A DNA stretch of 64,000 nt. Source: Octopus vulgaris (Eukaryota). Below, piece after piece: positions 1 through 64,000 of this stretch (position 1 is the stretch's first letter; each line of letters opens with the position of its first letter). The translations under genes and the position numbers were made by a program. The notes under the pieces were generated by a model that was not told the origin of the DNA, made no database searches, and saw nothing but the letters and a program-made list of their open reading frames with translations. The DNA lies in assembly GCA_951406725.2 (NCBI GenBank), contig OX597839.1, forward strand, positions 26,412,001 through 26,476,000, given 5' to 3'.

Positions 1-39
1 AATTTCGGTTGAGTCTCTCAGCAACTGAAATATTCATAC

Positions 40-1278
40 CTGATTGATGTGGTACATAAATGATACCCGATGGCTGTGAAAGATATGGTGGTATTGCAGG
101 TGATGGCATTCTTTGGCTTTCAGTAATTGAACTATAGGTCTTTGAAGCATTTGGCAGGGATCTGGGAGATTGTCGTTCATCTTTGTCTGAAGGAGTTGCA
201 CCCCTTCTGGGCATGTGTTGAGCAGTAACAAAGTCACTCATTATCGTTTGCCTGGAAGTACGAATAGGGGAGAGTAAATCTTGGTAGCTATAAAAAGGTT
301 CTGCTATTTTTTCATACACAACTGCCCGTCTAATCGCTGGCTCGTACATGATATTTCCCCGGCCCAATATGGGATCTATCACTGGAGAAACTCTGGTTAT
401 ACTAGCTTCATGACCAACAGGGGTACCCCTCCCAGTCCCAGGTTCTCTGTTCCGTGGAGTTCCCCTTGTTATAGATCCCTGGGGAGGAGTCTGCTGCCGG
501 TGACTGATGTCAATTCGATGGGATGGTATACCTGAATTATTGGGATGATTGCCACCCGAGGTGGACGTTACAGGATGACTAACAGGGGTCCCGTGGGTGA
601 TGGATCCAGTGGGAGGTGGAACGAGATGTGAACTAACAGGAGGGGATTTAGGGAGCTTGGGGGACATTTTGGAATTAATCAATGGTGGTGGTGGTGGTAT
701 ACGGGCCCCCATTTGGTTCCTGTTTTGAAACTCCATGGGAGCAAGATGTGAATTGTAGGGAGAATTTGAAGCGGGTGGCACAGCTCTGATGATTGGTGAT
801 ATTGTTTGTGCAGGCTCAGGATGATATATTGAGGGTGATTTGACCCGAGGGACGATGGTTTTATGAGACTTAAGTGGTATAGGTTCATCTGCTTGTGACT
901 GATGGAGGCTAGATGAAGTGAGATGATGAGAATGGGCAGGAGGAGGCAGACCCATATTTTTTCTTTGAGATTCTTCAGGCCTTAAGTGAGAGTCTATAGA
1001 CCTTTGAAAATCACGAGGATCTCCTTTGTAAGCTTTTTGCGTTTTGTCATGGTAATCAATAGGACGCCTTGACAAGTCTTGCACTTCGAAATCACGTAGC
1101 TCTCTTGGATCATGCATTTCCCGTGCAGAAATTCCTCTGTACGCTGTTATGTCTGGAAACATATATGGTGATGCCTGCTCCGGCCGCCTTTCTTTACGCA
1201 AGTCCTGAGGCATGTTGTGGACAAGTCCAGAGAGCATCGATTTCCTGGACAACACAGGGTTTTCAGACATAATGGGTT
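40..1278 (-). CDS. NCOR1: NCoR large exon, repression-domain region with GSITHGTP (584-607), GSITRGTP (455-478) and [14 protein letters not shown] (212-253)
   Basis: tttccag acceptor at 1279-1280. The frame is open from 1278 to the window edge, so it is absent from the ORF track. Probable donor CAG|gtatga at 40/39. Confidence 0.9.
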
Positions 1279-4200
1279 CTGGAAAAGAAAAAAAGAAAAT
1301 AAATAAATGAATAAAACAATTCTATAAACAGGAGTAGAATTCTACAAATGGTTTTTCTTTTTATTACAAAATAATAATTTCAGTTTTTACTTCTTACAAA
1401 ATAATGATTTCTTCCCCAAAGAAGGATTGAAACTATAAAGAATTTTCTGGTTCGGTGCTGGTATCACATAAAAAGCACCCAGTACGCTTAGTAAAATGGG
1501 TGGCATTAGGAAGGGCATCCAGCTGTAGAAACCATGCCAGACAATGGACCGTGGTGTGAACCCCAGCCATACCAGCTCCTGTCAAACAGTACAACCTGTG
1601 TCATCACAGAAAAAGGACATTTGACCACAACAATGATGATGTGGTTAATCTTGGGAGGTTAAGAGATGCAGTTATTACTGCAAGGTTTCTAGTCTGCGAT
1701 GCCCAGATGATTTTGCTGAAATGGTATTCATCTATACTTCATTAGCCCCATGGGCTAATAACAATAATGAGTGTTTCTAATTTAGACACAATTACAGCTA
1801 TTTTGATGAGAAAGTTAGCCAATTACAACAATCTCTGTACTTTGAAAAGGCGAAGAGCAAAGTTAACCATGGCAGGATTTGAACTCAGAATGTAAAGTGC
1901 TGTAACTAAATACCACAAGGTATTTTGCCTGATGTTCTAACAATTCTGTGAATCCACTGCCAGAATAATAATAATAATTCTTTCTAATATAGGGGCAAGG
2001 CCAGGAATTTTGGGGGAGAGGGCTAGTTGATTAAATAATTGACCCCAAAATGATGAAAGCCATAGTTTACCTTGGTAGAATTTGAACTAAAAATGTGGAG
2101 ACAGACGAAATGCCACTAAGCATTTTGCCTTGTGTGCTAATGATTCTGCCAGCTGTCTTCTTATCATTATCATCATCATTGTTTAATGTCCACCTTCCAC
2201 ACATGCATGGGTTGGACAGTTGACAAGAGCTGGACAGATAGAAAACTACCCGGGGCTACTGTGCCTGTTTTGGCAGGGTTCTTACAGCTGGATGCCCTTC
2301 CTAACACCAACTATTACAATAATAATATATTTCGTTATTGCCCACAAGGGGCTAAACATAGAGGGGACAAACAAGGACAGACAAACGGATTAAGTCGATT
2401 ACATCGACCCCAGTGTGTAACTGGTACTTTATTTATCGACCCCGAAAGGATGAAAGGCAAAGTCGACCTCAGCAGAATTTGAACTTAGAACATAACAGCA
2501 GACGAAATACCTATTTCTTTATTACCCACAAGGGGCTAAACACAGAGGGGACAAACAAGGACAGACATAGGTATTAAGCCGATTACATCGACCCCAGTGC
2601 GTAACTGGTACTTAATTTATCGACCCCGAAAGGATGAAAGGCAAAGTCGACCTCGGCGGAATTTGAACTCACAACGTAACGACAGACGAAATACCGTTAA
2701 GCATTTCGCCCGGCGTGCTAACGTTTCTACCAGCTCGTCGCTTGGTGCTTATTACAATAATAATAATCATAATGGTTTCATATTTAGTAGATACCAAGGA
2801 CAGCAATTTGGAAAGAAAAAGATCTACTTGATTGATTGGTGCTTATTGTATCAACCCTGAAAGGATGAAAGGCCGAGTTAACCTTGGTGAAATTTGATTC
2901 AACAATAATTGAAACAAATAGAGTATTTCAACAGAACTATGGTAACAAAGGGGTCAACATGATTGGAATTAAAATCTCCCATTGAAATTTGGTTAAGCTC
3001 CAAGTACCAGCTTAATTATCCTAAAGTTATTTTACTAAATTCTTTGTTATTTTCAAAATTAATTAACTGAAACAAAGGCAGTGGATTTCAACAGAAATAA
3101 AGGGATTAAATATCAAAACCTTCCACCAAAATTTCATGTTAATTTATGTTCCAAACACCAGCTTATTAACGACAAATTTATTTTTGTGAATTCTTCATTA
3201 ACTGAAGAAAGGAATGTGTATTTCACTAGAAATGCAGCAAAAAAAGTTTCAGGTATGTCCCAAACAGCAGATTAATAATGTGAAAGAACTAAAATCACAT
3301 GACTGACCAGACTATTTAGATGTTGTTATGGAAGCACTCCGTCGGTTACGATGACGAGGGTTCCGGTTGATCCGATCAACGAAACAGCCTGCTCGTGAAA
3401 TTAACGTGTAAGTGGCTGAGCACTCCACAGACACGTGTACCCTTAACGTAGTTCTCGGGGATATTCAGCGTGACACAGAGAGTGACAAGGCCGGCCCCTT
3501 GAAATACAGGTACAACAGAAACAGGAAGTAAGAGTGAGAGAAAGTTGTGGTGAAAGAGTACAGCAGGGATCACCACCATCCCAGCTGGAGCCTCGTGGAG
3601 CTTTTAGGTGTTTTCGCTCAATAAACACTCACAAGGCCCGGTCTGGGAATCGAAACCGCGATCCTACGACCGCGAGTCCGCTGCCCTAACCACTGGGCCA
3701 TTGCGTCTCCACTAGATGTTGTTATACATCGCTGGTCACAGTGTGCTTTGCATTGTTTTAGGTTTTGAACGATACCACTCTGCTGGCTGGCTGGCTGGCT
3801 GAGCAGGCCAACATTGATCAGAAGGCCAGTCTGTCACAGGGTGACCCTGTTTACGGGTGAGTGAACTGGAGCAACATGAAATGAAGTGCTTTGCTCAAGA
3901 ACAAAATACATTGCTTGGTCCCAGAATTGAACCCACAATCTTGTGATCGTGAGTGCAATACCCTCAACCACTAGGCCACATGCCTTCACCAAACTGCTCA
4001 ATCCCTCCAAATCACTTTGAAAGTCAAGTGGTACTCACAAGGGTGTGTGTATTTAATTAGAAATATGAAAATGAAAGTGTTAATAAAATGAGAAACAAGG
4101 GCCTTAAAACAATACTTAGAACAAAGGAATAGAGATTAAAAGGGCTACATACTATTTATTGTATCACCACTATTCTCTCCACGGCTTAAGTTCCGTTCAA

Positions 4201-7200
4201 TAGCTGAGTGAATGAGATCCCTCACACAGGCTGGTTTTTGCTTCTTTGTGTCCTGTTGGTTGCAATTGGCAGGAAGGTTACTATTCGTAACACCAACATT
4301 GCCACTCTCACGAAACACTAACTGCTCCTGATCTTGGTGTATGCTTATGTAACTGCTGCTGCCGGGAAATATTTTCTCCACAGATGCTGGTCCGGCCGAT
4401 TTTGGGCGAGGCGAGCTGACCGACCGCCCCGGTTCGGACACAGCGCTTGCAGGTCGGTGAGGTGACTGTTGTGACGAGAAGCGAAACGGAGAGAATCCGC
4501 GACTGTGTGACAAATCGACTCCTTCTGATGCAGGGCGTGGCTCCTTTAACAGGGTTTGCTCTTGATGTTGTACCACAGGTAAGCTGTAACTAACGGAAAC
4601 TGGTACCATATTACTCGACATTGGTCGCTCAGTGATCAATGTCGGGGTATCAGTCCTTGAAATGGAAGCTGCTGGAGTAGAAATAGGAAGAGCACCTGGA
4701 TCCTGGTGTGAACTTTCATCAGCACTCATTGTAGCACTGCTGTCGTTATCAGCAATGCTACGGAGACTGCTTTGAGAATCACTTAATGGCTTGTTGCTCG
4801 TTAAATTATTGTCTTGTCCCAGAACTGGTTGCAATTCTGCATTATCAGGACAAGGTGTCCTATCTTGATTCTCAGCTTCTGTAAGCTTTTCGTCTTTTTG
4901 TTCGGCTGCAATACAAAAAAAGGAACAGGTTTTAAAACAAAACTGGAATTTCACCAAACAACTTAAACAAAATCAATTCCAAAAAGTTCACAAGATGTCA
5001 TCATCATCATCATCATCATCATCATCGTTTAGCGTCCGCTTTCCATGCTAGCATGGGTTGGACGGTTCAACTGGGGTCTGGGAAGCCAGAAGGCTGCACC
5101 AGGCCCAGTCTGATCTGGCAATGTTTCTATGGCTGGATGCCCTTCCTAATGCCAACCACTCCGTGAGTGTAGTGGGTGCTTTTTACGTGCCAGACGAGGC
5201 TGGCAAACAGCCATGATCGGATGGTGCTTTTTATGTGCCACCGGCATGGAGGCCAGTCAGGGCGGTGCTGGCAATGGCCACGTTCGGATGGTTCTCTTAT
5301 GTGCCACCGGCACTGGTATCACAGCTACAATTTCCATTGATTGATCGAATAAAAGAAATAAAATAATGAGGAATACACATGTACTTGTACATGATGAACA
5401 AAATCATCCTAAATTAAATTACTGAGTTAAAACCTTAATCCAGTAGTTCCCAAACATTTTCAGGCTGCTGTCCCCTTGGCACCCAGGCCACATTGCTAGC
5501 GAACCCCACCCTCCCCGCCACCAATATCGACCACTTTCTGCAGCAAATCTAAAACAACTGTATTTCACAAATAAAACTTAATCCTAATTAACCTATTAAT
5601 ATTTTTTTTTGCATCTATCACCCCGTTTTGGCCACCTTATTTTCATCCTACTTTTTTTCAACACTCCCTGGAACTTTCCACCACCCCAAGGGTGCAGTAC
5701 TGCCCACTTTGGGAACTACTGTCTTAATCCAAAAGCATTTAAACTGACCATGTCTGTCCATCGGAAACGGAAAGGCAAAAGGACCGATACAGCTTGGCGC
5801 CAGAGACATCACAACTTGTACAGCTGAGTGAACTGGGACAATGTGAACTAAAGTGTCTTGCTCAAGAACACCACAACACACAGACTGGGCGGGAATCGAA
5901 CTCACTACCTCATGATTGAGAGCCCGATGCTGTAACCACTGAGCCGTGTGCCTTCACTATGCAGTCAAAGACACAGAATAAATTATTTTCTCGAATTATG
6001 AAAATGTACCACTGGTGGTAGTAAATGTGTTAAATGATAACGAAGTAGAGTAATTAGTGTGAAAATGCGTAAAGTACCCGGATGCTTCATCAGAGCAGGA
6101 TCTTGAGGCTGTGGTATGGGAGCGGGGCTGGGGGCACTGGCTGTATCAGAATCATCGTCAGGGTTTTCTTCACCACTAGTTGAGACATCCTCCTCCTCTG
6201 AATGGGTTGCTGTGGAAGCGAATGAAGTTGTTCTCGTCCTTGTACTTCCTGACTGCTGGACAAAAACACAGGGACAATATAATAATTCAGGGGACAAAAT
6301 AATGATTCAGGAGACAATATAATAATTTAGGGGACAATAATTCAAGAGAAAAAAAAATTATTTAGGGAACAAAATAATTCAGGAGACAATTTAGGGGACA
6401 AAATAATTCAGGAGACAATTTAGGGGACAAAATAATTCAGGAGACAAATTTAGGGGACAAAATAATTCAGGAGACAATTTAGGGAACAAAATAATTCAGG
6501 GGACAATATAATTCAGGAGACAATTTAGGGGACAAAATAATTCAGGAGACAAATTTAGGGGACAAAATCATTCAGGAGACAATTTAGGGGACAAAATAAT
6601 TCAGGAGACAAATTTAGGGGACAAAATAATTCAGGAGACAATTTAGGGGACAAAATAATTCAGGAGACAAATTTAGGGGACAAAATAATTCAGGAGACAA
6701 TTTAGGGAACAAAATAATTCAGGAGACAAATTTAGGGGACAAAATAATTCAGGAGACAATTTAGGGGACAAAATAATTCAGGAGACAAATTTAGGGGACA
6801 AAATAATTCAGGAGACAATTTAGGGAACAAAATAATTCAGGGGACAATATAATTCAGGAGACAATTTAGGGGACAAAATAATTCAGGAGACAAATTTAGG
6901 GGACAAAATCATTCAGGAGACAATTTAGGGAACAAAATAATTCAGGAGACAATTTAGGGGACAAAATAATTCAGGAGACAATTTAGGGGACAAAATAATT
7001 CAGGAGACAGTTCAGGGGATAATAATTCAGGAGATAAAATAATAATCTAGGGGACAATAATTCAGGAGACAAACAATAATTTAGGGGACAATAATTCAGG
7101 AGATAAAATAATAATTTAGGGGACAATAATTCAGGAGACAAAATAATAACTAATGATTGGTAAAGAATTTATTATAGGAAGATTTATTGTTGTTGGAGTA

Positions 7201-8400
7201 TAGAAGGAGTGAACGAAAAGACTGGCAAGAGACTTGCTGTATGTTTGGTTTAATCCTATAACTGATGGATAAGCCGTGGTACTGTAGTATGTAGCTAACT
7301 GGAAGGAGAGAAAGAGGTGAGGAGGGAGAGAAGAGAGGAGGGAGAGAAGAGAGAGGGAATTGGAAGAGTGATGGAAAAGGCAGACGTGTATAAGACTATT
7401 GTCACTGAATAAGTCTGTGTGCGAGTGGGCATCTAACCACCACATTTCTCACTGAGTGTGAGAAAGACACTGAATGAGTCTGAGTGTGAGTGAGAGCACA
7501 GAGTGAGACGGCATGAAGGAGATTGAGTAAAAATACATGCATATCAGAGTGTGAGTGTATGTAGAGTGATTGAGTTATAATTTATGTGTGAGAATTAGAG
7601 TACATGTATATGCAAAATAAATTTAAATCTCGTTGGCTCTTGAGAGGGTCATTATGCCAATAACAACACACACACTAGCTCAATATCACTTCATTATTAA
7701 ACAATTGGTTAAGTCTTATTATTATTGGTGTAACAGCCTTCTCAAGACTCCACATGATTTATTTCAGCACAAGAATTCACATCAAGAATCTTGCAAACCA
7801 AACACAAAAACAAGTTTAATTAAATCCTTCTCCCAAAAGAAACATATTTAACAAACGATTACCTTTTCTTTATGGTGTTCTTGCAAAATGAGTTCCAATT
7901 TCAATTTCCGCTTATAGTTGAAATAGAAATTCTTACACTGGGCCTCCGTTTTCGTTCCAACTAGGTTGGCAATAGCAACCCAATCTCTACCATGTTCTCT
8001 TAGACCTGGGAACAAGAAGAGAACAAAAAAAAAAAAAAATGGTTTCAATGTTTCCCCGTACAAATGATTCTGACACGATGCAGTTTTAGCAATATTCAAG
8101 TGGAATTTATGAAATGTTAGAAAGTTAAAACCAGAAATGATAAATCATAACAAAAACAAAAATAACATTACACGCTCTCCTCGACTTATGACCTATGCGA
8201 CTAATGACCACAGAAAATAAATAAATAGGCGTAGGAGTGGCTGTGTGGTAAGAAGCTTGCTTACCAACCACATGGTTCCGGGTTCAGTCCCACTGCGTGG
8301 CATCTTGGGCAAGTGTCTTCTGCTATAGCCCCGGGCCGACCAATGCCTTGTGAGTGGATTTGGTAGACGGAAACTGAAAGAAGCCCGTCGTATATATGTG

Positions 8401-8431
<31 letters not shown>

Positions 8432-11400
8432 TTGTGTGTCTGTGTTTGTTCCCCTAGCATTGCTTGACAACCGATGCTGGTGTGTTTACGTCCCCGTCAC
8501 TTAGCGGTTCGGCAAAAGAGACCGATAGAATAAGTACTGGGCTTACAAAGAATAAGTCCCGGGGTCGATTTGCTCGACTAAAAGGCGGTGCTCCAGCATG
8601 GCCACAGTCATATGACTGAAACAAGTAAAAGAGTAAAGAGTAAAGAGTATATTCAACAGGAAAGATCCTCCAGCTTGATAATATGTATGCACCTAACCCA
8701 TGCTAGCATAGCAAAATAGATGTAAAACTGAACAAACCTTGTTTGGCAACTTCCATTTCTTCTTCTGTCCATCTTGACGTTTCAACACCATCTGAAAACA
8801 TATCAAGAGACACCACGTGGCTCGCTTGAAATGGGAGTTATCAGAGAAAAAGGTATAACCAGCTTTAGTTGCATTATTGGTTTCTACTATTAAATTATAC
8901 AAATCAACCCAAATCTCTGTCACACTCTAACCTTTCATCCTCTGACACAAGATCCCCCCCGTCCTCGAATGCCCTCTCCCCCTCTCAAAATTCCTTGTCT
9001 TGAGGGTTCCTCGGTAACCCTGCCTGTGCTGGTACCGTGTAAAAAAAGCATCCAGCCCACACTGCAAAGTGGTTGGCATTTGGAAGGGCAGCCAGCTTTG
9101 AGAATCACATCAAAACTGATCTTGCCTGTGCTGGTGCCATGTAAAAGGCATTGAGTTCACACTGTAAAGGGGTTGGTGTTAGGAAGGGTAACCAGCTGTA
9201 AAAACCCTGCCAAAACTGACCTTGCCCTCCCCACCATCTCTCCATCTCTATCTTTCTCACCTTTCTTCTCCAACTGGGGGGGTGGTGTCCTTGTATCTAT
9301 TCTACAGCAAGACACCTGTTTCTTTCCCTGCTATTATTCTTTTAACCCCTCATCAACTGGCACAAAGCCGTCTTCCACTAAACTACTCCCACTTCCCAGC
9401 AGTTGAGGGGACTTGGTGATCCCTCTGGTGCTGGTGCCATGAAAGAAAGCACCCAGTATGCTCTGCGAAGTGGTTGCCATTAGGAAAGGCATCCAGCCAT
9501 AGAAACTGTGTTGAAACAAACGACAGAACTTGGTATCAGCCCTCTATCTTGCCCCCTCTTGTCAAACTGCTCAATCCATGTCAGCTTGGAAGGTGGATGT
9601 TAAATGATGACGATGATGACAATGATCCCTATGTGCTGTTTGAGGAAGATTCTCAGATGCTAAGAAAACATTCCTCACACAGAAGTGTTCAGAGCAGATG
9701 CACCATCACTCTACCCCATACACAGATGGCTAGAATATCATCATCATCATTTAGCACCCGTTGTCCATGCTGGTATGCTTTAACCAGGGCTGGCAAGCTG
9801 GTAGGCTGCACCAGGCTACAGTCTGATTTGGCATGGTTTCTGCAACCGGATGCCCTTCCTAACGCCAACCACTCTGAGAGTATAACGGGTGCTTTTATGT
9901 GCCAATTTGCATGACACTGTTATCTGCTACAACTGTGATTTTACTTGGCCTGATGGGTCTTCTCAAGCACGGCATAATGCCAAAGGTCTCAGACATGTTA
10001 CACAAATGGATGACTCCAGAATCTCTGAGTAAGTGTTGTATGGAGAACTAGTAGATAGAAGAAGGAGCATAGGACATCCAAAGCTGCGCTTTAAGAAACC
10101 AATGTGAAACTATCCTGAAAGAATTCCTGAGAGATTAAAGAAAATGGGAAGAATCAGCAAAGGATCGGAGCAACAACAGACTTCCATGCTAGCATGGGCC
10201 TGACAGGGCCTGATGACCTGGAGGGGTTTACTTCATACTACAATATCTCCCTTGGAATGGTTTCTTTGAGTAAATGCCCTCTGCAAAAAATACTGAGCAC
10301 CTTCTTTGTGGCACCAGCTCTAGTCATGATTGTCTTGTTACTTGCAAGGGTAAGGCCCAAAAGTGCACCTTATAGCTGAAGAGTAAAAAAAGGGACAGGG
10401 CGCAATAGGTTAACTGTCACTCAATACTTGACTAAAAACTTTTAAATGCAGCAAAAAGAACCTCAGTTTGCGAACAACTCTCATCATGAACAAATCAGTT
10501 TACAAACAACTTTTCAAACATAAAACATAGAAGGAGAGACTGAATGCAATAGGTTGACTATTATTACATAAGAAAATTACTAGTGTTTCATCTCACAACG
10601 TGAGATATTCAGCAACAGTACTTTGGAGTAAAGATTGTTTGCCAACATAACATGGCAGTGCTGTTTAGGACGATTGTTACAGTAATTTAGCCCCAGCTAA
10701 TTTAGCCTCCAGCTAACTATACTACACGATCTGTGTCTTTTTTTTGTTTGTTTTGTAGACGGTAGAGCAACTTGGTAGAGTCTTCTTTGTTTGTTCATGA
10801 ACTGGGGGGGATATTAAGAAGTGGGGAAACAAATAATTCAGATTAAAATATAAGGACACAGATTGTGTTGTATAGCCAGCTGGAGATGGTGTCTCCTGGG
10901 GCTAAATTACAGCAACATTTGTCCTAAACCAGGACAGCCATGTTATGTTGACAAACAATCTTTACTATTATTAAATAATTGATTAAAAACTTTTAAGTAC
11001 AGCAGAAGGAACCTCAGTTTGCGAATGCCCCTCATCATGAGTAAATCAGTTTAAAAACAATTTTTTCAAACATAAAACGTCTTAGGTTGATGAATAGTAT
11101 CTCGAGAAATGGACACCGAGGCTGGCAACAAGAGTTAGCAACAAGCAGGGAGTATCAACTAGAAAGTATCAGTTTGCTCATTGCTGTTTCAATCCACGGT
11201 GCTTCCTCTTGAATTTCCCATGGGAAATGGTTTCAGTTTACAAAGATTTTGGGGTAACGAAAGGGTTGCAGGATCGAATAAAATCCATAAACTGAGGTTC
11301 CACGGAATATATAAAAAGAAAATATACGAATCTATATTATTTACCATCATTATTTTCAGGTACTAAAGGAACTAATGGCTCATTGGTTTGAGGGTTTGTA

Positions 11401-14400
11401 CCGAGTTGTCGAGCAATTCTATTAAAACAAGCAGAACAGCAGCGGGAAATATCTTCAGAGATTTCTGAAAAGACAAAAACAATGACACAATTAGATGAGT
11501 AAAATGTCTTGTTTTCATAAGTTTTGAATTAAAACCTTCCGCCAAACCTTAGTCACAATTTATGTTCCTAACACTAGCTTAATGATAACGAAGTTATTTT
11601 ACTAAATTCTTTGTTATATTTAAAACTAATTGAAAGAAACACAGAGCATCTCAACAGAAATATGGTAAGAAAAGGGTTAAAGACACTCAGTCAACTTCAA
11701 TTTGCACAAGATTTGGCTGCTATTTCTAACAAGTCAAACAACTATGTGAAACAAAATCTGTAAATTAACCCTTTCGATACAAACCCAGCTGAAACCACCT
11801 CTGGCTCTGTAGTACAAATGTCTTGCTTTCAAAAGTTCTGAATTAAAATCTTCCGCCAAGCCTTAGTCACAATTTATGTTCCTAACACTAGCTTCAATGA
11901 TAACTAACTTATTTTACTAAATTCTTTGTTATATTTAAAACTAATTGAAAGAAACACAGAGCATCTCAAAATAAATACAGTAATGAAAGGGTTAAGCTGT
12001 GAATGAAACTATTTTTCTTTTTGTTCAGGAGCGCAGGTGGAGGCTAAAGAAAAATACAGGGGCCCAGGTCTGAGAAGGCTTAACTCTTATTGTCTGAGAA
12101 CCCAATATGTTCTGTTTTGTGCATGTCAGCTTGAGACATGGAAACTAAATTAATCCACTTTTTTGAAGGTGAGGTACTTCCAGAATTCTCCTCATTTTAG
12201 ATGACACAACACACACAGTCTACTTTCACCAGCCAACAGGAAGCGGTTGTAAGAACTGATTTGCATTTGATCTGCAAATCATATTAGCAGTAAAAATTCA
12301 ATCAATACAGAATAATAAAGTAGAAAGAACATAGATCTATATATGAGATAACGAAGAATTGTTGGTTGTTTAACATGATGTGTCTCACAGTAGCAACAGA
12401 TGTAGAAACTGTTGACCAAAATCAGTGACTCTCCGTGGTTCTTATTTTATTCTACTGGACCCTCATAGCCATTTCATGTTTTAGAAAAAACCCAATTACA
12501 TTTTTATATTTAGATATTAAGAACTGTATTAAAAAAAAATTACAATATAGGCGTAGGAGTGGCTGTGTGGTAAGTAGCTTGTTTACCAACCACATGGTTC
12601 CGGGTTCAGTCCCACTGCGTGGCACCTTGGGCAAGTGTCTTCTACTATAGCCTCGGGCCAACCAAAGCCTTGTGAGTGGATTTGGTAGACGGAAACTGAA
12701 AGAAGCCCGTCATATATATGTATATATATATATATATATATGCGTGTGTGTGTTTGTCTCCCTAGCATTGCCTGACAACCGATGCTGGTGTGTTTATGTC
12801 CCCGTTACTTAGAGGTTCGGCAAAAGAGACCGATAGAATAAGTATTGGGCTTACAAAAGAATAAGTCCCAGGGTCGAGTTGCTCGATTAAAGGCGGTGCT
12901 CCAGCATGGCCGCAGTCAAATGACTGAAACAAGTAAAAGAGTAAAGAGAGAGAGGAACATTTTGTGCATTGTAGAAGAATAACCAATTTATTGCAGGTAG
13001 GTTTTAACAACGAAATCTTATGTGGACCCTTGTTGAGAACCACGGACCTATAAAAAAAAACCCCACAAAACAAAACAAATTAGAAAGTGAAGGCCTCTTA
13101 CGCATCTCCATTAGTATTGGTTCTTTGATTTCAGTGGCTATTTCTGACCACTTCACAGAGAGGGGCCAAAGACGTTTTACTTTCCGTTTTGGAATTTTAC
13201 AAGTAGGCACAGGACACCTGAAAGGTAGGAATAAACAGAGATACAAGGTTAGCAAACGTGAATCAATGCAATGGAAAATTAGCTGCTTTAACCCTTTAGT
13301 GTTCAGAATACTCTGTTAAATGTAATACTTTTTCACTCAAATTGTTTTGAATTAATCATGCATTATGTTAGAGCTTTGAGGTTTCAATGATGTGATTGTT
13401 TATTTTCAGAATGGCATTGTAGGTTAGGAGTGAGAGGCTAGATATCGCCAGTTTGAATATAAAACATGTAGAATATATTGGGCCGGATTTGGCCAGTTTA
13501 AACACTAAAGGGTTAAAGACATAAGCAGTGAATCATTTCAGCCGATAAATCATTATCACCATTATTTCTACAAGTTAAACTTTTAGCAAGAAACTAATAC
13601 TACATTGCTGTTTTTATAATATTATATTCATCATTGACTAAGCAGACCTTTGATCACATCCATTCCAATTGTGACCATCTTGTTTTTTTTTTTTTTTGTA
13701 CATCAGAAACAACCTTATCCAATGTGACCTTTTAGACTGTACGTCGGTTGTGTGATCTGAGACATTTCTTGCTATTATTTCTAGCAGGTTGAGCAACCAC
13801 ATACAGGCCTGTGTTGATGCATCGTTACTTTAATGTCCAACATTCATGATTGCATGGGTTAGCAGGAAGGAATTCTCTGACACAGATTGCCCTGTGGCCA
13901 GATGGCTTTCCTGTTGCCACTTCACACCTGTAAGGTGTTATTTCTCCTTGGCCGGGTAGGTTTTCATGGAAGATTAGAAAGGAAGGACACCACATGTATG
14001 ATGATGATGATGCTTGTTTACAATTATATATCAAGTCACACACACACATGTACAGTGGTCTTCATCCAGTCTCTCTCTCTGTCTCTCTCTACCAAACCCA
14101 TTCACAAGATTAACCAAGGGCTACAGCAGAAGACACAAGCCCAAGATGCTTTCACACTTATATGTAATCTATATGTATATATGTACTACCACCCCCTCCA
14201 GTGTCTCCTCCCCTCTTAAAAGTTTTGTCTGGCAAGTACTTGGTGACCCTGTCAGTGCAGGTGTCACTTAAAAGCACCCGGTCCACAATGTAAAGTGGTT
14301 GGTGTTAGGAAGGGCATCCAGCTGTAAAAACCTTGCCAAAACTGACCTCGCCTGTGCTTGTGTCACATAAAAAGCACTAAGTCCAATCTGCTGAGTGGTT

Positions 14401-16221
14401 GGCGTTAGGAAAGGCACCCAGGTGCAAAAATCCTGCCAAAACAGTCACAGAAGTCCAGTGGAGGCTTTGGCTTGGCCGGCTTTAGTGGCACTGCCCCACC
14501 CTTGCTAGCATGGAACGTGGATGTTAAATGATGATGATGTGATCTATATGTATATTTCACACTTTCGTAATCTCTACACAAGCAATATGTAACCTGTATC
14601 TGTCCTTTTAGAGAAATAACAAAACTAGATAGCATGGTTTACACTGTATAATTTTTGGGTTGGCATCCTTTTTGTCTCGGGAGACAATGGAGTTGCGCAT
14701 GAAGTAGTCTAGTCCGGCTTTTACATTTCATGTCCTGATACATTTCCTGCTGTGGCTGTGTAGTCCTATCCTGGACAAACACTCCCTCTGGCAGGTACCG
14801 CAAATGTAGCGAAGACTGTTCCTGGCTGGTTGTAGTGTCATAGTTTCTTGTTGACGTCTTTTCCTGTCTTTCCATTTCTTCTCTCTCTCTCTGTCACTCC
14901 TTTGTATTCCCTCTCCTACGGTACGTCGCCAGTCTCCACGGTTGCCGGCAACTGCCTCCCAACCGCTAATATTGATGTTGCAGGCCTTCATGTCCCTTTT
15001 GCAAACATCCTTGTAACGTAAGAGCGGTCTACCCACAGACCTAGTACCCCTAGCAAGCTCTCCGTAGAGTATGTCCTTGGGGATTCTGCCATCTTTCATA
15101 CGGCTAACATGCCCAAGCCATCTCATACGTCTTTGTGTGAGGAGTGCAAACATGCTTGGTATTCCTGCTTGCCTGAGGACATCTTTGTTGGGGATATGGT
15201 TCTGCCACTGTATAATATTGGATGTTTTAAACAGCAACATACATTTAGGCTGGAGAATTCAAACAGAGAAACGAAGAACAGGTTTCATTAGCATCCTATA
15301 TATTATTAACTAACGATGCTTTTTTGACTACATAAAACAAACTTATTATCAGAGAGAGATTAAAAAGAAAGAAAAAAAGGGCAAAAAAAAGGATCTTACT
15401 GCACACAGCGCGACTGTTTAACAGAGCGGGCACGACATGAATTACAAACTCGCATATCAGGCTTCACCTCTGCTTCAGTAAGAGAATACATTGAACAATC
15501 GGTCAAAGAGATTGGACGACTCATGCTGAAATTCTCCAGTTGAACTTTACACAATGCGCATTGATGTACGCCTCCACCAGCTGAAGAGAAAAACAGAGCA
15601 GAGTGAGAGTGAGGTAAAAAAACAAACCAATATTTTATGTATGCACACAGGAGTAAGCACATAAAAGCAAAACAAGGTGGGAAAAAATGGTACTCGAATA
15701 CCGAAGGTAGAGTAAGATGCTTTTATATTACAGCTGCAAAAACATAACAAAAACTGTTACTCAGAGCTTTTGTGATGTTTTTGCAGCTTTAATGTATATA
15801 TATATATATGTATATATAAAATATTATTAGAGACAAAACCACTATTTTGCAAAACAAACAAGGAAAGACTTAATCAATACATAAAATTTTAATAAATAGT
15901 CAAAAAAACCGCCACTACAATCGTTTCTTGTCTTGATCGACAATCTTCAGGTGGACTTCCAATAAGTCAGTTTCATAATTTGAAACTGACTTATTGGAAG
16001 TCCACCTGAAGATTGTCGATCAAGACAAGAAACGATTGTAGTGGCGGTTTTTTTGACTATTTATTAAAATTTTATGTATTGATTAAGTCTTTCCTTGTTT
16101 GTTTTGCAAAATAGTGGTTTTGTCTCTAATAATATTTTATAATATTTTACTATAAAATTGGATTTAATCCTAAATCTGATTTTTTTTCCCTGTAAATTTG
16201 GATTTATTCCCTGATATTTAT

Positions 16222-16286
<65 letters not shown>

Positions 16287-16291
16287 GTATA

Positions 16292-16346
<55 letters not shown>

Positions 16347-17086
16347 TATAATGCCTTTACTGTTATGGAATGGTGTAATAAAGTATTGATTGGGTATCAT
16401 CTGTTGGTTGATGTTTGATTGATTTAAGTATGTTTCTCCATTTTCTAATTTTATACACACATATAATATTTTACTGATTAAGTCAGTGATAAGATTAAGA
16501 TTAAGAGTGGAAGTAAGAAACAGCTTTATAGATAAGAATGAATAGTAAATAACTAACCATCAGAATCTGTTGATCCAGAAACTGTTGTAATATCTGTAAT
16601 TTCGGAGAGTTCTTCACTTTCCTTATCAGGTTCTTTTTTAACACTGCTACAAATAAATAAAGAGAAAAACTGAAGAAAACAAAAACAAAACAAAACAGAA
16701 AAAAAACCATTTCCAACACAGGCACAGTATTTGACTGATACTTTAATTATCCCTGAGAAATGGAAGGCAAAGTCTGCCCTAGCAGGGTTTGAACCCAGAG
16801 CATGAAGGCCCATTATTAAATACAAGAGGATTTTGTCTAATGCCTTCACAATTCTGCCATGAAGGTCTGAAATTTGAGGAAGGGAGGGAGGGGGCTAGTT
16901 GATTACATTAACCCTAGTTCTCAACTGGTACTTATTTTGCTGACCCTGAAAGTAGGAGAGGCAAAGTCAATCTCGGTAGGAATTGAACACAGAATATGAA
17001 GACCAATGAAACATCACTAAGCATTTTGTCCGACACAGTAATGATTCTGCTAACTCAATAATAATAATAATAATAAATAATAAATA

Positions 17087-17117
<31 letters not shown>

Positions 17118-19051
17118 TACCTTCAATTACAGGCACAGGACCTGAAATTTTGGGGGAGGGGGCCAGTCGATTAGATTGACTCCAGTATGCAACTGGTACT
17201 TAATTTTTCTACTCCAAAAGGATGAAAGGCAAAGTCAACCTCGGTGAAATTTGAACTTAGAACATAGTGATGGGCAAAATACAGCTGGACATTTTGTCCC
17301 AGTGTGCTAACGATTCTGCCAGCTTGCCGCCTTTATCCTTTTATTTATTTCTGTCAATTGACTGTGGCTATGCTGGAGCACTGCCTTAAGTCAAACACAT
17401 CGACCCCCAGAACTTATTCTTTGTAAGCCACACCAGCGAGACTCCTGGTGGTTTGGTGCGCTTGAAAAGACACGTTAAGCTAAGTAAAAGCGTGGCCACC
17501 CTTGCATACAGGCTTGTCCCTAGCAACCGTCTCCAACTGAGCATCTCTAATCTTGCAGGCTCATAGGTGCTGGTGCCACACAAAAAGCATCTGTGCTGGT
17601 GCTGTGTGTAAGCATCCAGTACCCTCTGTAAAGTGGTTGACATTAGGAGGGGCATCCAGCCATAGAAACCATGCCCAAAACAGACCTGAACAGCCCTTCA
17701 GCTGGTCAGCTTTTGTCAAACTGTCCAACCCATGCCAGCAAGGAAAGCGGATATTAAATGTTGATGATGACAATGATATCGAAATCTCAAAGCTATGAGA
17801 AAATCCAAAATTAATTCAAAACAATCATCATCATCATCATCATTGTTTAACATGTTTTCCGTGCTAGCACGGGTTGGACAGTTCAACCGGGATCTGGGAA
17901 GCCAGGGCTGCACCAGGCTCCAGTCTGATCTGGCAGTGTTTCTACAGCTGGATGCCCTTCCTAACACCAATCACTCCGTGAGAGTAGTGGGTGTTCTTTA
18001 CGTGCCACTGGCACAGAAGCCAGTCAAGGCAGCGCTGGGATCGGCCACGTTTGGATGGTGCTTTTTATGTGCCACCAGCACAGGTATCATAACTACAATT
18101 TCCATTTGATATTTACTTTGATGTTGATGTACTGTGAATAAATAAGCATTAACACTTGACAGAGTAATCTGAAAGCAACAGAGCTGCACAGGCTGTATCT
18201 AAACCAAATAATTTTAGCCATTTTATATTCAAACTGGTCAGATCCAGCCTCTCACACCTACCCGACAATGTCACTCTACAAATAAACAATCACATCATTT
18301 AAGTCCCAAAAGCTACGAGATAACGGACGATTAATTGAAAACAATGTGAATAAATAAGCATCACATTCGACAGAGTAAGGTGAACGCTAAACAGTTAACG
18401 AATGTTCATTTGTTCAGCTCCGTTCATCAGTTGCAGCACAGACATGATGAACATAATAAACGAAACTGGACATGACATAACCTAATGGACAGGCATTACA
18501 CACGTCTCTTACAAGGGTCAGTTTCCCCTGCATTTTAACAACAACAACAACATACAATAAATATAAAGGAAGCACTCCGTCGGTTACGACGATGAGGGTT
18601 CCGGTTGATCCGAATCAACGGAACAGCCTGCTCGTGAAATTAACGTGTAAGTGGCTGAGCACTCCACAGACACGTGCACCCTTAACGTAGGGGATATTCA
18701 GCGTGACAAGGCCGGCCCCTTGAAATACAGGTACAACAGAAACAGGAAGTAAGAGTGAGAGAAAGTTGTGGTGAAAGAGTACAGCAGGGATCACCACCAT
18801 CCCCTGCCGGAGCCTCGTGGAGCTTTTAGGTGTTTTCGCTCAATAAACACTCACAACGCCCGGTCTGGGAATCGAAACCGCGATCCTATGACCGCGAGTC
18901 CGCTGCCCTAACCACTGGGCCATTGCGCCTCCACATACAATAAATACTGAAGCTATAGATACATACTTATTAGTTGTACTAGCTGAACTAGTTGTTGAGG
19001 TGGCAGTGGTTGTAGTTGTGGCAGTTGAGGAGGTTGTGGTGGTGGTGGTGG

Positions 19052-19085
<34 letters not shown>

Positions 19086-22000
19086 AATGCTGCCGGCACA
19101 GCTGCTGTTGTTGGAGTTGTTGGCATTGTCATCGGATTCCTCTTTCGATGGGGTCTCCTCTTTGACACCATCCAAGGGTCTACTCACAGACGGCTTTACA
19201 GAAGAAGAGCAGAGGGGGGAGGAAGAAGCAAAGAAAAGAAGACAAACATTAGTATGACAATATTGACTAATAACATCAACTTTAAAGGGTCTGACATTAC
19301 TTCATCTTTTACGGCGACTATAAACAAGGGCCCTGACTTTCTAGGGGTTGAGGGGTTTATATGAACAGGCAATTTTTTGATCGGTATTTTTTTTTTATTC
19401 TTCTACTTGTTTCAGTCATTTGACTGCAGCCATGCTGGAGCACTGCCTTTAGTCGAACAAATCGACCCCAGGACTTATTCTTTGTAAGACTAGCACTTAT
19501 TCTATCGGCCTCTTTTGCCGAACCGCTAAGTTACGGGGACATAAACACACCAGCATCGGTTGTCAAGTGATGGTGGTGGGGACAAACTCATACAAATATA
19601 TCCAAATGGCAGTGCCCCAGCATGGCTACAGCTACTGAGCTGAAACTAGATAAAAAAAAAAAATATATATACGATGGGCTTCTTTCAGTTTCCATCTACC
19701 AAATCCACTCACAAGGCTTTGGTTGACCCACGGTGCCATAATAAAAGACACTTGACCAAGGTGTCACGCAGTGGGATTGAACCCAAGACCACATGCTTGG
19801 GAAGTAAGCTTCTCAACCACAGATGCCTGCTGATTCAACTTCAAATATTCTTTGATAGAAGGTAGCAATTGGTTCCTTCCAAGTACTGCTTTTCCAAACC
19901 TTATTCTGTTGTGCAGTTTAACATCACCATGGGGCACCTTGGTTGCCTTCAGCAAAGTCTCCATTGCAGAAATTCGCTAAAAGCTCCTGGTTTGAGAATA
20001 CTTCCTGCTCTCCCTCCCCTGATTCTGTTGTATTTTTCTCGGAGTCAAGAGCAAATACACCATTATGTACATAATCTAATTGCCACACATTAATAGGAGG
20101 AGGAAGTCTGTGGAATTTCTATGGATTGCTAAACAAATTTAGACAAGGTGCGTGGCACCTTGGGCAAGTGTCTTCTACTATAGTCGCAGGCCAACCAAAG
20201 CCTTGTGAGTGGATTTGGTAGACGGAAACTGAAAGAAGCCTGTCGTATATATGTATATATATATGCGTGTGTGTGTGTTTGTGTGTCTGTGTTTGTCCCC
20301 CTAGCATTGCTTGACAACCGATGCTGGTGTGTTTACGTCCCCGTTACTTAGCGGTTCGGCAAAAGAGACCGATAGAATAAGTACCGGGCTTACAAAAGAA
20401 TAAGTCCCGGGGTCGAGTTGCTCGATTAAAGGCGGTGCTCCAGCATGGCCGCAGTCAAATGACTGAAACAAGTGAAAGAATATAATCAAATGAAACCTCA
20501 AGTATTGTGACAGACGGTAGCAACTGGTCCACGACTTACCTGTGGCTTAGGGAAAGCTCTTCGTTTCTTTACACCTTGCTTTCGTAATAACTGTTTAAAA
20601 TTTTCATTCTTTTTCGTTAAGTAATAATGCAATATACAATCAGCAACAGTCTGAAACAGAACATAACAACAATTCATGAAGCATTCGTCTCTCTTTAACC
20701 CTTTAGTATTTAAACCGGCCATATCCGGCCAAAATAGTTAATCTGTTTTATGTTCAAACTGACCAGATCCAGGCTCTCACACCTACTCTACAATGTTATT
20801 CTACATTAGGTAATTACACCATCAAGATCTTGAAGATATGAGAAAATGCATGATTAATACAAATCAATGGGAACCAATAGGCATTATGTTTGATTGAATA
20901 ATCTGAACACTAAAGGGTTAAACCAGTGGCCCTCGGTCAGGGTCTGTATGACCATTGGTGGGGAGACATAGGATCTACAAGTGTTGGGACTCACGGGGGT
21001 GGGGGTGGGGGATATGACAGAAGGTAAATACCATAATGTCTATATGGCACTTTCAACTTATTTGATCCGTGTGCATTCATATGTGAAACTTTTGGGTAAA
21101 GAAGAATGTCCCAATACATCTTTGCTCTGTTTCCCTTTTCCTGATCAAATCACTGTTGTCTAGTCCAATTCTGGGCTTCCACACATTGTAAGTATATAAG
21201 GTGAATTTTGTGTGTGTATTTAGAGTTGAATTGGAGATTAACCATGATGCACTGGTATCTTAGCTTTCTTTTTTTGCATTAATTTATGAATCTACAATTG
21301 TATCACATAATGTTGAGCATACACATCAATGTGTATGTTTAATTTCTTGCAGGCTGAAATTAATGCTACACCATCATCATCATCATTTAATGTCCGCTTT
21401 CCATGCTAGCATGGGTTGGACGATTTGACGGAGGTCTGGCGAACCAGATGGCTGCACCAGGCTCCAATCTGATCTGGCAGAGTTTCTACAGCTGGACGTC
21501 CTTCCTAACATGAAGAAGATTATGAAACAGCTGTTATCACCTGGAAGTTAGATTGAGAAAATAAATCTAGCTTTACGTCTCACAGCCCTTATATACATAT
21601 TGGCTGGTGCCAGTGCTGCCTTCTGTGCCGGTGGCATGTAAAAAGCACCATCCAATTGTGGCTGATACCAGCTCCCCTGCCCCCTGTGCCGGTGGCATGG
21701 AAAAAGCATCCACTAGACCTTCGGAGTGATTGGTGTTAGGGAGGGCATCCAGCAGTAGAAACACTGCCAGATCAGACTGGAGCCTGCTGCAGCTTCTTAG
21801 CCTCCCAGACCCCAGTCGAACCGTACACACACAGAAAGAAAAGGAGGGAAGAAGATACCACATTTTATATATATATATATATATATATTGCTACTCCAAA
21901 ATATTAGCATTTCACAGTCTAGGTAGGTGGCGCTGCAAGCTGATCTAGGCAGAGTGAACTCAGTTTGAACGTGCATCAAGCATATTTGGACTGATAATGA

Positions 22001-25000
22001 CATTACAATTCTACTTATCGCTTAGAACTCCTCATTCATAATATATATAGGTATATCACCGTGACCAACCAGGCTATCAGATGTTGTTACACATCGCTGG
22101 TCACAATGTGCTTCGCATTGTTTTAGCCTTCAAATGACGCCGCCCCGCTGGCTAAGCGAGCAGGCCAACAGAAGAAAGAGTGAGAGAAAGTGGCGAAAGA
22201 GTACAGCAGGTATCGCCACCACCCCGTGCCGGAGCCTCGTGGAGCTTTAGGTGTTTTCGCTCAATAAACACTCACAACGCCCGGTCTGGGAATCGAAACC
22301 GTGATCCTATGACCGCGAGTCCGCTGCCCTAACCACTAGGCCATTGCGCCTCCACAATATATATATATATATAATTGATAAAGTTTATTATAGGTATAAA
22401 GATACCATAAGCAAGTATAAAAATGGAGAAAAGATGTTAAAAAAGCAAAATTGGATTTAATACATATGAACGTTTCAAAAGACAATACAAATATGTAAGA
22501 AAAAAAAAAAAATAATAATTATAATTAAAGTTATGTATTGTCATTATGAAAAATTTAAGAAAGAACATCAAAAAAATTATTAAGTCGATAAGGAAAAACA
22601 AATGGGGTAAGAGGGAAAATTCAACTGGATATTTAGGAATAAGTTGTAAAAGGGGGAAAAAAAAATAAGAGAAACGAAAAAGAAAGACATATCAATGTGT
22701 ATGCAAGTCTATTTGTGCAAAAAAATCTGTAACTTAATATATGTCTAACGGATATATACTTGTTTCTCATTTAGACACAACGCAAACAATTTTGAGAGAG
22801 CGGGGTTAGGTGATTACATCTTCCCCCAGTTTGTCACTCCCCCAGATAGAACCAATAAAATAGGGTTTCACTTCATAGAAGTGAGCCAGAGTAGATCAGC
22901 AAGAGGACTTCCAAAACACCTGGACTCACCTTTCTTTCTAAAAATGAAGCAATTAAACAGAAATTTTTGGGATGTTGGAGGTATTTTTCTTTGAAAATCA
23001 TTTTTTCTGGTTGAGTCCAAATATTTAAATGCTGCCTTTCTTTAAATTCAGCCATAGGATCTTCAATCAAGCCGTTATTATTGATAAACTTTAAACTCCG
23101 TGATCGAGCATCCAGCATCATGGGTGGCACCACAGCGTAGCTCCGCATCTTCTTGTCTTCCTCCTGAAAAACAGATAAAACAAAATTGAAGTCAAATCAA
23201 ATACTAATTACAAATGAAGAACAACAGCAACATATTTTGACAGAAGGCCCAGTATTTTCAGGGTAGGGGATAAGTCAGTTACATTGAGCCCAAATGTTCA
23301 GCTGGTACTTTTTTTTTATCGACCCTGAAAGAACGAACGGCAAAGTTGGCCACGATGGAATCTGAACTCAGAACAGAAACTTGGATGAAATACTGTTTAG
23401 CATTTCACTTGATGTGCTAACAATTCTGTCAACTTGTCACCTTATTATTATAATAATAATAATAATAATCCTTACTACCACAGGCACAAGGCCTGAAATT
23501 TTGGGGGAGGGAATAGTTGATTACATTGACCTCAGTACATAACTGGTACTTATTTGTTTTCTACTCTAGGCACAAAGCCCAACATTTTAGGGGAGCAAAC
23601 CAGTCGATTAGATCAACCCCAGTACATAACTGGTACTTATTTGTTTTCTACTCTAGGTACAAGACCCAAAATTTTGGGAGAGCAAGCCAGTCGATTAGAT
23701 CAACCCCAGTACGCAACTGGTACTTAATTTGTTGACCTTGAAAGGATGAAAGGAAAAGTCAACCTTGGCAGAATTTGAACTCAGAACGTAAACACAGACG
23801 AAATACCGCTAAGCATTTCACCCAGCGTGCTAATGTTTTTGCCAGCTCACCACCTTAAATAATAACAACAACAACAATAATTGTTTCTAACGTAGGTAGA
23901 AGGCCAACGGCTTTTAAGTGTGTAGGAGGACAGTCAACCTCATGGATTGGTACTTTTATTTCATCGATCCCAGAAAGATGAAGGGTGAAGTTAACTCTGG
24001 CGGAAATTGAACAAAGAATGGGCTCACAATTTCATTGTCCAACCACATGGTTCAGTTCCCCCGTGTAGCACCCTGAGGCAAGCATCTTCTTCTGTAGCAC
24101 CAGGCTGACCAAAGCCACACGAGCGGATTGGAAAGATGGAAACTGAAAGAAGCTTACCATATACATGCATGCATATGTACCCCCCCGCCACTAAATGAAG
24201 ATAATTTCATATCAAAAGCAGGCACAGCCGTGTAGCTAAATAGTTTGCTTAACAGCCACGGGTTTTGAGTTCTTCCACTCCACTATGTTGTACACTGAAC
24301 ACGTCTTCTACAATGCCTTATAAGAGAGTTTAACCCTTTAGTGTTCAGATTATTCTGTCAAATGTGATGTCTGTTTATTTAAAATGGTTTGAATTAATCC
24401 TGGATTATCTTGTAGTTTAGAGATTTCAGTTATGTGATTTTTTAGTTTTAGAATGACATGGTAGGGCTGCGGTGAGAGGCGAGATCTGGTCAGTTTCAAT
24501 ATAAAACAGATTAAATATTTTGGCCAGATATGGCCGGTTTGAATGCTAAAGGGTTAATAGCCTGAAACTGCATAAAGCTTGTGGCAGATATGACGGTACT
24601 ATCTGTCACTGCCCAAGTGAAGTAGTGTTGATGATGTTGACAATGGCATGCTTTCTTGACATTACAACTGCCTGCTTTGCACTTTCAAAGAGCTGTGGAA
24701 TATAAAATTCCTGTACCTGGAAAACAAGTGAGGGTTGGTGGCAGGAAAGGCATCTAGGCATAAAAATTAGGCCTCAAAATCAATTCCTATGCTAGTTATA
24801 GAGAAACAAGTCTTTTAACTTTTTTTAGCATTTAAGCTGTTCATATCTGGCCCAGGTATTCTAGCTGATTTATGAATGAACCTGCCAGATCTGGCTTCTC
24901 ACATCTACCCTACAATGTCATTCTAAAAAACATAAAAAGCATTGGTAATGGTGCCATGTAAAGAGCACCCGGTACGCTCTGTAAAGTGGCAGGTGTTAGG

Positions 25001-27325
25001 AAGGGCCTCCGGTTGTAAAAAACCATGCCAAAACAGACAATGGAATGTAGCGTGGCCACTGGCCTTACCAGCTCCTGTCAAACTGGACAACCCATGCTAG
25101 CATGGGAAACAGACATGATGATGATGAGTATTATTATTATTAATATTATTTAAGGTGGCGAGCTGGCAGAATCATTAGCATGCCAGGCAAAATGCTTAGC
25201 GGCATTTGATCCATCCTTATGTTCCGAGTTCAAATTCTGCCGAGGTCAATTTTGCCTTTCATCCTTTCAGGGTCAAAAAATTAAGTATCAGTGAAATACT
25301 GGGGGTCGATGTAAACTACTGGCCCCCTCCACTAAAATTTCAGGCCTTGTGCCTTTAGTAGAAAGGATTATTATGATCATCAGCATCATTACTATAATGA
25401 TAATGATGACGACATTGAAATCTCAAAGCAACAAGAAAATGCATAATTAATGCTAGCATGGAAAGCGGACGCTAAATGATGATGATGACGATTGTTATTA
25501 TTATTGCCACACAAATTTTAAACTACACTTGTAATGTCCTTTTCATCTGATACTCCTGTGGCAAATAAATCAGTATCATCATCATCATCATCATCCTCAT
25601 CAATTGAAACACATGCGAATAAATAAGCATTACATTTGGCAGAGTAATCTGAATGCTAAACAATTAATATTAACGATATATATATGTGTATTTATTGCTC
25701 TACCTCTTTTATGCTCAAACCAACCAGATCCCGCCTCTTATACCAACCCTACAATATTATTTTAGATATAATCCCATCATCGAAATCTCAAAGCCACGAT
25801 TAATTTAAAACAATGTCAATAAATAAACCCATTGTGTATATATGCATGTGTGTGTGTGCATATCCAGTAAGTTCACCGTCATCAATTCATCCCAGGGAAA
25901 GTTCACCGTCATCATTTCATTTTTTTTTCTTTTTTCAATAAAATAGCTTTTAACTATTAATGGTGAGGTCTATGGACAAATTTTCTCGGTGAACTCACCT
26001 GCGATGAACTGATGGTAGTGAACTTACCTGTAATCAGGTGTGTGCGTTATTGTCCCCTTGAAAGTTGTAAGTGAGTATCACATAATGCAAGCAGTCTCCT
26101 TTATTTCCAATATTTTGTGAAAATATATTATTGGTCACGGGAAAATATTACAGTTTTTGAAGTGCCTTGCTCAAAAACAACATACTGCCTCACTCAGGAA
26201 ATGAACCGGCAATCTTATGATTGTGGGTTCTACACTTTCACCCACTAGGCCAAACACCTTTACTTTAAAAGATGTAAACATTTCTATATAGTTGGAGCAC
26301 AAGGTAGACCAGTGGTTCACAGCCTTTTTAATATCCAGGCCAGATCTAAAACTGGATTGCTTTAGCGGGGCACACCCCCAAAAAAGTGAAACCCAAGTCA
26401 ATTACGGAAAAGTCCATTATATTTATAAAGGGAAGACTGGTGATGGCCCAGAAGGATGTTGAGTGTACGAGAAACGCTGTTGTAAATGGTTGTAAGGGGG
26501 TAAAGACCCCCTTCGGTCATGAATGATCATGGGATTGCACCTAGAAAGTTACCCTCCTAGACACAAGTCCGGGCAAGGTTGTTTATGGAAGACCAGCAGT
26601 CGCCCATGCATACCAGCCTCCCTCTCCACACCACCAGTGTTATCCAAGGGAAAGACAAAGGTCGATACAGCTTGGCACCAGTGACGTCGCAACTCATTTC
26701 TACAGCTGAGTGAACTGGAGCAACGTGAAATAAAGTGCTTTGCTCATGAACACAACACGCAGCCCGGACCGGGATTCGAGCTCACAACCTCACGATCGTA
26801 AGCTCGACGCTCTAACCACTGAGCCTGTAGCTAAATCTAATTTTCCCCGCTTAGCAGACTCAGTGATAATAAGTAGCTGGAGTTAACCAAGTGTAAATAT
26901 GGTTGAGCAGAAGAATATATTCTGATCCTAGTTCAATACAATTAGCTTTATCAATATGTCAATCACGGTTATGGGACCAGTAGCATAATTATCTATTCCT
27001 GATGACAACGGTTATGTGTTAGCACCTTCTGGGCTGCAGTGGGGTTCCCAATGGCATTTTTCAAGTCAATAATTCAGTCGGGTTTCTTGGAATTTAGGGG
27101 ATGATGAAAATTATCACACAATGGCACAAGCATGGTAAGAAGTTTGCTTGGCAGCCACATGGTTCTGGGTTCAGTCTCACTGCGTGGCACCTCGGGCAAG
27201 TGTCTTCTACTACAGCCTCAGACTGACCGAAGCCTTGTGCGTGGATTTTGTAGACAGAAACTGAAAGAAACCCATCACGTGTATGTATGTATATATGCAT
27301 GTATGTATGAATGTATGTGTGTGTG

Positions 27326-27373
<48 letters not shown>

Positions 27374-28883
27374 CACGATGATGATGATGATATACGTATA
27401 TATAGACACAGTAGTCTAGGGTAGTTTTTCTACCTGGTCAGCTTCTGCCAACTGTCCTACCCATGCATGCATGGACGTTAAACAATGATGATGATTGTGT
27501 GTGTGTGCATGTGTGTGTGTGTGTATGTGTATATATATATATATATAATCATATAAGAAATGTCGAGTTTTATTTCGGCTAATCTAGAAACGTGAGCGTT
27601 CTCAAATGATCTTTGTACATGTGATATTTTACTGTTTTCCCTCCATGTCTTCGCGAGTTATTTTTGAGTAAAAACTATCTTGGAGGCTTTTTCTTAAAGT
27701 AGAGGAAATAGCTAAAAAACTTTTTGGCTGCTATTTCTAAAAATTTCAGTATGTGACAAAGTAATTTATTTTACTGAGCCCTAATTATATAACTATATAT
27801 ATATATAGTCATAAATGATACATAATTTACTGAAATTTTATTTAACAATAAAAAACATTCTTATATCATGACACATTGTTTCATAACTTAAAAGCATGTA
27901 AGTAATTTATATTATTATATTAATAATAAATAAATTACAAGTCTGCATTAATGCAATATCCAAAAAATCTTTTCAAAATAATGCAGAATTTAAGCTACAA
28001 AACAATTTGTCAAGATATTAAGAATTTTCTTATTGCTAAATAAAATTTCATCAAAGTGTTTCTCGGTCACTTATGCCTTTATTCTTTTACTTGTTTCAGT
28101 CATTTGACTGTGGTCATGCTGGAGCACCACCTTTACTTGATCAAATCGCCCCACCCCCCGGACTTATACCATGTAAGCCTAGTACTTATTGTATCAGTGT
28201 CTTTTTGCTGAATAATTAATAAAAAGATAATCAGAATTGAAATCGATCAATGGGAATTGCAGCTGAGTTAACAGTGCCGGTGGCACGTAAGAGAACCATC
28301 CGAACGTGGCCGTTGCCAGCGCCGCCCCGACTGGCCTCGTGCTGGTGGCATGTAAAAAGCACCATCCGTTCGTGGCCGTTGCCAGCGCCGCCCGACTGGC
28401 CTCGTGCCGGCGGCACGTAAAAAGCACCATCTGTTGGTGGCCGTTTGCCAGCCTTGCCTGGCCCCCGTGCCGGTGGCACGTAAAAAGCACCATCCGATCG
28501 TGGCCGTTTGCCAGCCTCGCCTGGCCCCCGTGCCGGTGGCACATAAAAAGCACCATCCGATCGTGGCCGTTTGCCAGACTCGTTTGGCACCTGTGCCGAT
28601 GGCACGTAAAAAGCACCCACTACACTCACGGACTGGTTGGTGTTAGGAAGGGCATCCAGCCGTAGAAACATTGCCAGATCAGACTGGGCCTGGTTCAGCC
28701 TTCTGGCTTCCCAGACCCCGGTTGAACCGTCCAACCCATGCTAGCATGGAAAGCGGACGCTAAACGATGATGATGATGATGTTGCTATTACTTACTTCTT
28801 GCTCATGAAGTCCATCCATGATTTGTTCCAATTCAGCTTCACTGCGGGCGTAGCCCCCTATGCTGCTTCTCGAACTAACCCGA
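40..28883 (-). CDS. NCOR1: Nuclear receptor corepressor (NCoR/SMRT orthologue), partial: 13 internal coding exons, continuing beyond the window at both ends
   Basis: Hand-spliced exons 28796-28883, 22930-23163, 20540-20650, 18967-19193, 16558-16646, 15400-15580, 13102-13217, 11345-11464, 8738-8791, 7863-8005, 6078-6255, 4153-4905 and 40-1278 join in one reading frame with GT-AG sites. The product has [22 protein letters not shown]1, SANT2 ([24 protein letters not shown]...[11 protein letters not shown]), GSITxGTP motifs and [14 protein letters not shown], all NCoR/SMRT hallmarks. Invertebrates have a single NCoR gene, so the symbol is nominal. Confidence 0.95.
2330..2743 (-). mobile_element. 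tRNA-derived SINE family C (tandem copies); central gcctttcatcctttcggggtcgataaa resembles the Meta/MESC SINE domain
   Basis: Head (rc) cgagctggtagaaacgttagc...gagttcaaattcc. Other copies (approx.): 1980-2160, 16860-17060, 17120-17335, 23240-23445, 23475-23857, 25152-25366(+), 34955-35289, 61848-62053, 62285-62497. Confidence 0.8.
3329..3712 (-). mobile_element. tRNA-derived SINE family B, young copy with 12-bp TSD (tagatgttgtta)
   Basis: Head (rc) gtggagacgcaatggcccagtggttaggg...ggtttcgattccc. Other copies at 18568-18934(-), 33478-33862(+), partial 22170-22355(-), variant 56118-56448(-). Confidence 0.88.
4153..4905 (-). CDS. NCOR1: NCoR exon, disordered region ending in [13 protein letters not shown]
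   Basis: ttgcag / gtatgt, 753 nt, phase 1-1, lies inside ORF 4145..4957. Confidence 0.88.
5441..5721. mobile_element. hAT-type MITE
   Basis: TIR cagtagttcccaaa / tttgggaactactg, 8-bp TSD ccttaatc/tcttaatc. Second copy at 41722-41975 (TSD ttctaagt/ttctaatt). Confidence 0.8.
6078..6255 (-). CDS. NCOR1: NCoR exon, acidic Ser-rich region after SANT2 (...[26 protein letters not shown]...)
   Basis: gtccag(cag) acceptor, gtactt donor, 178 nt, phase 0 to 1. Confidence 0.85.
6270..7150. repeat. Minisatellite, ~29-30-bp unit aattcaggagacaa(a)tttaggggacaaaat
   Basis: More than 20 tandem units, each made of two related halves (ttcaggagacaa / tttaggggacaa). Confidence 0.95.
7863..8005 (-). CDS. NCOR1: NCoR exon, SANT2 ([48 protein letters not shown])
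   Basis: ttcccag / gtaatc, 143 nt, conserved SANT2. Confidence 0.96.
8228..8647 (+). mobile_element. tRNA-derived SINE family A (internal (TA)n(TG)n, (gtaaaga)n tail), full length
   Basis: A-box and B-box-like head (tggctgtgtggtaag / ggttcagtccc). Other copies (approx.): 12550-12947(+), 20150-20478(+), 60305-60676(+), 19397-19820(-), 29158-29522(-), 35790-36176(-), 41211-41588(-), 51110-51421(-), 59685-60044(-), 63629-63998(-). Confidence 0.88.
8738..8791 (-). CDS. NCOR1: NCoR exon, start of SANT2 ([19 protein letters not shown])
   Basis: ttttcag / gtttgt, 54 nt. Near-identical to the vertebrate NCoR1 SANT2 start. Confidence 0.95.
10627..10966. mobile_element. Old MITE-like element with ~115-bp imperfect terminal inverted repeats
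   Basis: agtaaagattgtttg.caacata...tgtgtcttt pairs with aaggacaca...tatgttgacaaacaatctttact. Confidence 0.6.
11345..11464 (-). CDS. NCOR1: NCoR exon, Cys-rich module 2 C-half ([26 protein letters not shown]...)
   Basis: ttttcag / gtaaat, 120 nt, phase 1-1. Not in the ORF track. Confidence 0.85.
11765..11995. mobile_element. piggyBac-type MITE family A (TTAA|CCCTTT...AAAGGG|TTAA, ~230 bp)
   Basis: TTAA TSD and CCC/GGG termini. Copies at 43456-43683, 49144-49374, 49398-49628, 57660-57887, partial 11500-11680. Confidence 0.8.
12550..12947 (+). mobile_element. SINE family A copy
   Basis: Near-identical to 8228-8647. Confidence 0.88.
13102..13217 (-). CDS. NCOR1: NCoR exon, Cys-rich module 2 N-half ([23 protein letters not shown]...)
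   Basis: ctttcag / gtaag, 116 nt, phase 2 to 1. Confidence 0.85.
13288..13516. mobile_element. piggyBac-type MITE family B (TTAA|CCCTTTAG...CTAAAGGG|TTAA, ~230 bp)
   Basis: Copies at 20695-20921, 24330-24557, 31791-32018, 33101-34876 (split by the mariner), 36641-36869, 38855-39219, 43783-44521 (internally duplicated), 47188-47537. Confidence 0.8.
14658..15215 (-). mobile_element. RTE-clade LINE 3' fragment (RT C-terminus plus C2H2-like knuckle)
   Basis: ORF 14728..15240 contains [26 protein letters not shown]...[11 protein letters not shown]...[17 protein letters not shown]. Confidence 0.88.
15400..15580 (-). CDS. NCOR1: NCoR exon, Cys-rich module 1 (CALC...VCNSC)
   Basis: ttctcttcag / gtaag, 181 nt, phase 1 to 2. 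Confidence 0.85.
15650..15796. mobile_element. Older copy of the 60791-61033 fold-back family, centre deleted
   Basis: Shares aaacaaggtgg...gtactc.aatacc...gtagagtaa.atgcttt. Arms 15724-15752 and 15768-15796. The spacer keeps (rc) tctgaGTAacag. Confidence 0.65.
15815..16141. mobile_element. Perfect fold-back element (161-bp arms, 5-nt spacer) with a hammerhead core in each arm; Penelope-like end
   Basis: Arm 15815-15975 is the exact reverse complement of 15981-16141. An unpaired tail runs to ~16226, and (TA)n lies on both flanks. Confidence 0.85.
16002..16044 (+). ncRNA. Minimal type-I hammerhead ribozyme motif (mirror copy on the minus strand at 15912-15954)
   Basis: CCAC-CTGAAGA-TTGTC gatcaa GACAA-GAA-AC gatt GT-A-GTGG: stem I CCAC/GTGG, canonical CUGANGA and GAAA cores, 5-bp stem II, GUA cleavage triplet at 16038-16040. 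Confidence 0.75.
16227..16341. repeat. (TA)n microsatellite
   Basis: Direct inspection. Confidence 0.95.
16558..16646 (-). CDS. NCOR1: NCoR exon ([29 protein letters not shown])
   Basis: tttgtag(cag) acceptor, gttagt donor, 89 nt, phase 2 to 1. Confidence 0.8.
18568..18934 (-). mobile_element. SINE family B copy, 32 nt from an NCoR donor site, TSD atacaataaata
   Basis: Near-identical to 3329-3712. Confidence 0.88.
18967..19193 (-). CDS. NCOR1: NCoR exon, low-complexity linker with poly-Ser/poly-Thr
   Basis: Polypyrimidine tract plus aag acceptor, gtatgt donor. 227 nt, phase 0 to 2, fits both neighbours. Confidence 0.8.
20540..20650 (-). CDS. NCOR1: NCoR exon, end of SANT1 ([37 protein letters not shown])
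   Basis: tttcag / gtaagt, 111 nt. Matches NCoR '[19 protein letters not shown]'. Confidence 0.96.
22930..23163 (-). CDS. NCOR1: NCoR exon, DAD/SANT1 ([18 protein letters not shown]...[30 protein letters not shown])
   Basis: ttttcag / gtgagt, 234 nt, phase 0-0, conserved SANT1 sequence. Confidence 0.96.
25865..26030. mobile_element. Small MITE-like element with reiterated gttcacc/ggtgaac inverted motifs
   Basis: gtaagttcacc...aaagttcaccg versus cggtgaact...gtgaacttac. Confidence 0.5.
26500..26825 (-). mobile_element. tRNA-derived SINE family E
   Basis: Head (rc) ggctcagtggttagagcgtc...gtgagctcgaatccc. Shares cagctgagtgaactggagcaacgtgaaat with ~3850-3985, 5750-5955, 56320-56445 and 59390-59618. 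Confidence 0.75.
28240..28780 (+). mobile_element. (GAT)n-tailed retroposon family D with internal ~55-60-bp tandem subrepeats
   Basis: Core ggttggcgttaggaagggcatccagctgtagaaac...ccaacccatgctagcatggaaa..ggacgttaaacgatgatgat. Many copies (approx.): 5000-5345, 9740-9990, 17825-18110, 21370-21825, 29826-30285, 30650-30940, 34294-34570, 49920-50197, 51460-51685, 54085-54330, 56570-56845. Confidence 0.8.
28796..28883 (-). CDS. NCOR1: NCoR exon, start of DAD region ([29 protein letters not shown])
   Basis: ttttgcag acceptor, gtaag donor. Matches the NCoR ARSEHEISEIIDGLSEQE motif. 88 nt, ends in phase 0. Not in the ORF track. Confidence 0.92.
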
Positions 28884-29090
28884 CTGCAAAACAAAGAAAA
28901 CAGCATTATTAATATCGTCAGCTAATTATACAACGAACGGACTGTATCATCGTTAAACAAACGCGGTTCTTCAGCTAAACCATCTTCCTCCACTCAAGAT
29001 TAAACCCAATAGCCATAAACTGCTTTCAGTAATTTATACTTTTGGAAATGAAAATAAATTGAAATAATTAAAACAATAATTAAAATAACG

Positions 29091-29136
<46 letters not shown>

Positions 29137-30288
29137 GTGGTGCCACAAAAGGTTCTTTCATTCTTTTACTTGTTTCAGCCATTTGACTGTGGCCATGCTG
29201 GAGCACAGCCTTGAAGGGTTTTAGTTGAAGAAATCGAACCCCCAGGACATATTTTTTTTAAAAAGCCTAGTACTTATTCTATCGGTCTCTTTTGCCGAAC
29301 CACTAAGTTATGGGGATGTAAACACACCAACACCAGTTGTCAAACAGTGATGAGGGAGGGGGGAAACAAACACAGACACACAGTGACACACCAAAATCCA
29401 CTCACAGGGCTGTGGTCAGCCTGAGGCTATAGTAGAAAACACTTGCCCAAGGTGCCATGCAGTGGGACTGAACCCGGAACCTTGTAGTTGGGAAGCAAAT
29501 TTCTTACCACACAGCCACACCTGACTGCTTATTTCTAGGGTGAGGCAAGACATAATCCAGTGATAATCTAGTATCTTATAGCTTAGTAGTGTATATGTTA
29601 TTGGAGACATGACCATGGACACTAAATTTGCTGTGTTGTTTTTAATAAATAAATAAAATTCTTTTAAATTATTGTAACTTTTTTTATTATTATGTAAGCA
29701 CAAAATATGAGATTTTGAGGAATGAAATTGAGAGAAAGCAAACTAAAGCCTTATGTTACTGTTTTATAAATGTAAAAATAAAAATATTATGATTCAAAAA
29801 TTATGAGTGTACATATATATATATCATCATCATCATCGTTTAACGTCCGTTTTCCGCGCTAGCACGGGTTGGACGGTTCGACCGGGGTCTGGGAAGCCAG
29901 GGGCTGCACCAGGCTCCAGTCTGATCTGGCAGAGTTTCTACAGCTGGATGCCCTTCCTAACGCCAACCACTCCGCGAGTGTAGTGGGTGCTTTTTACGTG
30001 CCACCTGCACAGGTGGCAGGGGGGCCCGGCATCGGCCACGATTGGTTGGAGCTTTTAACGTGCCACTGGCGTGGAAGCCAGCCAAGGCGGTGCTGGCAAC
30101 GGCCACGTTTGGATGGTGCTTTTTATGTGCCACCGGCACAGAAGCCAGTCGAGGCAGCGCTGGCAACGGCCACGTACAGATGGTGCTTTTTATGTGCCAC
30201 CGGTACAGGTATCACAACTACTATTTCCATTGATATTTATTTCGATGTTCATGTTCATGTACTTGACTCAACAGGTCTCCTCAAGCAC

Positions 30289-30320
<32 letters not shown>

Positions 30321-30342
30321 GTACATACACACACACTCACAC

Positions 30343-30554
30343 AGGTGAGCACAGAAGTGCAAAACAAGGTGGTAACAATAGTACTCAAATGCCAAAGTTA
30401 GAGTAATATACTTTTTATTAAAGCTGCAAAATTAACATAGACCTGTTACTCAGAGTTTCAAGTCCCCAATAAATACTCTCATAATTATCCAATGAATGGG
30501 AACATGAAAGTCGGAGTAACGGTTCTATGATAATTTTGAAGCTTTAATAAGAAG
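30343..30554. mobile_element. Degenerate copy of the 60791-61033 fold-back family
   Basis: Same tail sequence, imperfect arms. Decayed core ccaatga-atgggaacat-gaaa-gtcgga-gta-acgg at 30489-30522. Confidence 0.6.
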
Positions 30555-30591
30555 TGTGTGTGTGTGTGTATGTATGTATATATATATATTA

Positions 30592-30653
<62 letters not shown>

Positions 30654-32706
30654 ATCCGAATGTGATCGATGCTGGGCTGCCTGACTGGCTCCCATGCTGG
30701 TGGCACGTAAAAAGCACCATCCAAACGTGGCTGACACCAGTGCACCCCACCACTGGCTCCTGTGCTGGTGGCATGCAAAAAGTACCCAATACACTCCTAG
30801 AGTGGTTGGCATTAGGAAGGTGTAGAAACCTTGCCAGATCAGATTGGAGCCTGGTTCGACCACTGGTTTTCCAGACCTCAGTCAAACTGCCCAACCCATG
30901 CCAGCATGGAATACGGATGTTAAACGATGATGATGATGATATATAATAACATATATCGGTTGTAACTTGCCTGAAGACTTCTAGACTGATTCAACCCAAA
31001 TAAAATATATTATTCTGGAATTGTGTACATTTTTTGCCCCCCAACAGTCAACACTAAACACACATACACACTCACATTGCTACAGTCAAATTTCATTATT
31101 CTATTTTATGAATTAAAACAGAAATCAAGAAAAAGAAAGAGTTACATAGAAAAAAATAAACCTGAACACAGAAAATAAATCAGGAAAACATACTGCCTGC
31201 CTTCACAATAACCAGACCTCCCTTTACTAGTTGTAACCCCCACCAGCCCAGCAGTCAGTGTTTGCTCACTAAAATCTTATATAATACACAGACATACTAT
31301 ATATTTTAAAATCTTCAAGTAAAAGACTATGCTTTACTGATGAGGTCTAATAATGCGGAAACATGCCCACAGTTGTCTTTCATACGAGCCAAGCTGAAAC
31401 TTGACTCCCATGCATATATAGTGAATTTATATTATGGCAGTTGTGTCCCTTGCATATCTTCAATTTTAAATAATTATAAGATAACTAGAACTATAGTTTT
31501 AATTAAAAGAACAACTAAAATAATGATTGCTTTAATTAACCTTCAGCATGCTGAAAGTAAATTATGTCACTGTACCAGTCTTCTCCCCTGTAGCTGCACA
31601 TTGTGTTGTATTGAGAGGGGAGAAAACTTGTAGGGCAACACGATTTGCTGTCAGTGTGCTAAAGGTTAATATCACCCATTACAATGCTGGTTTTAATCGA
31701 TACTTCTCGTTGAGTATACTAGTGTCGACTTTCATGATTTATTTTTCAAGCAGAAGAGGTCTTAGGTACTTTATTATTTTTAAAAAGTCTTTAACCCTTT
31801 AATGTTTAAACTGGCTATATCCGGCCCGAATATTCTTCTCATTTTATGCTCAAACTGGCCAGAACCAGTATCTCACACCTACCCTGCAATGTCATTCTAA
31901 AAATAAACAATTACATCTTTCAAATCTTGAAGCTACAAGATAATACCAGATTAATTTTTTTAAATGTAAATGAATAAGAATTACTTTTGATATATAAATT
32001 TGAACACTAAGGGGTTAAATCTCACCACTAAATGGTTGACATGTCAGATGGGTTTGTGGTACATTGTTAATAATGAAGGCCCTTAATTCCACTGTAGCTG
32101 TTTGATGTATTTCAGAACCCTCCAGGGAGAACCCCGTAGCTGAGAGCTATTATCTGACTTGGGTAACCAAGTTAATTAAGTTACAGTTGATTACTTAAAC
32201 TTAATTAACCACCAACAATCAACACCACTGACGTCATCAACAACAACACCACCAACAACAAACGGTTAGTTAGTTCAATAAGAGACATGTTAGTATGAAC
32301 ACTTAAGGGTAGTTTCCACAACGGTAGAAATAAAAAGATTTAAAAAAAAAAAATTAAAATAAAACAAAAATAAAATTTTCAGAGAAAATAACTAAAACTT
32401 TCCAACAACAACAACAACGACAAACAACAGAAAAACAAAAACAAAAACAAAAAAAAAGAGCAAATCGAAAAGCAAAGAAACAAAAAATAATGTACAGAAA
32501 ACTTCCAAAACAAAATCAGTTCTATTTTATCGTGTGACTGTATAAAGACATATTGATGCTGTTGGTGTTGATGATGAAATGTAGTTAATACTCGTGAGTG
32601 AATATGTATGTATGTAGGTGTGGACGGGGGGGGGGGGGGTATTAAGAAATGGTTTCTGTCACATGAGCAGAAATCCAAATCCAAATCCAATGGGATTAAC
32701 TATAAA

Positions 32707-33071
32707 CTAGCAGTATCGCCCGGCGTTGCTCGGGTTTGTAAGGGAAATAACTATAAAGCATTTTTAGAGAGTTATAGCCAAAAAATGGAAAAAAGATGAT
32801 GGTAAATTTGTGTTTGAGTTAAAAAGGTCGAGTTGCGTCCCCTAGACAGTCTGTGGTTTGTGTTTCTCATTCTCGACCCCATGTCGAATTTATCGATTTT
32901 TTTTCAGAACTGGGGGAACTTTTCAAAATTTCCGCTGCGTTAGTTTTGAATTATGACATTGGGCTATGTGTGTGTCAAGTTTCATCAGAATCGGTTGAAA
33001 GCCGTGGTCAGGGTGAGGGTACAACCTGACAGACACACAGACAGACAAACTGCCGTTTATATAGAGAGAGA
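32707..33071 (-). mobile_element. Non-autonomous Helitron
   Basis: On the minus strand it reads A|TC...hairpin cccgagcaacgccggg...CTAG|T: canonical Helitron termini, AT target, no TSD. Confidence 0.8.
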
Positions 33072-33219
33072 TGATGCTTAAAAATTAACAAAGATATTCA
33101 TTAACCCTTTAGCATTTAAACTGGCCACATCCGGCCCAAGTATTCTTCTACTTGTTTTTATGTTCAGACTAATCAGATCCTGCCTCTCACGCCCGCTCTA
33201 CAATGTCATTCTAAAGATA

Positions 33220-34762
33220 TTGGGTCATCCCATAAATAATGCAGGTTTTTCAACTGCATGAACTAAAAGTCGGGCAGGATAAACTACATGCACCAACTTG
33301 CTATATAGGCAGGTAGTAATGTTACCTTGTTCTTATTCTTAGTGCAAGTTTTGAAGAGTGCAGTTATATTTCTCAAAGCTATAATGGAAGTGACAAAGGA
33401 GCTTATTCGGTATATTTTCCTTTATGAGTTCAATAAAGGCAACACCGCAATGGAACATGTGAGGAATATTAATGCAAGTGGAGGCGCAATGGCCCAGTGG
33501 TTAGGGCAGCGGACTCGCGGTCGTAGGATCGCGGTTTCGATTCCCAGACCGGGCGTTGTGAGTGTTTATTGAGCGAAAACACCTAAAGCTCCACGAGGCT
33601 CCGGCAGGGGATGGTGGCGACCCCTGCTGTACTCTTTCGCCACAACTTTCTCTCACTCTTACTTCCTGTTTCTGTTGTACCTGTATTTCAAAGGGCCGGC
33701 CTTGTCACTCTCTGTGTCACGCTGATTATCCCCGAGAACTACGTTAAGGGTACACGTGTCTGTGGAGTGCTCAGCCACTCACACGTTAATTTCACGAGCA
33801 GGCTGTTCCGTTGATTCGGATCAACCGGAACCCTCGTCGTCGGAACCGACGGAGTGCTTCCAATTCTCCAAAAATTAACGCAGTAAATGGGGATTGGACA
33901 ATAAGCATAAGCTAGTGTCAAAAGGTGGTTCTAAAACTTCCAAGCCAGAAATGACAGCCTGGAAGACGAGCCTTGTCTTAGAAGATCTGCAGAGCTCAAC
34001 GAGGACGTCCTGCAGACCCTGGTGGAACAAAACCCCATTGTAACTGTTGAGGAACTAGCAGAGAAGCTTGGACTTGGTCATTCAAGCCAGTGCTAGAAGA
34101 AAAATGACCATCTTTGGTTTCATGACAAAAGGTGTTCTTCCATCAGGATAATGCTTGGCCACATACAGCAAGGATGACATTCCAAGGCTGGAGCACTTTT
34201 AATGGGAAACGATGCTCCACCCAGCATATTTGCCGGACATTGCTCCATCTGATTATCATTTATTCTGCAGTCTTCAAAATCATTTGGATGGGAAGGCCGA
34301 TGCCAACGCCGCCTCGACTGGTTTCCGTGCCGGTGGCACGTAAAATACACCAATCCGACCGTGGCCATTGCCAGACTCGCCTGTGCAGGTGGCACGTAAA
34401 AAGCACCCACTACACTCACGGAGTGGTTGGCATTAGGAAGGGCATCCAGCTGTAGAAACATTGCCAGATAAGACTGGAGCCTGGTGCAGCCTTCTGGCTT
34501 CCCAGATCCCCGGTCGAACCGTCCAACCCATGCTAGCATGGAGAACGGACGTTAAACGATGATGATGATGTAGACAAGGTCAGAACAGTACTGGAGAAAT
34601 ATTTTTCATCATTTTGGAAGAGGAGCCTAGCAAGTCTACCAGATCGTGGGAAGAGCATTGTAGAAAATGAAGGAGAGTATATTTTAGATTTAAAAACTTT
34701 ATCTTAATTTTGAAAAATAAAAGAAGTATAAAAAACTGCATTATTTATGCGGTGATCCAGAA
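33220..34762 (+). mobile_element. Decayed mariner (Tc1/mariner) transposon interrupted by two retroposon insertions
   Basis: TIRs ttgggtcatcccataaataatgcag / ctgcattatttatgcggtgatccagaa with TA flanks. Pseudo-ORF pieces MEVTKELIRYIFLYEFNKGN, LEDEP...TVEELAEKL, HQDNAWPH, YLPDIAPSDYHLF, SIVENEGEY. Confidence 0.9.
33478..33862 (+). mobile_element. SINE family B copy inserted in the mariner ORF
   Basis: Flanked by the duplication attaatgca / attaacgca. Confidence 0.88.
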
Positions 34763-37221
34763 TATAGTCACATCCTCTGGATCTCAAAGCTGCATGATGA
34801 TAATGCATGATTAATTGAAAGCTATGTGAATAAATAAGCTAAACATTTAACAGAATGATCTGAATGCTAAAGGGTTTTTATAGTGGTTGGTAAAGGTTAT
34901 GTTTGTCAGTGCAGAAATCCGTATGTAGGTCTCATATTTATTCTCTGAATACCTATTTCTGTACTACCCACAAGGGGCTAAACACAGAGAGGACAGACAA
35001 GGAGATTAAGTCGATTACATCGACCCCAGTGCGTAACTGGTACTTAATTTATTGACCCCGAAAGGATGAAAGGCAAAGTCGACCTCGGCGGAATTTGAAC
35101 TCAGAACGTAGCGGCAGACGAAATACGGCTATGCATTTCGTCTGGCGTACTAACGTTTCTGCCAGCTCGCCGCCTTTCCTGAAAGGCAAAGTCGACCATG
35201 GCGGAATTTGAACTCAGAACGTAGCGGCAGACGAAATACAGCTACGCATTTCACCCGGCGTGCTAACGTTTCTGCCAGCTCGCCGCCTTGATATTCTCTG
35301 AATACCAAGGGGCTGAAGAGCAAGAGTCTAACATTGGCAAGGCTTGAGCTCTACAAATGCAGGGACGTAACGATTATCACTAGTACACCAATGTAGCCCT
35401 TCCCCTGTGTATTGCAAACAAACTGTTAGAGGCACCAATGAAATGTAAAGGAAGTAAGGATGAAGGACAACTGTTATGAAATGAATATGCAGGAAGGGAG
35501 CGGAAGGAAAATACCGGATACAAAAGAATGGCAGCTACGTTCTTGTTTTAGAGGGATTCCAAAGGCAGAGGAATAAGCCAAAACATGACAGAATGGTGAA
35601 TTCCTGAGAAGAAAACAGCATCCAATGAAGTTCTATGAAACAGTGGAGGAAGTGGGTGGGGCAAGGGGATTGCTGGCGGAAAAACTATTCTGAGTAAGAT
35701 TTATAAAGAGGTGAAAAAAAAAAAAAATACTAACCAAGGATTTTGAGAGTGTAATATAAAATGAACAAAGGGCAAAAGTAAATCTTCCAGTCGTTAGACT
35801 GTGGCCATACTGGGGCAGCACCTTGAAAATTTTTTTAGTCAAATGATTCAACCTCAGTACTAATTATTTTAAAAGCCTGTTAGTAATCCTGTCAGATTGT
35901 TTTGCCAAACCACTAAGTTATGGGGACATAAACAAACCAACATCAGTTGTCAAGCAGTGGTGAGGGACAAACACAGACAAAGGCACACACACACACACAC
36001 ACACAATGGGCTTCTTTCAGTTTCCATCTACTAAGTCCACTCACAAGGCTTTGGTCAAGCCAAGGCTATAATAGAAGACACTTGCCCTGCCTATGGAGCC
36101 ATGCGGTGGGACTGACCCCAGAGCCATGTAGTGCTTGGGGTTGGGAAAATAAACTTCTTACTACACAGCCATGCCTGTCCCTAATATTCTATCATAAAAG
36201 CATGATGGGATTTTTTAAAACACTGAGTGGTTATGAGGGTCCAGTAGAGTAAAAATAGGAATCAATGGGGTCCAGAGGCAAAAAAAAACCTAAACAACAA
36301 CGGTCGGGAACCACTGATGTAGATTGTTATTTCCTAACAACACACCACACACACAAAAAAAAAAAAAAAAGAGGAAGGCCAGCAGAAGCCCTGATCCTTT
36401 TCTCTCTGGTGCTGAGACAAACACAATGTAAACCGACACAGTTTCAACACACAAAGACTGCAATCAATAAATCAATAATCTTCATAACACTTGCAACTGT
36501 GTCATTACTACTAAGCTCTTATTATTATAACAGAGTTAACGAAACGGAATCAAAGCTAACTACAGAAGCAATTAGCCCTAATGCAATGGGGAAAAGGGAT
36601 TGGTGTGTGCATGTTTATGTTGTCATCATCATCGTCATCATTAACCCTTTAGTGTTTAAACTGGCCAAATCCAGCCCAATATATTCTACATGTTTTATAT
36701 TCAAACTGGCGATGTCTAGCCTCTCACTCCTAACCTACAATGCCATTCTAAAAATAAGTAATCACATCATTGAAACCTCAAAGCTGTAAGATGATCCAGG
36801 ATTAATTCAAAACAATTTGAGTGAAAAAGTATTACATTTAACAGAGTAATCTGAACACTAAAGGGTTAAGCATCCCTTCTGTCATGGGTTGCATGGTTTG
36901 ACAAGAACAGTTGAGACAAGGGCTCTCTGTCTGCTTTGGCAGGGTCTCTACAGCTGGATGCCCTTCCCAATGCTAATCCCTTTACAAAATGTACTGATTT
37001 TTTTTTTTTAATGTGACACTGCCACCATTGAGGCTGCCAAGGATCTGCTAGATAAGGCCCCTCGCCACCCCTAGACCGACTGGGGTATAGACTGGAGGAG
37101 TAGGAAACTATAATAGATGGGGAGGAGCAGGTGTCTTGCCCACATGGAAAGTGAGAGAGAAGAAAGAGACATGAATGCATGTGTGTGTGTATAAATAAAT
37201 AAATATATATATATACACATA

Positions 37222-37435
37222 CAGGGTGGCTGAAAAGTAGGTTTACGGTAATTACGTAGGCACTTGAAATTTCTTTTAAAATGTTTCATTACATTTAAAT
37301 TCCTATCTTATGATTAGCTAAATTAGCATAGAATAATGGTTTCATATTTTTTTTATAATTAAGATCTAAACTGTTTATATATGAATGCAAAAAGAGATAA
37401 TTGAATAACTGTAAACCTACTTTTGGGCTACCCTG
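37222..37435. mobile_element. Tc1/mariner-type MITE
   Basis: TIR cagggtggctgaaaagtaggtttac / gtaaacctacttttgggctaccctg, TA on the left flank. Confidence 0.7.
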
Positions 37436-39799
37436 TGTGTGTGTATATATATATATACACACACACACAGGAGAACCTGCCAGTATTGATACTGAGCCTA
37501 GTCACAATAGCCTCAGTTCCAGTAATATACCTGATGATGGCAAGGGAAGGATTACAGTCTTCCTAGGTCTTATGGAGGATGCTGGAAAAAGATCACATGT
37601 ACAGGAGCTGCTCAAAGGCAGACCACCACTAAGCTAGACTCTACAAAAAGGATTGGCTAATTCTTCAGTTTAATGTTAAATTGATTTTAACAAAAAAAAA
37701 AAAAAAACAACCTTTTACCCTTTACTGTGGCCATGCTGGGGTATCTCAGTTCTTATTTTTTGTAAAGCCTTGTACATATTCTATCAGTCTCTTTTGCCAA
37801 ACCACAAAGTTATGTGGATGTAAACAGAACACCAATTGTCAAGCAGTGGTGGGGGACAAACACACAGCAGACTTACAGGGCTTTGGTTGGCCTGAGACTA
37901 TTGCAGAAGATACCAGCCCAAGGTGCCACGCAGTGGGACTGAACCCAGAACCAAGTGGTTAAGGCGCCAACTTCTTATCACATAGCCACACTTATGCCTA
38001 TACACACACACACACACACATACATGTGATGGGCTTTGATATAGTTTTCCATCTTCCAATGTCACTCACAAGACATTGGTCAGCATGGGGCTACAGCAGG
38101 AAGCACATGGTAAAGGTGCTGTGAAGTGTGATTGAAACTGAAACCCTGAGGTTCCAATGAGAACTTCTTAACAAGTCATGCCAATGCCTGCACACACACA
38201 CGTGTGTGTATGTATGCGTATATATGTGTGTATATATATGTGTGTATATATGTGTGTGTGTGTGTGTACAAAATACTGTCTTTGTTCTTTAGTTTGTTTT
38301 AGCAATCACTTCCCAAGTTCATGCTGGAGCAGTGGTTTCATGTGGAGTGTATGTGTAGGTTTTCATATGTCTAGGTGTGTGTGTGTGTGTGTTTGTGAAG
38401 AGAGAACATCGGTATGGTTGTGTGGTCTAGAAGTTTGCTTTGCAGCCAAGTGGTTCCTGGTTCAATCACACTCCACAGCGCCTTAGGCAGTAATCAAGCT
38501 ATTGCAACAAACCAGTTCCAAATAAGAGACACAGAAAACCCTAAGCTCTTCCACAAAAGCTTCCTCAACTAGGCCTTCTAACAAACATCTTATACTAACG
38601 ACAGCCACACACTCCCATAGGAATTATTCTATCGTAGAAAGACAACAAAACACTGAAGTGAATGTGCAAGAACAAAGTTTCTTCCAGACATATATAAAAC
38701 GATGAATCCCTGCAGAGTGAATGCTAATCTTCAACGACGGACAGAGATACTGCCAAAGTCATCACCACTAGAGGGCACTGAATGTCCTATGAGTTTTAAT
38801 GAAATCAAACAGCATGTGCAGCACCAACAAATCTATCTTCTAAAATTATTTCCTTTAAACCTTTTAGCATTTAAACCGGCCATATCCGGCCAAAAGTATT
38901 CTGCCTGTTTTATAAAAATAATAATAATAATAAACATTGTGTATAGTGCTCAGGTGCACTACAACTCATCTAAAGTGCATATATAATCAGGTGTAGTTTC
39001 GACGGATTTCGGAAAGCATGAGGGCCTTAAAGGATGCAGTGTCATGGCAGTCAAACTGGCCAGATCTGGTCTCTCACACTAACCCTACAATATCGTTTTA
39101 AAAATTAACAGCTACCTCATCAAGATCTCATAGCTACAAGATAATGCATGATTAGTTCAAGACAATGTGGATGAAAAAGCGCTAATTTTGTCAGAATAAT
39201 GCGAACACTAAAGGGTTAATTATGGTCATGTATAAACGTTTAGTGATAGCGAGATCTTCACAAAGCACACACACATGCACACAAGGCATAAAGTTAAAGG
39301 CTATTTATGCATTTTATACCAGCTTACATGTGTTTCTGATAAGTTTGGAGAATCACAGTTCCCTAATGCAATAATCACACTTCTTAATTGCTCGACTTGA
39401 TATATTAAGTATTTTTTCACAAACTTATACTTGGACTTTTATCTAACATCAGACCCTTGTGTGTCTGTGAAGCTTTTGTTGTGTTTAGAGGGATTGATTA
39501 AATTAGGTTGAAATAAAATACTGTTTTACTCCACCTTGGCTATTTTCTCCAAGTTTTGCAAGTATGTGCTCATATATATAATCACACTACAGCTGTTTCA
39601 AAAAGGCTGTAGTGTGATCATTTATATAAATAAATGTGTATTTACCTACTTTATGCAACACATATTGAGAAAATGTCTATTTTATTCTTATTAGCAACAT
39701 ATATATATATCATGTGATTGACCAGGCTATCAGAATGCACTTTGCATTGTTTTAGCCTTCAAATGATGCCACCCCGCTGGCTAAGCGAGCAGGCCAAAC

Positions 39800-40155
39800 A
39801 TTATAGTCGATTTTGATATAATCATAATTGTTAAGTTCTATGTTTCTAGTTTGATAATAGAGTTTATTATAAGTAAAATTATTATATTATTTATATCTTA
39901 AAAATATTTAAATATTTCTGATTATATTTTAGATATTTCAATTACCTGAAGATTGACTGTAACCATAACTCGAATTATTACGAATTGGACAGCCATGAAA
40001 CGATCGTAATGTTTTACTCATTATCTTTTATTAAACTTTTAATACTTTTGATATATATTTAAAATAATATAAATTAATTAATTTTATGTATTGGCTTAAG
40101 TTTATCATTGTTTGATTTGCCTAATAGTGGTTTTATCTCTAATTTAATATAATAT
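39800..40155 (+). mobile_element. AT-rich relic related to the 15815-16141 family, with degenerate hammerhead (39946-40008)
   Basis: CTGAAGA...long stem II (tgactgt/acagcca)...GAAAC GATC GTA. The 3' end aatagtggttttatctctaat matches aatagtggttttgtctctaat at 16110-16130. Confidence 0.5.
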
Positions 40156-41721
40156 ATATATATATATATACACACACATAGATGATATGGATGTGTGTGA
40201 GTGAAGGATAGATATGGTTCTTGTGTGTACAATATTAGGCAATTAATTTTCAGATTTTTTTAATGTGTTCATTATATGTTTCCTATCCAGTGGTAAATTC
40301 TACATTTGAATAATAAATATATGGAAATATTAAATTGTAAATGTGTGAATTAACAATTTTCTTTAAGAGAGAGACAGAGTGCTAGTAACTGCAGAAAAAC
40401 CCCCCCAAAAAAACACGAGAAATAAATCGAATAAAAAAAAATGGAATCAATACACAAAAAAAGTCTTAACAGGTTTCAATATGATAGAGAAAGTGAACTG
40501 TGTTAATCCTTTGGTATTTGAACTAGCCATATCCAACCCAGATATTCTATCTTGTTTTATGTTCTAACTGGCCACATCCAGCTTTTCACACCAAGCCTAC
40601 AATTTCATTCCACCAAAAAAAAGAAAAAAAAGAAAAGAAAACTACCACACCATCAAAATTTCAGGGCTATGAGATAATGCAAGAGGATAATCTAAATGAG
40701 AAAGGGTTAGAATAATAAGGTGTTAGAAATCTAACGAACTTTAAAATCTATGGTTTGCTAACATTAAAAACAAAATAATGGAACCTAATTTCATCTGGTA
40801 GTAATCCAGATTCAGTAGATATCTCACAGATTTTGCCCACCATTCTGCACTAGGTAAATTAATTAGGATTTCTAAAAAAAGATGAAGATGATTGAAAATT
40901 TTTTTTTTTTTTTTACTTTTCTCTTTCTTCTTGTTCAATTTTTTGCATCAACTTTCTTCGTCTCTCAGTTTTTACTCATAAACCAGTGTCCTGGTTTTTA
41001 AATACATCTAACATTATCAACTGAGCTTGAAAGATTGCTTGGAGATATATATGGCATCTTATATAAATCTGCCAAATTATTGTATCCTAAAGCATGGAAC
41101 TATTCGTAGTTCTTTTGTAAAAAGTGTGTACTAAATGTTTATCACTCATAGGATGGATCACTTATCTGTTGGTCCTGTCTATAGAACAACTGTAAACTAT
41201 ATATATATTCTTTTATTCTTTCATTTGTTTCAGTCATTTGACAGTGGCCATGCTGGAGCACCATCTTTAGCCAAAGAAATCGACCCCAGGACCTATTCTT
41301 TGTAAGACTAGTACTTATTCTATCAGTCTCTTTTGCTGAACTGCTAAGTTACAGGGATGTAAACACACAAACATTAGTTGTCAAGTGATGGTGGGGGGGA
41401 CAAACACACACACACACACATATCTATACGATGGGCATCTTTCAGTTTCTGTCAACCAAATCCACTCACAAGGCTTTGGTTGACCGAAGTCTATAGTAGA
41501 AGACACTTGCCCAAGGTGCCACACAGTGGGACTGAACCCAGAACCATGTGGTTGGGATGCAAGCTTCTTACCACACAGCCACTCTTGTGCCTATATGTAT
41601 GTACAAAATAACAAAATCCAGAATCGTTAGTTTGACAAAGGTGTATTTTGTTTTCCCTATAGCTCTTTGAGAACTAAACGTGGATTAGATATTTTATTCA
41701 CTGTCAGACTTTATTCTAAGT

Positions 41722-41975
41722 CAGTGGTTCCCAAACGTTTTTGGGATGCTGCTCCCTTGACACCCAGGCTATATTCCTAGCGCTCAAACCCCAACTATCA
41801 CAAACATAGACCTCTTTCTAAAGCAAATTCAAAGCAACTGCATTTCACAAATAAAACTTAACCTCATGAACCCATTATTTTATTTGTTTCTACATGAATC
41901 ACTAACCCCATTATCGACCCTTTTTTCTTCATTGCCCCCCTTGGAACTTTCCACTGCCCACTTAGAGAACTACTG
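41722..41975. mobile_element. hAT-type MITE, same family as 5441-5721
   Basis: TIRs and near-perfect 8-bp TSD. Confidence 0.75.
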
Positions 41976-42159
41976 TTCTAATTGGTCAGAAATAGCCTTA
42001 TTTGACCTTCTCACCTACTGGAATGAATGAATGAATAACGTGTGTGCATGGGTGGGGTCTCTTGTAATTACTTGGATTCTTCCTCTGGGGAAGGAGCTGG
42101 TGTCTACCAAACATACAAAGCTCCATCGTTGGAACGTAGATAACAAAATCAAAGTCCTC

Positions 42160-42385
42160 AATCGAAGGAGAGGTGCTTTGATCCGTCCGGGTTGCGGATC
42201 CGTGGAATAAGCTGCCGGACGAGATGGTGAAGATGCCGACGACCGCTTGGTTCAAAGTCTCCCTTGACCACAAGTGGCCTGAACTCTTTACATGAACACC
42301 ACCCTGAACATAACTCCATGTCCCCCTACATGGCCTTGCTTTTTTTGCTTTTTGAGCCAAAAAATTAACTAACTAACTAACTAAA
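42160..42385 (+). mobile_element. CR1-type LINE extreme 3' fragment
   Basis: Same 3' end as the 48072 and 52625 copies, (TAAC)n tail. Confidence 0.8.
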
Positions 42386-45031
42386 CTTGAGACAAGTCTT
42401 GCATATTTTTACTGTCCCACTTACAAATGGTATGCGTGTGCATATGTGTACACACATGCAAATATCTGTTTACAGCAAAACATTAACCCTTTGCTACCAA
42501 CTAGATTAATCCTCCTAAATCTAGTCTTCACCCCCACCTAGCAGTGAACTAGAGTTACAAAAGACACCAATAAATGTTTGAAATCCTTTGATTCTTTTTC
42601 AATGAGTTGACAAATGGCAACAGCCTTACATTTTGCTGGAGTGGAGAAAAGACAGTTTAGCGAATATTCTCTTAAAAACATTATCAAATAGTTTCCATAA
42701 CAATCATTTTGTTGGCAGTTTTTCAGTGAAGAAGAAATAGGTGAGGACTTTGCTTTTGGTATGCTACCATAGTTTCTTTTCTCTTTTATTATTATTATTT
42801 TTTTAAAAAAATTTTCACATGGAACAAACTACAACAATGGCAACTTATAGATCTGAAAATGGTGTTGGCTGCTTCCACCAAGAAACTAAAAAAATCGGAC
42901 ATTCATGAGGAATACAGAAATACATGTAGATATATAGAAAGATAGGAAAAGAAACTGATGGAAGAATTTTCTGATCGTATTTCTTACACCCCAAAAAAAA
43001 AAAAAAAAAAAAAAAAAAGCAGTGAAAATATTTTAATGAAATCATCTTAGAATAACTTTATGAATTAAGTCTTCAGTAAAACGTTTTCTAACACACACAA
43101 GATTTACAAGCAGGAAGTATAAACTACTTTTAGTATGATTCTAATTCTTGCAAGATCTACTTTTTACATCCTAAGTCTCTATTTTACTAACTCATCCAGA
43201 GGTGATTTCCTAATGGCAGGGGAGATAACTACGTGGCTGCTCAGTTTGTTAAATAGCAAGCAAATCTTCCTCAAATTTACAAATTACCATTAAAAAAAAA
43301 CAGTCCCAGACATCATATATCTTAAAAGGTGAGGTGGTCATAACAGAAATACTTTCAATGTTACGGTCTGCCTGGTTAGCACAGACCTGGGGCTAAATAA
43401 CAGCCAGCATTGGTCATTTTCTTACATGCTGCATCTAAAACTAAAAGCTGGCATGTTAACCCTTTCGTTACCAACCCAGCTGAAACCGGCCCTGGCTCTG
43501 AGTACAAATGTCATGTTTTCATAAGTTCTGAATTAAAATCTTCCACCAAACCTAAGTCACAATTTATGTTCCTAACACTAGCTGAATGATAACTAAGTTA
43601 TTTTACTAAATTCTTTGTTATATTTAAAGTAATTGGAAGAAACACAGAGCATCTTAAGAGAAATACAGTAACAAAAGGGTTAATGCTATGGCAGAAAGAT
43701 ACAAAGGGTGGCTAACAGCATCAACAGATAGGGGCTGTTTCACTAAAATTTAAGGACCAGTTTTCCTGTAATGACCCATGCTTAACCCCTTTAGCATTCC
43801 AATTATCCAGTGAAATGTAATTCTTAATTATTCACATTGCTTTGAATTAATCAGGTATTAGCTCCAAGATCTTCACAATGTGATTGTTTATTTCTAGAAT
43901 GACATTGCATTGAATGTGTGAAAGGCCAGATCTGGCAGATTTGAATGTGAAATAGATGGGATAATTCAATCCTTTCGCATTCGGGTTACTCTGTCAATTA
44001 TAATGCTTACATCTATTCACATGGTTTTGAATTAATCATGCAATCATCTTGTAGCTTCTGAGATTTTGATGATTGTTTATTTTTAGAATGGCATTGTAGG
44101 GTAGGTGTGAGAGGCCAGATTTAGCCAGTCTGAACATAAAACAGGTAGATTACTGTCAAATGTAAGGCTTACATCGAATCACATTGTTTTGAATTAATCC
44201 TTCGTGATTCATAGCTTTGAGATTTTCCCGATGTGATTGTCTATTTTTAGAATGACATTGTAGGGTAGGTGTGAGAGGCTGGATCTAGCCAGTCTGAACA
44301 TAAAACAGGTAGATTACTGTCAAATGTAAGGCTTACATCGAATCACATTGTTTTGAATTAATCCTTCGTGATCTCATAGCTTTGAGATTTTCCCGATGTG
44401 ATTGTCTATTTTTAGAATGACATTGTAGGGTAGGTGTGAGAAGTCACATCTAGCTAGTTTGAAAGAAAAACAGCTAAACTATTTGGGCCGGATAAGGCCG
44501 GTTCAAATGCTAAAGGGTTAAACACCAGACAACACCAAACATCTTCTAACTTTGTGTCATCATCGCTGGTGTTTCATATATTTCCTGTGTTAGCACCATG
44601 GGTTGTTGAAGTAATGATGATCAGAACCAACTGTTATCATCATCATCATCATCAGCGACAAGTGTTTTAAAGTATTCTTAATTACTTTTAATTAAATTGA
44701 GATGTGGCAAACTGCTGAGAGAGGGGTGGAGAAGCCCTTGCCAAAAGTAATCTAACTTTTAAATTTAAAATCAATAATGAAAGAAAAAAATAAACAAAAA
44801 TTAATTATTCTAAATTTAAAATCAATATCCATTAATGATAACATTGAGTAAATTCATTCTTGGTGAACTTTAAACTATCTTTCACTGATTCTTTGATTTT
44901 CAAAGAAAGCAGAACACTTAATAATAATAATAAAAAAAATAAAATGGTTTCCCCCCCATTAGGAATTGTTTGTTTGGCGTAACAGCACTTTGACCAATTA
45001 ATTTATTGGAGGAGGAATTTATTGGATTGAT

Positions 45032-45036
<5 letters not shown>

Positions 45037-45082
<46 letters not shown>
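45037..45082. repeat. (AG)n microsatellite
   Basis: Direct inspection. Confidence 0.95.
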
Positions 45083-45084
<2 letters not shown>

Positions 45085-45204
45085 ATTGATTAAGTATAAA
45101 AGTTAATTAAACAGAATAAAATGTACATTCACAATTCAAGAGAGAGAAAGAGATTTATAAAGAAAGTTTATATGTACAACTAAGACTAAACCATTTATTA
45201 TAAC

Positions 45205-45235
<31 letters not shown>

Positions 45236-45485
45236 TGGAATTATGGTCTATAAATGACAGTTCAAATACAATTGCTAGCTTGCTTTTAAGAGCATGTGAT
45301 CTGAATGGAGACGAGGCATCAGACTTATCTCTTCTACCCACTTAAATGAAATACAGATCAGAGGATTAAGAGAAGACTCAAGTAACATTAGCTGGAATAT
45401 CAATAACATGCCTAGCTTAGAAATAGTGTAACAACCAAATTAGTAACAGCTGCATTCAATATATATATATGATTGGGTTTTGTTG

Positions 45486-45697
45486 GTGCAGGCATCCCCC
45501 TGGTGTAACGGAAAAGTTGGGATTCTGAGGAAATCCTACTTGGGAGTAATATGCAATTCTGCAGTACAAAAACAACTTTTACGCCGACTTCGAAACTACG
45601 ACATGGAAGTCAACAAAAAAGTATGCTTTGCATTGCAGAATTCCGAAGTTTATTGGCAAGATTTTCCAAGAATGCAATGTGGGGGGGATGCCTGCAC
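45486..45697. other. Unique-sequence multi-helix hairpin (candidate structured RNA or pre-miRNA)
   Basis: Nested helices: 45486-500/45683-697 (15 bp, perfect), ggaaaa/ttttcc, cttg/caag, 45555-570/45627-642, actttt/aaaagt, gacttc/gaagtc. Confidence 0.5.
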
Positions 45698-46564
45698 GTG
45701 GAAGGGTAAGTGTATTTATGTAATTGTATGGATATATGTATGCATGAGTGTATATATAGATTATATATGAGTATGTATGTATGTACCTGAGTCTGTGTGT
45801 TGTGTGTGAGTGTGTGTGTGTGTGTGCGTGCGGCTAAAACACAACTCAGGAGGTATACAAACAATAAGCATAAAATATTCTTGCCAACCTGTGTAAAGTG
45901 TCAGGTTGGGTTTTCACCTGCCCACAGCTCTGGTTTAACCTGCAGATTACACAGGAAAATTATCCATCACTGTACAATTCAATATCAAGACAATTATAAC
46001 AACAAACACGCAAAAATAGATATAAATGTATATATATATATAATTTTTTTTTCCAAAAGAAGAAAAAAACAAACACAATTACTGAGATGAAAGTAGGACT
46101 CTAAAGCATTAATTTCATAAATAACTGACATATACATATATATATATACACACACATATATATATATGCACATGTGTGTGTATATATATGCATATATATA
46201 TATGTGTATATATATATACATAGTTGCATATATATATGTGTGTGGGTATATATGCATATATGTATGTATATACACACACATGCATACACATATGTATTTT
46301 CCTACTAATCAAATAATCTTTTAGTATATAAATTACGTCAAGGAACAGAAAACAAAATAATCAAATTCTTCACCTCGTTAACTTTTTTTTTAAAATAATG
46401 ACACTAAAAAAAAACAAAAACAACAACACATTGCAAGTTATTTTCAACTTGTCTTTTGCCGTTACAGAAAATGAAAATAAAATAAGAATATTTCATTCTT
46501 TACAACTTGTCTCATTCGAGGAAGAAGAAATTAAAATGTTTAATTTACTACGTTACTAAATTGA

Positions 46565-46582
46565 ATAATAATAATAATAATC

Positions 46583-46617
<35 letters not shown>

Positions 46618-46656
46618 AAACATCAACAAGAAATAACAGTGATAATGATGATAATA

Positions 46657-46708
<52 letters not shown>
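46565..46708. repeat. (AAT)n microsatellite cluster (also 17058-17119, 29090-29135, 45207-45235)
   Basis: Direct inspection. Confidence 0.9.
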
Positions 46709-46709
<1 letters not shown>

Positions 46710-48071
46710 GTTAATCTAGATGGAGATATTTTGCCAATATATATGAAATTTTAAAATCGATGAGTACTTTCTTAATGTTTTAAAGGAAGGTAATTATGCA
46801 GGATATAGTTTGGGATTTTCAATAATGCTTTGATAAGATGTTATTAGCGGAATCTATTTTGGCAAGTTTTGTAAGTTGTTGCTATACAAACGACTCTAGT
46901 CTTGAAAGTAAACAGCAAATTAAAAATTGAATATCAAAAAATATAGATGTTTTTAGATAGCTTAGCTGCAGGAACTGGTATTGCAGTAAAAATAACTATG
47001 GCACAGAAGGAGGGTTAAAAGGTTGTTGAAAAATATTATGGGATAGCAGACAGGTATTAAAGAAGTTGAGGAGTGGTGATAGACAGGTAAGTAGACAGGA
47101 AAGATATTTAGTAATGTTATAGGTATCCCTGTTAGCTGATTTCAATGAGAAATGTTCTCTCAATAAATAAGCAGCTGGCCACACTGGTTAACCCTTTAGC
47201 ATTTAAATTGGCCCTATCCAGCCCAAATACTCCTCTTATTTTATGTTCGAATCAGCCAGATCCAGCCTCTTACACTTACCCTACAATTTCATTTTAAAAG
47301 TAAACAATCACACTGTTGAATTCTTAAAGCTAAGAGATGCTGAATGAATAAATATTACATTTGATAGAGTAATCTGAATGAATGCTAAAGCGTTTACCAT
47401 TCAGCATTAAGACTGCCAGATCTGGCCTCTCACACCTATCCTACACTATCATTCTAAAAATAAACAATCACATCGTTGAAATCTTGAAGCTAAGAGATAA
47501 TGCATAATTAAAAGAAATCTGAATGCTAAAGGGTCAATATTAACAATATTACTATGGCAACACACTAAGATATTCAACAAAAATTATTTTCCCTTTAAAT
47601 TGTTGAAGAAGTTTACTGAGGCCTCATTTAACGAGGCAAATATAAAAGAAATTATTAAGAGCATTTACATAATTAGAAATAGCAGGAATAAGAATTAATT
47701 ACATATGTATGTATCTATGTATATGTATGCGTGTGTGTGTGATCTACTTAAGAAATAATCGCAATTATTGATTCATTATCATTATTATTCATATTTCAAA
47801 TTTCATTCTTTATCCAACAACTTGTCTCTCAAACGAGGAAGAAATTAGAATATATAATTACTCAGTGCTGACTACTGATAGTTGGAACAGTCGTTTGTGT
47901 AATAATCAATACAATATGAAGAATAAAGAAGACTAGAGTGGGGTGGGTTGAGGCACTGATTGTCAGTATCCAATGAAGATTGGTAAGAAGCTCTCAAGAG
48001 AACTGAACGGCAGAAGGTTTCCAGAAAAGAACCAGCCACCCACCCAGGCTAGTGTTTCAGCCCTTAACCTC

Positions 48072-48520
48072 AAGCTGGCTACCCGCATGGTTCTTGGTCT
48101 CAAGCATTTGTCTTATGAAGAAAGGCTGAGGACGCTCAATCTTTATTCTCTAGAAAAACGCCGCCGCCGTGGTGATCTCATTCTCGCTCACAACATCATA
48201 AGCGGAAAGTGTAACCTCTCGAAAGAGCTGTTCTTCACTCCTGCTCCAGAGCGTCGGCTGCGGGGTCACTTCGAAAAGCTCTATCTGCGACGATTTCATC
48301 TCAATCGAAGGGGAGGGGCTTTCTCTGTCCGGGTTGCGGATCCGTGGAATAAGCTGCCGGACGAGATAGTGAAGATGTCGACGACTGCTCGGTTCAAAGT
48401 CTCTCTTGACCAGAAATGGCCTGAACTCTTTGCATGAACACCCTCCCTGTACATAACTCCATGTCTCCCTACATGGCCTTGCTTTTTGCTTTTTGAGCCA
48501 AAAGATTAACTTAACTTAAC
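48072..48520 (+). mobile_element. CR1-type LINE 3' fragment
   Basis: LSYEERLRTLNLYSLEKRRRRGDLI...FSVRVADPWNKLP, (TTAAC)n tail. Confidence 0.88.
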
Positions 48521-48931
48521 ATTCTCAAGGGGCTGGGCTTGGCTGCATCCAGGCTATGACTCCTAGGTGCCCTTTTGCTGACATTTTTTTTAGCCACTTG
48601 GATATCGGGAGACTTGGAGATTTCATCTAGGTGGGATTCTGCTCTGTTGGCTCTCCATTCAAACTTATACATTCGGGGTTGGAGCTTATGAGAAATCTAA
48701 AGATAAGTTTGTTTTCTTTTTGCAACAGAAATTATAATTACAAACAGTAAATGGGGCAGGGAAGCTATGAAAAGTTGTGTGCAATTTATAGAAGAAAAAC
48801 GATGGTAACTGCCAACAAAAGACATCAAAATCAACAACAAGAATCTCATCTCAACACACCAAAGAGTTGAAGCTTTGTAAATTGATGCAGATTGTAGCAA
48901 TTCTGAACAAGATGCAATACTGAAGCATTTC

Positions 48932-48962
<31 letters not shown>

Positions 48963-51426
48963 GAAAAGTGTTTGTGAAAAGGAAACATGAGGAAGAGAGG
49001 AGAAAGTTTAGGATGTTTATGTCCCTTTTTTTGTTGTCACTAACCCTTTTTATGCCAACCCAGCCGAGACCACCCCTCAGTTACATGATACAAACTTCTT
49101 GTTTAAAGTGATCTAAATGAAAATCTTACATCAAAATTTCACATTAAACCTTTCGTTACTGTATTTATTTTGAGATGCTCTGTGTTTCTTGCAATTCCTT
49201 TTAAATATAACAAAGAATTTAGTAAAATAACTTCGTTATCATTGAAGCTAGTGTTAGGAACACTAAATTGTGACTAAGGCTTGGTGGAAGATTTTAATTC
49301 AAAACTTATGGAAACAAGACATTTGCACTCAGGGCCAAAAGTGGTTTCAACCAGGTTGGTATCAAAAGGGTTAAGAATTGTTTCCCTATTATATATTTTA
49401 ACCCTTCTGTTACCCCATTTCTGTTGAGATGCTCTGTGTTTCTTGCAATTCCTTTTAAATATAACAAAGAATTTAGTAAAATATCTTCGTTATCATTGAA
49501 GCTAGTGTTAGGAACACTAAATTGTGACTAAGGCTTGGTGGAAGATTTTAATTCAAAACTAATGGAAACAAGACATTTGCACTCAGGGCCAGAGCCAGTT
49601 TCAGCCGGATTGGTAACGAAAGGGTTAATTTATACTCCAAACACCAGCTTAATAATGATGATAAATTTGCTTAACCAAATTCTTCATTATTTTCAAAAAC
49701 TGATTGAAACAAAAATATATTTCAACGATATGGAAATGGAAAGGATTCAACATACAGGCTATGAAATAAAAAAAATTAAAAAATGAAACAATATTGAAAG
49801 CTAACAAGAATAGGAGAGCAATTTCTTAACATATGTTCATACATAGTCAGAGAGAAAGAGAGTCTAGATATGCCACCCTAGTCAGAGATTGAATACAGAG
49901 TTAGTCACTTGTTACTGTTCGTCCGTTGCCAGCCTCGCCTGGCCCCCTTGCCGGTGGCACGTAAAAGCACCATCCGTTCGTGGCTGTTTGCCAGCTCCGT
50001 CTGGCACCTGTGTGGGTGGCACGTAAAAAGCACCTACTACACTCACGGAGTGGTTGGCGTTAGGAAGGGCATCCAGCCATAGAAACACTGCCAGATCTGA
50101 CTGGGCCTGATGCGGCCTTCTGGCTTCACAGACCCCAGTTGAACCGTCCAACCCATGCTAGCATGGAAAACGGACGCTAAATGATGATGATGATGATGAG
50201 ACGAAATAATCAATTTACTAACAGCTTGCATTAATGATTCTGCACAGTAATCAAAACATTCCAACACTTTATAGAACTTCCAGTCTCATGGCTTTCCTTC
50301 ATTTCGGGGGTCAATGTAATCGACTTGCTGACACCCTACCAAAAATTGCTGGCCTTGTGCCAAATTTTGAAAGAATTATGATCACCATTTAACACCTGTT
50401 GTCGGAGATAGCATGGGTTGGACAGTTTGACAGAAGCTGGCAAGGCCAGGAACCACACCAGGTCCCATTGTCTGTTTCTACAGCTGGATGCCCTTCCTAG
50501 CACCAACCACTTTACAGAGTGTACAGGGTACTTTTTATGTGGTACCAGCACCAATGCTTTTTACATGGCACCAGCGCATTGTGACACCAGCACCAGTGTT
50601 CATTATTATTGTGAGTGGTAGAATTGGTACAGTAGCAGACAAAATGACTTGCTGTACGTATTCAGCCGCATATACTTAACATTTTGAGTTCAAACCCAGC
50701 TGATGTCAACTTTACTTTCTGTCCTTTTATTCATCAGGGACAGGGTGTCAATAACTATCAAGTGTCAATAACTGTCAAGTACTGGAGTTGACAGAATATC
50801 ATTCACTGCTCCTTCCCATCAAAATTTCTAGCCTTATGCCCCTAAAAAGAAATCAATGCTATTATGGTATGGTGACAGATGGCAGAATTATCGTAGAGAG
50901 AATGGGATGAGGGATAAAAGAGAGAAAAACCTAAATGTGGTTCTATGGTAAGACGGTTGCCCCCCCCCCCCCCACATGGTCCCAAGTTCAATCTCATTGT
51001 GTAACATCTTGGGCAAGTGTCTTCTACTATAGCCTTAGGACAATCAAAGCCTTGTGAGCGGATTTGACAGATGGAAACTGGAAGAAGCCCATCATATATT
51101 TCTTTTTTTTCCTTTCCACTTGTTCCAGTCATTTGACTGTGGCCATGCTGGAACACCACCTTTAGTTGAAGAAATTGACCCCAGGACTTATTCTTTGTAA
51201 GCCTAGTGCTCATTCTATCAGTTTCTTTTGCCGAACTACTAAGTTTTGGGGACGTAAACAGACACACACACATAAATATATATATATGTATACGATGGGC
51301 TTCTTTCAGTTTTCGCCTACCAAATCCACTTTCCCAAGGTGCTACACAGCTATACAGGGGGACTGAATCCAGAACCATGTAGTTGGGAAGCAAGCTTCTT
51401 ACCACACAGTTACACCTGCGCCTATA

Positions 51427-51458
<32 letters not shown>

Positions 51459-51707
51459 CACCATCCGAACGTGGCCGATGCCAGCGCCGCCTTGCCTGGC
51501 TTCTGTGCCAGTGTCACATAAAAAGCACCCACTACACTCACGGAGTGGTTGGCGTTAGGAAGGGCATCCAGCTGTAGAAACTCTGCCAGATCAGACTGGA
51601 ACCTGGTGCAGCCTCCTGGCTTCCCAGATCCCGGTTGAACTGTCCAACCCGTGCTAGCACGGAAAATGGACGTTAAATGATGATGATATATATATATATA
51701 GTATTAT

Positions 51708-51858
51708 ATTATTCAAAACAGTTTGGTTCAGGTTCTGTGTTACTTCATGTTTCGAAGCCCCTAATGGAGCCTATCTCATCAGCCTGAGGAAATAGGCTCC
51801 CTTAGGGGCTTTGAAACTTGAAGTTGCATGGAATCCAAATCAAACTATTTTGAATAAT
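51708..51858. mobile_element. Imperfect fold-back element with two back-to-back hammerhead cores; third family
   Basis: Minus strand: CTGATGA (51782-51776)...GAAAC atgaa GTA. Plus strand: CTGAGGA (51784-51790)...GAAAC ttgaa GTT. Axis at 51783. Confidence 0.65.
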
Positions 51859-52624
51859 GCATGTAACTCCCAATAAATGTGTTGAGTGCCCTTCCTTTCA
51901 TTTGTCCACTCACTCACGTGCGTGTGTGTCTATAGTAGAAGATACTTGCCCAAGGTGCCATGTAGTGAGACTGAACCCAGAACCATGTGGTTGCAAAGCA
52001 AACTTCTTACCACACAGTCACAAGACTGTGGCAATAATGAAATTAGTATACGACATTGGATTAACGTTTTATAGGCCAAAAGTTTTCACAAAGTTTGGCA
52101 CTTGGGACAAACATTTAGCAATTATTTAATTTAATTAATTTTAAAAAAAGAAGCAGTTTATAAACAGCTAAACAAAAAAAAAAAATTACAACAAATAATG
52201 CTGTGAAATGTTTATTATGTCTGAGATGAGTCATAGAATGATTGCATCATCAGACTTCACAGGAAACTATCTTTGTAGCTATTGTTTAGCCCTAGGTGAG
52301 CTATGATAACAGGTAGGATGTGTGTGTCTGTGTGTCTTTGTGTGTTGCACCTTTGACAGACCATTTTCTTTTTGTCTCTTTGTAGTGTATTAGCTTCTAT
52401 TTCTAAATTAATCAGTGACTATACAGAAGTGTTTGCTCTCTCTCTCTCTCTCTCTCTCTTTTTCCTCCCCAGGTCACATGACTATCACCGTTGCTTTCAT
52501 GTCCACCTTTTCCATGCTTGAATGGGTTGTCAGATGGAATTCACTGAGGCAGATTATGTTCAACAGCCAGATGCCCTTCCTGTCACCTACCTTCACCTGT
52601 TTCCAAGCAAGGTAATATCTTCCC

Positions 52625-53359
52625 CAACTCAACTTGATTTCGAGCTGGACCGTCTGCTGCTGGAGAGGACCGACCAGGTAAAGGACCTGAGTATCTTGGT
52701 GGATTCTTCCTTTTCGCCTTCGGCCCAGTGCGTCCATGCTGCCAACAAAGCACGCGGAGTTCTGTTTTTGATTCGATGGTCATTCTGAATGCTCACAGCA
52801 GCCATATTCCTACCGCTCTATGTCACACTGGTGAGACCCATATTGGAGTACGGGATTCAAGCCTCTTCTTCTTATCTCCTCAAAGACATACAGCATCTTG
52901 AAAGAGTCCAGAAGCTAGCTACCCGCATGGTTCTTGGTCTCAAGCATTTGTCTTATGAAAAAGGCTGAAGACACTCAACCTTTATTCTCTAGAAAAACGC
53001 CGCAGCTGTGGTGATCTCATTCTTGCTCACAACATCATAAGCGGAAAGTGTAACCTCTCGAAAGAGCTGTTCTTCACTCATGCTCCAGAGCGTCGGCTGC
53101 GGGGTCACTCTGAAAAGCTCTATCTGTGACGATTTCATCTCAATCGAAGGAGAGGGGCTTTCTCCGTCCGGGTTGCGGATCCGTGGAATAAGCTGCCGGG
53201 CGAGATAGTGAAGATGCCGACGACCGCTCGGTTCAAAGTCTCTCTTGACCAGAAATGGCCTGAACTCTTTGCATGAACACCACCCTGTACATAACTCCAT
53301 GTCTCCCTACATGGCCTTGCTTTTTGCTTTTTGAGCCAAAAAATTAACTTAACTTAACT
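52625..53359 (+). mobile_element. CR1-type LINE 3' fragment, longer copy of the same family, frameshifted
   Basis: VKDLSILVDSSFSPSAQC...LVRPILEYG...LERVQKLATRMV, near-identical to 48072-48520, (TTAAC)n tail. Inserted into another repeat. Confidence 0.88.
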
Positions 53360-55136
53360 GGCCAGACATGTTTTTCCCACAATACTGGAAATTACTGACC
53401 CTATTTGTATGGCAGTAATACTCACAACTACCACGTGATATCACAAACATAAATATACTTACAATCACATACACACACAAGCCACAAAACCTCTCAAAAC
53501 TAGACACCAATATCTGAGCAATGTCTAAACCTAATCAGGATACCTATGAAGAAACCCAAACAATACCAAAATAAGCAATCCCTACAAACTGAATCTACAG
53601 TTTCCAGTTTACAAAAAATGAAAGAAATTTACAATCAAGCATAACGTGTGCATTTCCATCATTAGCTGCCCACCAGATATCACTATGGTTTCGACACCTG
53701 GACAGTACCACTCACTCTGGCAATGTCCACAGCATTAAAAATATAAATGCTACTTGCAAATCCTCCAGTGTATAACTACGAGTAACAACATCAAAGTAAC
53801 ACATACCTGCATTCATGCCTGAGCAAATGTCTGGTTGCAAGCATGCACCATTGCAAAGGCTTAAAAGAACTTAAAATGCACCTGGGGTTCTCACAGGCTG
53901 CTGATCAGGCAAATGTTCATCTGATATTTATCGCTTTTAAACACAGTACATCAAAAAGGTGTTATCTCAGGACAAATACTGCAGTAACTTGCCTATCAAT
54001 GATATATACATTAACCATTTAGCATTCTGATTACTGTCAAATCTTAAGCTGATTCACACTGTTTTGAATTAATCATGCATTATACCATGCTTGAGAAGAC
54101 ATGGCAAACCAAGCGAGATCATCGTCGTGGTCGATGCCAGTGTTTCATAACTGGCACCTGTTCTGGTGGCATATAAAAAGCACCCATTACATTCTCAGAG
54201 TGGTTGGCGTTAGGAAGGGCATCCAGCTGTAGAAACCATACCGAATCAGATTGGAACCTGGTGTAGCTCCCCATTTTCAATCAAATCATCCAACCCATGC
54301 CAGCATGGAAAACAGATGTTAAATGATGATGATATCTGATAGCTTTGAAATTTTGATATGGTGATTTGTTTATTATTTAGAATGGTGTTGTAGGGTAAGT
54401 TTGAAAGGCCAGATCTGGCTGAACTGAACATAAAACAGGTAGGATATCTGGGCTGCATATGATCAGCTTAAATGCTAAAGGGTTAAATATTTTGAGACAA
54501 CAGAAAGAAAGCACTGACAGGGCCTTTAAAGTGATTACTGGACCTGCTAGTAACAGCAGCCAAATTTCCCTCGAATTAAATCCTGACATCTTGAAGAATA
54601 AGGAATGTACTAGATAATATATAGTCCTTTACATGCAACAGGTCTAATGAGGTGCAAAGACTGACCTGGGGCTAAACAACAACAAAATAAATATACAAAA
54701 CAATTATTGAGAAAGAGAGAGAGAGAGGACAAGAGATGGATAAATATGACCAAGATAAAAAAAAAACAACAAATAAAGATTCTGCAAAAGCCGAAAACGT
54801 GATTGCACAAGACATAACAATCGCAGAAAATCTGACATTCTTGTGATCTTAAAAACAATGAGCTTCATTCATTCTCATGCAGTGTCAGTCACATCAGAGC
54901 ATTAGAAAAAAACAACAACAAAAAAACACACACAAATGTCACACAATAAACACCATGCTTCACTCATGTAGCAGGGAAATGATGATGATGGTGGTGGTGA
55001 TGGTGGTATGTCAGTAACAAGAAATAAAACAATAGTGTGGTGTGTGTATATGCATATAGATACGTGTATGTATGTGTATACATGCATATATACACACATG
55101 GAAGACGGATGTTAAATGATGACATATACACACACG

Positions 55137-55139
<3 letters not shown>

Positions 55140-55190
<51 letters not shown>

Positions 55191-55208
55191 TACGTGCGCG
55201 CATGTATG

Positions 55209-55246
<38 letters not shown>

Positions 55247-55336
55247 ACATATATATATATACATATGTATATATACATATATATATATACATATGTATAT
55301 ATATACATATATACACACACATATATACATATATAC

Positions 55337-55387
<51 letters not shown>

Positions 55388-55646
55388 CATATGTATATAT
55401 ATATATATATATACATATTTACACACACATATATATATATATATACATATATACACACACATATATATATATACACATATATACACACATATATATATAT
55501 ACACATATATACACACACATATATATATATATACACATATATACACACACACATATATATATACACATATATACACACACACATATATATATACACATAT
55601 ATACACACACACACATATATATATACACATATATACACACACACAC

Positions 55647-55689
<43 letters not shown>

Positions 55690-55712
55690 GGCACACGTCC
55701 GTATGTGTGTGT

Positions 55713-55752
<40 letters not shown>
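55140..55752. repeat. Long compound (TA)n/(CA)n microsatellite
   Basis: Direct inspection. It produces the spurious IYIY/YTHT ORFs. Confidence 0.95.
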
Positions 55753-58700
55753 TTATATAGGTACTGCAACTGCAACAACAACAAATTCATCACATGACCA
55801 ACAATTTAAAGAGAAAGAAACTCCCTAGCCCCTGCCGACACCCATGCAATTTAAAGGGGAGTGCTAAAGCAGCTGCAAGGTGACCTTATTATTATTATTA
55901 TTATTATTTTTATTCCTGTTCTAATATGCAAATCAGGTAATACAAAATAACAACGGAGAAATACGAAAACAACGAAGTTAGTAACGAGAGCTCGTCATTG
56001 TCCATTTACTTCGTTTAATGTAGGTCAGGAAAGGATTCTAAAACGACATATAAGTCAAATTTTTGTGGTGTACCATTTTTTTGGTACATTCCTTCTTCTC
56101 AATCAGTCTTTAATAAAAGGAGCATTCCGTCGGTTACGACGATGAGGGGTGGGGTCCCAGCTGATACAATCAACGGAACAGCCTGCTCGTGATATTACCG
56201 TGCTAGTGACTGAGCACTCTACAGACACGTGTACCCTTAATGTAGTTCTCGGGGGAGATTCAGCGTGACACAGAGTGTGACAAGGCAGGCCCTTTGAAAT
56301 ACAGGTACAACTCCTTTTTACCAGCTGAGTGGACTGGAGCAACGTGAAATGAAGTGTCTTGCTCAAGGACATAATGCGTCGCCGGGAATCGAACTCGTGA
56401 ACTTACAATTGTGAGCTAAATGCCCTAACCGCTAAGCTACGTGCCTTATAATGAGGAGTTTAGTTCAAATCCACCATACCCAAATCAAATTATTCTAAAT
56501 GACTGGAGATACTCATCCTGCCTTGGTTCTGTTGTCCTTTTTCCTTTTATATATATATATATACTTGGCAGGCACCTGAGCTGGTGACACTTGGGGGGCA
56601 GCTGTGCTGGTGACACTTGGAGGGCAGCCGTGCTGGTGACACTTGGAGGGCAGCTGTGCTGGTAACACTTGGAGGGCACCCACTACACTCTTGGAGTGGT
56701 TGGCATTAGGAAGGGCATCCAACCATAGAAACCAAGCCAAAATCAAACTGAAACCTGGTACAGCTCTCTGGCTTATTGGTTCCAGTTAAACCTTCTAACC
56801 CATGCCAGCATGGAAAGCAGACACTAAATGAAGATGATGATGATGATATAATCCAAGGCAATATCTAAATTTGAACTGATTCAACAAAGCAGCTCTACTT
56901 CTAGCAAACCTCTCTCCCTACCCTGGACCCACCCTACACATAACATAGTTGATGGCACAAAAGATGCACATGAATACGAGATGCACCCCAATTTCAACAG
57001 CATATATTAAAAAAAGGCGGCGAGCTGGCAGAAACGTTATAACATAGTTGATGGCACAAAAGATGCACATGAATACGAGATGCACCCCAATCTCAACAGC
57101 ATATATTCATCCCTGCTTTTTTAGTGCATTAAAGCATGTATTATAGGTCTAACATCACACATAGGACCCAGGGTGACATTTAGAGACTTTTTCTTAAAGC
57201 ATGTGTCTGATACGTCCTTAAATAGTGTGTGTGTGTATGTGTGTGTAACAGAAGGTAAAAGGGATTAAAAAATCCAGGCAGATATCTAGAACTTGGTTAA
57301 CTATAATCAAAAAAAAAAAAAAAAAAAAAATTCAAGTAGATCCAAATATCGCTTTGAAGAATTACAAGAAATTCGGAGTAATTGACAACAGGAGCAAGAA
57401 CAGAGAAACTAGATATTTGTAGAAAGAACTGGTAAAAATCTTTTGCAATCAGGCTTTGTCTTTTTCTTTACATAAATCTGTCACAGACCACAACTAAGCT
57501 GGATCAGAGTTATAGGCCTTGTTTAAAGACACTGTTATGATAGAGTGACATCAACTTTGGTTGTCAGAACCACACACACCAGAAGTCTTAATTCACAATA
57601 CAATTAACCCAACACTAACAGGTTAAACATCCAGAGATAAAAAGGTAACTGAACCAGATTTAACCCTTTCGTTACTGTATTTATTTTGAGATGCTCTGTG
57701 TTTCTTTCAATCATTTTAAATATAACAAAGAATTTTGTAAAATAGCTTAGTTATCATTCAGCTAGTGTTAGGAACATAAATTGCGACTAAGGTTTGGTGG
57801 AATATTTTAATTCAAAACTTATGAAAACAAGATATTTTACCACAGAGTCAGAGCCGGTTTTGGCCGGGTTAGTAACAAAAGGGTTAAACAGTATCCCTCT
57901 TGCCTAGGTGCCCCAAGTGTTTGCACCTTCACCCAAAGTTTGTTTAGTTAATTAATTACCTAACAGTCCACAATCAGCTGATGCGGTGGTGTATCTCCTC
58001 TAAAGCAACACACCTGTTCCTATCCCTCTGTGACACCTGGCACAAAGTCATCCCCACTCAATATTACATACCCCCACCCTGCCGAGAGGTCTTGTCTTTC
58101 AAGTAGCTTGGTGACCTCACTAGTGTTGGTGCCATGAAAAATACACCCAGGACATTCTGTAAAGTGGTTGACATAGGGAAGGGGACCCAACTGGGGAAAT
58201 CATACCACAGTAGATGTTAGGGCTCAACACAACTCTCTGGTTTGCTATACCCTGTTGAACAGTCTAATCCATGCTAGTATGGAATGTGGATGTTAAATGA
58301 TGACGACGATGATGACAATGATAATTATAGTATAACAAATGAATTACTGTTGCCCTACCAGTAATTAGATTGCAAATTAGATATGGACAATTATATTAAT
58401 AATGTAGCAAACTAAAGAGCCTCTTGGAATTCTCATGAAATACAGACATTGTGAAAGCATCAGAGATAATTAAACAACCTGTTTTAGTATTTCCATGAAA
58501 TGCAGTAGATACCTAGCCTTGACGTAGATCAGAAAGGGTAGGGATCAGACAGACAGACAGACAGACAGAGACACACTGCTAATTATATTAGAAAATTCCA
58601 TATTTAATGGCATAAAAGAACAATGAGCATAGTCTGTGGACATCAATTTCAGCAGTGCATAGACAGGTAGACAGGGAAAGAAAAAAAGAAAAAAAGAATT

Positions 58701-60304
58701 TTGTTAAGTGAAGCTTGTGGGAGGCCCAGATTAGAATAGAGGGCCCATGGTGTTTATTTGAGATATTTGTTTTGGACAACATGTGCCATCTTAAATGCCA
58801 TCTAACTCGGAAACATGAAAAGATATTTGCAGTAAAAACCAAGCAAATCCAATTCCAATAGATGATTATACAGCTCAGAGGTACTCAACCATTTTTTGCT
58901 TATAGAACCCTTCTGATTCCTTATTTTACATGGGAGGACCCTTATAACCATTCGATCTTTCAAAAAAATACTGTTATAGTTTTATAATTAAAAATTATCA
59001 AGAATTGCATAAGATGTTTTTTTAAAAAAATGTTTTATGTATTGTGGAAGTACAACCTCTTGCAACTGACTGGCATCCTGTCCAGGTGAGGTAGATATAC
59101 AATATACACAGGAGACTGGCCCTATGAACCTATGGCCCAGGAAGAACCACTGGTTTGAGAAGTATAACCTGTTTAATGCACATGAATTTTAACAGAATCC
59201 TTATGTGGGCCCCAGTCGAGAACCACAAACATGACTCAACACAATATTTTGAATTGTCAATATCTGCAATGGCTCACTGATTCAGTTCATTATGCAATGC
59301 GTAGAAGGCAAGTCAGCCAATCTACACCTCACCGAGTTATTGATAAAAAAAAGAAAAAGAAAAAAGTAAGCTACCTTCTTGAGTTATGCAGATTCATAAG
59401 GGCCAGTTCCCTGGTTTCATGGCATATATATTCCTCCCTGGATGGGATGCCAGTCCCTCACAGGATTACTCACTTTTGCCAGCTGAGTGCACTGGAGCAA
59501 CGTGAAATGAAGTGTTTTGCTCAAGAACACAATGCGTCGCCCAGTCCAGGAATCGAAACCGCAATCTTCCAATTATATTACATTCCAAAACCCTAACCAC
59601 CAAGCCATGCGTCTCCACGTTATTGACAACAGATTGATAAATGACCAGGTGAAAAGAAAAATGAAATGACCGTAGTTGTCTTTCATCTTTTACTTATTTC
59701 AGTGCCCAGACTGCGGCCATGCTGGAGCACTCCTTTGAAGAATTTCAGTTGCCAGAATTTTAAGCCTGGTACTTGTTTTATCAGTCTCTTTTGCTGAATT
59801 GCCGTGTTATGGGGGATGTAAACACACCAACACCAGTTGGACAAGTGGTGGTGAGACACTAGCGCAAATACAAACACATATAGACAATGAGCTTCTTTCA
59901 GTTTCCATCCACCAATTACACTCACAAGGATTTAGCTGGTCCAGGGCAATGGCCAAAGACACTTGCCCAAGGTGCCACACAGTAGAACTGAACCTGGAAC
60001 CATGTGGTTGGGAAGCAAACCTCTTACCACACAGCCATGCCTGCACCTACAGCTGGACAGGGAACTGAACTCTTGTTGCACACTTGGTACCGATCGATCG
60101 CATGCACACATATTATTCACTAATATAAGTAAGGAGTTACCAATCGAAACAGAATTGGCAAATGATACGCATTCAATCCTATGTTTTATGCACATCAATC
60201 ATAAAATCCTACGCTAAAATAGGAGAGTGGCGGGTAACTGATTCTCATATTATAGAAATAGTCTTTAATAATCAAACCTGTTTATATAAATATATCTATG
60301 CATA

Positions 60305-60676
60305 TGCTTGTGTGGTAAGTAGCTTGCTAACCAACCACATGGTTCCGGGTTCAGTCCCACTGCGTGGCATCTTGGGCAAGTGTCTTCAGCTATAGTCCCG
60401 GGCCGACCAATGCCTTGTGAGTGGATTTGGTAGACGGAAACTGAAAGAAGCCTGTCGTATATATGTATATATATGTATGTGTGTGTGTGTTTGTCCCCCT
60501 AGCATTGCTTGAGAACCGATGCTGGTGTGTTTACGTCCCCGTCACTTAGCGGTTCGGCAAAAGAGACCGATAGAATAAGTACTGGGCTTACAAAGAATAA
60601 GCCCGGGGTCGATTTGCTCGACTAAAGGCGGTGCTCCAGCATGGCCGCAGTCGAATGACTGAGACAAGTAAAAGAG
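60305..60676 (+). mobile_element. SINE family A copy with TSD-like tatgcttgtgtg flanks
   Basis: Near-identical to 8228-8647. Confidence 0.85.
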
Positions 60677-60790
60677 TATATGCTTGTGTGTGTGGTGTTT
60701 ATCTTCATGTGTAGGTGTATGTTTAAATATCTATATGCATATATGTAAACGAGTCTATATATGTATGTGTGTATATATATATATATATAT

Positions 60791-61033
60791 ACCTGAGTAA
60801 ACACATAAATGTGAAACAAGGTGGATAAAAGAGTACTCAAATACCAGTGGTAGAGTAATATGCTTTATTTAAAGCAGCAGAAAATTCAACAAAACCTGTT
60901 GAAACAAAGTTTCCCATTGCCGTTCATCGGACAGTTTTTGCTAGAATCTAGCAAAAACTGTCCGATGAACGGCAACGGGAAACTCAGAGTAACAGGTTTT
61001 GTTGAATTTTCTGCTGCTTTAAATAAAGTATAT
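60791..61033. mobile_element. Fold-back element with hammerhead-like core (CCGATGA variant); second family
   Basis: Arms 60858-60944 and 60948-61033, (TA)n flanks. + strand 60958-60995 reads CTGT-CCGATGA-aCGgcaaCGg-GAA-ACTCAGAGT-A-ACAG. Confidence 0.7.
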
Positions 61034-61156
61034 ATATATATATTTTTATTTACAAAATCACCCCATTGATTTATATGGATAATACCATACAAAATTCTGG
61101 TGCCTTTGACTTAAGTACCATATTCATCTGAATCTAAATTTTGCTGAACTTATATC

Positions 61157-61192
<36 letters not shown>

Positions 61193-61430
61193 ATCATTGT
61201 GTAACGTCCACATTCCATGGGTTGGACGGTTTGACAGGAGCCAGCCAGGTAGAAGACTACACCAGACAAATATATATATATACACAAACACACACATATA
61301 TGTATATATACATGCATACACTTTCTTATAGCATAATAGTTGTGTATGTGGGTTTATGGAATTTTTGAATGAACAAGTATGCTCAAAATTTAAACAGAAA
61401 AAAAAATTTTCAATGAGATCCTCACAAGAT

Positions 61431-61477
<47 letters not shown>

Positions 61478-62866
61478 TCTGTGCAAGAAAATGTGTTATG
61501 ACAGAAAACAAGATGTATTCACACAAAAATTAAATAATTATAAGAAACACTCAGCATACAAAACAAAAAACAAAAAACCATTAAAAAACCATAAAAAAAA
61601 AAACCTCAGCAACTCAAGCGAAAATACAAAACTCTGCTACATAAATAAAATGAACGTAAAATGAGAAGCCACACACATCAAGGAAGAAAAAAGCAAAAAC
61701 AAACATAACATATCAGTGTGGAATTGGAGCAGAGAGAGGAACGTGGAGGAACATGCTTTGCTACCAGAACCTAGGCAATACGGAGATCCTTATACTTTAT
61801 AATGTAGGGAATTTTAGGAAAAATTATAATAATAGTAATAATCTTTTCCACTATAGGCACAAGGTCTGAAATTTGGGGCCATGGATAGTCGGGACAATTG
61901 ATTACATTGTCCCCAGTGTTTCACTGGTACTTAATTTATCGACCCCGAAAGGATGAAAGGCAAAGTCGACCTCGGTGGAATTTGAACTCAGAACATAAAG
62001 ACGGGTGATACACCACAAAGCATTTTGCCTGGCATGCTAATGATTCTGCCAGTCTGTGCAGGTAGCACATAAAAAACACCTTTTGAGCGTGGTCGTTGCC
62101 AGAACCGCCTGACTAGTCCTCGTGTCGGTGGCACACGGAGCTACCATGCAGTTTCTGTCCACCAATTTTGCTCACAAGCCACTGGTTAGCCTTTCCTAAG
62201 GTGCTGCGCAATGGGACTGAACCCAAAACCCCATGGTTCTAAAGTCAGCTTCTTAACCCCCAGCCATGCATATCCACGGTAAATCCTTTCTACTATAGGC
62301 ACAAGGCCTGAAATTTGGGAGAGAGGGATAGTTGATTATATCAACCCCAGTACTCAACTGGTACTTAACCTATCAACCCCAAAAGGATGTAAAGTAAAGT
62401 CAACCTTAGCAGAATTTGAACTCATAATGTAACAATAGATGAAATACTGCTAAGCATTTTGCCTGGCGTGCTAACGATTCTGCCAGTTCACCACCTTAAC
62501 AACAACAACAATAATAATAATAATTCTTTCTAGTAATTAAGCATTTTGCCTGGCGTGCTAACGATTCTGCCAGTTCACCACCTTAACAACAACAACAATA
62601 ATAATAATTCTTTCTAGTAATAGGCATAAGGCCTGTAATTTTGGAGGAAGAGATCAGTTGATTACACTGACCCCCAGTACTCAACAGGTACTTATTTCAT
62701 TGACCCCTCCAAAGGCTTCTTTTCAGTTTCTGTCTGCCAAGTTGACTCACAAAGCTTTGGCCGGCCAGAGGTTATAGTAGAAAACACTTGTCTAAGATAC
62801 CACGCAGTGGGACTGAACCTGAAACTATGTGGTTGGGAAGCAAGCTACTTATCACACAGCCACTCC

Positions 62867-62924
<58 letters not shown>

Positions 62925-62925
<1 letters not shown>

Positions 62926-63111
62926 TACGGAGATGTACTTGCATAGCGAGTGACTTGATCTGAGATCGTGTGCTGGAAAACAATTGCAGCGTGGAAGGTG
63001 TTTATAAGCCATTTAAGAAACACAAAAACCGTTAGATTCACTTCAACATTTAAATTTAACGGTTTTTGTGTGTTTCTTAAATGGCTTATAAACACCTTCT
63101 ACGCTGCAATT
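62925..63111. mobile_element. Fold-back element embedded in (TA)n (arms ~62982-63039 and ~63051-63111)
   Basis: Near-perfect ~58-bp inverted repeat plus a one-sided tail. No hammerhead core seen. Confidence 0.65.
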
Positions 63112-63118
63112 TTTTGCA

Positions 63119-63151
<33 letters not shown>

Positions 63152-64000
63152 GATAATGGGCATGATGAAGTAGTATTTCACAAATTTTAATTTACATTCT
63201 AATTTAAATACAGCTTATTATTATTGACCTCCATATGTTGCCACAACATCGGTCAGTATCTGTTGCATTTGCAACTTTGCTACAGTACCGGTGTAGTTTC
63301 TTCAGGGTCTTCACTGTAATATCCTTAAAATTCAAAAATGTGAAATTATTTTTCTTTGGAACAGTGAATCTTGAAGCAGATGAAGCTACATATGATAGTG
63401 TGTAAATAAATACTGGATTAAGAAAAACCCTGTAGAAAATGTTGAAGGTTTCGAGATTCACCATTTCAACAAAAAACGTATATAATAATTATGTATCATG
63501 CACACGGCAAACCCTACTCTTTTCCGTCAAGGGCCTATATGCCCCAATATTAGGCTTTTTACCTTCATCAATCCATGGTGATCACTTATAAGCTTTAAGC
63601 TAGTAAATCTTATTATTAATATATATATTCTTTTATTTGTTTCAGTCATTTGACTGTGGCCATGCTGGAGCACTGCCTTTAGTCGAGTAAATCGACACCA
63701 GGACTTATTCTTTGTAAGCCTAGCACTTATTCTATCAATTTCTTTTGCTGAACCGCTAAGTGACAGGGGACGCAAACACACCAACATCAGCTGTCAAGTG
63801 ATGTTGGGGGAACAAACACAGACACACACATACACATATATAGAGGACAGGCTTCTTTCAGTTTCTGTCTTCCAAATGCACTCACAAGGCTTTGGTTGGC
63901 TTGAGGCTGTAGTAGAAGACACAAGGTGCCACACAATGGGTCTGAACCCAGAATCATGTGGTTGGTAAGCAAGCTACTTACCACACAGCCACTCCTGCAC

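What the first reader, a model, noticed from the sequence alone, without database searches (positions are those of the whole stretch)
15815..16141. Perfect 161-bp fold-back carrying an intact hammerhead ribozyme on each strand, inside a short NCoR intron
Seen: exact inverted arms (15815-15975 and 15981-16141). Each arm contains CCAC-CUGAAGA-[UUGUC/GACAA]-GAA-AC-gauu-GU-A-GUGG, a complete minimal type-I hammerhead (+ 16002-16044; - 15954-15912, the NCoR sense strand). Known: minimal type-I hammerheads with short, palindromic stem III occur in the pLTRs of Penelope-like retroelements, whose inserts often have inverted ends. Inference: whichever strand is transcribed, the antisense arm is made first and the ribozyme arm second. 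The ribozyme should therefore be locked in dsRNA, and A-to-I editing or unwinding could unlock it. That would be a possible self-masking cleavage switch in a corepressor pre-mRNA. Zero mismatches imply recent insertion or arm homogenisation.
Basis: partly seen in the sequence, partly recalled or inferred. Interest (0 to 1): 0.85.

Follow-up and report, generated by a model that had tools for sequence, protein, structure and literature searches.

The report
Spliced Penelope stub forming hammerhead palindrome
This mirror-image insert in an intron of a corepressor gene is one of many young stubs of a Penelope-like jumping gene; it lacks the parent's intron, so it was likely copied from the spliced start of the jumping gene's messenger RNA, which bears on how these elements replicate and makes a gene-control switch unlikely.

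Summary
In detail: two identical 161-bp inverted arms, each with a minimal hammerhead, sit in a 977-bp intron of an NCoR-like gene. The arm is the pseudo-LTR of an intact 6.0-kb Penelope-like retroelement with Hydra-clade motifs (838-aa ORF, L139), minus that element's 1,816-bp GT-AG intron. The genome holds 331 arms with this splice junction and 297 intron-bearing ones. Of 70 distinct head-to-head stubs examined, 69 pair one short with one long (tailed) end, nearly all in (TA)n. The two arms share subfamily markers (54 of 55) and a rare splice isoform (10 of 10 clear loci). Copies that start at the predicted transcription start are spliced (51 versus 0). Copies that read through from upstream keep the intron (95 of 100). 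The stubs are therefore likely made from sense, spliced RNA primed twice at insertion. This explains the perfect arms without homogenisation and argues against an antisense template for these inversions. The host switch is unsupported: the ribozyme is of the dimer type, occurs once per transcript, and masking follows from the geometry of every such insertion. Cleavage, editing and capping were not tested. This scan reported similar stubs and the short/long rule elsewhere in this genome.

The parts
15815..15975 (-). Short arm: copy of the spliced 5' end of the Penelope-like element's RNA, from +12 to the first (short) end site; no tail
15972..16224 (+). Long arm: spliced 5' end from +3 through the hammerhead and the short site to the second (long) end site; 99.1% identical to exon 2 of parent L139
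15972..15975 (.). 4-nt overlap shared by both arms at the head-to-head joint (microhomology)
   Evidence: L005: overlap 4
15992..15993 (+). Exon-exon junction where the parent's 1,816-bp GT-AG intron is missing (mirror on - strand at 15964/15963)
16002..16044 (+). Minimal type I hammerhead motif with self-complementary stem III octamer; predicted cut after 16040
   Evidence: cleavage untested
15912..15954 (-). Same hammerhead motif on the NCoR sense strand; predicted fully paired with the other arm in pre-mRNA
16142..16224 (+). One-sided tail between the two end sites (inferred reverse-transcription start sites)
   Evidence: PMC11167929
15793..15814 (.). (TA)n target tract, left
16225..16341 (.). 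(TA)n target tract, right
15581..16557 (-). 977-bp GT-AG host intron of the NCoR-like gene, between the exons for the two SANT domains; insert lies about 335 nt from the donor and 234 nt from the acceptor
16558..16646 (-). Upstream NCoR-like exon
15400..15580 (-). Downstream NCoR-like exon (Cys-rich; 53% identity to P0001 residues 400-461)

Best explanation
The insert is a 410-bp head-to-head pair of pseudo-LTR copies of a Penelope-like retroelement with Hydra-clade motifs, lacks the parent's intron, and was likely made by two target-primed reverse transcriptions of one spliced, sense-strand element RNA. Shown: the parent unit (predicted start, 23-nt exon 1, 1,816-bp intron, hammerhead, short site, long site, 838-aa RT plus GIY-YIG ORF), exact loss of the intron in both arms, the short/long pairing, (TA)n flanks and arm concordance. 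Inferred: the element's protein nicks both strands of a (TA)n tract and primes at two internal sites about 170 and 250 nt from the RNA's 5' end. Both cDNAs run to or near the cap and join through 0-4 nt of microhomology. Priming this close to the cap gives short, coding-dead, spliced palindromes. Priming in the downstream pseudo-LTR, whose intron is mostly unspliced, gives the long intron-bearing copies. The hammerhead is the element's own dimer-type motif, was copied uncut, and is most likely a masked, inactive passenger in NCoR pre-mRNA. The likeliest host effect is a 161-bp double-stranded RNA that ADAR may edit (untested).
For: Parent: L139 has two direct pseudo-LTRs 5,996 bp apart around an intact ORF; the window arm maps to it in two pieces, 17 nt at 100% and 232 nt at 99.1%. 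Exact-pattern counts in G000: 331 arms with the main splice junction, 32 with a donor 4 nt further on, 297 with the intron acceptor. Splicing tracks the 5' end: among copies with the genomic heptamer upstream of +1, 95 of the 100 listed (110 in all) are unspliced, 4 spliced and 1 has a changed donor. Among copies with another base at -1, 51 are spliced and 0 unspliced (Fisher p 9e-36). Ends: 69 of 70 distinct stub pairs and 12 of 12 long intron-bearing pairs are short plus long; 67 of 70 have (TA)n at both ends. One template: a marker at 50% frequency agrees between arms in 54 of 55 pairs (27.5 disagreements expected if independent); 10 locus-private substitutions are in both arms; the 8.8% splice isoform is in both arms at 10 of 10 clear loci among the 30 of 32 arms fetched, on both marker backgrounds. 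Two primings: among 38 clean joints the short arm reaches at least 8 nt further 5' than the long arm in 9 and the reverse in 12, so in those 9 neither arm contains the other. Two internal RT starts that bound the tail, and extension of both nicked strands, were shown in vitro for an Anolis PLE (PMC11167929).
Against: No RNA reads, cap mapping or cleavage data for this family were obtained. The cap is inferred: G stands at -1 in 32 of 57 full-length spliced arms where the parent has C, but 18 of these could come from the opposite arm and only about 5 events are clean. Two alternative-isoform loci are ambiguous (L224, L227) and one locus seems discordant (L057). Five spliced arms do carry upstream sequence, up to about 300 nt before the donor, so the rule is not absolute. 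Off-centre opening and trimming of a snap-back hairpin could also give unequal 5' reach. The loci were sampled by similarity and by patterns, not at random; 27 of 65 rows were dropped as unclean joints. L138 plus L139 shows a direct arm longer than one unit with both introns kept, which needs a read-through RNA or a template jump that I did not test.
Confidence: 0.65

Rival explanations
1. Same element and same spliced sense RNA, but one priming event: the first cDNA folds back on itself near the cap, is copied to the short site, and the hairpin tip is later opened and trimmed.
For: Explains the arm concordance and the short/long rule equally well. 17 of 38 clean joints have both arms within 7 nt of each other. 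Self-priming was proposed for head-to-head PLE inversions (PMC3846280, section 11).
Against: In 7 of 38 clean joints the short arm reaches at least 40 nt further 5' than the long arm; long pairs such as L140, L141 and L148 have a short-ended arm 1.7-2.7 kb longer than the tailed arm. The commonest joint would need a 2-nt hairpin loop. Several loci keep both arms complete to +1 with filler between them (L165/L166, L167/L168, L176/L177).
Confidence: 0.22
2. The stubs are a non-autonomous family that multiplies from a few processed master palindromes, as RNA or as a fold-back DNA element.
For: High copy number and uniform outer ends. Master copies would also give concordant arms.
Against: The centre differs from locus to locus. 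Three splice forms occur, the second on both subfamily backgrounds, and both markers also occur in intron-bearing parents. No A-to-G excess that a hairpin RNA intermediate might leave: 8 A>G against 9 T>C sites in 159 arms. Intron-bearing long copies obey the same end rule.
Confidence: 0.08
3. One reading: the palindrome is a self-masking cleavage switch in NCoR pre-mRNA, unlocked by A-to-I editing or unwinding.
For: The motif is intact on the host sense strand and predicted masked. Core and stems are kept in 135 of 159 arms, and in older subfamilies loop II and N7 vary while stems persist (24 of 30 with stem I of 4 or more pairs, 26 of 30 with stem II).
Against: Dimer-type stem III with one copy per transcript (PMC4209133; PMC6765202). 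The insert is young and is one of many alike. The duplex is about 260 kcal/mol more stable than the ribozyme fold. A contig shows the intron spliced out between intact exons. Motif conservation is explained by the element's own cycle.
Confidence: 0.03
4. The palindrome is a long-read fold-back artefact of the assembly.
For: No read spanning this locus was seen; contigs of three DNA runs break before the insert.
Against: The symmetry stops exactly at the family's short site and the tail is one-sided, as at 69 of 70 loci. Pairs elsewhere carry one-arm substitutions (38 in 66 pairs). Short-read contigs of runs X1 and X20 cross a centre of this kind (not locus-specific).
Confidence: 0.01

Closest known systems
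Hydra clade of C-terminal-endonuclease Penelope-like elements (Craig et al. 2021, PMC8557442: passages, section 11, supplement part 2 of 59)
   Same: DKT, R-x-x-WK, CxCx5C linker, CxxC and CxH around the EN's E and N, no GxKF/Y motif, (TA)n targets, type I hammerhead with AC..GU self-complementary stem III; an inverted 5'-truncated copy is listed for Penelope-13_HM.
   Different: 6.0-kb unit against under 3 kb; 1.8-kb intron directly before the hammerhead; Asn-rich insert between RT and EN; hammerhead sequence differs from Hydra-1_Obim, so a different octopus family. RWK reads KWK.
Inverted pseudo-LTR with one-sided tail in Adineta Pen2a and Drosophila Penelope (Arkhipova et al. 2013, PMC3846280: passages and section 11)
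   Same: Head-to-head inverted pseudo-LTR, tail on one end only, palindromic joint, solo pseudo-LTRs.
   Different: That paper suggests self-priming on an antisense template, which would also explain intron retention. Here the palindromes lack the intron exactly, so their template was sense and spliced. Tail 83 bp against 30-40 bp.
Anolis Poseidon element PAc in vitro (Frangieh et al. 2024, PMC11167929: parts 1-2 of 4 read)
   Same: Two internal RT start sites downstream of the hammerhead that bound the tail; both target strands cut and extended; uncut RNA is the template.
   Different: In PAc the sites lie inside the ORF and the ORF starts in stem II; here both sites lie before the ORF, which starts 57 nt after the long site. 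That paper (parts read) does not describe spliced palindromic stubs.
Minimal hammerheads of metazoan PLEs (Cervera and de la Pena 2014, PMC4209133: parts 1-2 of 4 read)
   Same: Short stem I, palindromic helix III, intron end next to helix I, pairs of motifs 100-700 bp apart on opposite strands.
   Different: No G10.1-C11.1 pair and no bulge after A9 in the window copy; the origin of opposite-strand pairs was not worked out there.
Animal non-LTR retrozymes (bioRxiv 10.64898/2026.07.22.740005, part 1 of 5 read; PMC7229834, search listing only)
   Same: Non-coding, type I hammerhead, linked to PLE pseudo-LTRs.
   Different: Retrozymes are direct tandem repeats; this is an inverted pair cut from the 5' end of a coding element.
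L1 twin priming (recalled, no call)
   Same: Both nicked target strands prime cDNA and the products join by microhomology, leaving an inversion.
   Different: In L1 the two cDNAs copy different parts of the RNA; here they overlap, which yields a palindrome.

Membership tests
Penelope-like element, endonuclease-bearing | Single ORF with RT and GIY-YIG endonuclease | tested here: met
   Parent ORF of 838 aa with YRDD at 359 and VYKCIVT...YIGST at 713-735; aligns end to end with homologues. Pfam scan gave no RT or GIY-YIG hit; many homologues carry PF26215.
Penelope-like element, endonuclease-bearing | Pseudo-LTRs from partial tandem, with inverted 5'-truncated copy and one-sided tail | tested here: met
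   L138 plus L139: inverted copy, then two direct pseudo-LTRs 5,996 bp apart; 12 of 12 long pairs short plus long.
Penelope-like element, endonuclease-bearing | Spliceosomal intron near the start, inside the pseudo-LTR | tested here: met
   1,816-bp GT-AG intron 23 nt after the predicted start, removed exactly in 331 arms. Splicing not shown in RNA reads.
Hydra clade | DKT, RWK, CxCx5C, CxxC and CxH motifs; no CCHH; no GxKF/Y | tested here: met
   SDKT 127, RIKWK 41, CTCRDKSNC 689, CYLC 795, CRH 824, no G.K[FY]; the two Cys inside the GIY-YIG core of the Neptune-type ORF are absent. RWK is imperfect.
Hydra clade | (TA)n targets | tested here: met
   67 of 70 pairs with TA tracts at both ends.
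Hydra clade | RT phylogeny with the published Hydra sequences | not tested
   Reference proteins were not fetched; assignment rests on motifs.
Type I hammerhead ribozyme | CUGANGA and GAAA boxes, three stems, NUH cleavage triplet | tested here: met
   Boxes, 4-bp stem I, 5-bp stem II, GUA; core kept across subfamilies. No Rfam hammerhead hit.
Type I hammerhead ribozyme | Stable stem III as a monomer | tested here: not met
   Closing the 2-bp stem III costs 0.8 kcal/mol; the octamer self-pairs at -5.8 kcal/mol, the perfect-palindrome variant at -6.4.
Type I hammerhead ribozyme | Self-cleavage | not testable with these tools
   Needs in vitro assay.
Non-LTR retrozyme | Direct tandem monomers, each with a hammerhead | tested here: not met
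   Of 94 distinct loci 70 were inverted pairs and 24 unpaired; one short direct triple was seen later (L217-L219).
MITE or fold-back DNA transposon | Symmetric terminal inverted repeats and a fixed internal sequence | tested here: not met
   Ends are asymmetric, centres vary, and the sequence is intron-less relative to its parent.

The most novel reading that the evidence does not exclude
Penelope-like elements do copy their spliced, capped mRNA, but priming near the cap yields only dead palindromic stubs, while working copies come from priming in the downstream pseudo-LTR whose intron escapes splicing. Intron retention is then a matter of which pseudo-LTR is primed, not of an antisense template, and each head-to-head inversion is two cDNAs made from one RNA molecule.
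Probability: 0.5. Interest if true: 0.62.

Novelty: new variant of a known kind. Interest (0 to 1): 0.42.

Why it matters
How Penelope-like elements keep introns and build inverted ends is called unresolved in PMC8557442 and PMC3846280. This family gives countable genomic evidence: spliced copies start at the predicted cap, unspliced ones read through from upstream, and both arms share one RNA isoform. An intact young ORF and a 250-nt template make the idea testable in vitro. For the host, the lesson is modest: such insertions seed perfect hairpins in introns of an animal group known for heavy A-to-I editing (own knowledge), but nothing here singles out the NCoR copy.

Tried and rejected
Rfam scan of 14000-18000: only weak miRNA-hairpin matches below gathering scores, no hammerhead. 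Pfam scan of the parent ORF: no significant family. The GIY-YIG family search surfaced Neptune-type families whose pseudo-LTRs did not match the arm in the 42 loci fetched; they were rejected as parent, and the parent was found through an intron-bearing copy nested beside one of them (L101). Sequencing runs: no RNA holder listed on record; laid contigs cannot show editing, RNA ends or presence of this copy, and flanking DNA contigs stop before it, so insertion polymorphism and editing stay open. No read test of the parent's expression or splicing was obtained. I considered that spliced stubs are dead because the intron holds the promoter; PMC2377424 (passages) found transcription without the intron in Drosophila Penelope, so I dropped this. 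An ADAR signature in copies was sought and not found. The first arm-comparison script double-counted loci and was replaced. The paper on dimer cleavage by PLE hammerheads (PMC5785218) was not held; it is cited only through the review PMC6765202. Literature searches found no description of spliced palindromic pseudo-LTR stubs or of twin priming in PLEs, but the library lacks most subscription papers, including Arkhipova 2003, Evgen'ev and Arkhipova 2005 and Arkhipova 2006, and Repbase was not available; 57 of 59 parts of the PMC8557442 supplement were only searched for three terms, not read.

Full report
Observation. The arms are exact: 15815-15975 and 15981-16141, 161 nt, 100% complementary. 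Each holds the stated hammerhead motif at the stated places. The host gene is NCoR-like: P0001, a mollusc protein with a GPS2-interacting domain and two SANT domains, matches the window's - strand 11 times. A contig of run X1, RNA by guess, runs from 16558 straight into 15580, giving a 977-bp GT-AG intron. The genome is 2.8 Gb in 227 contigs; named hits of the parent protein come from Argonauta and Octopus, so an octopus is likely.

It is a repeat. The arm gave 1,300 candidates; the 40 scored gave 69 matches, many 99-100% identical and many as head-to-head pairs. In the loci fetched, one arm stops at position 161 and the other continues about 80 bp further; both then meet (TA)n. After removing duplicates, 94 loci held 70 pairs and 24 unpaired arms; 69 of 70 pairs were short plus long, and 67 of 70 had TA tracts at both ends. 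The window insert is thus 15815-16224.

The parent. Rare arms with a few extra bases starting GT, or ending AG, before the hammerhead suggested a lost intron. A copy with a long AT-rich intron end turned up in L101, and its acceptor pattern matched 297 places, many as inverted pairs 0.5-9 kb apart. L139 holds a full unit: pseudo-LTR, ORF, 3' region, an initiator-like start, 23-nt exon, 1,816-bp GT-AG intron, hammerhead, tail, (TA)n, with a period of 5,996 bp. The ORF is 838 aa and intact; L141 holds a second of 839 aa. It carries the motifs that PMC8557442 (section 11) lists for the Hydra clade, with KWK for RWK. I built no tree with published references. The hammerhead differs from that of Hydra-1_Obim in that paper's supplement. 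The window's long arm maps to the unit in two pieces joined exactly at the intron ends.

Splicing follows the 5' end. Exact patterns found 331 arms with the main junction, 32 using a donor 4 nt downstream and 3 of a third form. Of 110 copies with the genomic heptamer upstream of +1, 100 were listed: 95 unspliced, 4 spliced, 1 with a changed donor. Of 57 spliced arms that reach +1, 51 have a base other than the genomic C at -1; no unspliced copy does. The five spliced arms with upstream sequence extend at most about 300 nt before the donor and none reaches the ORF. G is the commonest base at -1 (32 of 57), as a copied cap would give (own knowledge), but 18 of these could be read from the opposite arm; about five events are clean (L038, L045/L046, L154, L055, L059). 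Older subfamilies show both intron-bearing and intron-less forms too.

One template, two primings. A stem III marker at 50% frequency agrees between arms in 54 of 55 pairs, against 27.5 disagreements expected by chance; 10 locus-private substitutions are in both arms and 38 in one; 40 of 66 pairs have no substitution between arms. Zero mismatches in the window is therefore ordinary. The 8.8% splice isoform is in both arms at 10 of 10 clear loci, with 2 ambiguous, among the 30 of 32 arms fetched; L057 looks discordant. This points to one RNA molecule. Yet in 9 of 38 clean joints the short arm reaches at least 8 nt further 5' than the tailed arm (7 by 40 nt or more), and the reverse holds in 12 (27 of 65 rows dropped as unclean). 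Long intron-bearing pairs show the same two-way pattern over kilobases and are short plus long in 12 of 12. A single fold-back would make the short arm a subset of the long one unless the tip was trimmed later. PMC11167929 showed in vitro that an Anolis PLE cuts and extends both target strands and starts at two internal sites that bound the tail, on uncut RNA. Two primings on one RNA fit all these counts; this step is inferred.

What is known. Inverted 5'-truncated copies, one-sided tails and (TA)n targets are standard for PLEs (PMC8557442, PMC3846280), and opposite-strand hammerhead pairs 100-700 bp apart were noted in PMC4209133. PMC3846280 (section 11) proposed self-priming on an antisense template to explain both head-to-head inversions and intron retention, while not excluding an unspliced sense template. 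PMC2377424 (passages) proposed selection for the intron. My ten searches found no account of spliced palindromic stubs, within a library that lacks several key papers. The stubs show that head-to-head inversions can arise from sense, spliced RNA. They do not show what templates the long copies; an unspliced downstream pseudo-LTR is my inference.

The ribozyme. Core boxes and stems are intact in 135 of 159 arms. A looser pattern found 750 further motifs; in the 30 fetched, N7 and loop II vary while stem I has 4 or more pairs in 24 and stem II in 26, with different stem sequences only in unrelated families. Stem III is a perfect palindrome in many copies and a two-wobble version in the window; it pairs with itself far better than it closes as a hairpin. 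That is the dimer type. A single minimal motif did not cleave in PMC4209133, and the Anolis motif needed the element's protein (PMC11167929). Activity of this motif is untested.

The host switch. In the folded intron all 43 nt of the sense hammerhead are paired; the palindrome is -264 kcal/mol. Masking is real in the model but follows from geometry at every such locus. One dimer-type motif per transcript has no partner in cis, and editing enough adenosines to melt the duplex would also hit the catalytic ones (own knowledge). The arms lack the element's splice acceptor, so exon trapping of the kind noted in e1-8670049 is not expected here. A plausible, untested effect is local A-to-I editing of the hairpin, 234 nt from the acceptor. 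Whether other individuals carry the insert is unknown.

Earlier notes. I looked them up after forming this reading. They report similar stubs, the short/long rule and a spliced host cargo elsewhere in this genome; a sequence look-up found no look-alike of this arm. They are unchecked AI notes and are not counted as evidence.

Verdict. Real, young, and of a known class. The regulatory reading is unlikely (0.03). The value lies in the family's record of how a Penelope-like element copies its RNA. Interest 0.42; new variant of a known kind.

Noticed in passing
window 39900-40165 (+): Older relative of the same family: intron acceptor, degenerate hammerhead with a long stem II, short end, (TA)n. 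Its stem III octamer is a different perfect palindrome with two matching changes, which fits selection for self-pairing.
   Followed up: partly
G000, e.g. L095-L102: Young Neptune-type PLE family: 16 of 150 scored GIY-YIG matches lie in a 781-aa open frame; long upstream frame; TA targets; its pseudo-LTR has no canonical CUGANGA match by my scan.
   Followed up: partly
L098:169 and 4883 against L101:4908: In that Neptune-type pseudo-LTR a GTAAAAATG motif follows the predicted start region; L101 lacks a few bases there. A possible donor, not examined.
   Followed up: no
L103:4790-4990, L068:2365-2560: Second Neptune-type family with a hammerhead (one copy with C3-C4 core change) and the same short/long inverted layout.
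   Followed up: no
L088:2250-2610: A 5'-truncated Neptune-type copy is joined head to head to a decayed stub of the Hydra-type family; either nested insertion or a template switch between families.
   Followed up: no
L062:1528-1569: A stub carries 42 nt from the start of the parent ORF, inverted, at its centre: a likely template jump within the parent RNA.
   Followed up: partly
L217-L219 (G000:C5:64451611-64451851): Three direct partial arms about 108 bp apart, each with the alternative splice form and its own small fold-back; repeated restart at the 5' end.
   Followed up: no
L139:4670-5300: The parent's 3' region holds an A/C-rich segment against a G/T-rich background, with open frames of 200-310 codons on either strand in several copies; looks like an inverted captured piece.
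   Followed up: no
L139 ORF residues about 480-600: Asn-rich insert between RT and endonuclease, like those described in Adineta Penelope ORFs (PMC3846280).
   Followed up: partly
window 14728-15258 (-): 176-codon fragment resembling the C-terminal part of a LINE reverse transcriptase (family recalled, not tested) in the next NCoR intron.
   Followed up: no
window 15400-15580 and 13100-13219 (-): Cys-rich exons between the SANT domains of the NCoR-like protein, shared with the gastropod homologue; possibly a zinc-binding module.
   Followed up: no
runs X16 and X20 (organisms C and D): Many short contigs 90-100% alike to the arm lie in DNA-sized runs of other species labels, so relatives carry the family.
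   Followed up: no
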